Assembly (NCBI RefSeq): GCF_017876815.1
Contig: NZ_JAGIOS010000001.1
Coordinates: 60,001-92,000, forward strand
Reading direction: 5' to 3'
Source of the DNA: Sinorhizobium meliloti
Lineage (GTDB): Bacteria; Pseudomonadota; Alphaproteobacteria; Rhizobiales; Rhizobiaceae
Length of the DNA stretch: 32,000 nt
Positions 1 through 32,000 of the stretch are shown here, piece by piece. Numbering within the stretch: position 1 is the stretch's first letter; each line of letters begins with the position of its first letter. The position numbers and the translations under genes were made by a program. The notes below the pieces were generated by a model that ran no database searches, had not been told where the DNA came from, and worked only from the letters and a program-made list of their open reading frames with translations.

Positions 1-23
1 GTCGCGGCAGCGGGATGAGGGGC
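1..23. repeat. Edge-truncated copy of a REP/RIME-like palindromic intergenic repeat
   Basis: nt 1-23 (gtcgcggcagcgggatgaggggc) are the exact reverse complement of nt 13707-13729. A 23/23 match is far beyond chance for a 32 kb window. Confidence 0.6.
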
Positions 24-30
24 ATTCGCC

Positions 31-900
31 CTATTCGCTATCACCCGGCAAACCATCGTTCCCGTGACCGCCCGGCCAGTCGCCGTATTTGCGCTGCCAG
101 GAACGGGCGCCGAAGGGCAGGCTCACCAGATAGGCCACCGCAGTCACGACCATCGTCTCCCAGGTATAGGTCATCAGCGTCGCAACGTAGAAGACGACGA
201 CCAGGATGACGGGAAGGACCAGATCCCGGCGGACGCGGTTCTCCGACTTGCCGGACCAGACAGGAAGACGGCTGACCATAAGGAAGGCGATCAGGACGGT
301 ATAGACCGACGCGATCAGCGCAAAGGTCCTTTCCGGCGCAAGACCGAGCAGGCCAAGATAGACGGGCAGCAGAACCAGCATCGCACCGGCCGGCGCCGGA
401 ACGCCGACGAAATATTCCGACTGCCAGGACGCCTTGACCTGGCGCTCCGCCATGACGTTGAAGCGCGCCAGCCTCAGACCGACGGCAATGGCGTAGATCA
501 GGGCCGCAATCCAGCCGAGGGAACGCGCCTGATCGAGCAGAAACACGTAGAGGACGAGGGCGGGCGCGACCCCGAAATTGATGATGTCGGCAAGCGAGTC
601 CATCTGGACCCCGAAACTCGAGGTCGCCTTTAGGAGACGCGCGATGCGCCCGTCGATGCCATCGAGGAAAGCGGCAAGGAGCACCATCGCAACCGCGAGC
701 TCGAATCGATTCTCGAATGCCAGCCGGACGCCCGAGAGGCCGGCGCAGATCGCCAGGACCGTGATCATGTTCGGGACCATCAGCCGGAGCGGAATCTCCC
801 GCAACCGGGGCCCCCGGGCCTTGTCGTGCGTGCCGGTGGCGCCCACGTGCTCAGCGGCTTCCGGGATTCCTGCGGATTGTTCGTGGCGGGGCTCTTCCAT
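31..900 (-). CDS. pssA: CDP-diacylglycerol--serine O-phosphatidyltransferase (phosphatidylserine synthase)
   Basis: 289-aa ORF with the CDP-alcohol phosphatidyltransferase motif (DGIDGRIAR...G...DSLAD) and multiple TM segments. It sits directly downstream of psd. GAGGA lies upstream of the ATG. Confidence 0.9.
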   Translation of the reverse strand: MEEPRHEQSAGIPEAAEHVGATGTHDKARGPRLREIPLRLMVPNMITVLAICAGLSGVRLAFENRFELAVAMVLLAAFLDGIDGRIARLLKATSSFGVQMDSLADIINFGVAPALVLYVFLLDQARSLGWIAALIYAIAVGLRLARFNVMAERQVKASWQSEYFVGVPAPAGAMLVLLPVYLGLLGLAPERTFALIASVYTVLIAFLMVSRLPVWSGKSENRVRRDLVLPVILVVVFYVATLMTYTWETMVVTAVAYLVSLPFGARSWQRKYGDWPGGHGNDGLPGDSE

Positions 901-909
901 GACCTGTCC

Positions 910-1608
910 TCACGCGCGCCGGCTGATGACCGGGCCCTTCGCCGATCCGAATTCGGCGAGCACCGTCTCGCCGCCCGTGGCCGTCTGACCGACCGTTACG
1001 CGCGGTTCCGCACCGGCAGGCAGGAACACGTCGAGACGCGAGCCGAAGCGGATGAGGCCGAAACGCTCGCCCGCCTCGAGCGACGCGCTCTCGCGCGTCC
1101 AGCAGAGGATGCGGCGGGCGACGAGACCGGCGATCTGGACCACGCCGATCTGCCCGTGTTTCGTCTCGATGACGAGGCCGTTGCGCTCGTTTTCCTGGCT
1201 CGCCTTGTCCAGCTCGGCATTCACGAACTTGCCGGCACGGTAGGCGATTCGGCGTACCGTGCCGCCCATCGGCGCACGGTTCACGTGGCAGTTGAAGACA
1301 TTCATGAAGACCGAAATGCGCAGCATCGGCTCCGAGCCGAGGCCCAGTTCCTCAGGCGGCATCACGGTGGCGACCGACGATACGGTGCCGTCCGCCGGGC
1401 TGATGACGAGATCGTCGTCGATCGGCGTCATGCGCTCCGGATCGCGGAAGAAATAGGCGCACCAGGCGGTCAGAACGAAGCCGATCCACATCAGCGGCTC
1501 CCAGAGGAAGCCAAGCGCCAGCGAAACGACAAAGAAAATCGCAATGAAGCGGTAGCCTTCCCTGTGGACCGGTACGAGCGTGTTGCGCACTGTGTCGATC
1601 AAACTCAT
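910..1608 (-). CDS. psd: Phosphatidylserine decarboxylase proenzyme
   Basis: 232-aa ORF with the N-terminal membrane anchor and C-terminal FGSRLD self-cleavage region typical of alphaproteobacterial Psd. GGAGAG RBS. Operon partner of pssA. Confidence 0.9.
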
Positions 1609-1714
1609 GAACTCTACTCTCCATATTTGCTTTGCGACGTGAACTAGCGCGAATCAGACAGCCCGGCAATGTCGAAGACCCGGAGACAGAGGACTCGCGG
1701 CAACCTCGCTGTGG

Positions 1715-3598
1715 TCAGAGCGCCGGCATTCCCCGGTCGACGATGCCGAGATCGTCGCTCTCACGCACGCGCTTCAACTGTTCCTCGGCCTGCGTTGCCT
1801 CGCGCTGGCGGCTCCACATGGAAGCATAAAGTCCGCCGCGGTCGATAAGTTCGCCATGGGTGCCGCGTTCGGCGATCACGCCGTCCTTCAGGACGATGAT
1901 CTCGTCGGCGTTGATGACCGTCGACAGGCGATGGGCGATGACGAGGGTGGTGCGATTGCGCGACACGATATCCAGCGCAGCCTGGATTTCCTGTTCCGTC
2001 TTCGTGTCCAGCGCCGAAGTCGCCTCGTCGAGGATCAGGATCGGCGGCGCCTTCAGGATGGTTCGCGCGATCGCGACGCGCTGTTTCTCGCCGCCCGAAA
2101 GCTTCAGCCCGCGCTCGCCCACCATGGCGCGGAAGCCTTCCGGCAGGTCGCGGATGAAATCGGCGATCTGCGCCGCCTCGGCGGCTGCCTCGACCTCCGC
2201 ATCGCTCGCGGTCACCCGGCCGTAGCGGATGTTGTAGGCGATCGTATCGTTGAAGAGCACCGTGTCCTGCGGCACCATGCCGATTACGGAGCGGAGGCTC
2301 TTCTGGGTGACGTCACGCACGTCCTGACCGTCGATGGTGATCGATCCTTCCTGGACATCGTAAAAGCGGTAGAGCAGCCGCGACAATGTCGACTTGCCGG
2401 CTCCTGAGGGGCCGACGACTGCAACCGTCTTTCCGGCGGGCACCTCGAAGCTGATCCCTTTCAGGATCGGCCGTGCCGGATCGTAGGCGAATTGGACGTT
2501 CTTGAAGGCGATTGCGCCTCGCTCGATCTTGAGCTCCTTCGCATTCGGCCGGTCGACGACCTCCGCCCGAACATCGAGCAGATCGAACATATGTTCGATA
2601 TCGGTAAGGCCCTGGCGGATTTCGCGATAGACGAAACCGATGAAGTTCAGCGGGATCGCGAGCTGGATCAGCATCGCGTTGATGAACACGAAATCGCCGA
2701 TCGTCTGCTCGCCGCGCTGCACGGCGAGCGCCGATATCGTCATCATCACCGCCGTGCCGGCACCGAAAATCAGCGCCTGGCCGAAGTTCAGCCAGCCGAG
2801 CGACGTCCAGACCTGCGTCGCGGCCCGCTCGTAGCGCTCCATCGACTTGTCGAAGCGCTTCGCCTCCATCTCCTCGTTGCCGAAATATTTGACGGTCTCG
2901 AAGTTGAGCAGCGAATCGATCGCCTTGGTGTTCGCATCGGTGTCGCTGTCGTTCATCGAGCGCCGAATGGCGATGCGCCAGTCGCTCGCACGTACCGTGA
3001 ACCAGATGTAGAGCCATACCGTGACAGCGGTCACCAGGAGATAGGTGAAGCCGTAGCCCCACCAGAAGATCACCGCCGTCAGCAGGAACTCGATGAGCGT
3101 CGGTACGCTGTTGAGGATCGTGAAGCGGACGATCGTCTCGATGCCCTTGGTGCCGCGCTCGATGATGCGCGAAAGCCCGCCCGTGCGCCGCTCGAGATGG
3201 AAGCGCAGCGAGAGCTGGTGCATGTGAACGAAGGTCTTGTAGGCAAGCTGCCTGACGGCATGCTGGCCAACACTGGCGAAAAGCGCGTCGCGCAACTGGT
3301 TCAGGCCGGCCTGCAGCAAACGGGCGAGGTTATAGGCGAGCACCAGCATCACGGCGCCGGTCAGGAACTGCGGCAGGAAACCGAGCGCGTCGGGCTTGTT
3401 GTTGAGCGCATCCGTCGCCCATTTGAAGAAATAAGGGACGAGAACGAGCACCGCCTTGGCGATTACCAGGATCACCGTCGCCCAGACCACTCTCAGTTTC
3501 AGATCGATCCGATCGGCCGGCCACATGTATGGCCACAGATTCGCTATGGTTTCGATCGGATTGGCACTGTCGGCGGAAACCGTCTTCTTCTGCGCCAC
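1715..3598 (-). CDS. ABC transporter permease/ATPase fusion, Atm1/HMT1-like exporter
   Basis: 627-aa ORF with a GTG start. Six-TM exporter domain followed by an NBD with Walker A (GPSGAGKST), signature (LSGGEKQR) and Walker B (ILILDEATSALD). The N-terminal LWPYMWP... region resembles Atm1-type transporters. Confidence 0.85.
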   Translation of the reverse strand: MAQKKTVSADSANPIETIANLWPYMWPADRIDLKLRVVWATVILVIAKAVLVLVPYFFKWATDALNNKPDALGFLPQFLTGAVMLVLAYNLARLLQAGLNQLRDALFASVGQHAVRQLAYKTFVHMHQLSLRFHLERRTGGLSRIIERGTKGIETIVRFTILNSVPTLIEFLLTAVIFWWGYGFTYLLVTAVTVWLYIWFTVRASDWRIAIRRSMNDSDTDANTKAIDSLLNFETVKYFGNEEMEAKRFDKSMERYERAATQVWTSLGWLNFGQALIFGAGTAVMMTISALAVQRGEQTIGDFVFINAMLIQLAIPLNFIGFVYREIRQGLTDIEHMFDLLDVRAEVVDRPNAKELKIERGAIAFKNVQFAYDPARPILKGISFEVPAGKTVAVVGPSGAGKSTLSRLLYRFYDVQEGSITIDGQDVRDVTQKSLRSVIGMVPQDTVLFNDTIAYNIRYGRVTASDAEVEAAAEAAQIADFIRDLPEGFRAMVGERGLKLSGGEKQRVAIARTILKAPPILILDEATSALDTKTEQEIQAALDIVSRNRTTLVIAHRLSTVINADEIIVLKDGVIAERGTHGELIDRGGLYASMWSRQREATQAEEQLKRVRESDDLGIVDRGMPAL

Positions 3599-3697
3599 GT
3601 CTCTGTCCGCTTCATTTTTGTTGACGAAGACCGCAGGCGAACCGCAGCCGAGATCACGTTGTTCTCTAGCGCGTCATCGTCCCACACCAGCTTCAAT

Positions 3698-3733
3698 GAA
3701 AAGCGGCGCCTTTTAAGGAAGACGCCGCTTTTC
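3698..3733 (-). terminator. Rho-independent terminator candidate downstream of the LysM gene
   Basis: 11-bp perfect stem gaaaagcggcg / cgccgcttttc with a 14-nt loop. The A-tract/T-tract arms give U-runs on either strand. Confidence 0.55.
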
Positions 3734-3795
3734 CTGACAGATAGGCCCGGCTTCCCGCCGACGCAATGGAGGCGCCGGCAAAAGAAGGGCGAAAC

Positions 3796-5505
3796 TCAGT
3801 GCCGCATATGCTTGCGGTGGACTTCCCGCGATTCCTCCTCGGAAAGCGCCTCGTCCGGAACCCCGAAGACCTGGCCCGGACGGATCAGGTCGGGATTTTC
3901 GATCTGCTCGCGGTTCGCAAGGTAGATCGTGGTGTAGCGCAGACCGGCACCGTAGACGCGGCGCGAGATTTGCCACAGCGTATCACCGCGGCGGATGATC
4001 ACTGACGTCTTGCTTTCCTTGAGCGGTGCCTGCTCGATGGTGGCCGGCTGTTCCTTCGCCGCATCCGAAGCCGGCGCCGCCGCCTGTTCGACCACGGTTG
4101 CGTTTGTCTCGCCCGCTGCCGAAGGCTCCGGCTGCTTCGAGGCATCATTCGCCTGCACCGCCAAGGGCTCGGCGGATGCCACCGAGGTGCCGACATTCTG
4201 GCGCGTCAATGCGGACCCAAGAGCGCCATCGACCTTCTCCACCGCCGCTGCGACGCTTGACGGGTCCTGCGGCGCAGCCTTGAGCGCGTCCAGCGCCGTT
4301 GTCGCCGCCTTGGACGCTTCAGCGGCGGCCGCCGCCAAATCGGCATCGGAGCCGTCGGCCGGCTTGAATTCGGCCAGCGACTGGAGGGCGAATTCGGTTG
4401 CCGAGCGGGCCGCGGCGAGTTGCTCCATGGAAGGCTGCTTCCCGTCGGCAAAAAGCGCTTTCAAGAGGGTCAGTGCCTTGCCCGCTTCCGCCTTCAAACG
4501 GTCGAGACCCGTCGTGGGTGCTGCAAGCGTCGAACCGGCGATGGCGGCAACCTGCGCACCTGCCGGCCGGTCGAAGGGCACGGAGGCACGCATCGCCACC
4601 TTGCTCGCATCTTCGTTCATCATATCGGCGCGGATGATATGGCTGCCGACCGAGAGCTCGATCAAGCCGTCGACGACAAAATGTCCCTTGTCGTCGGCTT
4701 TCACCTCACCCAGCAGCTTGTCGTCCGCGTAAATGCGGACAAGGGCGCCGGGCTTGGCGTTGCCTGCGACATACATCATGCCGCCTTCGATCTCGACCGC
4801 CGTCACCTGCAGCCCGGGAATGGTTGCCGGAGAGGCGGGAGAAACGGAAGCCCCGCCGGGCTCGCCGGCCGGTACCGTGCCCGGCTCGGCGGCTGCCTGC
4901 ATCGGCTTCGGCTCAGCTTCCGGCGTCGTGATCAGCCGGCTCGCCTTGCCGGCCTTGGATACCATTGCCAGCAGCTGCCCGCTCGAATCCTTAGGAACCG
5001 AAACAGTCGCAACCTCCTCCGACGTCTTGCTGTGTCCGCCTGAGCCGACGCTTCTGAGCGTCAGTTGGTGGTCGCCTGCCGAGAGCGGCTTGTCGAAGAC
5101 GGCGGCAAAATCGCCGCCCGCGCCGACATTGGCGGTGCCGACGACCGTGTCGCCGCTCAGGATCTCGAGCTTCGTGCCGGGCTGGGCTCTGCCCGCGACG
5201 ACCGTCGAGCCGTCCGGTTCGACGCGCAGGACGTCAAACCCCGGAACCGTCCAGTTCGCCACCGGGTCGGATGCGGCCGCATTGCCGCCGGAGGCCGCCG
5301 TCGCCTGTTGCGCTGCGTTGCCTTGCAGGGCGGACGGATCGGTCTTCGTTGCCGCCGCCGTTTGGCCGGGCTGCTCGCCTGCGTCGGATTGGGCCACCGC
5401 CCCTTTGTCGCTGTCACGCAGATTCGGCTGAACCACAAAGATCATCAATGCGGTCGCGATTGCCAGGACGCCAAGGGCCACCCAGCTGGCCTTATTCTTA
5501 ATCAT
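3796..5505 (-). CDS. LysM peptidoglycan-binding domain-containing envelope protein (N-terminal TM anchor, Ala/Pro-rich linkers)
   Basis: C-terminal LysM signature (IIRRGDTLWQISRRVYGAGLRYTTIYLANREQIENPDLIRPGQVF). The start is moved to the internal ATG at 5505 (MIKNKASWVALGVLAIATALMIFVV), which has a GGAG RBS. The longer track ORF adds 32 unlikely residues. Confidence 0.8.
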   Translation of the reverse strand: MIKNKASWVALGVLAIATALMIFVVQPNLRDSDKGAVAQSDAGEQPGQTAAATKTDPSALQGNAAQQATAASGGNAAASDPVANWTVPGFDVLRVEPDGSTVVAGRAQPGTKLEILSGDTVVGTANVGAGGDFAAVFDKPLSAGDHQLTLRSVGSGGHSKTSEEVATVSVPKDSSGQLLAMVSKAGKASRLITTPEAEPKPMQAAAEPGTVPAGEPGGASVSPASPATIPGLQVTAVEIEGGMMYVAGNAKPGALVRIYADDKLLGEVKADDKGHFVVDGLIELSVGSHIIRADMMNEDASKVAMRASVPFDRPAGAQVAAIAGSTLAAPTTGLDRLKAEAGKALTLLKALFADGKQPSMEQLAAARSATEFALQSLAEFKPADGSDADLAAAAAEASKAATTALDALKAAPQDPSSVAAAVEKVDGALGSALTRQNVGTSVASAEPLAVQANDASKQPEPSAAGETNATVVEQAAAPASDAAKEQPATIEQAPLKESKTSVIIRRGDTLWQISRRVYGAGLRYTTIYLANREQIENPDLIRPGQVFGVPDEALSEEESREVHRKHMRH

Positions 5506-5747
5506 GCCACTCTCCACAGGGCGGAGCGCCTTTATGCTCCCCGCATGCCCCACCGGCCGGCGCTGCGGCGCCAGGTGCATTATAGCGCAACCGCAGCACA
5601 CTGTCCGAATTCTTCAATGTATTACTGAAATTGCTAACGTTTCTTATAGTTCTATACAAGCGCTCACTATGATTCCGGCGCTCGACAGCCGGAGATTTTT
5701 CGTCCATTTTCCTTGACCCGTGCTGCACTGCAATCTCTGGTGGGACC

Positions 5748-6365
5748 ATGAACAAGGAAACCACGCCGATTCTATCCGTTTGCGTTTATTGCGGTTCTCA
5801 GCCCGGGCGTGACGACGCCCACATCCAGGCCGGCCGCACCCTCGGCAAATCGATCGCCGATCATGGCCTGCGCCTCGTCTATGGCGGCGGCACGCGCGGG
5901 ATCATGGGCGCCGTGGCAAGCGGCGTGCTTTCATCCGGCGGACACGTCACCGGCATCATTCCGGAATTCCTGATGGACAAGGAAGCGACGCGTCACTCGC
6001 TGGGCCAGCTGAACGAACTGATCGTTACCGCCGACATGCATGAGCGCAAGCACAAGATGTTCGAGCGCGCCGACGCCTTCGTCGCCCTTCCGGGCGGGAT
6101 CGGCACGCTCGAGGAGATCGTCGAAATCATGACCTGGGCGCAGCTCGGCCGCCACAGGAAGCCGATGGTCTTCGGCAATGTCAACGGCTTCTGGGATCCG
6201 ATGCTGGAGCTGATCGACCACATGCGCGACCAGGGATTCGTCCACACGGCGCATCTCGTGCAGCCGCTGGTGATCGACCGGGCGGAAGACATCGTCCCCG
6301 GCATCCTTGCCTCGGTTCGCGCCAACGGGCGCGAGGGCGAAGCCGAGATCATCTCCAGGCTCTGA
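5748..6365 (+). CDS. LOG family protein (cytokinin riboside 5'-monophosphate phosphoribohydrolase-like, TIGR00730 type)
   Basis: 205-aa ORF with the GGGTRGIMG and PGGIGTLEE motifs diagnostic of the LOG / lysine-decarboxylase-like family. Confidence 0.85.
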   Translation: MNKETTPILSVCVYCGSQPGRDDAHIQAGRTLGKSIADHGLRLVYGGGTRGIMGAVASGVLSSGGHVTGIIPEFLMDKEATRHSLGQLNELIVTADMHERKHKMFERADAFVALPGGIGTLEEIVEIMTWAQLGRHRKPMVFGNVNGFWDPMLELIDHMRDQGFVHTAHLVQPLVIDRAEDIVPGILASVRANGREGEAEIISRL

Positions 6366-6371
6366 TCTAGT

Positions 6372-6415
6372 GCGGGATGAGGAACAGTGTGTGCGGTTTT
6401 CCGCCCGCATCCCGC
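6372..6415. terminator. Hairpin between convergent LOG and rarD genes (bidirectional terminator candidate)
   Basis: Outer stem gcgggatg / catcccgc encloses an inner gcgg-tttt-ccgc hairpin. It lies in the 71-bp gap between two convergent stop codons. Confidence 0.4.
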
Positions 6416-6436
6416 TCTAACTTCAAACTCTGCCGA

Positions 6437-7378
6437 TCATTCGGCCGGCGTCGGTTGAGCCGCTCGCCGCGCCCTGCTCTCCGCAAGCATCGCTCCCGAA
6501 TAGATGAAGAGCGCGGCCCAGATCAGGGCGAAGGCGACGAGTTTTGCCGTTCCAAAGGGTTCGTGGAAAACGAAGACGGCGATCAGGAAGATCATCGTCG
6601 GAGCGATGTATTGCATGATCCCGATCGTCGAAAGCCGGAGCAGCTTCGCGCCATTGGCATAGATCATCAGCGGCACGGCGGTGACGATCCCGCAGGCGAG
6701 GAGAAGCAGGACATCCGTCATGTTGGAGTCGCCGAGGAAGTGGCCCTGCCCCGTCGCCTCGAGCCAGATGACATAGCCCGCAGCCGGGATGCTGAGCAGC
6801 AGGACTTCGAGGAAGAAGCCCTGGTTCGGCCCGACCGGCAGCGTCTTCCGGAAGAACGCGTAGAAACCCCAGGAAAAGCACAGCCCGATCGAAACCCAGG
6901 GAAGACCGCCCGCGTCGAAGGCAAGCACGCCCACGGCGAGCGCGGCGAGGCCGATCGCCACCATCTGCGCCGGATTTGGCCTCTCCTTCAGCAGCAGCGC
7001 ACCGAGGAAGATGGAGAACAGAGGGTTGATATAGTAGCCGAGCGCCGTCTCGATCGCCCGGCCCGCGCCGATCGCCCAGACATAGATGCCCCAGTTGATC
7101 GTGATGAGAGCCGCCGTGACCGTGGCCATCATCAGCACGCGTGGAGAGCGCAGCGCAACCTTCACGTCCTGCGTGCGGCCGAGCCACACGAGCACGAGGC
7201 CTGCGAGCGGCACCGACCAGACGATACGATGCGCCACGACTTCGGCCGCAGGGATATGCGAAACCGCCTTCATGAAGAAAGGCAGGAAACCCCACAACAG
7301 GTAGGCTGCCAGCGCGAAGGCGAAACCTTTCGGGGAATCGACATTCTCTGCGGGCAAATTCGCGTTCGGCTCAGCCAT
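6437..7378 (-). CDS. rarD: EamA/RarD family transporter
   Basis: 313-aa, 10-TM ORF. The N-terminal GFAFALAAYLLWGFLPFFMK is typical of RarD (DMT superfamily). Confidence 0.8.
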   Translation of the reverse strand: MAEPNANLPAENVDSPKGFAFALAAYLLWGFLPFFMKAVSHIPAAEVVAHRIVWSVPLAGLVLVWLGRTQDVKVALRSPRVLMMATVTAALITINWGIYVWAIGAGRAIETALGYYINPLFSIFLGALLLKERPNPAQMVAIGLAALAVGVLAFDAGGLPWVSIGLCFSWGFYAFFRKTLPVGPNQGFFLEVLLLSIPAAGYVIWLEATGQGHFLGDSNMTDVLLLLACGIVTAVPLMIYANGAKLLRLSTIGIMQYIAPTMIFLIAVFVFHEPFGTAKLVAFALIWAALFIYSGAMLAESRARRAAQPTPAE

Positions 7379-7398
7379 GATTTTGATCCTGAAATTCC

Positions 7399-7426
7399 AC
7401 CGGAGCTAAGCGGGAAGCGCTCCGGT
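7399..7426 (-). terminator. Hairpin in the cimA-rarD spacer (weak terminator or rarD 5'-UTR structure)
   Basis: 8-bp stem accggagc / gctccggt with a 12-nt loop, about 20 nt upstream of the rarD ATG. Only a weak U-run follows on the minus strand. Confidence 0.25.
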
Positions 7427-7591
7427 CGCAATCGACGGCCAACCCTCTCGGGAGCAATTGCCGTCAGTCCTCCTGCGTCCTACTCCAACGGACGGTGATG
7501 CACCAATTCATTTCCGTGAACCGATGGATGAACGGCGTTGATGCGGACGGAGCTGGATATCCCGCGCAACCCAACATCATCGTGATCCAAA

Positions 7592-9208
7592 CTACTCGGC
7601 CGCGATCGATCCGACCTGATCGCGGTTTTTGAGCAGCTTGTAGACGATACTGTCCATCAATGCCTGAAATGAGGCGTCGATGATGTTGTCGGATACGCCG
7701 ACCGTCCACCAGCGCGCCCCTGAGCGGTCCGTCGATTCGATCAGGACGCGGGTGACGGCCTCGGTGCCGCCGTTGAGGATGCGCACCTTGTAATCGGCAA
7801 GTTCCAGATCGGCGATCTCGGACTGGTACTTGCCGAGATCCTTGCGAAGCGCGAGGTCGAGCGCGTTGACCGGGCCATGCCCCTCGGCGACCGACATCAT
7901 CGTTTCGCCGTCGACGATCACCCTGACCACGGCCTCCGATACCGTCTTCAGCTTGCCGTTCGCGTCGAAGCGGCGCTCGACCATCACCCGGAAGCTCTCC
8001 ACCCGGAAAAAATCGGGCACGGTGCCGAGAATGCGGCTCGCGAGCAGCGCGAAGCTCGCATCCGCACCTTCATAGGCATAGCCCGTCGCCTCGCGTTCCT
8101 TGACGATCGAGATCAGCTTGTCGAGCCGCGGATCGTCCTTGGAGACCGTGATGCCGCGCCGCTTGAGAGCATTGATGAAGTTGGCCTTGCCTCCCTGATC
8201 GGAGACCATGACCTTGCGCAGGTTGCCGACGCTTTCCGGCGCGACATGCTCGTAGGTCCTCGGATCCTTGAGCAACGCGGAGGCGTGAATGCCGGCCTTG
8301 GTGGCAAAAGCCGAAGCGCCGACATAGGGGGCCTGGGGATCCGGAGAGCGGTTGAGCAACTCGTCGAAGGCATGGGCGAGCTTGGTCAGTTCCTGGAGCC
8401 TCTCGGCATCGATTCCCGTCTCGAAACGGCTCGAATAGGTTTCCTTCAGGGCAAGCGTCGCAATCAGCGTCACGAGATTGGCATTGCCGCAGCGTTCGCC
8501 GATGCCGTTGAGCGTGCCCTGGATCTGACGAACGCCGGCTTCCACCGCAGCCAGCGAGTTGGCCACCGCCTGCCCCGTATCATTATGCGCATGGATGCCG
8601 AGATTTGCACCGGGCACTCCCTCCGCAATCACGGCCGAGACGATCTCGCGGATCTCGGGAGGCTGCGTGCCGCCATTCGTGTCGCAAAGCACGACCCAGC
8701 GCGCGCCGGCCTCGAAAGCCGTTTTCGCGCAGGCGAGCGCATAGGCGGAGTTCGCCTTGTAGCCGTCGAAGAAATGCTCGCAATCGACCATCGCCTCGCG
8801 GCCGGAAGCCACGACCGCCTCCACGGAAGCGCGGATATTGTCGAGATTTTCCTCGTTCGTACAGCCGAGCGCCACCTCGACATGATAATCCCAGCTCTTG
8901 GCGACAAGACAGATCGCATCGCTCTTGGCGCTCAGCAGCGCGCTCAGGCCCGGGTCGTTGGAGGCGGAGACGCCGGCGCGCTTGGTCATGCCGAAGGCGA
9001 CGAAGGAGGCCTTGTCGGTGCGCCGGCACTTGAAGAACTCCGTATCCGTGGGATTGGCGCCGGGATATCCGCCCTCGACATAATCCATGCCGAATTGATC
9101 AAGCAGCGACGCAATCGCGATCTTGTCCTCGACGGAAAAGTCGATGCCGGGCGTCTGCTGCCCGTCCCGAAGCGTCGTGTCGAAGAGATAGATGCGTTCC
9201 CTGGTCAT
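7592..9208 (-). CDS. cimA: Citramalate synthase (LeuA/CimA family)
   Basis: 538-aa ORF. N-terminus IYLFDTTLRDGQQTPGIDFSVEDKIAIA...GGYPGANPTDTEFF matches the HMGL-like TIM barrel of the long CimA-type enzymes. A C-terminal LeuA-dimerisation-like domain is present. Confidence 0.8.
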   Translation of the reverse strand: MTRERIYLFDTTLRDGQQTPGIDFSVEDKIAIASLLDQFGMDYVEGGYPGANPTDTEFFKCRRTDKASFVAFGMTKRAGVSASNDPGLSALLSAKSDAICLVAKSWDYHVEVALGCTNEENLDNIRASVEAVVASGREAMVDCEHFFDGYKANSAYALACAKTAFEAGARWVVLCDTNGGTQPPEIREIVSAVIAEGVPGANLGIHAHNDTGQAVANSLAAVEAGVRQIQGTLNGIGERCGNANLVTLIATLALKETYSSRFETGIDAERLQELTKLAHAFDELLNRSPDPQAPYVGASAFATKAGIHASALLKDPRTYEHVAPESVGNLRKVMVSDQGGKANFINALKRRGITVSKDDPRLDKLISIVKEREATGYAYEGADASFALLASRILGTVPDFFRVESFRVMVERRFDANGKLKTVSEAVVRVIVDGETMMSVAEGHGPVNALDLALRKDLGKYQSEIADLELADYKVRILNGGTEAVTRVLIESTDRSGARWWTVGVSDNIIDASFQALMDSIVYKLLKNRDQVGSIAAE

Positions 9209-9262
9209 GTCTCGATTTCCAACGTACAGATCACTGATCGTTTGCGGGTCTTCCTACCCGCC

Positions 9263-10718
<1,456 letters not shown>

Positions 10719-10722
<4 letters not shown>

Positions 10723-11198
10723 CGTGCCCAGACTCCGCCCGGAGGCCACTGCTCCGTCTCATGGTCCGGATCCTGAAACGAGATGATCTGCTCCTGCCGC
10801 CCGTAATAGTCGGGATCGTCGTGAACCGGCTGCTCGAAGATCGATTCGACCCAGGGAAGCCGGGACTGGTAATTGACTTGGATTTTCGGCGCGAGATCGG
10901 AGCGGTCGTCGAAGGCGCCGATGGCGATTTCGAGGCCGCCGGGATGCCGATAGGTCAGCGGCGTGCCGCATTTCGGGCAGAAGCCGCGATCGATATTAAC
11001 TGATGACTGAAAGTAGCTCGGCTCGTCACGGGTCCACTCGACCCCGTCCTTCGGCGCCGTCACCAAGGCGGAGAAGAAAGAGCCGAACTGCTTCTGGCAC
11101 ATGCGGCAATGGCAGATCGAGGGGCGCCCGAGCTCTCCGCGGATGCGGAAGCGGACGGCCCCGCACTGGCAGCCTCCAGTCCTGACGGCAGTGTTCAT
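10719..11198 (-). CDS. GFA family zinc protein, paralogue 2
   Basis: MNTAVRTGGCQCG...ICHCRMCQK...FCPKCGTPL. The ATG at 11198 overlaps the stop of paralogue 3 (ATGA). The longer 310-aa track ORF is an artefactual upstream extension in an Arg-rich frame. Confidence 0.8.
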
Positions 11199-11677
11199 CC
11201 TCTTTCCTCCGGTGGCCAGGTTTCGGTGTCGTGGTCGGGGTGCTGATAGGAAACGAGATCGGCAAGAAACGAGACAGCCTCGGGGTCGGCCATGGTCTCT
11301 TCGCCGGGCAGCTTGGATACGTGATCGACATAGGGCAGTTTCCCTTCGACGCCCCATTGGATGGTCGGCGCGATGCCTTCCGGCCTGTCGAATGCAGCGA
11401 TCGCGAGCGCCATGCCATCCGGCGCCTCGTAGGTCAGCGGTGTTCCGCAGTCGCCGCAGAAGCCGCGCCAGACCACATTCGAGGACCGGAAGCGCTTGCG
11501 CTCGCCGCGGGTCCATACGAGCTTCGCGCCGCGTACGGAAACGAGCGGCAGGTAGAAATTGCCGCTCGCCTTCTGACACATGCGGCAATGGCAGACGGAA
11601 GCATCGCCGAGTTTGCCCTCGACGCGGAAACGGACCGCACCACACTGGCATCCGCCCGTATTGATCTCGTCAGCCAT
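11195..11677 (-). CDS. GFA family zinc protein, paralogue 3
   Basis: MADEINTGGCQCG...VCHCRMCQK...FCGDCGTPL. ATG at 11677 is preceded by a GGAGG RBS. The C-terminal HPDHDTETWPPEE tail is shared with paralogues 1 and 2. Confidence 0.8.
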   Translation of the reverse strand: MADEINTGGCQCGAVRFRVEGKLGDASVCHCRMCQKASGNFYLPLVSVRGAKLVWTRGERKRFRSSNVVWRGFCGDCGTPLTYEAPDGMALAIAAFDRPEGIAPTIQWGVEGKLPYVDHVSKLPGEETMADPEAVSFLADLVSYQHPDHDTETWPPEERG

Positions 11678-11727
11678 ATCGCCCTCCTCTTTCCTCCGGC
11701 GTGCCGGCAGCGCCATCATCCTTAAAA

Positions 11728-13119
11728 CTAGACCTGAGACCGCTTCACCTCCCAGGTGGTCACTCTTTCGCCGGTCTCGGGATCCTTGCCGTCCTTGAGC
11801 TGGATGCCTCTGGCCAGGAGATCGGCACGGATGCCGTCGGCCTCCGCGTAGTTCTTGGCCTTCAGAAGCTCCAGGCGCTCACGTACACGGCCGTCGATCT
11901 CGTGAACGACCGCCTCGTCGAGTTCGACCTCCTTCGGCACCACGCCGAGAAGCGCCGCGCTCGCGGCGAAGGTCCCGAGATGGCGCGAGTCGGCGGAAGC
12001 CTTTTGCGCCAGCGCATGCAGCGCCTGAATGGCGGCCACGGTATTGAGGTCGTCCGCGAGGGCGGTGACGACGGCCGGGTCCGCCTCGCCTGCAGCGTCG
12101 CCGTAAACCGGCCATTTCGACAGCAGATGCTCGGCCTCCTCCAGCCGCTTGATCGAGAAGTCGATCGGTTCGCGGTAATGGGTCATCAGCATCGCCAGCC
12201 GAAGCACCTCGCCCGGCCATTTGCGGCCGCCGAATTTTTCCGTGTGAAGAAGCTCGTAGATGGTGATAAAATTGCCCTCGGACTTCGACATCTTGCGGCC
12301 TTCGACCTGCAGGAAGCCGTTGTGCATCCAGACATTCGCCATCACCTCGGTGCCGTGGGCGCAACGCGACTGGGCGATCTCGTTCTCGTGATGCGGGAAA
12401 ATCAGGTCGATGCCGCCGCCGTGGATGTCGAAGACGTCGCCGAGATAGCGCCCGCTCATCGCCGAGCATTCGATGTGCCAGCCGGGTCGCCCGCGACCCC
12501 AGGGGCTATCCCAGCCCGGCTCGTGCTCGGCGGAGAGCTTCCAGAGCACGAAATCGCCCGGGTTTTTCTTGTGCGCTTCGACGGCGACGCGGGCACCGGC
12601 CTGCTGCTCGTCGAGATTGCGCTTGGAGAGCTGGCCGTAATCGTCCATCGACCGCGTATCGAAGAGGACTTCCCCCTCGGCCTCGTAGGCATGGCCCTTG
12701 GCGATCAGCTTTTCGATGATCTCGATCATCCCGGCGATGTTTTCGGTCGCGCGCGGTTGCACGGTGGGATCCAGGCAACCGAGCACAGTCGCATCTTCGA
12801 GGAATTGCGTCTCGGTCTTCTCGGTCACATGACGGATCGCCTCGTTCAGCGGCAGCCCGGGATAGTCGCGCAATGCCCGCGCGTTGATCTTGTCGTCCAC
12901 ATCGGTGATGTTGCGGGCATAGGTGACGTGATCCGCGCCATAGACGTGACGAAGCAGCCGGAACAGGACGTCGAAGACGATGATCGGCCGTGCATTGCCG
13001 ATATGGGCGTAGTCGTAGACCGTCGGGCCGCAGACATACATGCGGACGTTTTGAGGGTCGATCGGCCGAAAATCGGCCTTTTCCCGCGTCAGCGTGTTGT
13101 ACAGCTTCAAAATCGGCAT
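11728..13119 (-). CDS. cysS: Cysteine--tRNA ligase
   Basis: Class I aaRS with HIGN (HIGH) and KMSKS motifs. N-terminus [14 protein letters not shown]. The start is chosen at ATG 13119; the track ORF begins 10 codons earlier. Confidence 0.9.
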
Positions 13120-13542
13120 TCCGCCCATCCCAGATCTCCAAGTCTGCATGCAGCCGTCGCAATATAGTCGCCGGGTGGCCCCGCGCGTTTGTCATCTTGG
13201 ATTTATGGAGACGAAAACGGCCAGGCCAGCGGATCGCTAGCGAATAATGTTCCGGCAAATAATGCAGATAACCGTTTTCATGGCGACCCTTATCGCGCGT
13301 CGCCCGGCGCCGGTCAAGAGGCGAGCCACGTGCAAGCGAAAGTCGTCAATCTGCAACCATGACGGCCATGGATTTGTCACGATTTGGCTTATCTGGAAAT
13401 CATCGGAGGGGAAGGAGATTCGCGAATGCAGCCGGATACTGCATCAGGTCCTGTTTCCCGAGGAACAACAGGGACATGGTTTTCGTTGAAAATTCACGAG
13501 GGCTAATGTTCCCAATAGGGAAAACACCAAGGAAGACATGCA

Positions 13543-13692
13543 ATGAAGGCCGCCAAAATTGCCGAACGCAAGCCGCCGCCGTCCGATCTGCTGACGAAAT
13601 ACCGCCCGCTTGGCCTGAAGGCCGTCCTCGCAGCCGCGCTGCAAGTCAGGGCGAAACCGGCGGACAAGAAGATCGCGAAGCGTTCGGCTTAG
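13543..13692 (+). CDS. Small basic hypothetical protein (49 aa)
   Basis: Hand-translated as MKAAKIAERKPPPSDLLTKYRPLGLKAVLAAALQVRAKPADKKIAKRSA. AAGGAAG lies 7 nt upstream of the ATG. GC-rich third positions resemble host genes. The ORF is below the 60-aa cut-off of the ORF track and I recognise no family. Confidence 0.35.
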   Translation: MKAAKIAERKPPPSDLLTKYRPLGLKAVLAAALQVRAKPADKKIAKRSA

Positions 13693-13706
13693 TTCCGATC
13701 TGGGCA

Positions 13707-13868
13707 GCCCCTCATCCCGCTGCCGCGACCTTCTCCCCGTTCTGAGGGGGAGAAGGGACAAGCCTCGGCTTCACCGCTCACTCTTGAGCGGCTGAGGGCA
13801 GAGCGGGGCCGCGAGTCCCCTTCGCCCCGCTTGCGGGGAGAAGGTGGCCGGCAGGCCGGATGAGGGGC
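13707..13868. repeat. RIME/REP-like composite palindromic intergenic element
   Basis: Terminal inverted arms 13707-13738 (gcccctcatcccgctgccgcgaccttctcccc) and 13835-13868 (ggggagaaggtggccggcaggccggatgaggggc). Internal perfect 10-bp hairpin ccttctcccc/ggggagaagg (13729-13756). The left arm recurs inverted at nt 1-23. Confidence 0.7.
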
Positions 13869-13878
13869 GGTCCTTGGC

Positions 13879-14649
13879 TCAAAACAGCGACATCTGCCCG
13901 CCGTCGTCCCGATCGTCAGAGCGCCCCCTCTTCGGGATCGGCGCTATGGGCGCGACCTCGTCCTGGAGCTCAGGGCCGGTGTTGCCGACCTTGTTGACCT
14001 TGTCCGAAACGGGGATTGCTTCGAAATAATCCTCCGCCGCCGGGACCATGAGGTCGGCCACCTCGCGGGGTTCCTGGCTCTTGCAGTCGAGCCAACGGGA
14101 AAAGTCTTCGGGCTGGATCACGACCGGCATGCGGTCATGGATGTGACTGACGGCGCGGTTCGCATCGGTCGTAAGGATCGCCGCGGTGTCGACCTCCGAA
14201 CCGTCGGCGGAAGACCATGTCTCCATGAGCCCGGCGAAGGCCACGATCCCGCCCTTTTTCGGCCGGACCCAAAAGGCTTGCGAGGCCTCCCGGCTGCCCT
14301 TCACGGGGCGGCGCCATTCGTAGAAACCGGACGCCGGCACCAGTACACGGCGATGGCGCATTGCGGCGCGGAAGGCGGCCTTGCCGATCGCGGTTTCGGC
14401 CCGAGCGTTGATGAGCAGCGGAAACTTGCTCGGGTCCTTGACCCAGCCTGGGGTGAAGCCCCAACGGACGAGCACGGCCTTGCGCTCCGGCAGGTTGCTG
14501 CCCGGCTCCGGCCGATCGGAGGCCACGATCACGATTATCGGCTGCGTCGGCGCGATGTTGAAGCGCGCAGGAAATCCCTCCGCCTCAAGCAGGCCAAACA
14601 GTTCCAGCAATTCCTCCGGCGTGGCCGTAAGCGCAAAACGTCCGCACAT
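13879..14649 (-). CDS. SOS response-associated peptidase (SRAP / YedK-HMCES family abasic-site processing protein)
   Basis: The start is set at the ATG giving MCGRFALT..., because the catalytic Cys2 is obligatory for SRAP. The conserved RWG and FYEW segments are present. The track ORF adds 32 N-terminal residues that would bury Cys2. Confidence 0.85.
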   Translation of the reverse strand: MCGRFALTATPEELLELFGLLEAEGFPARFNIAPTQPIIVIVASDRPEPGSNLPERKAVLVRWGFTPGWVKDPSKFPLLINARAETAIGKAAFRAAMRHRRVLVPASGFYEWRRPVKGSREASQAFWVRPKKGGIVAFAGLMETWSSADGSEVDTAAILTTDANRAVSHIHDRMPVVIQPEDFSRWLDCKSQEPREVADLMVPAAEDYFEAIPVSDKVNKVGNTGPELQDEVAPIAPIPKRGRSDDRDDGGQMSLF

Positions 14650-14707
14650 GACATCGATGTGGCACTTCACGTAGTATGGGTCAACGACCGAGGTGATTTT
14701 CGATTCC

Positions 14708-15172
14708 ATGATGACCAAACAACCCGAGCGCGCCTCCTCCGCCATTCTCGAACGGAACGGCCGCTATCTTCTTGTCCGGCGGGCCAACCCGCCGTCAGCA
14801 GACATGTACGCTTTTCCCGGCGGCAGGGCGGAGCCCGGCGAGACGCCTGCGCAAACGGCATTGCGCGAACTCGCCGAGGAAACCGGCATCAGCGCCCGCG
14901 ATCCCGTGCTCTTCGAAATCTATGACCTGCCCGCTATAGGCCCGCAGGAGCGTCACTTCCTGCTCTCGGTCTTCACCGTCGAAGCCGATCCTGATTTGGT
15001 CGCGATCGCCTGCGATGATGCCGCCGGCGTTGGCTGGTTCACACCGGAGGAGATCTTCACCTTGCCCATTCCGGAAAGCGTGCGCGACTGCGTGGAGAAG
15101 CTGACGGCCGGCCGGCCAAGGCGTGTTCCCGGGTCAGCGACCGGCGTCAGTTCCGATTTGAGGGGTTCATGA
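14708..15172 (+). CDS. NUDIX hydrolase
   Basis: Nudix box GGRAEPGETPAQTALRELAEETGI. The start is uncertain: GTG 14693, ATG 14708 or ATG 14711. ATG 14708 is preferred because GAGGTG lies upstream. The stop overlaps the next gene (ATGA). Confidence 0.75.
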   Translation: MMTKQPERASSAILERNGRYLLVRRANPPSADMYAFPGGRAEPGETPAQTALRELAEETGISARDPVLFEIYDLPAIGPQERHFLLSVFTVEADPDLVAIACDDAAGVGWFTPEEIFTLPIPESVRDCVEKLTAGRPRRVPGSATGVSSDLRGS

Positions 15173-15612
15173 TCGATACGCGACTCCCGTCCAGACTGTT
15201 GCTGACAGGCATCCTCCTCGCGACCGCCGCGGGCGCGGCGGCTCAGGAAAAGCAGCCTGCCCCGCAGACGACCGCTCCCTCTCCCTCCCCGGCGCAGGAG
15301 GAAAAGCCGACTCCCTACGACCAGCGGTTGATCCGCCTCGCCGAAATTCTCGGCTCGGTGCATTATCTGCGCAATCTCTGTCTAGACCAGTCCGAGGACG
15401 GCTGGCGCCGCTCCACGCAGGAACTGATCGACAAGGAGGCGGCCGGAGAGCCGAAACGGCGCGAGCGCATAACCGCCGCTTTCAACCGGGGCTATCGGAC
15501 CTTCGCCTCGGTCTATACCAGGTGTACGGAGCCCGCGACGCTCGCGGAAGAACGCTACCGTGCCGAAGGTGCAACACTCGCTTCTGAAATCGTCGCCCGC
15601 TTTGGAAATTAG
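15169..15612 (+). CDS. Secreted conserved alphaproteobacterial protein (resembles TIGR02301 family)
   Basis: 147 aa with a signal peptide (LLLTGILLATAAGAAAQ), a Pro-rich linker and a conserved RLAEILGSVHYLRNLC...YTRC core. Translationally coupled to the Nudix gene. Confidence 0.6.
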   Translation: MIDTRLPSRLLLTGILLATAAGAAAQEKQPAPQTTAPSPSPAQEEKPTPYDQRLIRLAEILGSVHYLRNLCLDQSEDGWRRSTQELIDKEAAGEPKRRERITAAFNRGYRTFASVYTRCTEPATLAEERYRAEGATLASEIVARFGN

Positions 15613-15626
15613 GCAGATATTAACCT

Positions 15627-15661
15627 CTTTTTCCCTGACCCCGTGTCGTTTCGGGAAAAGG
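15627..15661 (+). terminator. Weak hairpin after the TIGR02301-like gene
   Basis: 9-bp stem ctttttccc / gggaaaagg (one G-U) with a 17-nt loop. No clear U-run follows. Confidence 0.25.
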
Positions 15662-15770
15662 CTGCTAAGTTTGTTAAGAGAGTGATAAGAAGTAACCGGC
15701 CTGTCTGCCCGTTCAGTTGCGGTTCAGCGGATAGGCGCTAGGTTAGCCACGTGCACGTATTGGAAGCCGC

Positions 15771-16040
15771 ATGGAACGAATGATGGAACCAAGCCTGACA
15801 GACATCGACGACATGATCGTCCACGAGAAGATGCAGGCGGCGCTCGAGCACCAGAACGAGGCTTGGGCGGATGGCATGGCCGACGGCATCGAGCCCGAAA
15901 TCATCGCCGATGCGGCGATTGCGCTTGCCATGCGCGAAACCGTCCGGCTTCATGGCGAAGAAGGTGCCGAGGCAATGCTTAATTCGCTTCGCGAGCGCAT
16001 GCTCGCCGGAGAATTCTCGCCAGAGCGGACGATTCAGTAA
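15771..16040 (+). CDS. Small acidic hypothetical protein (89 aa)
   Basis: Plus-strand ORF co-directional with its neighbours, with GC3-rich codons. The overlapping 554-aa minus-strand ORF is judged to be a shadow ORF. No family recognised. Confidence 0.5.
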   Translation: MERMMEPSLTDIDDMIVHEKMQAALEHQNEAWADGMADGIEPEIIADAAIALAMRETVRLHGEEGAEAMLNSLRERMLAGEFSPERTIQ

Positions 16041-16055
16041 CATCAGGACTGCCCG

Positions 16056-16799
16056 ATGAACCGGAACCCTGCAAACCGGGCCCTCCCGGTTGGTCTTGTT
16101 GTGCTGCTGGCGGGTGCGACTATGACTGCCACGCCCGTGCTGGCTCTCAGTGAGTTTCAGGGCGCCCCTGCTCCCATTGCCGGCGAGCAGAACGCAGCCC
16201 CAGGCGATGAGGCCGAAGAGGCCGCGCCGGAAGAACGGACCCCCCTTGAAATTCCAATGCCCGACCCTCTCGTCGACAGGACGGCCGTCGAGTTGAAGGA
16301 CGATGAGATTGCCGCGCCGGACGTGGTGGAGCCTGTCGAGGTGCTGACGGATGTCTCGAAGATCCCGGTGCCGGTGGCACGCATGCGCGAACTGATCGTC
16401 GAGGCGGCGGCTTCGGGTGACATCGAGCGGTTGCGCCCTCTGCTCGGCAAGGGCCCCACCCAGACCCAAGTTACCGCCACCGCCGGGGAAGACGACCCGA
16501 TTGCCGCACTCAAAAGTCTTTCCGGCGACCAGGACGGCATCGAAATTCTGGCCATCCTCCTCGATGTCATGTCGACGGGCTTCGTGCTTGCGGACAAGGG
16601 TACTCCCGAGGAGGCCTATGTCTGGCCCTATTTCGCCGAGAAGCCGCTCTCGTCGCTGACCGCCCCGGAAAAGGTCGACCTCTTCCGACTGGTGACCGCC
16701 GGCGACTTCGCCGGGATGGAGGAGTTCGGCACCTATAATTTCTACCGCGTCGGCATCACGCCGGATGGAAAGTGGAAGTTCTTCGTCGCGGGAGATTGA
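16056..16799 (+). CDS. Secreted hypothetical protein (247 aa, acidic N-terminal half)
   Basis: Signal peptide MNRNPANRALPVGLVVLLAGATMTATPVLALS with AGGA upstream. Co-directional with ygfZ. Confidence 0.6.
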   Translation: MNRNPANRALPVGLVVLLAGATMTATPVLALSEFQGAPAPIAGEQNAAPGDEAEEAAPEERTPLEIPMPDPLVDRTAVELKDDEIAAPDVVEPVEVLTDVSKIPVPVARMRELIVEAAASGDIERLRPLLGKGPTQTQVTATAGEDDPIAALKSLSGDQDGIEILAILLDVMSTGFVLADKGTPEEAYVWPYFAEKPLSSLTAPEKVDLFRLVTAGDFAGMEEFGTYNFYRVGITPDGKWKFFVAGD

Positions 16800-16907
16800 G
16801 CGCGTCTCGTGCCGGAGAGACGGAATGCCGGCGGATCCCGCTCGGGCATGCTTGCCCTTCCCCGGCAGACATCCTACCTCTTCAGGATAGAGAATAGGAC
16901 TCGACAT

Positions 16908-17756
16908 ATGCCAATGGTTTGCCTCGACGACCGCGCAATCATCCGCGTCTCCGGAAAAGACGCGGAGACCCTTCTTCAGACGCTGATCACGACGGACATC
17001 GCCGCGCTGACCGCGGACGAGGTCAGGCCCGGTGCGCTGCTGACGCCGCAGGGCAAGATCCTTTTCGATTTCCTGATCTCCCGCGACGGCGAAGCGTTGC
17101 GCCTGGAGACGACGGAGGATCAGGCCGAGGCGCTCGTCAAGCGCCTGACGATGTACAAGCTGCGATCGGCAGTGGACCTGTCGCTCAATTCGCCGGCGCC
17201 GGTCACGGTCGTGTTCGGAGAAGACGCGCCTGCCGAGAGCTATCGCGATCATCGGTTCGAGAAGGCGGGCGTATCCGTTTTCCGCCTCTATCGCGACGTG
17301 CCTGCAGCGGAAGCGGGCATCGCCGACCTTGACCGGCTGAGAATCGCGGCGGGCATCGCCGTTGCCGGCCGCGACTACGACCTGCAGGACGCCTTTCCGC
17401 ATGACGTGCTCATGGACCTGAACGGCGGCCTATCCTTCCGCAAGGGCTGCTATGTCGGGCAGGAGGTCGTTTCGCGAATGCAGCACCGCGGCACCGCGAG
17501 ACGCCGCCTCGTCATCGTCGCCGGCGCGGCGACGCTGCCGCCGAGCGGAACGAACATTTCCGTCGACGGGCGGCCGATCGGTTCTCTCGGCACCGTACTG
17601 GATCGGGACGGCCTGGCCATCGTCAGGATCGACAAGGCGGGCGAAGCGATCGCCAAGAGTGAGGCCATTCTTGCAGGCGACGTGCGCCTTACCCTGACGC
17701 TGCCCGCCTGGACGGGGCTTGCCTTTTCGAGCGAGGCAGGAGAGGCGAGCGCATGA
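16908..17756 (+). CDS. ygfZ: Folate-binding protein YgfZ (CAF17 family, Fe-S cluster repair / tRNA modification)
   Basis: KGCYVGQEVVSRMQHRG motif and an aminomethyltransferase-like fold signature (LLTPQGKILFDFLI). The start is set at ATG 16908 (MPMVCLDDRAIIRVSG). Confidence 0.85.
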   Translation: MPMVCLDDRAIIRVSGKDAETLLQTLITTDIAALTADEVRPGALLTPQGKILFDFLISRDGEALRLETTEDQAEALVKRLTMYKLRSAVDLSLNSPAPVTVVFGEDAPAESYRDHRFEKAGVSVFRLYRDVPAAEAGIADLDRLRIAAGIAVAGRDYDLQDAFPHDVLMDLNGGLSFRKGCYVGQEVVSRMQHRGTARRRLVIVAGAATLPPSGTNISVDGRPIGSLGTVLDRDGLAIVRIDKAGEAIAKSEAILAGDVRLTLTLPAWTGLAFSSEAGEASA

Positions 17757-18361
17757 TGAGTGCGCGTGCGTGGCAGCGTATGCTTTCCGGGCGGCGGCTC
17801 GATCTTCTCGACCCCTCACCGCTCGACGTCGAGCTTTCCGACATCGCCCACGGACTTGCCCGCGTGGCGCGTTGGAACGGGCAGACTTCCGGCGACCACG
17901 CCTTCTCCGTTGCCCAGCACAGTCTCGTTGTCGAGGAGATTTTCCGTCGCACCAATCGCTGCGACGCCCAGGATTGCCTGATGGCCCTGCTTCACGACGC
18001 GCCGGAATACGTCATCGGCGACATGATCTCGCCGTTCAAGGCCGTCGTCGGCGGCGGCTACAAGACCGTGGAGAAGCGCCTGGAGAATGCTGTCCACCTG
18101 CGCTTCGGGCTTCCGGCACACACGCCCAGGGAACTCAAGGAGCGGATCAAGAAGGCCGACCGTATCGCCGCCTATTTCGAAGCGACGGAACTTGCCGGCT
18201 TTTCCGCAGAGGAGGCCCGCAAGTTCTTCGGCCAGCCGCGCGGCATCACCCGCGAGATGTTGCTGATCGATCCCCTGCCCGCGGTCGAGGCGCAGCGCCT
18301 CTTCGCCACGCGCTTCAATGCGTTGGAGTCCGAACGCGCCAAGGCGAGGCAGGAGGCGTGA
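17753..18361 (+). CDS. HD domain-containing phosphohydrolase
   Basis: 202 aa with H...HD signature residues (SVAQHSLVV..., LLHDAPEYVIGD). The ATG overlaps the ygfZ stop (ATGA). Confidence 0.75.
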   Translation: MMSARAWQRMLSGRRLDLLDPSPLDVELSDIAHGLARVARWNGQTSGDHAFSVAQHSLVVEEIFRRTNRCDAQDCLMALLHDAPEYVIGDMISPFKAVVGGGYKTVEKRLENAVHLRFGLPAHTPRELKERIKKADRIAAYFEATELAGFSAEEARKFFGQPRGITREMLLIDPLPAVEAQRLFATRFNALESERAKARQEA

Positions 18362-18363
18362 CC

Positions 18364-18897
18364 ATGACGGCAATCGTCGTCTCGCCGCTTCAGCGCATCG
18401 CGGAAATGGCCGTCCGGCACGGCTGCCGCGAAATGCTGAGCCTGCTTGCGAAGGGCCAGAATTTTCATCGCCCGGCCGTCATCGACCATGCGAAGCATCT
18501 GACGATCGGCGTCAACGACATCAGCTTCGCCGGTACGGGCGGCCTGATTGCGCCGCAGGAAGAACACGTTCATCGGATCATCGATTTCGCCCGCAAATGG
18601 GACCGGACGCGGCCGATGCTCATACATTGCTGGATGGGCGTCTCCCGCTCGCCTGCGGCCGCGCTGATCGCCGCACTCGCCGTCGAACCGGACCAGGACG
18701 ACCACGCGCTCGCCAAGCGCCTCCGCGCCGCCTCGCCCTTTGCGACGCCGAATGCGCGGCTCGTGGAAATCGGCGACCGGGCGTTGTCGCGCAAGGGTGC
18801 GCTCGTCGCCGCGGTGCGAGCCATCGGCCGCGGCGCGGATGCCGACGGCAATGCGCCTTTCGTCCTGCCCCTGCAAGACGTGCAACATGCCGGGTGA
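18364..18897 (+). CDS. Protein-tyrosine-phosphatase-like (CX5R) family protein
   Basis: 177 aa beginning MTAIVVSPLQ. P-loop HCWMGVSRS (C-X5-R-S). The start lies 3 nt after the HD gene stop. Only the distal part of the 392-aa track ORF is used. Confidence 0.7.
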   Translation: MTAIVVSPLQRIAEMAVRHGCREMLSLLAKGQNFHRPAVIDHAKHLTIGVNDISFAGTGGLIAPQEEHVHRIIDFARKWDRTRPMLIHCWMGVSRSPAAALIAALAVEPDQDDHALAKRLRAASPFATPNARLVEIGDRALSRKGALVAAVRAIGRGADADGNAPFVLPLQDVQHAG

Positions 18898-19855
18898 AGC
18901 GCAGCCGGTCACGGTCGAGATCGGGCTCAATGCCGTGATCGTCGCGGTCGTCAGCCGCAGCCCGCGCATCCTCGCCGTCAGCGAGGCGGACGGCGACGCT
19001 CGCGACAGCCTGCCCTTCGGCCCCTTCGATCCGGCCCGCCACCGTACTTTCGAGGCGAGCCTGCGGGCGCGCGTCGAGAAGCGTACGGCGCTCAAGCTCG
19101 GCTATATCGAGCAGCTCTACACCTTCGGCGACCGTGGGCGCCAGCGTCTGCCCGGCGAGGAAGGCAAGCACATGGTGTCCGTCGGCTATCTGGCGCTGAC
19201 GCGCACCGACGCCGAGAACAACGAGAGGCTGGCCGAAGCGGGCGCCCATTGGCGCGACTGGTACGGCTATCTGCCCTGGGAAGACTGGCGTCTCGGACGC
19301 CCCGCGATACTCGACCAGAGCATCCTGCCCGCGCTTGCCCGATGGGAGTCCGGAGACGAAAAGTCGGCCTCGGCACAGCGTCGTTCACGGATACGCCTCG
19401 CCTTCGGCCTTGACGACTTTCCCTGGGACGAAGAACGCGTGCTGGAGCGCTACGAACTGCTCTACGAGGCGGGACTGGTGCGCGAGGCCGTGATCGACGG
19501 CCATTGCCGCGATCCGGAGAGCCCGGCTGCAGGGCTGGCGATGCGCCACGACCACCGCCGGATCGTCGCTACCGCCGTCGCGAGACTGCGCGGCAAACTC
19601 AAATACCGGCCGGTGGTCTTCGAGCTGATGCCGCCGGCGTTCACCCTCACCGACCTGCAGGCAACCGTCGAGGCAATCTCAGGGCGCCATCTTCACAAGC
19701 AGAACTTCCGCCGCCTCGTCGAAGGAGCGGAGCTCGTCGAGCCGACGGGGGAGACCCTGGCATCGACCGGGGGCCGTCCGGCCGCACTCTTCCGCTTCCG
19801 CCGCCAGATCCTTGACGAGCGTCCCGCGCCCGGCCTCAAGGTCGGCGGGCGCTGA
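18887..19855 (+). CDS. nadQ: Nudix-like NAD biosynthesis regulator (NadQ / COG4111 type)
   Basis: 322 aa from MPGEAQPVTVEIGLNAVIV. Degenerate Nudix-fold N-domain plus a C-terminal winged-helix-like segment (FTLTDLQATVEAISGRHLHKQNFRRLV...TGGRPAALFRF). Located near nadABC. The start overlaps the phosphatase gene by 11 nt. Confidence 0.7.
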   Translation: MPGEAQPVTVEIGLNAVIVAVVSRSPRILAVSEADGDARDSLPFGPFDPARHRTFEASLRARVEKRTALKLGYIEQLYTFGDRGRQRLPGEEGKHMVSVGYLALTRTDAENNERLAEAGAHWRDWYGYLPWEDWRLGRPAILDQSILPALARWESGDEKSASAQRRSRIRLAFGLDDFPWDEERVLERYELLYEAGLVREAVIDGHCRDPESPAAGLAMRHDHRRIVATAVARLRGKLKYRPVVFELMPPAFTLTDLQATVEAISGRHLHKQNFRRLVEGAELVEPTGETLASTGGRPAALFRFRRQILDERPAPGLKVGGR

Positions 19856-19955
19856 CGCTGCCGCGTCGCTGGCATACGCGCAAACGGCAGTTGTGACGGG
19901 TCTGCAGCGCGGGCTTACCGTCGACGGCATCAACTGCCGCTATAAGTGGCGTAGC

Positions 19956-20000
19956 CGTAAGCGAGAGCAGCGGCACTTGGTAATGGCTGCTTCTCTTACG
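19956..20000. terminator. Imperfect hairpin at the left islet border between convergent nadQ and the acyltransferase gene
   Basis: Arms cgtaagcgagagcagc / gctgcttctcttacg give about 14 bp with small bulges and a 14-nt loop. No U-run is present, so this may be a structural or terminator element only. Confidence 0.3.
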
Positions 20001-20028
20001 CCGCTATGCTGCTCATTCGCGGATTGGC

Positions 20029-20526
20029 TCAATCATCATGAGTTTCGATATCGGCTCCAATGCGGAAAGAGCGGGTTGGTCGGGTAACCAAAGGGTTTTT
20101 CCAAACCTGCACTCGTCTAATGGCACCGTCAGCTTTTCTCCTGATCGCATAAGCCTTGTTGTGATCGGCGAAATAGTTTTGATGGAGATCCCGCTTGATC
20201 CGCGGAAGTATATTCCCGACGGGAGCGACGATATCGATGAACCAGAGATGGTTCCCCGAAGCCCACTTGCCCGGTGGGGGATTGCATCCTTCGCGGAGCA
20301 GTGCTTCATGGTCGTCGTTGTCAACAAGTGCCCAGGTAACGAATGCGTTCGGTCGCCCTTCTTCGTCGAAGTACACTTTGCACTGACCGGCTTGAAGCGC
20401 AGGTATGATGTTACGACTTATGTCCGCAACGAACCAGTGTTTGTAGTCGCAATCCATCATGAGCGCAGTGACCATTCCGAGCGCTTCAAAAAAATCTAGG
20501 CGAACCTCCTTTGTCTTCTCCGTCAA
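20029..20526 (-). CDS. HlyC/CyaC/RtxC-family toxin-activating acyltransferase (TAAT)
   Basis: 165 aa. It aligns by eye to E. coli HlyC: ...KHWFVADISRNIIPALQAGQ..., ...AFVTWALV..., W.SGNHLWFIDIVAPVG. The proposed catalytic His/Asp equivalents are present (H30, D98). The TTG start overlaps the HlyD-family stop (TTGA). Confidence 0.8.
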   Translation of the reverse strand: MTEKTKEVRLDFFEALGMVTALMMDCDYKHWFVADISRNIIPALQAGQCKVYFDEEGRPNAFVTWALVDNDDHEALLREGCNPPPGKWASGNHLWFIDIVAPVGNILPRIKRDLHQNYFADHNKAYAIRRKADGAIRRVQVWKNPLVTRPTRSFRIGADIETHDD

Positions 20527-21845
20527 CGTTCCCCTAATCCGTCTTGAATTGCCTTGATTATTGGCTCGAAGAAGTAACTAATGAGCCGCCGTTCACCCGT
20601 TATCACATCGATCGTCGCAGTCATGCCGGGCGAGAACCCTATGTCGCGCCCGCCTATCCCAATTGTCTCTTGGTCGAGTACAAGGTGGATTGCGTAGACC
20701 CATTTCCCTGGGACGATGTCGCCGCGCGCATCCGCACCAACTCTAGTCACCCGACCGCGAACAATACCGAAACGTTCGGCCGGAAAGGCGTCAAACTTCA
20801 CAAATGCCTCTTGCCCTTTTTCAAGAAAGCCGATGTCACGGTTGTCGAAGAAAGCTTCAATCTCCATGCCATCGCCGGAAGGTACGATGGACATGAGTGT
20901 TGAACCTGCTTCCACGAAACCGCCGATGGTAAATACCGTGAGGTTCTCGACCTTGCCATCTGCTGGTGCGCGAATCGCGAGCAAGGCCAGTTGGTTCCTA
21001 GCCGCGCTCAGTTCCGCTTCCAGCCCTGCAAGGGACGTGCTCGCCTCGTTCAGTTGTTTCTGATAGTTCTCGACTGCGGTCGAAATGATGCTCTGCCGCT
21101 GTCTAGCCAACGCGTTCGCTTCCGCTGCAAGGATATTCAATTCGCTCTCGGAGATGAGCACCTCCAGTTCGCGTGCTCTTTGCTCACGCAATCGCTCGAA
21201 GTAGTCTACTTCGCTGATGGCTCCCTTGTCCTTCAACTTGCCGGCTGACAAAAATTTCCTGGAGGAAATATCCAGATCAGACCGAGCTTTCTGCAGTCGC
21301 GCCTGCTGGGTTATTCGCGATTGTTCGACACGATCAAGTTGCGCATTGATCCGCGCAACCTGATCTCGAAGAGACGTTAGCACAGCCTCTATAAGTGCCT
21401 CCGCTCCGTCGATAACCTCCAGGTCATGCCGCTCCCTTTCGAAGGCAGCTCTGCCTGCCGCAAGCACATCATCGTTTGCGACTGCAACATTTGTCAGCGC
21501 CGCAATGATTACTCGGGCAACCGTCGCCCCGCGACGTTGGCGACGAACCTCGGTCAGCCTGAGCTTGATCTGGCTCTCAACCGAGACGGTATCCATGCCG
21601 ACTAACAAGTCACCAGCCTTCACCGGCTGCCCCTCTGTGACCAGGATGCGTATGATCCTCCCGTTGGTCTGTGGCTGAACGAGCTGAACCCTGCTGACTG
21701 GAATAACCTTGCCTTGACCTCGGGCCACTATTTCGATCTTGAGCCAATAGCCTCCAACGAAAATCGCGACCAGACCCGAAATCAGAACCCAAGTGGTTAA
21801 GCGCACGGTTGGCGAGACTGGCCTCTCGATGACGGCTTCCTTCAT
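20523..21845 (-). CDS. HlyD-family type I secretion periplasmic adaptor (membrane fusion protein)
   Basis: 440 aa from MKEAVIERP. N-terminal TM, a lipoyl-like GQGKVIP...VQPQTNGRIIRILVTEGQPVKAGDLL segment, a long coiled coil and a C-terminal beta-barrel ending ...ERRLISYFFEPI. The ATG lies 1 nt after the ABC gene stop. Confidence 0.85.
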   Translation of the reverse strand: MKEAVIERPVSPTVRLTTWVLISGLVAIFVGGYWLKIEIVARGQGKVIPVSRVQLVQPQTNGRIIRILVTEGQPVKAGDLLVGMDTVSVESQIKLRLTEVRRQRRGATVARVIIAALTNVAVANDDVLAAGRAAFERERHDLEVIDGAEALIEAVLTSLRDQVARINAQLDRVEQSRITQQARLQKARSDLDISSRKFLSAGKLKDKGAISEVDYFERLREQRARELEVLISESELNILAAEANALARQRQSIISTAVENYQKQLNEASTSLAGLEAELSAARNQLALLAIRAPADGKVENLTVFTIGGFVEAGSTLMSIVPSGDGMEIEAFFDNRDIGFLEKGQEAFVKFDAFPAERFGIVRGRVTRVGADARGDIVPGKWVYAIHLVLDQETIGIGGRDIGFSPGMTATIDVITGERRLISYFFEPIIKAIQDGLGER

Positions 21846-21846
21846 A

Positions 21847-23604
21847 CTAAGTCTGCCTGGAACTATCGCTGGGGCGCTGCAATTGAGCAATGTTGACCAT
21901 GTTCACGTCACTGCCAAACAGCTCGGGATTGTGAGTGACAATAATCACGGTGCTCTTGACGGCGTGCCGCTTAATCGCAGCAATGACGATGTCAGCAGAT
22001 GCGGAATCAAGCGCGCTGGTGGGTTCGTCGAGGATCAGTGCACGGGATGGCGACACAAGGGCCCGTGCAAGTGCAATGCGCTGGCGCTGACCACCAGAAA
22101 GGTAAGCGCCACGTTCGCCAACGTCCGTGAGTATGCCATTTGGCAGCTCCCCAATAAACAAATCGCAACCGCTTTCGACCAAAGCCGAACGGATTTCCTG
22201 ATCCGTTGCGGCGGCGTTGCCCAAGAGAATGTTGTCCTGAACGGAACCCGAAAATAGTTCCGGCTCCTGCGGAAGATACGCAATCGCTTGCCGCACGCTG
22301 CGTTCATCGTAGTCAGTGAGTTTATGTCCGTTCGCCTCAACCACTCCGCAATCCGGCCTGTAAATGCCGCTGATAAGCTTGGCGAGAGTAGACTTGCCAC
22401 AGCCCGATGGGCCGGTAATCACCGTTGGGCGGTCCGGGGATATCTCCAGAGTGAGGTCAAGGATAACAGGTTGCTCGGGTAGATAGCAAAACGATACGGC
22501 CTCCAAGTGGAGACTCAGCCGGCCGGACACGGGGAGCGGCGGCTTGGAAATATCGGTTTCTGCTGCGGCATTCAATAAATCGCCTAACCTCAGCCGAGCG
22601 ATCCGAAGTGCCTGCCATTGTTCCCACACTGCCGACAGGGAGAGGATCGGCCCAGCCACCTTGTCGGCCAGCAGGTGAAATGCAATCAGCTGCCCGAGCG
22701 TGATCTCATTTCGCAAGACGAGATGAGATCCGAAAAAGACGATCGATATAACCGAAACGTTGCCTAAAAGTCCGCCGGTAAAGCCATTGACAATATGGAG
22801 CTTGGTTACTTCAAAACCGGCAAGGAGACTATCTGCCAATGTACGGTTAAGCCGCTCCGATTGTACCGCCTCGCATCCAAGCGCCTTGACGGTGACTACG
22901 TTAGCCAACGTCTCCACGAGACGAGACTGGTGCCTGGAATAGTCCAAAAAAGCCCTCTGCATGCGTCGTCGTGTCAGCGGCCCAATGACACCGAACGCGA
23001 TTACTTGCAGAGGCAGAACGATCAAAACGATAAGCGTCAGCATAGGGCTGATGGTTATCAGAGCAGCGACGTAGATAATCGCGAACAGCAAATCGACCAA
23101 AATGCTGGAAACGGTTCCTGTTAGGAATGCTTTGACCGTGTCGATTTCGGAAATGCGGGTTAGCGTTTCCCCCACCCGCCAACATTGAAGTTGCCTCAAC
23201 GGCAGATGAAGGACATGCCGGAAGATTCGGCCGGCGAGATCCAACGTCAGCCGATTGCCCATGTGGTTTCCGAGATAGGCCGCCAGCGCGTCCAGAATAG
23301 CGGACAAGATCGCGGTAACGCCGAGAACAACTACGATCAGCAGCAGTGTTGCTTCCCGCTGGAACGGCAGGACCCGATCAATGACAGCCTGAAAGACAAA
23401 AGGCTGTACCAAGCCAAGCAACCGCATCACAATCGCTACGATCATGAGTTCGATCATTAATGGTGTGTAGAAAAATGTGGTGCGCGTGAACCACGAAAGA
23501 GGTGCTAATCGGAGATTATCCACCACTTCGTAAGTATCCCCCACCACACTCGAAGATCGTCTCCCGCAATTATCCCTGATACCAGAATCAATTTGACTCC
23601 TCAA
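21847..23604 (-). CDS. Type I secretion ABC exporter (permease/ATPase) without C39 or C39-like N-terminal domain
   Basis: Up to 585 aa. The TMD start LSWFTRTTFFYTPLMIELMIVAIVMRLLGLVQPFVFQAVIDRVL resembles HlyB (…FTWFIP…FFQVVMDKVL). NBD has GPSGCGKST, LSGGQRQR and ILDEPTSALD. There is no in-frame ATG before TM1. The frame opens at TTG 23604; GTG codons 20, 21, 27 and 28 are alternative starts. A stop closes the frame upstream. Confidence 0.8.
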   Translation of the reverse strand: MRSQIDSGIRDNCGRRSSSVVGDTYEVVDNLRLAPLSWFTRTTFFYTPLMIELMIVAIVMRLLGLVQPFVFQAVIDRVLPFQREATLLLIVVVLGVTAILSAILDALAAYLGNHMGNRLTLDLAGRIFRHVLHLPLRQLQCWRVGETLTRISEIDTVKAFLTGTVSSILVDLLFAIIYVAALITISPMLTLIVLIVLPLQVIAFGVIGPLTRRRMQRAFLDYSRHQSRLVETLANVVTVKALGCEAVQSERLNRTLADSLLAGFEVTKLHIVNGFTGGLLGNVSVISIVFFGSHLVLRNEITLGQLIAFHLLADKVAGPILSLSAVWEQWQALRIARLRLGDLLNAAAETDISKPPLPVSGRLSLHLEAVSFCYLPEQPVILDLTLEISPDRPTVITGPSGCGKSTLAKLISGIYRPDCGVVEANGHKLTDYDERSVRQAIAYLPQEPELFSGSVQDNILLGNAAATDQEIRSALVESGCDLFIGELPNGILTDVGERGAYLSGGQRQRIALARALVSPSRALILDEPTSALDSASADIVIAAIKRHAVKSTVIIVTHNPELFGSDVNMVNIAQLQRPSDSSRQT

Positions 23605-23613
23605 CCAAAAAGC

Positions 23614-23625
23614 ACAATATATTGT
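23614..23625. promoter_or_regulatory. Perfect 12-bp palindrome ACAATATATTGT in the divergent control region (candidate operator)
   Basis: Self-complementary 12-mer located 10 nt upstream of the ABC exporter reading frame, inside the AT-rich 23605-23735 spacer. That spacer also contains CTATAAT (23704-23710). Confidence 0.25.
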
Positions 23626-23735
23626 TTAGTGACCATCAGCGTCTTTATGCTGAGATAGGCGACGCTATAGCTCTGCTATCGGGGATCTAGACGAGATTAT
23701 ACCCTATAATTGCCGCCATTATTGTGTTTTTGTCG

Positions 23736-23861
23736 ATGACAATCGTGGATTATATTATAGAAATTGCAGGGTTGTCTCCGCCAAAATGGGTTACCCTTCT
23801 CATCTATGCCATAATCAACTACGTGATTTATTTGGTCGTACTGCATTTTGCTAACGTTTGA
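23736..23861 (+). CDS. 41-aa hydrophobic mini-protein (candidate immunity / membrane peptide)
   Basis: Hand-translated as MTIVDYIIEIAGLSPPKWVTLLIYAIINYVIYLVVLHFANV. One predicted TM helix. It lies immediately upstream of, and co-directional with, the glycine-zipper gene. No obvious SD. Below the ORF-track length cut-off. Confidence 0.35.
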   Translation: MTIVDYIIEIAGLSPPKWVTLLIYAIINYVIYLVVLHFANV

Positions 23862-23912
23862 ATGGATTGCGACCTATCAGAGGTAGAAACGTTACTGGAT
23901 TGGAGAACTGCG

Positions 23913-24191
23913 ATGGGAAGTTCAGGTGGGTCAGGCGGGTCAGGCAACAACAATCCCAGTGCGGGGCGTGTTGGTAGTGCAATAGGGGTAGTTGTTGGAG
24001 GAACGATCGGCTCCGCTTATGGTGGACCGATGGGCAGCCGTGTCGGCGGCGTAATAGGTGGGCTCGCTGGTTACGCCGTAGGGAGCTCCGTTGGCAACGG
24101 AGCGCCAGATTACCGCGGCTATAACCCCATGGGAGACTATGGTGGCGGCGGCTCTCCCGGCCCTGGAGCTGGAGGGTTTGGCGGCCGCTAA
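23913..24191 (+). CDS. Glycine-zipper mini-protein, putative T1SS-exported bacteriocin-like cargo (CdzC/D-like)
   Basis: 92 aa with 35 Gly. Gly occurs at residues 21, 25, 29, 33, 37, 41, 45, 49, 53, 57 and 61, giving ten consecutive GxxxG units. No Sec signal or lipobox. GGAG lies 7 nt upstream of ATG 23913. A terminator follows. The track ORF (from 23862) adds 17 residues without an RBS. Confidence 0.7.
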   Translation: MGSSGGSGGSGNNNPSAGRVGSAIGVVVGGTIGSAYGGPMGSRVGGVIGGLAGYAVGSSVGNGAPDYRGYNPMGDYGGGGSPGPGAGGFGGR

Positions 24192-24212
24192 CCTTCGATA
24201 ATGACAGAACGG

Positions 24213-24245
24213 AAACGCGGCGAGGTTTTTGCTTTGCCGCGTTTT
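24213..24245 (+). terminator. Rho-independent terminator of the glycine-zipper gene
   Basis: 9-bp stem aaacgcggc / gccgcgttt with a 14-nt loop, ending in a tttt run 22 nt after the TAA stop. Confidence 0.6.
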
Positions 24246-24428
24246 AGCGTGTGGTTGGCGGCAATGACTTGGCAGCGACAGTTGGGACGAAATGTTTTGG
24301 GTTCGTTGCGGCTCAACGCCAGCCAAGCCAGCTGGCCTGCTTACCCGAAACAGCCCGCCAATACGTTCCTCGTTCGTGCGGCCCCCAAGGTGGCTCGGAC
24401 GCGCACAGAAACGTACTGGCGACATGCA

Positions 24429-24947
24429 CTACTTCACCACCGCGCAGGCCAGCCGGTCGCCGGCATCGCCGGAGGGCTGGCTGCGATTGTCGTCCGAATG
24501 CACATGGATCACCAGGGCCCGGCCGCGAAGGGCGGTAGCCCTGTCGTCGAGGGACACGAAGCTGTTGAAGACCTGGGCGCGCAAGGTTCCATCGGCACCG
24601 ACATACTGGTTCGGCATGTCGCCGGCATGCGGGCCATTGGAAGCGAGGAAGCCGTGCTCGGCATTCTCATCTTCGCCGGCAAAATGCTTTCCCGCCGACT
24701 CGAACCCGTCCTTGGGATCGCAGCGCCCCATTTCGTGAGCGTGAAAAGCCACCCAGGTATCCTTCGGCAGGCCGCTTATCTCCATCTCGATCAGCACGCC
24801 CTTGCCGCCTGCCGTCAAAGTGGCCCGGCCGATGTCCGTGCCGTCCTTGCCCACGAACTCGGCCGTCGCCGTCTGCGAGGACTGTTGTGCCGAAGCGGCA
24901 CCCGCCATTCCTGCCGCACAGGCGATCGCAATCATCGTTCTCATCAT
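24429..24947 (-). CDS. sodC: Periplasmic Cu,Zn superoxide dismutase
   Basis: 172 aa from MMRTMIAIACAAGMAGAASA (signal peptide), with a GGGAGAA RBS. Metal-ligand regions FHAHEMG, HAGDMPN, VIHVHSDD and the C-terminal GDAGDRLACAVV are present. Confidence 0.9.
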   Translation of the reverse strand: MMRTMIAIACAAGMAGAASAQQSSQTATAEFVGKDGTDIGRATLTAGGKGVLIEMEISGLPKDTWVAFHAHEMGRCDPKDGFESAGKHFAGEDENAEHGFLASNGPHAGDMPNQYVGADGTLRAQVFNSFVSLDDRATALRGRALVIHVHSDDNRSQPSGDAGDRLACAVVK

Positions 24948-25050
24948 CGGAGTTCTCCCTCTCACTCGCGGGTCGATAGGAGACAACGCGCGGCTGCCGG
25001 GGTCGTTCCGCAAAAACGCGGCTGAGTTGCAGACAATCCGGCAAATTGGG

Positions 25051-25950
25051 CTAAATCGACACGTCCAGACCGATGTCGAGCGTCGGTGCGGCCATCGTGA
25101 TCTTCGATGTCGAGATGTAGTCGACGCCCGTTTCGGCGATTGCCCGAATGGTTTCTATCTGCACGTTTCCCGACGCCTCCAGCCTGGTGCGGCGCAGGTC
25201 GCCGGGATAGGAAGCGACGGACAGTCCCCAATGTGCCGCGTTGATCGCGACGGCCTCACTGAGCAGTTCCGGCCCCATATTGTCGAGCAGGACCACGTCC
25301 GGAGAGGCGGTCAGCGCCTCGCGCAACTGTGCGAGGCCGTCGACTTCAACCTCGACCTTGACGAGATGGCCGCAATAGGCCCGCGCGGCCCGGACGGCGC
25401 CGGCAACACCGCCGGAAACGGCGATGTGGTTATCCTTGATCAGCACCGCGTCATCGAGGCCGTAACGATGATTGGAGCCGCCGCCGAGGCGAACGGCGTA
25501 TTTTTCGAGAGCGCGAAGGCCGGGGATCGTCTTGCGCGTGCAGCAGACCTTGGCGCCCGTATGGGCGATCTCATCGGCGAACGTCGCCGTGTAGGTCGCA
25601 ATCCCCGAGAGATGCATGAGAAAGTTGAGCGCCACCCGCTCGGCCGAAAGAAGCCCTCGGGCGCGGCCGGAAATTCGCGCGACCGTCGTACCCGGCGCCA
25701 CCCGGTCGCCGTCCGCAGCGAGCGCTTCGAAGCGGATCGACGGATCGATGAGGCGGAAGGCGGTTCGCGCCAGTTCCAGCCCGGCAACCACGCCCGCTTC
25801 GCGCACGCTCATATTCGCGGCGGCCGTCCGGTCCGGCCCGATCGTCGAGAGGGTGGTGATGTCACCGGCCCGGCCGAGATCTTCCAGAAGGGCCGCTTTC
25901 ACCTGCTCCTCGACCATGAGAGCGGGTAGTTCCGGGCGAAGGGCGGTCAT
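25051..25950 (-). CDS. nadC: Nicotinate-nucleotide diphosphorylase (carboxylating) / quinolinate phosphoribosyltransferase
   Basis: 299 aa with the typical SAERVALNFL...TRKTIPGLR...GGGSNHRYGLDDAVLIKDNH segments. Last gene of the nadA-nadB-nadC order. Confidence 0.9.
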   Translation of the reverse strand: MTALRPELPALMVEEQVKAALLEDLGRAGDITTLSTIGPDRTAAANMSVREAGVVAGLELARTAFRLIDPSIRFEALAADGDRVAPGTTVARISGRARGLLSAERVALNFLMHLSGIATYTATFADEIAHTGAKVCCTRKTIPGLRALEKYAVRLGGGSNHRYGLDDAVLIKDNHIAVSGGVAGAVRAARAYCGHLVKVEVEVDGLAQLREALTASPDVVLLDNMGPELLSEAVAINAAHWGLSVASYPGDLRRTRLEASGNVQIETIRAIAETGVDYISTSKITMAAPTLDIGLDVSI

Positions 25951-25999
25951 TATGTCGTTCCTGCGATTGGAGTAGCTTCTAATTTTGCGTTTGCCGCCG

Positions 26000-27598
26000 T
26001 CATGCCGGCTCGCTCTCGGCCACTTCCGCGGCCAGACGCTCCGCCTGGGCGAGCGTCAGGTAGGTCCGGCGCCGCCATTCCGGCCGCTCGTCCGGGCAAT
26101 CGGCCCGAAAATGACCGCCGCGGCTTTCCGTGCGCTGGAGCGCGGCGATCGCGATGAGCTTGGCCGTGGTAGCGATATTGGCGAAGCGCAGGCGCTTGTT
26201 CGTCCGCTCGAGTTCCGCAATCCCCCGGATCGCGCGGGTCAGGCTTTCGCGCGTACGCACGACCCCGACGCAGTCGCTCATCAATTGCCGCAGCACCTTG
26301 AAAGGCGGGCTGTCCTCGACCGTCACGGGATCGTCGTTCTCGCCGGCATTGTCGCCCCATGCGGTCAGCTTCGGGGCCGGCAAGCTGCCCTTGATATTTT
26401 CCGCGATCCGCGCCGCGAAGACGACCGCCTCCAGCAGCGAATTCGAGGCAAGGCGGTTCGCGCCGTGAACGCCGGTCGATGTCACTTCGCCCGCCGCCCA
26501 TAGGCCGTCGATGGAGGTCCGCCCTTCCCCGTCCGTCAGCACGCCGCCCATGTGGTAGTGCACGGCAGGCGTGACGGGGATCGGCTGCCTCACCGGATCG
26601 ATGCCCGCTGCCATGCACGAGGCGTAGACGGTCGGGAACATCTCGGGGAAATGCCTGCCGACGGCCTTTGTGCAATCGAGGAAGGCGCCGCGTCCGGCTT
26701 GAACCTCCGCAAAGACGCCACGCGAAACGATATCGCGCGGCGCGAGCTCTCCATCGGGATGGATGTCGAGCATGAAACGGCGGCCTTCCGAGTTGATCAG
26801 GGTGGCGCCATCGCCGCGCAACGCCTCGGTCGCAAGCGGCGCCGGGTCCTTGCCGATGTCTATCGCGGTCGGATGAAACTGGACGAACTCGGGATCGGCA
26901 ATGATGGCGCCCGCCCGCGCCGCCATGCCGACGCCCTGGCCGCATGCTTCCCATGGATTGGTGGTGACGGCATAGAGATGGCCGACGCCGCCCGAGCAAA
27001 GAACGACGGCGCGGGCCGGGAAGGAAACGCGGCTCTTCGACTGGCCGGCATCCGGCCGCGCGATCACGCCGGAGATGAACCGGCCCTCGCGCACCAGTTC
27101 CTCGACCACATAGCCCTCGATCACCCGGATCGACGGGGTATTGCGCACCGCGGCAATCAGCGCCTCCATGATCGACTTGCCGGCCATGTCGCCCTTGACG
27201 CGGACGATGCGCCGCTCGGAATGCGCGGCTTCCCGCGAAAGCAGGAGCTTTCCCTCAAGGTCGCGGTCGAAGGGAACCCCGAATTCGAGCAGGTCGTGGA
27301 TGCGGGCCGGGCCCTCTGCGACCATCATGCGCGTCATCTTCTCGTCGACGATACCGGCACCGGCCGCGACGGTGTCTGCGACATGCTTCTCGAATGTATC
27401 GCCCTTGCTCATCGCCGCGGCGATCCCGCCTTGCGCCCAGGCCGAGGAGGCGCCGTAGCCGATCGGCGCGGCGGCAAGGATCGTGACGGGACGCGGCGCC
27501 AGTTTCAGCGCGCAGAAAAGCCCGGCAAGGCCGCCGCCGACGATGACGATGTCATCGATCCCGTTGAAGGACTGCGGGCGGAAATGGTCGGTCAGCAT
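26000..27598 (-). CDS. nadB: L-aspartate oxidase
   Basis: 532 aa with the FAD-binding GGGLAGL N-terminus and a succinate dehydrogenase/fumarate reductase-like flavoprotein core ([19 protein letters not shown]). Confidence 0.9.
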
Positions 27599-27647
27599 GG
27601 CTCGATAACTCCTCCACGGGCCTGCACGGGGTTTGCCCCGGCATTGA

Positions 27648-28727
27648 TCACTGCTTGAGGTTCACCATGCGCTCGACCGCCAGCCGCGCGCGGTCGGCGA
27701 TCGCCGGATCGACCAGAACCTCTTCCGTCATGTTAAGCAGGCTGTCGAGTATCTTCGGCAGCGTGATGCGCTTCATGTGCGGACACAGGTTGCACGGCTT
27801 GACGAAATCGACCCCCTTGACCTCCGCCTGGATATTCGACGCCATCGAGCATTCCGTCACCAGCAGCACCCGCTGCGGCCGCTTGTCCTTGACGTAATTG
27901 ATCATGCCCGAGGTCGAACCGGAGAAATCGCAGACGGCGATGACGTCGGGGTGGCATTCCGGATGGCCGACGATCTCGATGCCGGGATTGGCTTCCTTGT
28001 AAGCCAGGAGTTCGGCTGCCGTGAACCGCTCGTGCACCTCGCAATGACCTTTCCAGGTCAGGATCTTCTTGTTCGTCTGACGCGCCACGTTCATCGCCAG
28101 ATACTCGTCCGGGATGCAGAGCACGGTGTCGGACTCGAGGCTTTCGACCACCGCCAGCACGTTGGAGGACGTGCAGCAGATGTCGGTCTCCGCCTTCACG
28201 TCGGCCGAGGTGTTGACATAGGTGACGACCGGCACGCCCGGATAGCGTTCCCTGAGGAGCCGCACATCCGCTCCGGTGATCGACTCCGAAAGCGAGCAAC
28301 CTGCTTTCGCATCCGGAATGAGCACCGTTTTTTCCGGATTGAGCAACTTTGAGGTCTCGGCCATGAAGTGCACGCCGCACTGGATGATGATCTCCGCGTC
28401 GACCTTGGTGGCGTCGCGCGCAAGCTGGAGCGAATCGCCGACGATGTCCGCCACGCAGTGAAAGATGTCCGGCGTCTGATAATTGTGGGCCAGGATGACC
28501 GCGTTACGTTCCTTCTTCAGCCGGTTGATCGCATGAACGTAGGGCGCATAAGCCGCCCACTCGAACGCAGGAATGAAGTCCTTTACCTTTTCGTAAAGGT
28601 GCTCGGTCTCGCGCGCGACAGCCGGGGTAAAGGCGAGATCCGGTTTCTCGATGACGCCGAAGCGTGCCGCAGCGCTCACGAAGGCCGGAGGGGGCGCCGC
28701 TTCCTTGCGAAGGTCAAGAGTGGTCAT
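27648..28727 (-). CDS. nadA: Quinolinate synthase
   Basis: 359 aa from MTTLDLRKE, with a strong GGAGAGGAGAG RBS. Conserved ILAHNYQ, GDSLQLA, VHFMAE and CSMA-type segments are present. The track ORF begins 10 codons earlier. Confidence 0.9.
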
Positions 28728-28764
28728 CGGGCTCTCCTCTCCCGCCGTTTCCGGCAAATTTTAA

Positions 28765-28785
28765 TTATGCTCAACCTGAGCATAA
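28765..28785. promoter_or_regulatory. Perfect inverted repeat TTATGCTCA-N3-TGAGCATAA upstream of nadA (candidate NadQ operator)
   Basis: 9-N3-9 perfect palindrome 38-58 nt upstream of the nadA ATG, in an AT-rich promoter-like stretch (aaattttaattatgc...). Confidence 0.55.
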
Positions 28786-28867
28786 ATAGGTCAAAACAAA
28801 AGCGGCTGAGCCGCCGGAACTGATTTAGAAAGTTTTGTGACAGATTTCAAGCGTGCAGGACGGAAAC

Positions 28868-28894
28868 GATGCGCCCGCATATCGCGGGCGCATC
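28868..28894 (-). terminator. Terminator hairpin downstream of the MFS transporter gene
   Basis: 11-bp perfect GC-rich stem gatgcgcccgc / gcgggcgcatc with a 5-nt loop, 16 nt after the MFS stop. A short U-containing tail (guuucc) follows on the minus strand. Confidence 0.45.
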
Positions 28895-28909
28895 ACAACA
28901 TTTTATCGA

Positions 28910-30148
28910 TCAGGCAATTGCCGGGCGGGCGACGGCACGCTCTTCGATCGGCCAGTGCACGATGGCCGCGAACACTCCGAGGGCCACGCCCACCCACCAG
29001 ACCGGATCGTAGGAGCCGAAATGGTCATAGAGATAGCCACCCATCCATACGCCGAGAAATGAACCGATCTGGTGCGACAGGAACACGATGCCGCCGAGCA
29101 GGCCGAGATGCCGCGTTCCGAACATGATCGCCACCAGCCCGTTGGTCGGCGGCACCGTCGAGAGCCACAGGAGGCCCATGACGACCGCGAAGACGATGAC
29201 CGAGGTCGGCGTTTGCGGCAGCAGCAGGAAGGCCGAGACGACGACTGAACGGGCCAGATAGATCAGCGCCAGGAAATAGGGTTTCGAATAACGCTGGCCG
29301 ATGATGCCGGCCGAGAACGAGCCGATGATGTTGAAGAAGCCGATCAATGCCAGCGCGATCACCGCATAGCGGGCGTCGATTCCGATATCGCCGATATAGG
29401 CCGGGAAATGCGCGGTGATGAAAGCGACCTGATAGCCGCAGACGAAGAAACCCGAGACGAGCAGAAGATAGCTCTTGTGCCCGAGTGCTTCCTTGAGCGC
29501 TTCCCCGACTGTCTGCTTGAACAATGCCTCCGACTGGCGCCCGGAAGAGGCATTGCCGCGCAGCGGAATCGCAAAGAGCGGAACGAGCAGCATCAGGAGG
29601 CCGAGATAGACGAGACTGTCGGACCAGCCATAGGCGGAGATGAGGCCCTGGCTCAGCGGCGCGAAGAGGAACATGCCGGCCGAGCCGGCGGCGGTGCCTA
29701 TGCCGAAGGCGAGCGAGCGCTGCTCGGGCGCGACGTTGCGGGCAAAGGCGGAAAGCACGATGCCGAAGGAACCGGACGCAACGCCCAGACCGACCAGGAC
29801 GCCGCCGCCGATATGCAGCCATATCGGCGCATCCGCGAAGGCCATAAGGATCAGTCCCGCGGCGTAGACGAGGCCGGAGAGCGCGAGCACGCGCCATGTG
29901 CCGAACTTGTCGGCGATCGCGCCGAAGAACGGTTGGCCTAGACCCCAACAGAGATTTTGAAACGCCATTGCCAGGCCGAAGGTCGTCCGGTCCCAACCCT
30001 TCTCGGCAAGCATCGGCAGCTGGAAGAACCCCATCGCGGAGCGCGGACCGAAAGTCAACATGGCGATGATGGAGCCGGCGACGATGATGAGCCACGGCAG
30101 GCCGCTGCGCTCGACCGGGCGGCTGACTGCAGAAGAAACAGCGGACAT
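28910..30148 (-). CDS. MFS transporter
   Basis: 412 aa from MSAVSSAVSRPVERSGLPWLIIVAGS, with AGGAG 8 nt upstream. 12-TM pattern typical of the major facilitator superfamily. Confidence 0.8.
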   Translation of the reverse strand: MSAVSSAVSRPVERSGLPWLIIVAGSIIAMLTFGPRSAMGFFQLPMLAEKGWDRTTFGLAMAFQNLCWGLGQPFFGAIADKFGTWRVLALSGLVYAAGLILMAFADAPIWLHIGGGVLVGLGVASGSFGIVLSAFARNVAPEQRSLAFGIGTAAGSAGMFLFAPLSQGLISAYGWSDSLVYLGLLMLLVPLFAIPLRGNASSGRQSEALFKQTVGEALKEALGHKSYLLLVSGFFVCGYQVAFITAHFPAYIGDIGIDARYAVIALALIGFFNIIGSFSAGIIGQRYSKPYFLALIYLARSVVVSAFLLLPQTPTSVIVFAVVMGLLWLSTVPPTNGLVAIMFGTRHLGLLGGIVFLSHQIGSFLGVWMGGYLYDHFGSYDPVWWVGVALGVFAAIVHWPIEERAVARPAIA

Positions 30149-30275
30149 GGGCAAGCTCCTGATGATGAGGGGCCATCCTATGGCGGCGCCCGCCTTGGGG
30201 GAAGCCAATTAAATTGACGATGCGATCACAGGAATTGATGCGCCGGCCGCAAGCGCAGGTTCCTGCGGATGCGTC

Positions 30276-31127
30276 TCAGCCGGCGGAACGCACCTTCATC
30301 GGCCAACGCTCATCGCGACGGCGCACGACCTCGACCGCGTCGCCTAGCCTCAGGATACCCTCGCCTCTAGGCACGGCGTTCCAGCCGAAGAGCACGCCGG
30401 GAACGCGCCGGTCGGCAGACATGCGCTTTTCCGAAAGACCCTGGATCGGGTTGCCGCCGATGCGCTCGCCGGTCGTCTGATCCTGCGTGGTCATGATGCA
30501 ACGGGCACAGGGCTTGACGAGATCGAAGGCGATGCCGGCGATCACGATGCTCTCCCAAAGATCTTCAGCCCAAGGCTCATCGCAATCGATAAGGATATTG
30601 GTGCGGAAGCGCTCCATGCCGACCGGTTCCTGCCCCTTCTCGGCCAGCGTGCAGTTGAGATCGGCGAGCGAGCCCGTCGTCGTGACGAGAATCGGAAAGC
30701 CGTCGGCGAATGCGACGGGGGCTGCCGCTCCTGCCCATTCCGCGCCGACGAAGCGCTCGGCCTCAGCGTCCATGTGGACGAGCTTGACCGGGCGGCCGAA
30801 CCAGCCGGACAGCACGTCGTTTGCAGCACCTCCGGCGACCGCCGCATTGACGTCGCTCGACCAGACCCGGACATCGAGGCGGTCATCCGGGTCGAAGCGA
30901 ACGGAGAGCTCCTCGCCGTTCATCCTGAGGTGCACGCCGCCATCGACATGTTCCGCCTCGACCCGCGCCAGCGCCTGCAAATCGCGTTGAGTGATGAAGT
31001 GCCCATCGGGTGCAACCAGCATGAAGCGCCGGTCGCCGGCCAGCCCGTCGAGATTGACCGTCACGGCCGTCTGCGGCACCGCGCGGCCGCTCTTCAGGGG
31101 ATGGATGTTGAGGCCGGTCACGTGCAT
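30276..31127 (-). CDS. MOSC domain-containing protein (YcbX-like, with N-terminal MOSC beta-barrel)
   Basis: 283 aa. N-terminus LNIHPLKSGRAV...GLAGDRRFMLV. C-terminal MOSC core with CARCIMTTQDQTTGE (conserved Cys). Confidence 0.8.
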   Translation of the reverse strand: MHVTGLNIHPLKSGRAVPQTAVTVNLDGLAGDRRFMLVAPDGHFITQRDLQALARVEAEHVDGGVHLRMNGEELSVRFDPDDRLDVRVWSSDVNAAVAGGAANDVLSGWFGRPVKLVHMDAEAERFVGAEWAGAAAPVAFADGFPILVTTTGSLADLNCTLAEKGQEPVGMERFRTNILIDCDEPWAEDLWESIVIAGIAFDLVKPCARCIMTTQDQTTGERIGGNPIQGLSEKRMSADRRVPGVLFGWNAVPRGEGILRLGDAVEVVRRRDERWPMKVRSAG

Positions 31128-31205
31128 GGCGATCTTCCGAGTTCAGAAAATGATTCCGGCCGCTCCCAATCTGATTCACCAGTCGGCGCCAACCGATTGA
31201 AGCTT

Positions 31206-31862
31206 TTAGATTTCGTCCAGCAGCATGGCAAGCACGCTGCGGAGCCGCGCCTGCCGTTCAAGGGCGAGCCGCCGCCCCGCGGCAGTCTGAAAACCGTCGG
31301 CGAGGCGAAAAAGCTTCGTCTCGAAATGGTCGATTGCGAAAGCCTTGTCGTCGAGCGCCCGGCTTTCTGCCAGCGGGTCGAGCGGATCGTAGAGGGCGCT
31401 GCTCATGCGCCCGGCGATGTAGAAGCAACGCGCGGCGCCGACCATGCCGATCGCATCGAGGCGATCCGCGTCCTGGAGAATTCTGGCCTCCAGCGTTTCC
31501 GGCGCGAGATTGGCCGAAAAGCTGTGGGTCAGAATGGCGTGCGCGACGGATGAAATATCGGCCGCGCTCCAGCCGAGGCCATTGAGGATCGCCGACGCCT
31601 TTTCGGCCGCCAGCCGCGACGCTTCCGCCCGCAACGGCGAATTCTTTTCGACGGAAACGCAGTCATGCAGCAGCACGGCAGCGGCGAGCCGGCGCGTGTC
31701 GCCGCCCTCCTCCGCCTGGATGCGAAGAGCGTTCTTCCAGACGCGGATGAGGTGTGACGCATCGTGCGAGCCGTCATCGGCGGCAAAGGCATGCGGAAGG
31801 AGTTCGCCGGCGAGTTCGGCGTGAGGAGCGAATGGGGCTGCCAGCCCGGAAAACCGGGTCAT
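31206..31862 (-). CDS. HD domain-containing metal-dependent phosphohydrolase
   Basis: 218 aa with HDASH...LLHD motifs. The ATG overlaps the stop of the upstream partial gene (ATGA). Confidence 0.75.
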   Translation of the reverse strand: MTRFSGLAAPFAPHAELAGELLPHAFAADDGSHDASHLIRVWKNALRIQAEEGGDTRRLAAAVLLHDCVSVEKNSPLRAEASRLAAEKASAILNGLGWSAADISSVAHAILTHSFSANLAPETLEARILQDADRLDAIGMVGAARCFYIAGRMSSALYDPLDPLAESRALDDKAFAIDHFETKLFRLADGFQTAAGRRLALERQARLRSVLAMLLDEI

Positions 31863-32000
31863 GCGCGGCGGGCCCCTTCACCCGCGTTGCCGGCGCTGCC
31901 CGACAATATCTTCTGGTAGAAGCGCCCGATGCCTATCAGCACGGCCCCAAGGCCGATGAAGGACAGCGCCCGCAGGAAGCCTTCGAGATTGGACATGTCG
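31859..32000 (-). CDS. 3' end of a membrane protein gene (partial; C-terminus resembles DUF2339-type proteins)
   Basis: Hand translation gives ...MSNLEGFLRALSFIGLGAVLIGIGRFYQKILSGSAGNAGEGARRA*. A hydrophobic helix is followed by a GxGxxYQ-like tail. Truncated by the window edge. Confidence 0.4.
   Translation of the reverse strand, partial: DMSNLEGFLRALSFIGLGAVLIGIGRFYQKILSGSAGNAGEGARRA

Follow-up and report, generated by a model that had tools for sequence, protein, structure and literature searches.

Why should a gene cluster that has no RTX toxin encode an HlyC-family acyltransferase, next to a type I exporter and a 92-aa glycine-zipper peptide? The question is raised by a locus in the window analysed here, a stretch of 32,000 nucleotides from Sinorhizobium meliloti (contig NZ_JAGIOS010000001.1, positions 60,001 to 92,000). 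A sequence-only reading had interpreted the locus as a Cdz-like bacteriocin module in which the acyltransferase takes the place of a second toxin component and might lipidate the peptide. All of its statements at the level of the sequence hold, and the five ORFs are as it named them; its interpretation held only in part.

A low-GC islet on the S. meliloti chromosome

The locus is a small, horizontally acquired gene cluster on the S. meliloti chromosome, spanning approximately 19.9–24.25 kb of the window. Its low GC content, described before, is evident both overall (0.45–0.57 over positions 20001–24000, compared with 0.63–0.69 on either flank) and at third codon positions (GC3 of 0.56–0.60 in the three large islet ORFs, compared with 0.73–0.85 in the remaining called genes). 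No RTX repeat array was found in the window, where isolated single GGxGxD matches occur in two frames beyond the islet and none within it, and no outer-membrane factor gene was located in the islet; both absences had been reported correctly. Other S. meliloti strains carry the islet in forms disrupted in several different ways, and the decayed copies include truncated acyltransferase genes (P0007, P0008). It may therefore be of little present use to the species.

Export genes and the acyltransferase

Three genes lie close together on the minus strand. The T1SS ABC permease/ATPase (21847–23604; maximal ORF 585 aa) probably starts at GTG 23547, which gives 566 aa, the same length as in the annotation of strain Ak57. 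It contains the ABC_membrane (PF00664) and ABC_tran (PF00005) domains only, and the HlyB model TIGR01846 aligns to it only from position 126 onward, indicating that it lacks a C39 or C39-like N-domain. The HlyD-family type I secretion periplasmic adaptor (20523–21845; TIGR01843, E=3.6e-135, above cut-off) is 440 aa long from ATG 21845, and its open frame extends to 21890. The tight junctions noted previously can be read directly: the ABC stop codon TAG is separated by a single T from the adaptor ATG (a 1-nt gap), and the adaptor stop codon overlaps the acyltransferase start as TTGA.

The third gene (20029–20526) encodes a 165-aa homologue of the TAAT (HlyC-family) acyltransferases. Its assignment to the HlyC family, proposed earlier, was confirmed by profile and by structure. 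The PF02794 HlyC profile is covered in full (1–127; E=9.6e-40), the sequence matches ApxC (4whn, E=3e-10), and the top Foldseek match of the AlphaFold model (pLDDT 86) is again 4whn (TM 0.68, E=1e-9). Residues 9–17, upstream of the NCBI-style ATG, are kept in homologues and so support the TTG start.

In an active-site alignment, Tyr28 occupies the position of the catalytic His of ApxC and HlyC, and the equivalents of the catalytic Asp (D98) and Arg (R130) are retained. The Asp and Arg equivalents are invariant in 24 TAAT sequences. The His is replaced in the window TAAT and in the majority of its clade, and is retained by the TAATs of three sister loci with the same type of cargo (L011, L012 and L014). 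Given Tyr for His, the window enzyme could be weakened or could perform a different chemistry. According to the direct-attack model, the role of base falls to Asp, and His does no more than protonate the leaving thiolate; ApxC and CdiC with this His changed to Ala are still active (PMC8510554). MchD, a functional TAAT homologue, likewise has Tyr at this position, and the CFT073 MchD is 29% identical to the window TAAT (E=8e-12), although the alpha-clade TAATs were separate from MchD in a neighbour-joining tree. dN/dS was 0.18 for a Tyr-type pair and 0.08 for a His-type pair, and the TAAT appears to be a working gene under purifying selection.

The cargo peptide and the divergent region

The cargo gene (23913–24191, plus strand) encodes a leaderless double glycine-zipper peptide of 92 aa (MGSSGGSGGSGNNN...), with profile matches to PF05433 (E=1.5e-5, above the gathering score) and PF13488 (E=1e-4). 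The peptide is 38% Gly, begins MGSSGG, ends in GGFGGR and contains no Lys, Cys, His or Glu. Two in-register GxxxG runs, G21–G37 and G41–G61 with Pro39 between them, were read from the sequence. A Shine-Dalgarno sequence, GGAG, is found at 23902–23905, 7 nt before ATG 23913. An in-frame ATG at 23862, which has no Shine-Dalgarno site, would add 17 aa to give a 109-aa cargo, and is the NCBI start in another strain (P0010); if it were used, the cargo Gly would no longer be N-terminal. The right edge of the islet is marked by a hairpin resembling an intrinsic terminator (24213–24244, plus strand; 14-bp stem AAACGCGGC.../...GCCGCGTTT), with a folding energy of -27.8 kcal/mol (z -4.3) that was equalled by none of 200 shuffled sequences. 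The glycine-zipper ORF and terminator recognised by the sequence-only reading are thus both substantiated. A simple terminator scan overlooked the hairpin.

Between the divergent genes is an AT-rich control region (23605–23912, GC ~0.45) with promoter-like hexamers on both strands, which are candidates only, since such matches are no commoner than in shuffled sequence. They overlap a mini-ORF on the plus strand (23724–23861), a candidate immunity gene encoding 45 aa from a GTG or, as originally described, a 41-aa TM protein from ATG 23736. It has a single strongly hydrophobic segment, a single Lys and no Shine-Dalgarno site. No Pfam or NCBIfam match was obtained, nor any tblastn match in the related loci described below, and no homologue was found beyond S. 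meliloti.

Related loci in other Rhizobiales

Around 20 related loci were found in other Rhizobiales, all with ABC, HlyD and TAAT genes except for one that has only a TAAT, a cargo and a membrane ORF. This recurrence of the same gene set shows that the islet is not a chance arrangement. The operons come from Pararhizobium, Rhizobium, Mesorhizobium, Ensifer, Bosea and metagenomes, and their products are 50–66% (ABC), 45–58% (adaptor) and 44–59% (TAAT) identical to those of the window. No RTX protein was found in the fetched flanks (1–8 kb, depending on the contig) of any related alpha-proteobacterial locus; in classical beta-proteobacterial relatives, by contrast, an RTX protein is always encoded directly upstream. 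Gene order varies: the adaptor gene is invariably downstream of the ABC gene, and the TAAT gene is divergent in L013, L033 and L060. Cargo and TAAT are never separated, and loci that have the T1SS hold all four genes. The exceptional mini-islet, L015, has no T1SS within 8 kb, and the cargo is therefore tied to the TAAT and not to the pump alone.

Homologues of the window cargo adjoin the TAAT operon in L011 (53% identity), L012, L014, L015 (61% identity) and L035/36, and analogous cargos are found in the remaining loci, so that the glycine-rich ORF is indeed conserved beside such genes. Among Shine-Dalgarno-preceded ORFs of at least 50 aa, exactly one with an M-G-(S/G) start and a Ser/Gly/Asn-rich tract was found in 19 of 21 alpha-clade loci, in every case adjoining the operon; 463 kb of other loci contained none. 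An upstream in-frame start is absent from 4 of 15 tabulated cargo genes. Five or more C-terminal types, unrelated to one another, follow the N-terminal module (glycine zipper; Gly/Ala plus Cys; GTDCHYxTPVGGF; CGSCH; DYPFRGGFY), a pattern that would fit a polymorphic toxin. Lys is absent from the cargos of the window, L011, L014, L015, L035/36 and L034. In the Bosea-type loci L009 and L034, the Gly-zipper cargos begin MYDTLEERLGIRIAHGG-ERGGGGGGG and not MG, so that, unless a leader is cleaved there, N-terminal Gly cannot serve as acceptor in every locus. In most loci the cargo gene has small "immunity-like" ORFs with 1–4 TM segments as neighbours, which lie downstream in L005-7, L011, L012, L014 and L068 and upstream in L015.

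The zipper core of the cargo is also 53% identical to P0011 (locus L003), a peptide whose leader (MRELTLAEMRFVSGG) is of the canonical double-glycine type and whose gene lies beside a C39-ABC, an HlyD and a 51-aa ORF. The 3.9-kb contig of P0011 carries no TAAT gene.

The peptide as a candidate substrate

Classical HlyC chemistry cannot act on the cargo, which lacks lysine, the sole residue that TAATs are known to acylate. Lipidation by that chemistry, as suggested before, is thus not transferable unchanged, and the proposal that the acyltransferase replaces a second toxin component found no support. Lipid anchors are known from glycine-zipper proteins that are not toxins: SlyB and the 17-kDa antigen, typical of PF05433/PF13488, are Lgt/Lsp lipoproteins. 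To our knowledge, TAATs have been known solely as lysine acyltransferases or, like MceI, within another type of conjugation.

HlyC enzymes had been viewed as partners of RTX toxins, which is true but incomplete, leaving out CdiC, which acts on CdiA (PMC8510554), and the MchD/MceI microcin clusters. MchD and MceI of the class IIb siderophore microcins belong to PF02794 and are encoded with a small Gly/Ser-rich bacteriocin and an ABC/MFP exporter (PMC3281104); MchD lies in a microcin cluster in CFT073, and BAGEL3 has a rule 'Microcin (PF02794)' (PMC3692055). The requirement of MceI and MchD for the terminal Gly/Ser-rich tract of these microcins (PMC10233263, PMC3281104) offers a precedent for a TAAT that may act on a Gly/Ser-rich module.

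The peptide N-terminus is common to the related clusters, and the enzyme therefore probably modifies the peptide, by an undescribed route. With slightly better than even confidence, we regard the islet as a self-contained, microcin-like bacteriocin module in which the TAAT tags the conserved N-terminal module, perhaps by Gly/Ser acylation; a module of this type has not been described before. The 92-aa peptide would be made without a cleavable leader. Gly at position 2 makes a good methionine-aminopeptidase substrate, so loss of the initiator Met is expected, which would expose a flexible Gly/Ser-rich module, GSSGGSGGSG, before the putatively membrane-active double glycine zipper. The co-transcribed TAAT would recognise and modify this module in the cytoplasm. 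Because the cargo has no lysine, the likeliest reaction would be one in which acyl-ACP donates a fatty acyl group and the free alpha-amine of Gly2, or a nearby Ser hydroxyl, accepts it. The ABC/HlyD pair would export the peptide via a chromosomal TolC-type channel; outside the cell, lipid tail and zipper may hold it on membranes of the producer or the target, damaging competitors, with the 45-aa mini-ORF product as candidate immunity protein.

An unlikely variant is conjugation of the MchD/MceI kind, in which a non-fatty-acid moiety (a siderophore or sugar derivative) is joined to the Gly/Ser tract, yielding a 'Trojan-horse' microcin. The substrate tract of those enzymes on small Gly-rich microcins, their PF02794 membership (PMC3281104, PMC10233263), the resemblance to MchD including the common Tyr, and the presence of TAAT plus MchC genes in Serratia microcin loci (PMC13101503) are consistent with it. 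However, MchC/MceJ (SelO-like), glycosyltransferase and esterase genes are absent from the islet and were not seen among the genes called in the related loci, the alpha clade stands apart from MchD, and the tract is N-terminal and not C-terminal, so that a free carboxylate for activation is absent. It is also improbable that the TAAT, with Tyr for His, has lost efficient catalysis and works in the cytoplasm as a chaperone or targeting factor, binding the N-terminal module and passing the leaderless peptide to the peptidase-less ABC. Such a separate recognition factor would be useful to an ABC without a substrate-binding N-domain, and both the loss of His in most of the clade and the absence of Lys from the cargo fit this role, but the invariant Asp and Arg equivalents, the His kept in same-cargo sister loci, the activity of TAATs without His (PMC8510554) and the retention of TAAT and cargo in L015 without a T1SS argue against it.

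The absence of Lys would likewise suit an unmodified Cdz-like or class IIa-like bacteriocin, with the TAAT as a relic or with another substrate encoded elsewhere, such as an RTX-type or Lys-bearing protein; Cdz works without any modification enzyme (PMC5380434), and the islet, TAAT gene included, has decayed in other strains. Translational coupling of the TAAT to the adaptor gene through the TTGA overlap, its retention with the cargo in ~20 loci under purifying selection, and the lack of a nearby RTX protein in alpha-clade loci, as opposed to the beta-proteobacterial relatives, make this quite improbable. Least expected is that the peptides are no weapon but act, once secreted, at the surface, in the matrix or as signals (for example in aggregation or biofilm), with the TAAT providing outer-membrane anchoring. 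Glycine-zipper peptides do aggregate, CdzC forms surface aggregates (PMC5380434) and class II microcins can reportedly favour biofilm (PMC13188072). The polymorphic C-termini beside small TM ORFs, with one cargo-plus-TM pair per locus, and the strain-level presence/absence and decay seen here nevertheless make up a pattern typical of toxin/immunity pairs, and the nearest leader-bearing homologue, P0011, lies within a classic bacteriocin export cassette. Modification of the N-terminal module of a bacteriocin by the TAAT thus remains our preferred reading.

Comparison with known systems

With RTX hlyCABD loci the islet shares the TAAT fold (ApxC, 4whn) and catalytic Asp, genetic coupling of the TAAT to an HlyB/HlyD-type T1SS, and an outer-membrane factor encoded elsewhere. 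It differs in having no RTX protein or nonapeptide repeats, a lysine-free 92-aa cargo, an ABC without C39-like domain, Tyr for the catalytic His, and the order B-D-C with a divergent cargo gene. CdiC is likewise a TAAT that serves an antibacterial toxin outside the RTX group, class IV CdiA, whose lipid is proposed to aid binding of target-cell envelopes (PMC8510554); the islet peptide is a putative toxin only, and CdiA exceeds 3000 aa, uses type V secretion, has the acceptor Lys1467 and is served by an enzyme with an intact His/Asp dyad.

The class IIb siderophore microcins (MccH47/E492; MchD/MceI, MchC/MceJ, MchEF) also combine a small Gly-rich hydrophobic bacteriocin bearing a terminal Gly/Ser-rich tract with a PF02794 maturation enzyme (29% identity, Tyr at the His position), a dedicated exporter (ABC plus HlyD family) working through TolC (PMC3281104; PMC10233263) and small membrane immunity genes, for which the islet has a candidate. 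In contrast, the islet lacks an MchC/MceJ partner, glycosyltransferase and esterase, its tract is N-terminal where theirs is C-terminal, its peptide has no double-glycine leader and its ABC no C39 peptidase, and its host is alpha-proteobacterial, with a distinct TAAT clade.

Compared by description, Caulobacter CdzABCDI similarly has peptides shorter than 151 aa that contain two glycine zippers and end in a short polar stretch, a dedicated ABC plus adaptor, TolC in trans, a small membrane immunity candidate and an alpha-proteobacterial host. The defining feature of Cdz-like proteins is a leader that ends in G[G/A/S] and is cleaved off; CdzC/D form a two-peptide toxin, and the cdz cluster is described as having 'no obvious modification enzymes' (PMC5380434). 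By the same description, one leaderless peptide plus a TAAT sets the islet apart: the label 'Cdz-like' is a loose one for a single peptide that begins MGSSGG and whose putative exporter is an ABC without peptidase domain. Class IIa microcins and double-glycine bacteriocins such as P0011 (L003) have a homologous zipper core, an ABC/HlyD cassette and a small downstream ORF. In P0011 the leader is canonical and the ABC is of the C39 type; judged from its sequence, the window peptide has the MG-Ser/Gly module in exchange for such a leader.

Composition and setting of the islet

The islet stands out from its surroundings by base composition. GC content over 20001-24000 is 0.45-0.57, against 0.63-0.69 in both flanks, and GC3 of the three large minus-strand ORFs is 0.56-0.60, against 0.73-0.85 for the other called genes in the window. 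Only five ORFs are present. The minus strand encodes an ABC exporter (21847-23604; a 585-codon frame with ABC_membrane and ABC_tran domains), an HlyD-family adaptor (20523-21890; a 455-codon frame matching the type I HlyD model TIGR01843 above cut-off, E=3.6e-135) and a toxin-activating-type acyltransferase (TAAT; 20029-20526; 165 aa; PF02794, HlyC, E=9.6e-40). The exporter and adaptor genes are joined as TAG-T-ATG, and the adaptor stop codon overlaps the TAAT start codon as TTGA; this TTG start is supported by the conservation of residues 9-17 in homologues. In profile searches the exporter gave no PF03412 match, and its alignment to the HlyB model began only at position 126. The exporter therefore has neither a C39 peptidase nor a C39-like domain.

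On the plus strand, a mini-ORF with one strong hydrophobic segment runs from 23724 to a TGA codon at 23859-23861 (45 aa, or 41 aa from its ATG) and had no Pfam or NCBIfam match. It is followed by the 92-aa cargo ORF (ATG at 23913, end at 24191), which has a Shine-Dalgarno sequence, GGAG, at 23902-23905, 7 nt before the ATG. A terminator-like hairpin lies on the plus-strand side beyond the cargo gene at 24213-24244 (14-bp stem, dG -27.8, z -4.3). A promoter scan gave matches no better than those in shuffled sequence. No GGxGxD repeat array was found in the window, where isolated single matches occur outside the islet only, and the islet contains no outer-membrane factor gene. The layout described in the sequence-only reading, an exporter-adaptor-acyltransferase operon with a 1-nt gap and then a TTGA overlap, divergent from a transmembrane (TM) mini-ORF, a glycine-zipper ORF and a terminator, with neither RTX gene or repeats nor outer-membrane factor, was thus borne out.

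The window belongs to the S. meliloti chromosome and is 99.6% identical to strain Ak57, in which the counterpart is a 3.7-Mb record labelled pSymB. The islet is flanked by an NrtR-type NAD regulator on one side and by sodC-nadC-nadB on the other, and homology with other Sinorhizobium species ends exactly at the nrtR stop codon. A search for marks of an integration site revealed neither a tRNA gene nor direct or inverted repeats at the flanks. The window carries an intact copy of the islet, and other S. meliloti strains carry damaged versions. In Ak57 (L058), 23919-24080 is absent, an in-frame 162-nt deletion of the zipper core; the mini-ORF is retained there. Among the database relatives, the cargo C-terminus of P0010 is frameshifted, a deletion of approximately 2.4 kb has turned P0001 (35 member sequences) into an ABC'-TAAT fusion, and P0007 and P0008 are truncated TAATs. 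These differing lesions represent recurrent decay of a toxin locus within one species.

Elsewhere in the window, two neighbouring paralogous minus-strand ORFs of about 175 aa (10222-10749 and 11195-11719) share the motif GGCQCGAVR(Y/F)R(A/V)EG...HCRMCQK. They resemble the GFA/CENP-V Cys-rich family and are unrelated to the islet.

The acyltransferase

The TAAT matched PF02794 over the whole profile (positions 1-127 of 127; 135.8 bits, cut-off 25). When its AlphaFold model (pLDDT 86.4) was searched with Foldseek, the top matches were ApxC chains (4whn; TM 0.67-0.68, E=1e-9). ApxC was the only strong structural match, and GNAT enzymes, including N-terminal acetyltransferases, were far behind. 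The model thus predicts a TAAT (GNAT-like) fold, and the assignment of the 165-aa ORF to the HlyC family, made from sequence alone, is confirmed by profile and structure searches.

The catalytic Asp is D98, in WFIDIVAP (Asp93 in ApxC, Asp107 in CdiC), and both this residue and the Arg equivalent, R130, are invariant in 24 aligned relatives. The catalytic His (His23 in HlyC, His24 in ApxC, His37 in CdiC) corresponds to Tyr28 in the window, where DCD-YKHW aligns with SPLHRKW with a one-residue deletion. Most of the alpha clade has Tyr at this position; His is retained in five to six sister loci whose cargo is of the same type, and was found in L009, L011, L012, L014, L034 and L035. The replacement could be read as a sign that the TAAT is inactive, a reading that we down-weighted. 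MchD of E. coli CFT073 also has Tyr here, the Asp is invariant, and purifying selection on the gene is indicated by dN/dS values (Tyr-type pair, 0.18; His-type pair, 0.08). The favoured mechanism is a direct attack with Asp as the base; His serves only to protonate the ACP thiolate as it leaves, and mutants of ApxC and CdiC with Ala in its place remain active (PMC8510554). Tyr is therefore, in our view, compatible with catalysis. Covariation of MGS cargo starts with Tyr and MGG starts with His was not used as evidence, being confounded with phylogeny and reflecting a single transition. The beta-proteobacterial TAATs of L018-L028, which lie beside large RTX proteins, have Lys at the His position (DPVKKF), so the family as a whole does not share the 'invariant' His.

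Related loci

Related loci were collected by pattern scans of genome and metagenome contigs, a profile search and look-ups; word-indexed protein searches returned few matches, nine for the TAAT and two for the cargo. About 20 loci encode TAATs 44-59% identical to that of the window, in Pararhizobium, Rhizobium herbae, R. lemnae, R. tropici, Mesorhizobium, Ensifer adhaerens, Bosea and metagenomes. An ABC exporter (50-66% identical, without N-domain) and an HlyD adaptor were present in all sufficiently flanked loci except L015 and L016, a truncated second copy. No RTX protein was found within the fetched flanks of the alpha-clade loci. At the distant beta-proteobacterial matches that extend upstream, a large RTX protein with 14-48 GGxGxD repeats lies directly upstream of the TAAT gene. 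Searching 1.84 billion representatives with a profile gave 2341 TAAT clusters, only 13 of which reached E<=1e-30, so that the Rhizobiales clade is a rare branch of the family. In a neighbour-joining tree this clade was monophyletic and stood apart from ApxC, the RTX-linked group, a second small-peptide-linked group and MchD.

Two kinds of locus depart from the common arrangement. L015 is a GC-poor mini-islet with only a TAAT, a cargo 61% identical to that of the window and a TM ORF, and no T1SS was found within 8 kb of it. In the Bosea-type loci L009 (8526-9489) and L034 (7554-7871), one or two glycine-zipper genes lie downstream of, and co-directional with, ABC-HlyD-TAAT. Their products begin with a leader-like sequence, MYDTLEERLGIRIAHGG, followed by ERGGGGGGG; one copy has no Lys and another has three G-K or Q-K sites.

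In L060 (4975-5442) and L064 (2497-2964) a conserved 155-aa protein with four TM segments is encoded between the cargo and ABC genes. It had no Pfam or NCBIfam match, and its EExxK and HxxxN-like motifs resemble those of CPBP/Abi bacteriocin-immunity proteases.

A second, unrelated-looking family of TAATs and small proteins was seen on metagenome contigs (L061-L063, L065 and L067; TAATs 31-37% identical to that of the window). Here two tandem TAAT paralogues, the upstream one truncated in L065 and L067, are followed by polymorphic cargos and then by immunity-like genes. The cargos begin M(S/N)(N/T)L(Y/H)(K/T)x(I/V)NGFD(A/S)(I/L)SGAAF, continue with a long poly-Gly run and vary at the C-terminus (108 aa; 335 aa; 152 aa with a weak phospholipase A2 match). 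In L061-63 the immunity-like genes are followed by genes for a 734-aa ABC protein with an extra N-domain, HlyD, OEP and a cupin; in L067 a 559-aa ABC gene lies downstream, and the HlyD, OEP and cupin genes upstream. The theme of a TAAT, a Gly tract and a T1SS toxin may thus be broader than the Rhizobiales, as these gene neighbourhoods suggest.

The cargo peptide and its N-terminal module

Read from the ATG at 23913, the cargo is MGSSGGSGGSGNNNPSAGRVGSAIGVVVGGTIGSAYGGPMGSRVGGVIGGLAGYAVGSSVGNGAPDYRGYNPMGDYGGGGSPGPGAGGFGGR. Gly makes up 38% of its residues, Lys, Cys, His and Glu are absent, and it matches PF05433 above the gathering score. Two in-register GxxxG runs (G21-G37 and G41-G61) are separated by Pro39, and the C-terminal 30 residues are polar and Gly-rich.

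A database homologue, P0011, is 53% identical to the cargo core and has a textbook double-glycine leader, MRELTLAEMRFVSGG. Its gene follows those for HlyD and a C39-ABC protein and precedes a 51-aa ORF, which is the arrangement of a classic class II bacteriocin cassette. The cargo is therefore a relative of leader-type bacteriocins in which the leader has been swapped for a different N-terminus. An in-frame ATG further upstream, at 23862, would add 17 residues to the cargo. As a leader this extension was rejected, since it lacks a Shine-Dalgarno site and does not match the double-glycine consensus, and it remains a caveat. The mini-ORF and the cargo share a reading frame, with the single TGA at 23859-23861 between them and the ATG at 23862 directly after it. 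The 17 codons from 23862 to the ATG at 23913 read MDCDLSEVETLLDWRTA and weakly resemble the Bosea-type leader (5/17 identities); on this resemblance the stretch MDCDLSEVETLLDWRTA may be the relic of a lost leader, or due to chance.

Of the 21 alpha-clade loci, 19 have a single ORF of 50 aa or more that is preceded by a Shine-Dalgarno site and opens with M-G followed by a tract rich in Ser, Gly and Asn. It always lies beside the operon; L009 and L034 are the exceptions to the MG start. Examples of the tract are MGSGNSGGSG, MGSGGSGS, MGSRSGNSGS, MGGSSNSE, MGGSSDSS, MGSASGQSGG, MGSGNSSGGG, MGSSSSGSS, MGSKGNGNSS, MGSRGGGSGS, MGSGSGSRNN and MGSSGGGGGG. No such ORF was found in 463 kb of other fetched loci. 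A GGAG-type Shine-Dalgarno sequence lies a few nt upstream of 14 of the 15 tabulated cargo genes, with a weaker match otherwise, and four of the 15 have no possible start further upstream. As L015 has a TAAT and a cargo but no T1SS within 8 kb, the module is linked to the TAAT itself and not just to the pump.

Behind this module are at least five unrelated C-terminal types: a glycine zipper; a Gly/Ala-rich type with two Cys; GTDCHYxTPVGGF; CGSCH; and DYPFRGGFY...DREFDHGR. The non-zipper types had no Pfam or NCBIfam match. Small ORFs with one to four TM segments adjoin the cargo gene in most loci. A constant module, variable C-termini and an adjoining small membrane protein are the anatomy of polymorphic toxin/immunity pairs.

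In each type, the majority of cargos have one or two Arg as their last residues, frequently after Gly (the window, L001, L008-L016, L033-L036, L060 and L068), with endings such as GGFGGR, GGFGRR, GGFDGGR, SQGGR, SGLR, GSRR, SYRR and DHGRR. This end could be a C-terminal export or processing signal.

Candidate substrate and modification

TAATs are known to acylate internal Lys residues (PMC8510554). Lys is absent from the cargos of the window, L011, L014, L015, L035/36 and L034, which excludes a conserved Lys acceptor. What the MG-type cargos have in common is limited to Met1-Gly2 and nearby Ser. Gly at position 2 leads to removal of the initiator Met, leaving a free Gly alpha-amine, which at neutral pH is a better nucleophile than the Lys epsilon-amine. 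With no Lys, a shared Met1-Gly2/Ser start and a reactive alpha-amine, our best guess is that the TAAT would acylate the N-terminal Gly of the cargo in an acyl-ACP-dependent reaction, or O-acylate Ser3/Ser4, and that the modified cargo would then be exported by the ABC/HlyD pair through TolC. Where cargos do bear Lys, some show G-K-G motifs (GGKGNKG, VGKGAG) in this part of the N-terminus, so that the acylation site may differ between cargo types, and the Bosea-type leader argues against a universal N-terminal-Gly acceptor.

A more far-reaching proposal, which we put forward tentatively and consider rather improbable, is that the TAATs of the Rhizobiales clade are bacterial equivalents of N-myristoyltransferase. 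Once the initiator Met is gone, they would attach a fatty acyl group to the N-terminal Gly alpha-amine, or O-acylate an adjacent Ser, of leaderless, often lysine-free peptides; these would form a family of lipidated polymorphic T1SS bacteriocins, with the MG(S/G)-rich module as a portable 'lipidate-and-export' tag.

So far TAATs are known only to acylate Lys in giant RTX/CdiA toxins or, in the case of MceI, to take part in maturing siderophore microcins. The known chemistry of the family would become wider if a conserved member had a lysine-free peptide as its only plausible substrate, and a way might come to light in which Gram-negative bacteria lipidate secreted peptides in the cytoplasm, independently of Sec and Lgt. 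The shared module before at least five unrelated C-terminal domains is a simple sequence handle for new rhizobial bacteriocins, and strain competition among rhizobia bears on nodulation and inoculant performance. The module is also a candidate tag for engineered secretion or lipidation, and a system of four to five genes is directly testable.

Comparison with known systems

With the RTX systems of the hlyCABD type the islet shares the enzyme family (PF02794) and the type of T1SS. It differs in having no RTX substrate, an exporter without C39-like domain and, as the sequence-only reading had noted, another gene order; the RTX protoxin is acylated on internal Lys, whereas the islet cargo has none. 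CdiC is a TAAT recruited to another antibacterial toxin, but acts on Lys. Glycine-zipper lipoproteins such as SlyB and the 17-kDa antigen show that lipid and zipper are a natural combination, there made via the Sec/Lgt route.

The likeness to Cdz was judged by the criteria of PMC5380434. On these, the proposal of a Cdz-like cargo holds for the zipper peptide (92 aa here), the alpha-proteobacterial host and the T1SS genes within 10 kb (adjacent here); it does not extend to the leader, the two peptides or the multi-TM immunity protein. Cdz-like peptides have a cleaved leader ending G[G/A/S], CdzC/D is a two-peptide toxin, and the cluster has no modification enzyme (PMC5380434). In contrast, the islet cargo has a Shine-Dalgarno-supported MGSSGG start, its 17-aa extension misfits the double-glycine consensus, and the exporter has no peptidase domain. 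There is one cargo gene in place of CdzC and CdzD, and a 45-aa single-TM orphan ORF in place of the multi-TM CdzI.

Full-text searches of the literature, which brought up the MchD/MceI and CdiC precedents, turned up no account of leaderless small T1SS peptides that are paired with a TAAT. The system is a variant of T1SS bacteriocins in which leaderless polymorphic peptides with a conserved MG-Ser/Gly module are combined with an ABC/HlyD pump lacking a peptidase and with a TAAT of their own, for which lysine cannot be the substrate; every functional step is one that we infer. What the sequence-only reading observed therefore stands, and its interpretation stands in part, the link between a TAAT and a bacteriocin having a precedent. 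That reading missed the class IIb siderophore microcins, which are the closest precedent for the islet. In these, MchD/MceI (PF02794) and MchC/MceJ together link a siderophore to small Gly-rich microcins at their C-terminal Gly/Ser-rich tract, and an ABC/HlyD pair exports the microcins (PMC3281104, PMC10233263); PF02794 is also the 'microcin' rule of BAGEL3 (PMC3692055). The TAAT of the window is 29% identical to MchD of CFT073 (E=8e-12), but the neighbour-joining tree and the absence of MchC led us to reject orthology of the Rhizobiales clade with MchD. The five ORFs include no MchC/MceJ, enterobactin glycosyltransferase or esterase, and the islet has neither a double-glycine leader nor a C39 domain/PCAT; its Gly/Ser tract is N-terminal, where that of the microcins is C-terminal.

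Follow-up and report, generated by a model that had tools for sequence, protein, structure and literature searches.

To our knowledge, the toxin-activating acyltransferases (TAATs) characterised so far all form an amide on an internal Lys, in secreted proteins of very large size that are either RTX toxins or CdiA. In the direct-attack model of this reaction, as described in PMC8510554, an Asp acts as base and a His as acid, and His-to-Ala mutants stay active. PMC8339906 places TAATs in the GNAT fold, shared with N-myristoyltransferase (NMT), which acylates N-terminal Gly and also nearby Lys, showing that both kinds of amine can be handled by a single active site. The TAAT CdiC lipidates class IV CdiA, the lipid being thought to aid membrane or LPS engagement (PMC8510554). 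Glycine-zipper bacteriocins exported by type I secretion systems (T1SS) have been described in Caulobacter crescentus, where the Cdz system comprises the CdzAB T1SS, the bacteriocins CdzC/D and the immunity protein CdzI (PMC5380434). N-terminal Gly acylation of a small T1SS-like cargo is also known, carried out by a different enzyme (PMC7943197), and a ‘toxin-activating lysine-acyltransferase’-like gene is listed, uncharacterised, among possible modification genes of Serratia class II microcin clusters (PMC13101503). Apart from this passing mention, the literature searched contains no account of a TAAT that works on small T1SS peptides other than RTX proteins.

The window analysed here is a 32-kb stretch of Sinorhizobium meliloti DNA (contig NZ_JAGIOS010000001.1, 60,001–92,000; coordinates below are those of the window). 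It contains a low-GC island of ~4.3 kb (19950–24250; GC 0.49–0.56, compared with 0.63–0.68 in the flanks) that holds a complete module of a TAAT gene, T1SS genes and a small cargo gene and, on the S. meliloti chromosome, sits between an nrtR-like NAD regulator gene and sodC-nadCBA. No notable direct or inverted repeats flank the island boundaries, and neither a TolC-like gene nor an ACP gene lies inside. The 165-aa ORF at 20029–20526 (minus strand) encodes a genuine HlyC/TAAT-family enzyme, as an earlier sequence-only reading had proposed: it matches PF02794 (HlyC) over the full profile (1–127 of 127; E 9.6e-40, 135.8 bits against a cutoff of 25; Pfam), the sequence matches ApxC (4WHN) at E 3.3e-10 in a phmmer pairwise comparison, and its AlphaFold (AF2) model (pLDDT 90.3, pTM 0.80) finds 4WHN chains as best Foldseek matches (E 1.7e-9, TM 0.69), followed by GNAT enzymes. 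The representative library yielded 1192 TAAT relatives at E <= 0.001. By family membership, the acyl donor of the predicted enzyme is presumably acyl-ACP. The gene is the third and last of an ABC-HlyD-TAAT operon and its TTG start shares TTGA with the TGA stop of the adaptor gene, both as read earlier. The PGAP start in CP090106.1 is M18, downstream of this TTG, but homology favours TTG because a start at M18 would drop the conserved FFEALG helix.

The adaptor gene (20523–21845, minus strand; 440 aa, ATG at 21845) encodes a HlyD-family type I secretion membrane-fusion protein (MFP; NCBIfam TIGR01843, type_I_hlyD, E 3.6e-135, 451 bits against a cutoff of 209; also Pfam HlyD_3); the ORF runs mechanically to 21890 and PGAP gives 440 aa in CP090106.1. 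The HlyB-like ABC exporter gene (21847–23547, minus strand; 566 aa) comes first in the operon, its ORF running mechanically to 23604 and a 100% identical protein (P0159) having 566 aa. Only the Pfam domains ABC_membrane and ABC_tran were identified, and the protein aligns to positions 126–651 of the 694-position HlyB model TIGR01846 (427 bits, under the 726-bit cutoff), the late beginning of this alignment indicating that the N-terminal domain is missing. Neither a C39 peptidase nor a C39-like domain (CLD) was detected with Pfam or NCBIfam, although PGAP names the exporter ‘peptidase domain-containing ABC transporter’. A second ABC-type ORF in the window (1715–3598) is MsbA-like housekeeping. 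Upstream of the ABC gene, an AT-rich divergent intergenic region (23548–23735) has the lowest GC (0.49) and presumably carries promoters in both directions. Promoter and terminator scans gave matches no commoner than in shuffled sequence and no promoter or other regulatory element was therefore assigned.

The putative cargo gene (23913–24191, plus strand), divergent from the operon, encodes a 92-aa glycine-zipper protein (MGSSGGSGGSGNNN...) with matches to PF05433 (24.7 bits, cutoff 24.2) and PF13488 (E 1.3e-4) in Pfam. GGAG (23902–23905) lies 7 nt ahead of ATG 23913, and the start supported by this ribosome-binding site (RBS) is the Met just before a Gly. The N-terminus is hydrophilic, consisting of Gly/Ser, without a signal peptide. 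Composition counts (38% Gly, 4 Arg, 0 Cys, 0 Lys) bear out the earlier statement that Lys is absent from this protein and from the 17 in-frame codons upstream of it. Directly past the cargo stop, a hairpin read by eye (AAACGCGGC...GCCGCGTTT followed by T residues; 24213–24245, plus strand) resembles an intrinsic terminator; it was missed by the terminator scan, as its 14-nt loop exceeds the 3–8 nt limit of the scan. Tandem RTX nonapeptide repeats are absent from all six frames of the 32-kb window, with only two isolated GG.G.D matches. The 92-aa protein is the predicted T1SS substrate and acylation target; homologues adjoin TAAT/T1SS genes at five other loci (L010, L011, L013, L014, L034).

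The 17-codon extension (23862–23912, plus strand; MDCDLSEVETLLDWRTA) is leader-like and ends in TAM ahead of GS. Its ATG (23862) has no Shine-Dalgarno sequence and sits immediately after the stop of a 41-aa ORF. Counted with Met18, the extension places 18 residues before the Gly, a length equal to that of leaders in distant relatives (L067, MNYDLEKAMTDLHSPVSF followed by GG; L068, MSQDIVDAMSDLKSNVSF followed by GG; L008/L014b/L069, LGIRIA then H, Y or F followed by G and G or S), with which several positions are shared. It may be a vestigial or an alternative leader, and a 109-aa precursor that includes it is possible.

The 41-aa hydrophobic ORF (23736–23861, plus strand; MTIVDYIIEIAGLSPPKWV...) was taken from the ORF list and its status as a gene is uncertain. 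As noted earlier, its K17 is the sole Lys among the small plus-strand ORFs, and the ORF lies directly upstream of the cargo gene; acylation of this peptide had been put forward as one option. That is extremely unlikely: no RBS is visible upstream, Pfam and NCBIfam gave no family match, the only homologues found are other S. meliloti copies (L003, 95% identity), and ~20 related loci have no equivalent at this position, the small membrane ORFs there lying downstream of the cargo and belonging to other families. Downstream in L010 lies a CPBP/Rce1-like membrane protein (E 7e-19), a family commonly tied to bacteriocin immunity. Immunity candidates in related loci are the small TM proteins and this CPBP/Rce1-like one; the window has just the doubtful 41-aa ORF, for which a role as immunity peptide is possible.

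Alignment changes the picture of the active site. The sequence-only reading had paired H30 with D98 by eye and argued from an intact His/Asp pair to an active enzyme. D98 (LWFIDIVAP) does lie opposite ApxC Asp93 (CdiC Asp107), within the motif WFID(W/I)(I/V)AP, in a column where 106 of the 118 family representatives have Asp and the clade is invariant (118-sequence MAFFT and clade alignments). ApxC His24 (SPLHRKW; HlyC His23, CdiC His37), however, falls opposite Y28 (DCD-YKHW) in all four alignments (phmmer pairwise, 118-sequence MAFFT and two L-INS-i), which rules out H30 as the catalytic His. H30 sits two residues further on in an unconserved column (H 20, R 18, Q 15, N 10, S 10 and D 8), where the closest homologues have N, H, D or K, while Y28 is invariant among them. 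The aligned active-site pair here is Tyr28/Asp98, not His/Asp; the Asp is kept, the canonical His is replaced by Tyr, and the dyad argument, which rested on a misalignment, falls. The remainder of that observation (family, operon, D98 and absence of Lys) stands. Tyr at this column is a common natural variant, being carried by 36 of the 118 representatives. A better argument for activity comes from the clade itself, where His and Tyr, both plausible proton donors, alternate at this position in enzymes serving homologous cargo.

Such conservation also bears on whether the protein is a catalyst at all. It might instead be a cytoplasmic chaperone or adaptor that binds the N-terminal Gly/Ser tag and passes the peptide to an ABC exporter devoid of the usual substrate-binding C39-like domain. 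This would suit the missing C39 and CLD domains, the replacement of the canonical His in the window copy, and the fact that the N-terminal tag is the sole element common to all cargos (see below), but it is very unlikely given that all members of the clade have the catalytic Asp and, at the His position, either His or Tyr and never an inert residue, that other family-wide conserved residues are retained (G17, Q48, W65, A66, W88, G91) and that sister loci keep the full His/Asp dyad. The non-catalytic option is disfavoured by the conserved Asp and His/Tyr and by the low dN/dS reported below.

Searching a set of 5.8 billion proteins for cargo homologues gave two matches only, both from S. meliloti, and relatives were for this reason sought through the neighbours of TAAT and ABC genes. 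The module recurs at ~20 loci, mainly in Rhizobiales, with an ABC-MFP-TAAT operon and an adjoining small cargo gene in Pararhizobium, Rhizobium, Mesorhizobium, Bosea and metagenomes; L058 and L060 (TAATs 39–43% identical) were left out, their cargo regions being cut off or unrecognisable. Sixteen cargo sequences from five families with unrelated bodies all start M-G-(S/G), each with a strong RBS (GGAG or AGGAG) 6–9 nt ahead. In L004 and L007 the TAATs are 85% identical and the cargo bodies unrelated; at the DNA level only the ABC gene and the cargo RBS with its first codons are similar, and no clean recombination breakpoint could be defined in the DNA alignment. Around half of the cargos have Ser/Thr at position 6, as in the eukaryote-style NMT consensus, and that consensus was dropped as an argument because no more than about half fit.

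Lys-free precursors are encoded in the window and by L014a, L010, L013, L034/35, L008a, L033 and L059; the L069 cargo is Lys-free past its leader, giving nine mature cargos without Lys, that of the window included. Canonical-His sister TAATs adjoin homologous Lys-free cargo genes in L010, L013, L034, L008, L033 and L069. TAAT dN/dS is 0.05–0.08 in the L011/L013/L034 lineage, where the cargo is Lys-free or has one C-terminal Lys, and the enzyme is therefore maintained there under strong purifying selection. Tight linkage of a TAAT with a predicted substrate free of Lys, recurring across genera, holds up in these comparisons, so that the puzzle posed by the sequence-only reading is stronger than before.

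It could be supposed that the enzyme leaves this cargo unmodified and acts on a Lys-bearing protein encoded elsewhere, or on nothing but the Lys-bearing cargo types of sister loci, its gene in S. meliloti then being a hitch-hiker or in decay. Cargo families B–E do carry 1–5 Lys, some in G-K or K-G contexts, and TAAT relatives in Betaproteobacteria adjoin classical giant RTX-like ORFs. The locus is also decaying in other S. meliloti strains: a deletion has joined ABC and TAAT in P0001, the TAATs P0007 and P0008 are truncated, and a frameshift affects the C-terminus of the cargo in P0157. This explanation is nevertheless unlikely. The window copy and L057 are intact, Lys-free cargo accompanies an intact TAAT at eight or more other loci, spread over several genera, the low dN/dS was obtained precisely in the Lys-poor lineage, and the window has no RTX repeats. 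TAAT and cargo moreover stay adjacent where the ABC and MFP genes have been moved away (L012) or do not occur within 8 kb (L014), their adjacency outliving that of the T1SS, and this synteny disfavours a substrate elsewhere.

By contrast, the option of a non-Lys acceptor gains support from the comparison, since M-G-(S/G) or hydrophobic-G-(S/G) is found on unrelated bodies. The cargo being without Lys, its N-terminal alpha-amine is the only primary amine, and the repetition of the Lys-free pairing in related bacteria suggests that the enzyme probably acylates it; the alpha-amine of the N-terminal Gly is thus the most likely acylation site. The reading we prefer, with a probability of roughly 0.4, is a horizontally acquired, Cdz-like bacteriocin module in which a dedicated TAAT would acylate the N-terminal Gly of the cargo. 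The module consists of a short HlyB-type ABC exporter lacking a peptidase domain, a HlyD adaptor, the TAAT and the divergent predicted cargo. Met1 is generally removed ahead of a small second residue; after translation from ATG 23913, methionine aminopeptidase would thus take off Met1 and expose Gly2. The cytoplasmic TAAT, with acyl-ACP as donor, would then acylate a primary amine of the cargo, presumably the N-terminal one, with Asp98 as general base and Tyr28, in place of His, donating a proton to the ACP thiolate by analogy with ApxC/CdiC and GNAT enzymes. The ABC/HlyD pair, together with a TolC-like channel whose gene lies elsewhere, would export the lipopeptide; as for CdzC/D, the acyl chain may tether it to membranes while the glycine zipper harms the membrane of a competitor.

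Most cargo relatives cannot encode a leader; in L005, L007, L010, L012 and L037 there is no in-frame start upstream of the cargo. Several other features of the cargos sit less well with acylation of the N-terminal Gly. Six cargos (two in L008, L033, L014b, L064 and L069) have a leader of 15–18 aa ending in hydrophobic-G-(S/G), and the L059 cargo begins MFRPFGSS; all seven would need a protease cutting before Gly, which for the leader cargos is unlike classical double-glycine leaders, cut after G-G. The leader-like in-frame extension of the window cargo also counts against the model, as do locus decay in other S. meliloti and the Lys residues of families B–E, where classical Lys acylation may operate and the N-terminal motif could be a secretion tag.

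Enzyme residue and cargo motif are concordant, Tyr-type TAATs being found with hydrophobic-G-S and His-type with hydrophobic-G-G for 22 of 22 cargos (those whose TAAT has the catalytic-His column). An NJ tree shows few independent His/Tyr switches and an essentially monophyletic Tyr clade; concordance was for this reason rejected as proof of active-site contact, and the covariation, which speaks for the N-terminal Gly model, is a lead only. The constant Ser immediately after Gly in cargos of Tyr-type enzymes would also fit transfer to a Ser, Thr or Tyr hydroxyl in the Ser/Gly-rich N-terminal tract, yielding an ester-linked lipid. The first 10–15 residues of all MG-type cargos are Ser-rich, and leader-type cargos would then need no leader removal. 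We consider this decidedly unlikely: His-type loci have G-G-E/G-G-S, with GGEGGGGGGGG and no Ser for 12 residues past the junction in L008b, no Ser position is conserved across cargo families, and a change of chemistry would be required, characterised TAATs all making amides on primary amines (PMC8510554, PMC8339906).

Carried further, N-terminal Gly acylation leads to a more speculative and rather doubtful scenario. This TAAT clade would have switched from internal Lys to the N-terminal Gly alpha-amine, the lipid replacing the ancestral 15–18-residue leader of Cdz-like bacteriocins, with the initiator Met now exactly at the position of the old last leader residue and with Tyr or His tuned to Ser or Gly after the Gly. 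The products would be polymorphic, N-lipidated, surface-tethered rhizobial toxins on a common T1SS chassis, and the reaction a bacterial, acyl-ACP-dependent counterpart of N-myristoylation.

The recurrent and selectively maintained pairing of a TAAT with a small Lys-free peptide implies that the acceptor specificity is new, the N-terminal amine being the simplest candidate. If true, secreted peptides of Gram-negative bacteria could acquire an N-terminal lipid by a cytoplasmic route, and Cdz-like contact-dependent bacteriocins would have a mechanism that keeps them at the surface. Tyr would further be shown to be able to replace the catalytic His of TAATs, a point of relevance to the long debate between covalent and direct-attack mechanisms. 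Such systems may influence how rhizobia compete in soil and on roots. This one is small, with four genes and a product of 8 kDa, and S. meliloti is genetically tractable, so that it is directly testable by mass spectrometry.

Compared with known systems, the RTX TAATs (HlyC, CyaC, ApxC, RtxC) share with this enzyme the Pfam family, fold and catalytic Asp, and an operon with HlyB-type ABC and HlyD genes. Here, however, a Tyr takes the place of the catalytic His, together with a one-residue deletion, the TAAT gene is last where hlyC is first, and the ABC protein lacks the C39-like domain; in place of an RTX substrate as in hlyCABD, with tandem GGxGxDxxx repeats and a secretion signal at the C-terminus, there is a 92-aa glycine-zipper protein free of repeats and Lys. 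CdiC provides a precedent for recruitment of a TAAT to a non-RTX antibacterial effector, but its His/Asp dyad is retained and its acceptor is Lys1467, in a two-partner-secreted protein of very large size (PMC8510554), whereas the cargo here is small, predicted to be T1SS-exported and Lys-free. Two of the traits described for Cdz (PMC5380434) are found at this locus, with a glycine-zipper cargo (92 aa, 38% Gly) and adjacent ABC and HlyD genes without a TolC gene. Likened by description, both systems have a small (60–151 aa) glycine-zipper protein, and relatives here have leaders that end in G(G/A/S) as well as candidate membrane proteins for immunity. Contact-dependent, surface-retained action as in Cdz is plausible. 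The Cdz cluster has no modification enzyme according to its authors (PMC5380434), while a TAAT is integral here and most cargos are leaderless, starting directly with Met-Gly. Class II microcin clusters with PCAT exporters likewise place small Gly-rich antibacterial peptides beside ABC and MFP genes, but there the C39 peptidase of the exporter cleaves a double-glycine leader, both being absent here. Eukaryotic NMT also has the GNAT fold and acylates the Gly2 alpha-amine after Met removal (PMC8339906); no sequence relationship extends beyond the fold, and its donor is acyl-CoA instead of the acyl-ACP presumed here. The Aat/Cex system, in which AatD acts on the N-terminal Gly of dispersin/CexE (PMC7943197, PMC7478709), combines a small secreted protein with ABC/MFP/TolC-like export. 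AatD is a membrane Lnt-like N-acyltransferase acting after Sec export and signal-peptide cleavage, whereas the island here has no Lnt-like gene, the cargo has no Sec signal and the enzyme is a predicted cytoplasmic GNAT-fold TAAT; functionally, Aat/Cex nevertheless comes nearest to the proposed mechanism.

The module occupies a 4.3-kb stretch of low G+C content (0.49-0.56, against a background of 0.63-0.68) between an NrtR-type NAD regulator gene on one side and sodC-nadCBA on the other, and includes an operon of three abutting minus-strand genes encoding an ABC exporter, an HlyD adaptor and, last, a toxin-activating acyltransferase (TAAT). The HlyB-like exporter (21847-23547; 566 aa) has membrane and ATPase domains only; its alignment with the HlyB model begins at position 126, and it therefore lacks a C39 or C39-like domain. 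The adaptor gene (20523-21845) encodes an HlyD-family type I secretion protein (TIGR01843, 451 bits; cutoff 209). The TAAT gene (20029-20526; 165 aa) has a TTG start overlapping the stop of the upstream gene (TTGA). Its product covers the entire Pfam HlyC profile (PF02794, E 9.6e-40) and matches the sequence of the solved TAAT ApxC (4WHN, E 3.3e-10), while an AlphaFold model built from 86 homologues (pLDDT 90.3) has the three 4WHN chains as its nearest structures (E about 2e-9, TM 0.69) and, after them, GNAT acetyltransferases. This is a real ORF encoding a TAAT, by sequence and by fold. In comparison locus L066 (CP090106.1, 1265437-1276898), which has the same flanks, PGAP begins the TAAT at M18, losing a conserved helix, and names the exporter a 'peptidase domain-containing ABC transporter', at odds with the absence of any detectable peptidase domain; this replicon is labelled 'plasmid pSymB', yet is 3.72 Mb and carries the chromosomal housekeeping genes nadABC and sodC, and the label looks wrong.

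Divergent from the operon, with an AT-rich spacer between, are two small plus-strand ORFs, one for a 41-aa hydrophobic peptide (23736-23861) and one for the predicted Gly-rich cargo (109 aa if translated from the ATG at 23862, 92 aa if from that at 23913). Of the two cargo starts, only the second is preceded by a Shine-Dalgarno sequence (GGAG, at a distance of 7 nt). The cargo matches glycine-zipper Pfam models and contains neither Lys nor Cys; no tandem RTX repeats were found in the whole window. Directly 3' of the cargo stop, a hairpin with a 9-bp stem followed by T residues (24213-24245) resembles an intrinsic terminator, not called by a consensus scan.

Clade-alignment scans of one-genome-per-species and metagenome collections, plus exact-protein look-ups, identified the ABC-HlyD-TAAT operon in the same layout at about 20 loci (Pararhizobium, Rhizobium, Mesorhizobium, Bosea, an unclassified alphaproteobacterium and metagenomes; 43-59% TAAT and 50-66% ABC identity). 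The operons from Rhizobiales have a small ORF as neighbour, mostly divergent from the ABC gene. In L012 the TAAT gene adjoins the cargo gene though the exporter genes have moved to the far side of the latter, and in L014 it is again next to cargo, at a locus with two cargo genes and a membrane protein gene but no exporter within 8 kb. More distant betaproteobacterial TAATs (30-42% identity) adjoin Gly-rich, RTX-like ORFs of 1200-2600 aa, the classical arrangement. The module is, with a probability of about 0.85, a dedicated type I secretion system (T1SS) for small toxins of which the TAAT is an integral part. TAAT homologues also occur outside T1SS loci: in L062 (3816-6447; Pararhizobium sp. 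LjRoot238) and L063, a Tyr-type TAAT (44% identity, KKYHGW) neighbours a YcaO-domain protein and a PCMT-like methyltransferase, T1SS genes are absent, and the locus looks like a TAAT-using RiPP-style cluster. In L064 (3520-7398) and L065, a second non-T1SS context, a 110-aa peptide of 43% Gly (MRLPNGLFSIDNKMARGGEGGG...) comes first, then a His-type TAAT (41% identity), and after it a PP-loop (SGGLDS) ATPase-like protein, a fatty-acid hydroxylase family protein and a methyltransferase.

The sequence-only reading had described a Lys-free cargo and a TAAT encoded last in its operon, from an overlapping TTG, with a presumed catalytic His30/Asp98 pair; all of this stands except His30. Asp98, in the motif WFIDxxAP, aligns with ApxC Asp93 in a column where 106 of 118 family representatives have Asp. 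Four alignments (one pairwise by phmmer, one of 118 sequences by MAFFT and two by L-INS-i) agree in pairing ApxC's catalytic His (SPLHRKW) with Tyr28 (DCD-YKHW, with a one-residue deletion). The column of His30 is unconserved across alignments, and the closest homologues read Y-[RKS]-[HNDK]-W, the Tyr being invariant and position 30 variable. Tyr is a common natural variant, since the His column holds His in 68, Tyr in 36 and Arg in 7 of the nearest 118 cluster representatives. Within the Rhizobiales clade, L008, L010, L011, L013, L033, L034 and L069 have the canonical SPLHRxW and the window, L001, L004-7, L009, L012, L014 and L032 the Tyr form; His-type and Tyr-type TAATs alike adjoin homologous cargo. 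Betaproteobacterial TAATs (L016-L029 and L036-L056; Azonexus, Accumulibacter, Caldimonas and others) have Lys in this column (DPVKKFMF) and adjoin giant RTX-like ORFs, the classical RTX context. In GNAT enzymes Tyr is often the general acid, and because His-to-Ala mutants of ApxC and CdiC, in addition, keep activity, we infer that the Tyr/Asp enzyme of the window would be active. A non-catalytic adaptor role, for which the lack of the His might speak, seems less likely given the retained Asp98. In the direct-attack model the Asp acts as general base and the His donates a proton to the ACP thiolate, and the His-to-Ala mutants of CdiC and of ApxC are still active (PMC8510554); the fold relationship between TAATs and GNATs is cited in PMC8339906.

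Cargo sequences numbered 23 (22 tabulated and L069), of which 16 open with M-G-[S/G]-[S/G/R/K/A], followed by bodies of five families without mutual similarity: A (glycine zipper, C-terminal PDY..MGDYGG), B (Gly/Ala zipper, C-terminal ISSC[LW]), C (GTDCHY type), D (CGSCH type) and E (NRDGT...GGYAGYY type). Each of the 16 has GGAG or AGGAG 6-9 nt before the start, and in L005, L007, L010, L012 and L037 a stop codon rules out any earlier start; as a control, the same N-terminal pattern in 40-odd other loci gave only seven matches in seven loci, none with a ribosome-binding site. The TAATs of L004 and L007 are 85% identical and the cargo bodies unrelated, the ribosome-binding site and roughly the first ten codons being common to both, which points to an architecture that combines a conserved secretion/acylation chassis and a short N-terminal tag, likewise conserved, with interchangeable toxin bodies.

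Lys is absent from eight of the 22 tabulated cargos (window, L014a, L010, L013, L034/35, L008a, L033 and L059), and the puzzle raised for the 92-aa form is both real and general; L011 has a single Lys as penultimate residue and L069 one confined to its leader. TAAT dN/dS of 0.05-0.08 at dS 0.5-0.9 in the L011/L013/L034 lineage indicates that the enzyme is under strong purifying selection in a setting where internal Lys is lacking from the cargo. Together with the Lys-free cargos and the TAAT-cargo adjacency in L012 and L014, this argues that the TAAT acts on the cargo, which we consider probable, and that Lys is not a universal acceptor. The same adjacency disfavours a substrate encoded elsewhere. 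The 41-aa peptide, encoded next to the cargo in the window, is an unlikely rival substrate. A non-lysine nucleophile of the cargo is the most likely site of acylation by the TAAT; Lys in several cargo families is a caveat. A polypeptide without Lys has a single primary amine, the alpha-amine of its N-terminus, and by the established rule of methionine excision before small second residues, M-G-type cargos would lose Met and expose the Gly2 alpha-amine. This is the best candidate acceptor, though we hold it tentatively, at slightly below even odds; O-acylation within the Ser/Gly tract of the cargo is a competing possibility.

The alternative that the TAAT is a decaying gene draws on damage to the island in other S. 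meliloti strains, and has the purifying selection in relatives against it. In some strains of the species the island seems to be in decay: damaged copies are L003 (Logan SRR8453496) and those represented by proteins P0001, P0007 and P0008. In P0001 (260 aa; its cluster has 35 member sequences) a fragment of the ABC exporter is joined to an intact TAAT, implying a deletion that took out half the ABC gene together with the HlyD gene; P0007 and P0008 are truncated TAATs (90-91 aa). In L057 (GCA_004002175.1, 10001-10339; P0157) the cargo C-terminus is frameshifted, ending ...GGGGSPALELEGLAAANLR instead of ...GGGGSPGPGAGGFGGR; NCBI starts P0157 at the upstream ATG (112 aa, 'glycine zipper 2TM domain-containing protein'). 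Pararhizobium sp. LjRoot235 carries, besides the intact system L005, a degenerate copy (L015) with an N-terminally truncated TAAT, an adaptor-gene fragment and a family-D cargo gene (MGSGNSGHGGG...).

The N-terminal Gly model is harder to apply to leader-type relatives. Six cargos carry leaders: L008 (two copies), L033, L014b and L069 share a 15-residue M..[TSF][LF]EE[RK]LGIR[IV]A[HYF] followed by G-[GS], and L064 has a different 16-residue segment ending A-R before G-G; the L059 cargo begins MFRPF-GSS. The residue before Gly is Y in Tyr-type L014b and H or F in His-type L008, L033 and L069. Beside ABC-exporter homologues in Ruegeria atlantica (L067, 2626-2934) and a Microcystis MAG (L068, 885-7200), Gly-rich peptides have nearly identical 18-residue leaders (MNYDLEKAMTDLHSPVSF and MSQDIVDAMSDLKSNVSF, each before GG; consensus M..D[IL]..AM[ST]DL[KH]S.VSF), with short ABC/HlyD pairs of 44-45% identity. 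The Ruegeria TAAT-like ORF is truncated and adjoins an RTX gene; the Microcystis locus has, instead of a TAAT, a GNAT gene (Acetyltransf_3, RimJ/RimL-like), and two ORFs of about 450 aa, one matching an M16 peptidase domain. The 17-codon extension of the window cargo plus Met18 (MDCDLSEVETLLDWRTAM before GS) equals these leaders in length before Gly, with several positions alike; the most plausible reading is a leader that is vestigial or used as an alternative. The general cargo motif is thus hydrophobic residue-G-[S/G], the initiator Met of leaderless cargos standing where the last leader residue would be. Classical double-glycine leaders are cleaved after G-G; leader removal before Gly would, conjecturally, give leader-type and leaderless cargos the same N-terminal Gly. 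Tyr-type TAATs pair with hydrophobic-G-S and His-type with hydrophobic-G-G in 22/22 cargos whose TAAT has the His column, including inside family A and the LGIR leader family, although few independent events underlie this, as the Tyr clade is nearly monophyletic.

At L010-L013 a CPBP/Rce1-like membrane protein is encoded (E 7e-19 for L010), a family commonly tied to bacteriocin immunity. Several features of the module fit Cdz-like contact-dependent bacteriocins: small glycine-zipper proteins adjoining an ABC/HlyD pair, a cluster without a TolC gene and small membrane ORFs downstream of the cargo (PMC5380434). The Cdz cluster has no modification enzyme according to its authors (PMC5380434), whereas the operon of the present module includes a TAAT. 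The papers searched contain no description of the present TAAT/small-cargo T1SS; a TAAT-like gene is named, without study, among possible modification genes of Serratia microcin clusters (PMC13101503, 2026). CdiC shows a TAAT recruited to a non-RTX antibacterial effector, but with Lys as acceptor (PMC8510554), and in NMT one GNAT-fold acyltransferase serves both Gly alpha-amines and Lys epsilon-amines (PMC8339906). The nearest functional analogy is Aat/Cex, in which a small exported protein is lipidated on its N-terminal glycine, although the enzyme there is Lnt-like, unrelated to TAATs, and acts after Sec export (PMC7943197).

Follow-up and report, generated by a model that had tools for sequence, protein, structure and literature searches.

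A low-GC island between nrtR and sodC on the Sinorhizobium meliloti chromosome encodes a short glycine-rich peptide directly beside a type I secretion system (T1SS). This raises the question whether such a peptide is a genuine gene product and, if so, whether it is exported by its neighbours and for what purpose. The stretch of DNA analyzed here, referred to as the window, comprises 32,000 nucleotides (contig NZ_JAGIOS010000001.1, positions 60,001 to 92,000). According to our analysis the 92-residue peptide gene is real, and the adjacent export pump most likely has its product as a bacteriocin-like cargo.

The gene is located in an island of lower GC content (~48-58%) than the flanking regions (~63%), inserted between the NAD regulator gene nrtR (18740-19855) and sodC/nadCBA (from 24429). 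Besides the peptide gene the island contains a divergent ABC/HlyD/HlyC operon and a small ORF with two transmembrane (TM) segments. No direct or inverted repeats were found at the island borders, and an Rfam search of the island returned no known RNA. The features are:

19950..24250, no strand: low-GC island of ~4.2 kb, from composition profiles
20029..20526, minus strand: HlyC-family (toxin-activating) acyltransferase of 165 aa, matching the whole PF02794 model (E=9.6e-40)
20523..21890, minus strand: HlyD-family membrane-fusion (adaptor) protein (MFP), full length against TIGR01843 (E=3.6e-135)
21847..23604, minus strand: T1SS ABC permease/ATPase of the HlyB type, with the Pfam domains ABC_membrane and ABC_tran only
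23548..23690, no strand: divergent, AT-rich intergenic region (GC 41-45%, from composition) between the ABC operon and the unit of small ORF and cargo gene
23691..23861, plus strand: small hydrophobic two-TM ORF, candidate immunity protein, from the ORF list and strain alignment; its stop codon abuts 23862
23902..23905, plus strand: Shine-Dalgarno-like GGAG, read from the sequence, 7 nt ahead of the start codon at 23913
23913..24191, plus strand: gene of the glycine-zipper peptide (putative cargo), translated into 92 aa and a stop codon
24209..24250, plus strand: predicted terminator, a stem-loop followed by UUUU, 18 nt past the stop codon (-24.5 kcal/mol, z = -3.6 versus shuffles)

The peptide gene translated exactly as quoted in the original prediction, and the composition count agreed as well. 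The peptide comprises G35, S11, V8, A7, P6, N5, Y5, R4, M3, I3, D2, T1, L1 and F1, is free of K, C, E, W, H and Q and carries six charged residues (R19, R43, D66, R68, D75 and R92). Glycine is found at residues 21, 25 and so on up to 61, in 11 consecutive positions at a period of four. At the other periods from 2 to 7 the longest glycine run was 3-4, and a period-4 run of at least 11 occurred in 62 of 200,000 shuffled sequences with unchanged composition (~3e-4). The perfect (GxxxG)x10 register put forward originally is thus correct with respect to the glycines. However, P39 and R43 fall into the middle of the run (GGPMGSRVGG) within this register and divide it into two zipper segments with a turn rather than a single continuous zipper. 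The peptide is composed of a Ser/Gly tag (MGSSGGSGGSG), two zippers (residues ~15-37 and 45-61) linked by GGPMGSR, the motif PDYxGYNPMGDYGG and a Gly/Pro tail with a terminal R.

The comparison with glycine-zipper families suggested at the outset yielded the Pfam family 'glycine zipper 2TM' (PF05433), aligned from residue 21 to 61 with model positions 2-43 of 43. Its score of 25.2 bits (E=1.5e-5) exceeds the gathering threshold of 24.2 bits by just 1 bit, and the relatives P0014, P0002 and the cargo of locus L024 score below this threshold. Modelling by AF2 on an alignment of 7 sequences placed helices at residues 15-36 and 38-60 with low confidence (pLDDT 49). A zipper of two segments matches both the PF05433 alignment and these low-confidence helices.

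The weak match to PF05433, together with weak Pfam matches to PF13488 and PF13441, may also be read differently. NCBI names the product 'glycine zipper 2TM domain-containing protein', and the gene is missing from the original annotation of strain 1021, where it sits in a 902-nt intergenic region. It could accordingly encode an ordinary envelope protein (17-kDa antigen, SlyB, YMGG) beside an unrelated T1SS, or be a spurious GC-rich ORF. We strongly disfavour this explanation and regard it as very improbable. Proteins of the 17-kDa antigen/SlyB/PCP type (PF05433, PF13488) share the hairpin motif of the glycine zipper but are Sec/Lol lipoproteins with a lipobox cysteine, whereas the peptide belongs to a family of putative T1SS cargo. 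In accordance with the original prediction, inspection revealed no Sec signal, the N-terminus (MGSSGGSGGSGNNNPSAGR) being devoid of a hydrophobic core, and a lipobox is impossible because the peptide has no cysteine. Furthermore, the ORF is flanked by a Shine-Dalgarno-like site and a terminator, its frame is conserved despite saturated synonymous sites, its synteny with the export cassette is kept across species, and the handful of true relatives retrieved by exhaustive HMMER search are all of the secreted-peptide type.

An alternative in-frame ATG at 23862 would result in a protein of 109 aa. We prefer the start at 23913 since GGAG is located 7 nt upstream and the homologues begin at an equivalent MG(G/S)SS. 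The upstream extension (MDCDLSEVETLLDWRTA) is absent from the homologues. Its DLSEVETLLDW vaguely resembles a double-glycine leader, yet the longer form was rejected: no Shine-Dalgarno-like site comparable to GGAG precedes ATG 23862, the GG is out of register, and the ABC protein carries no C39 domain.

Transcription of the cargo gene probably terminates at the stem-loop behind it. This hairpin was overlooked by a consensus promoter/terminator scan owing to its short T-run and was revealed by direct folding. A terminator has been predicted independently in the corresponding intergenic region of strain 1021 for the candidate sRNA 'sm16', and the sole published examination of this region yielded no microarray signal (PMC2573895). 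The divergent intergenic region presumably contains both promoters; a sigma-70 consensus scan of it gave nothing convincing.

In the search for homologues a word index returned 2 matches and the exhaustive HMMER search ~6 true relatives. The remaining 35 HMMER matches were generic glycine-zipper segments of larger proteins, which scored at least 8 orders of magnitude worse. In-frame homologues with 45-57% identity were found in R. lemnae, R. tropici, Rhizobium sp. BR 362 and metagenomes, sharing the motifs GWGGRxGAAVG, GPMGxR, GGLAGY and PDYxxYNAMGDYGG. Loss of the frame in orthologous loci had been named as grounds for doubt; instead the frame is kept in the Rhizobium homologues, with a dN/dS of ~0.15 for R. 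tropici versus BR 362, the unsaturated pair. In distant pairs, including those with S. meliloti, synonymous sites were saturated and pN was ~0.3. Judged by these substitution patterns, the peptide gene is under purifying selection.

The ABC protein of the neighbouring exporter likely starts at GTG 23547, as in the NCBI gene calls, which gives 566 aa. Its alignment to TIGR01846 begins at model position 126, and neither Pfam nor TIGR01846 revealed an N-terminal C39 or C39-like domain; ~35 residues precede the first TM region. The MFP likely starts near 21845 (439-440 aa), and its stop is overlapped by the acyltransferase start by 4 nt. Between nrtR and sodC no modification gene was found besides the HlyC-family gene.

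The genetic coupling of peptide and T1SS claimed originally was borne out. Homologous cargo accompanies the divergent layout of cargo and ABC-MFP-HlyC cassette in the loci L015 and L023-L025 and, by species, in R. lemnae, R. tropici and Rhizobium sp. BR 362; dozens of further Rhizobiales loci combine the layout with other cargo. In total the cassette was found in more than 40 Rhizobiales loci, many Bartonella among them, and the HlyC-family gene was always included. Comparison of these loci shows that the linkage of cargo and cassette is conserved.

At least 25 of the 44 genome and metagenome loci found via the HlyC-like protein carry a divergent small ORF that starts with MGS or MGG followed by a run rich in Ser and Gly. 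Beyond this start the ORFs are unrelated to each other and comprise several glycine-zipper types, CxxCH types and, in Bartonella, Cys-flanked zippers. As C-termini vary by cargo type while MG(S/G)S and the Ser/Gly stretch persist, the conserved tag is N-terminal, and at the level of sequence its conservation across otherwise unrelated cargo is clear. The C-terminal T1SS signal of the original prediction thus gained no positive support. It is still conceivable, as all relatives with a HlyC cassette possess an extra tail after GDYGG, which is absent from the homologue of the PCAT type (peptidase-containing ABC transporter) described below. A universal rule of glycine at position 2 was considered and dropped because of MASSSSS (L034) and MDNKKGSSSSS (L027, with a frameshifted ABC gene) in Bartonella. 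A second Bartonella cargo type begins with MF..SNxWSN.

One metagenomic homologue, here named P0002, carries the zipper core behind a canonical double-glycine leader (MRELTLAEMRFVSGG) and adjoins a Peptidase_C39 ABC transporter as well as a 53-aa two-TM ORF. The core of the S. meliloti peptide is thus homologous to that of a double-glycine-leader peptide, and leader and C39 neighbour together tie the family to bacteriocins of the Cdz/class II microcin type. CdzC and CdzD of Caulobacter crescentus are contact-dependent bacteriocins, and 239 'Cdz-like' peptides have been listed (Garcia-Bayona et al., eLife 2017, PMC5380434). The published list has no Rhizobiales entry (PMC5380434). Its members are 60-151 aa long and contain a single glycine zipper or a pair of them, with Pro or charged residues at the borders (PMC5380434). 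The S. meliloti peptide resembles them in its length of 92 aa and in its zippers G21-G38 and G45-G61, which are uninterrupted, set apart by P39 and R43 and bounded on the outside by R19 and P65/D66. Its tail (residues 62-92, 31 aa) is polar and Gly/Pro/Tyr-rich with D66, R68, D75 and R92, longer and richer in Gly than in CdzC/CdzD.

Further similarities concern the loci. Cdz genes adjoin ABC and MFP genes of a T1SS, TolC is absent from the cluster, and a small TM immunity candidate is often present; moreover, the loci look horizontally acquired and vary between strains, as in S. meliloti. The CdzAB-like neighbourhood is seen for the S. meliloti peptide as adjacency and conserved synteny of the genes. 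In contrast, all listed Cdz-like peptides carry a leader of the MRELTxxExxxVSGG kind, as does P0002, which conforms to the published description of Cdz-like peptides, whereas the S. meliloti peptide begins with the non-hydrophobic MGSSGGSGGSG and has no leader like MRELxxxExxxVSGG. An HMM trained on 16 published Cdz-like peptides gave 26.6 bits for P0002 and -0.3 bits for the S. meliloti peptide. Direct homology to CdzC/CdzD was therefore rejected, and on these scores only the bridge via P0002 holds. A Cdz/microcin-like role is plausible through the leader and C39 transporter of P0002. In addition, the cdz cluster contains no modification enzyme, whereas the S. meliloti type of cassette always contains a HlyC-family acyltransferase.

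Class II microcins of the MccV type provide a second comparison. They are Gly-rich, below 10 kDa, exported by ABC, MFP and TolC and encoded next to small TM immunity genes; for the S. meliloti peptide membrane activity and export are putative. They differ in their cleaved double-glycine leader and C39 peptidase ABC (PCAT), neither of which is present in the S. meliloti locus.

The candidate immunity gene is the hydrophobic two-TM ORF upstream of the peptide gene. It encodes 56 aa in most strains (MSLYPIIAAIIVFLSMTIVDYIIKIAGLSPPKWVTLLIYAIINYVIYLVVLHFANV) and had no match in Pfam. In the window, and likewise in the strain contexts L002 and L004, its ATG is changed to ACG, leaving GTG 23724 (45 aa) or ATG 23736 as remaining starts in the window. 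Comparable small two-TM ORFs adjoin the cargo in L009, L015, L017, L024, L025 and Bartonella. Behind the cargo, small two-TM or CPBP-type genes reminiscent of immunity genes are frequent. In Rhizobium the cargo genes are followed by a two-TM ORF of 58-72 aa and by a gene for a protein of the CPBP/Rce1 type (PF02517, E=4e-19); this family includes bacteriocin self-immunity proteins. Two-TM ORFs of 59-71 aa follow the cargo genes of Bartonella, where additional cargo copies adjoin 5' fragments of ABC genes and, from their arrangement, look like orphan modules.

Taken together, we consider it slightly more likely than not that the peptide is a secreted, membrane-active glycine-zipper cargo of the divergent T1SS operon, and that the locus is a polymorphic module for competition which was acquired horizontally and is degenerating in some members of the S. 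meliloti population. The peptide would be synthesized in the cytoplasm without a Sec signal. Either the exporter or the acyltransferase, or the two of them, would recognise its MG(S/G)S-rich N-terminal tag, and export would follow, with TolC presumably supplied from elsewhere. The two-helix zipper hairpin would then insert into and permeabilise the membranes of competing rhizobia, as proposed for CdzC/CdzD and glycine-rich class II microcins, while the adjacent 56-aa two-TM ORF might shield the producer.

If this is true, S. meliloti, a model bacterium amenable to genetics, and rodent-associated Bartonella, which are mammalian pathogens, have in common a family of polymorphic secreted peptides that has not been described before. 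The family would be defined by its short MG(S/G)S tag at the N-terminus and by a T1SS invariably paired with a HlyC-type acyltransferase. Our literature search, which covered the S. meliloti locus tags, small-peptide systems with HlyC-like proteins in Bartonella or rhizobia, and lipidated T1SS bacteriocins, yielded no account of this system. It would then become testable how a T1SS without peptidase recognises small substrates that share an N-terminal tag only, and whether a toxin core moves between export systems (double-glycine leader and PCAT versus MGSS tag and HlyC cassette). Such loci could also affect strain competition in the rhizosphere and nodule occupancy.

Given a lysine-free peptide, the acyltransferase, which the original prediction leaves unmentioned, is the most unusual partner. 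With RTX operons (hlyCABD/apxCABD) the cassette has in common the clustering of a HlyB-type ABC protein, a HlyD adaptor and a PF02794 acyltransferase, with conserved overall domain and catalytic Asp (FID). Yet RTX cargo exceeds 1000 aa and has GGxGxD repeats, whereas the S. meliloti cargo of 92 aa has neither a GGxGxD match nor a single Lys; HlyB has an N-terminal C39-like domain, which the S. meliloti ABC lacks; and the order in S. meliloti is ABC-MFP-acyltransferase with a divergent cargo gene. The catalytic residues differ as well. According to an alignment to ApxC (4WHN), a Tyr (YKHW) is found at the position of the catalytic His (SPLHRxW) of HlyC/ApxC, while the Asp is kept. The roles of the dyad His24/Asp93 in ApxC numbering were reportedly worked out by Greene et al. 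in 2015 and Trent et al. in 1999. Across the subfamily alignment this position toggles: Tyr is present in S. meliloti, Pararhizobium, R. herbae, Mesorhizobium, Ensifer LC11 and several Bartonella, and His in R. lemnae, R. tropici, BR 362, Bosea and other Bartonella, with the Asp invariant throughout. The Tyr form is intact in five genera, which argues for a functional variant.

Since the peptide has no Lys, epsilon-N-acylation of internal lysines is impossible. Lys is also absent from the relatives of R. lemnae and BR 362 and from the mature part of P0013, so that canonical HlyC chemistry cannot apply to these four glycine-zipper members. The function of a 'lysine acyltransferase' on lysine-free substrates, be it N-terminal or Ser lipidation or a non-catalytic, chaperone-like role, could be addressed by experiment. 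The locus would represent a variant of T1SS bacteriocin systems, possibly with lipidation of the N-terminus. In that case the HlyC-family enzyme would lipidate small, often lysine-free peptides in the cytoplasm, either at the alpha-amine of Gly2 after Met removal or at a Ser of the tag, and the acylated N-terminus would serve, in place of a C-terminal signal or a cleaved double-glycine leader, as the signal for the C39-less ABC/MFP pair and also as an anchor on the producer surface for delivery to neighbours. We put this forward tentatively, as an idea with rather less than even prospects.

Two known systems invite comparison. In the class IIb siderophore-microcins MccE492, MccH47 and MccM the HlyC-family proteins MceI/MchD (PF02794) act on a peptide with a Ser/Gly-rich tail (PMC3281104). 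These systems also contain MceJ/MchC (SelO-like) and the glycosyltransferase MceC, neither of which is found in the S. meliloti island, and their Ser/Gly-rich stretch is C-terminal, whereas that of the S. meliloti peptide is N-terminal. Nolan and Walsh reportedly described the Ser/Gly-rich microcin tail as a recognition element in 2008. A precedent for glycine acylation is CexE/Aap of the E. coli Aat system, which is acylated at its N-terminal Gly and which machinery resembling a T1SS, made up of ABC, MFP and TolC-like parts, then displays on the surface (Icke et al., eLife 2021, PMC7943197). CexE is exported by Sec and its Gly is exposed by signal-peptide cleavage, whereas the S. meliloti peptide has no Sec signal and its Gly2 would follow Met removal. 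The responsible AatD is an Lnt homologue and not of the HlyC family. Only the N-terminal glycine is thus common to both; there is no Lnt-like gene in the island, and acylation of the peptide is hypothetical. Should the lipidation reading prove true, polymorphic bacteriocins that are lipidated at the N-terminus and exported by a T1SS would form a class of their own, and toxin-activating acyltransferases would gain both a new chemistry and a new class of substrate.

The partnership with a HlyC-family enzyme could also point to a different target. The classical role of HlyC-type enzymes is to activate toxins that attack eukaryotic cells, and they are typical partners of RTX cytolysins; one distant HlyC relative (L059) is encoded behind an RTX protein at least 1574 aa long. 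Moreover, the carriers of the cassette that were found are all host-associated Rhizobiales (rhizobia, Bosea and many Bartonella species). The peptide could therefore be an exported surface or host-directed factor, which acts on legume or on erythrocyte/endothelial membranes or self-assembles as surface or biofilm matrix. Microcins of A. baumannii reportedly self-assemble and promote biofilms, which would suit such a function. It would also be suited by the observation that Caulobacter Cdz producers do not kill S. meliloti (PMC5380434). We nevertheless hold this explanation to be unlikely, because polymorphic cargo with a conserved tag, orphan modules and adjoining two-TM/CPBP genes are hallmarks of interbacterial toxin/immunity systems and because the nearest relative with a known type of signal is a bacteriocin-like double-glycine peptide.

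In S. meliloti itself the cassette is variable. Four of the eight sampled strain contexts carry independent frameshifts or deletions in the ABC, MFP or HlyC genes, beside a cargo gene that is 100% identical: an ABC frameshift (L002), a 5' deletion of the ABC gene (L003), frameshifts in the HlyC and MFP genes (L006) and a deletion of the C-terminal half of ABC together with the MFP gene (L008). All three cassette genes are full length in the window, L001, L004, L005 and L007. As the eight contexts were chosen for mutual difference, lesions are over-represented among them.

These lesions, together with the lost ATG of the two-TM ORF in the window, L002 and L004, the Tyr in place of the catalytic His, a frameshifted variant of the cargo tail (P0001/P0012) and the lack of a reported microarray signal for the intergenic region, could also mean that the peptide is a relic in S. 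meliloti, no longer exported or active, whose ORF persists because it is short and the island recent. The result would then be a modest annotation correction, namely a real small gene overlooked in strain 1021. We judge this to be quite unlikely in view of the intact cassettes and of the sampling, of the Tyr form being kept intact in five genera, and of the exact cargo protein, which recurs in 729 collection blocks from assemblies of S. meliloti. Several of the same observations also count against the preferred explanation as a bacteriocin, namely the altered start of the immunity candidate, the lesions in four of eight contexts, the Tyr, the missing sm16 signal and the pLDDT of 49, besides the lack of a Cdz-HMM score, of a recognisable cleavable leader and of a peptidase domain in the ABC protein. 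Lesions of the cassette beside an identical cargo gene fit relaxed selection on export.

The 92-aa glycine-zipper peptide is encoded in an island of about 4.2 kb with 48-58% GC within DNA of 63% GC. The island is flanked by an NAD regulator gene (18740-19855) on one side and sodC/nadCBA on the other. Next to the predicted export substrate (here named cargo) it contains a divergent ABC-MFP-HlyC cassette and a small ORF:

20029-20526, minus strand: HlyC-family acyltransferase, 165 aa (PF02794, E = 9.6e-40)
20523-21845/21890, minus strand: HlyD-family adaptor, MFP (TIGR01843, E = 3.6e-135)
21847-23547/23604, minus strand: HlyB-type ABC exporter (Pfam ABC_membrane and ABC_tran only; TIGR01846 from model position 126)
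from 23691-23693 to one base before 23862, plus strand: small hydrophobic ORF, upstream of the cargo gene and divergent from the cassette
23913-24191, plus strand: glycine-zipper peptide (cargo)

The three minus-strand genes are translationally coupled, and neither Pfam nor TIGR01846 identified a C39 or C39-like N-domain in the ABC exporter. The assembly collection contains the identical 92-aa protein in 729 indexed blocks, with the same neighbours in the NCBI contigs examined (3.2-5.4 Mb). Since strain Ak57 agrees in gene order and two protein clusters of the locus, one of them an acyltransferase fragment, bear the name Sinorhizobium meliloti, the window is S. meliloti chromosome. The 3.7 Mb Ak57 record (L050, CP090106.1; region of 1732-2448 and 2448-4148) is labelled 'plasmid pSymB', yet bears the chromosomal nad/sodC neighbourhood. 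Its listed gene table lacks the glycine-zipper gene, and PGAP calls the ABC a 'peptidase domain-containing ABC transporter', in which Pfam found no C39 domain.

The best-supported reading is that the peptide would be a T1SS-exported, membrane-active, bacteriocin-like product with an adjacent immunity candidate. It would belong to a previously undescribed polymorphic-cargo family of the Rhizobiales, combining an N-terminal MG(S/G)S tag with the ABC-MFP-HlyC cassette; a literature search returned no description of such a small-peptide system. Export, killing, immunity and acylation we infer from sequence and synteny.

Translation of 23913-24191 (plus strand) reproduced the 92-aa sequence of the original prediction, and together with the composition confirmed the glycine-zipper ORF as a whole. 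The peptide consists of 35 Gly, 11 Ser, 8 Val, 7 Ala, 6 Pro, 5 Asn, 5 Tyr, 4 Arg, 3 Met, 3 Ile, 2 Asp, 1 Thr, 1 Leu and 1 Phe; K, C, E, W, H and Q are absent and six residues are charged, as claimed. The proposed period-4 register held for 11 consecutive Gly (residues 21-61), a run reached in 62 of 200,000 composition-preserving shuffles; at the other periods from 2 to 7 no run exceeded four. It is not one uniform zipper: because P39 and R43 sit centrally in the run, it is better described as two putative zipper helices with a GGPMGSR turn between them. The comparison with glycine-zipper families gave a match to Pfam glycine-zipper-2TM over residues 21-61 (25.2 bits, cutoff 24.2), which agrees with this description, as does a low-confidence AlphaFold model (pLDDT 49) with helices at 15-36 and 38-60.

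Among 1.84 billion cluster representatives, searched exhaustively with HMMER, only a handful proved to be true relatives of the cargo. Scanning of genomes and metagenomes contributed the cargo genes from Rhizobium lemnae, R. tropici and Rhizobium sp. BR 362. The relatives align in frame across the whole core (GWGGRxGAAVG..GGTxGSAxGPMGxRxG..GGLAGYAxG...PDYxxYNAMGDYGG). Between R. tropici and BR 362, dN/dS was 0.15 (dS 0.27, dN 0.04), and between S. meliloti and the others synonymous sites were saturated (pS 0.72-0.78) with a pN of about 0.3. These values mark a protein-coding gene under purifying selection, and a spurious ORF of GC-rich DNA was dismissed on this signature.

Upstream, the cargo ORF stays open as far as ATG 23862, a start that would yield 109 aa. 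We prefer ATG 23913 as the probable start, since GGAG lies 7 nt upstream and all homologues begin at the equivalent MG(G/S)SS. The longer form is used in one NCBI record (P0001, an S. meliloti variant), and a protein cluster named Sinorhizobium meliloti holds a 112-aa form. A strong hairpin followed by UUUU is located 18 nt past the stop codon (-24.5 kcal/mol, z = -3.6); an Rfam search of the island returned no family match. In the original annotation of strain 1021 the cargo region was a 902-nt 'intergenic region' adjoining SMc02597, in which a 2008 screen predicted promoters, a terminator and the candidate sRNA sm16, which gave no microarray signal in that study (PMC2573895).

Close acyltransferase relatives (56-59% identity) showed the same ABC-MFP-HlyC order. 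With an alignment of these relatives as query, a scan of one genome per GTDB species returned 33 loci, all from Rhizobiales (Pararhizobium, Rhizobium, Ensifer, Mesorhizobium, Bosea and about 22 Bartonella), and a metagenome scan 11 further loci. In at least 25 of the 33 + 11 loci the ABC gene was preceded, at a distance of a few hundred bases, by a divergent small ORF encoding 75-268 aa, whose N-terminus consists of MGS or MGG and then a run rich in Ser, Gly and Asn (MGSGNSGGSGNG, MGSGGSGSRSG, MGGSSDSSSNSG, MGSSSSSHDSHSSSHSS). Exceptions are some Bartonella variants with the starts MASSSSS, MDNKKGSSSSS or MF..SNxWSN; no cargo was found in Bosea loci or truncated contigs. Beyond the tag, the bodies are of unrelated types:

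glycine zipper with NAMGDY, including the S. meliloti peptide
Gly/Ala zippers with cysteines on both sides
charged peptides with CxxCH
CHY...DC peptides
Cys-flanked glycine zippers, single or tandem (Bartonella)

A more distant HlyC relative (34% identity) is arranged classically, behind an RTX protein of 1574 aa or more, which makes the small-cargo cassette a subfamily of its own.

Small membrane proteins recur beside the cargo. The homologous cargo genes of R. lemnae, R. tropici and BR 362 have two such neighbours downstream, a two-TM ORF of 58-72 aa and a CPBP/Rce1-like membrane protein (PF02517, E = 4e-19) from a family to which bacteriocin self-immunity proteins belong. The Pararhizobium locus carries a 56-aa two-TM ORF and a 205-aa multi-TM protein, and in Bartonella 59-71-aa two-TM ORFs follow the cargo genes. 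Several Bartonella loci contain extra cargo copies adjoining duplicated ABC 5' fragments. Taken together, a conserved tag, polymorphic toxin bodies, small membrane proteins beside the cargo and orphan modules make up the pattern of interbacterial toxin/immunity systems.

In five Bartonella loci (L026, L034, L035, L038, L039) the first 120-180 ABC codons lie beside additional MGSSSSS cargo genes. These copies look like displaced orphan modules, which could recombine via the conserved ABC 5' end; frameshifted ABC genes were seen in many Bartonella cassettes. In two loci with homologous cargo (L015 7520-7651, L023 3186-3317) a 43-aa Cys-rich ORF (MGDVGGNDNSNSEGRRECYPASAYDRHRLRCADCIHRYRHGCR) with an MG and Asn/Ser-rich start overlaps the CPBP-type gene start in a different frame. 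This ORF may be another small cargo or may have arisen by chance.

The proposed coupling of the peptide to the adjacent T1SS is supported, as homologous or other divergent cargo recurs beside the cassette across Rhizobiales. The suggestion that its Gly/Pro/Tyr tail is an uncleaved C-terminal signal gained no positive support: the N-terminus is conserved between cargo types, the C-termini are not. The tail may nevertheless contribute, because classical T1SS signals are poorly conserved and because all HlyC-cassette relatives of the peptide extend 7-22 residues past GDYGG, usually ending in Arg, whereas the metagenomic P0002, of the type exported by a C39 peptidase-containing ABC transporter (PCAT), ends at GDYGG. 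Basic ends of 1-2 residues were also seen in many peptides of unrelated cargo types (..GGR, ..DDR, ..SHR, ..FGR, ..SRR, ..YRR, ..TKK, ..SHK; L011, L017-L040, window 24186-24188); such an end is not known as a T1SS motif.

P0002 has this core as well, preceded by a textbook double-glycine leader (MRELTLAEMRFVSGG), and its gene lies directly after a Peptidase_C39 ABC transporter and ahead of a 53-aa two-TM ORF. This supports the suggested Cdz-like role, and the family core is common to two export solutions, double-glycine leader plus PCAT or the S. meliloti arrangement. All 239 published Cdz-like peptides, CdzC and CdzD included, have a double-glycine-type leader (PMC5380434 supplementary file 1). 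When 16 of the published peptides were made into a profile, P0002 scored 26.6 bits on it, compared with -0.3 bits for the S. meliloti peptide and -15.9 +/- 3.5 bits (mean) for shuffles of the latter; the profile therefore recognises the glycine periodicity of the S. meliloti peptide, not family membership. The S. meliloti system would resemble Cdz and class II microcin systems in how it works, but it lacks their defining leader/peptidase features, and unlike HlyC-activated toxins the peptide lacks lysine and RTX repeats.

The established substrates of HlyC-family enzymes are RTX toxins, which they acylate at internal lysines. None of the peptides of S. meliloti, R. lemnae and BR 362 contains lysine, nor does the mature part of the relative P0013, and the R. 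tropici peptide has one, next to its C-terminus; an intact, syntenic acyltransferase gene nevertheless accompanies each. The sole feature common to all cargo is the N-terminal tag (some Bartonella starts deviate). With Gly or Ala as the second residue, the initiator Met is expected to be removed, after which the only amine in lysine-free members would be the N-terminal alpha-amine. Modification of the tag is conceivable in view of two precedents: AatD acylates the N-terminal glycine of CexE ahead of T1SS-like export (PMC7943197), and siderophore-microcins have a Ser/Gly-rich tail in whose modification the HlyC-family MceI and MchD are involved (PMC3281104).

A GQCK motif is invariant in the subfamily and specific to it. 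The residue aligned with ApxC Asp93 is likewise invariant. Opposite the catalytic His24 of ApxC, S. meliloti and many further members have Tyr, the others His. This variation counts against a simple picture; the Tyr enzymes could be active, use another chemistry or be tag-binding chaperones. The toggle (window 20029-20526, HlyC-like genes of L017-L043) is a single base change, CAY to TAY. MGG-start cargo genes were paired with His enzymes in 4 of 4 cases and MGS-start genes mostly with Tyr enzymes, which could reflect phylogenetic inertia or co-adaptation.

Within S. meliloti, the cargo gene DNA was 100% identical across eight diverse strain contexts. Independent cassette lesions (region equivalent to window 20029-23604) were present in four of the eight, which were chosen for dissimilarity and give no frequency estimate: an ABC frameshift (L002), an ABC 5' deletion extending into the small ORF (L003), HlyC and MFP frameshifts (L006) and a deletion of the ABC C-terminal half and MFP (L008). 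In the window all three cassette genes are full length and the small ORF has lost its ATG. In most strains this ORF encodes 56 aa with two predicted TM helices; its start codon (23691-23693) is ATG in L001, L003 and L005-L008 and ACG in the window, L002 and L004, leaving in the window only GTG 23724 or ATG 23736. Unless translation begins at one of these, the ACG allele loses part of the first TM helix. Several non-synonymous polymorphisms were found in the small ORF and none in the downstream cargo gene. Some S. meliloti strains may carry a decaying system. The species-representative scan returned no S. meliloti locus, though its search pattern matches the window enzyme; the GTDB representative genome may be without an intact copy, as would be expected of an accessory island. 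In the naturally occurring cargo variant P0001/P0012 a frameshift in the C-terminal tail (...GGGGSPALELEGLAAANLR) replaces the last 11 residues.
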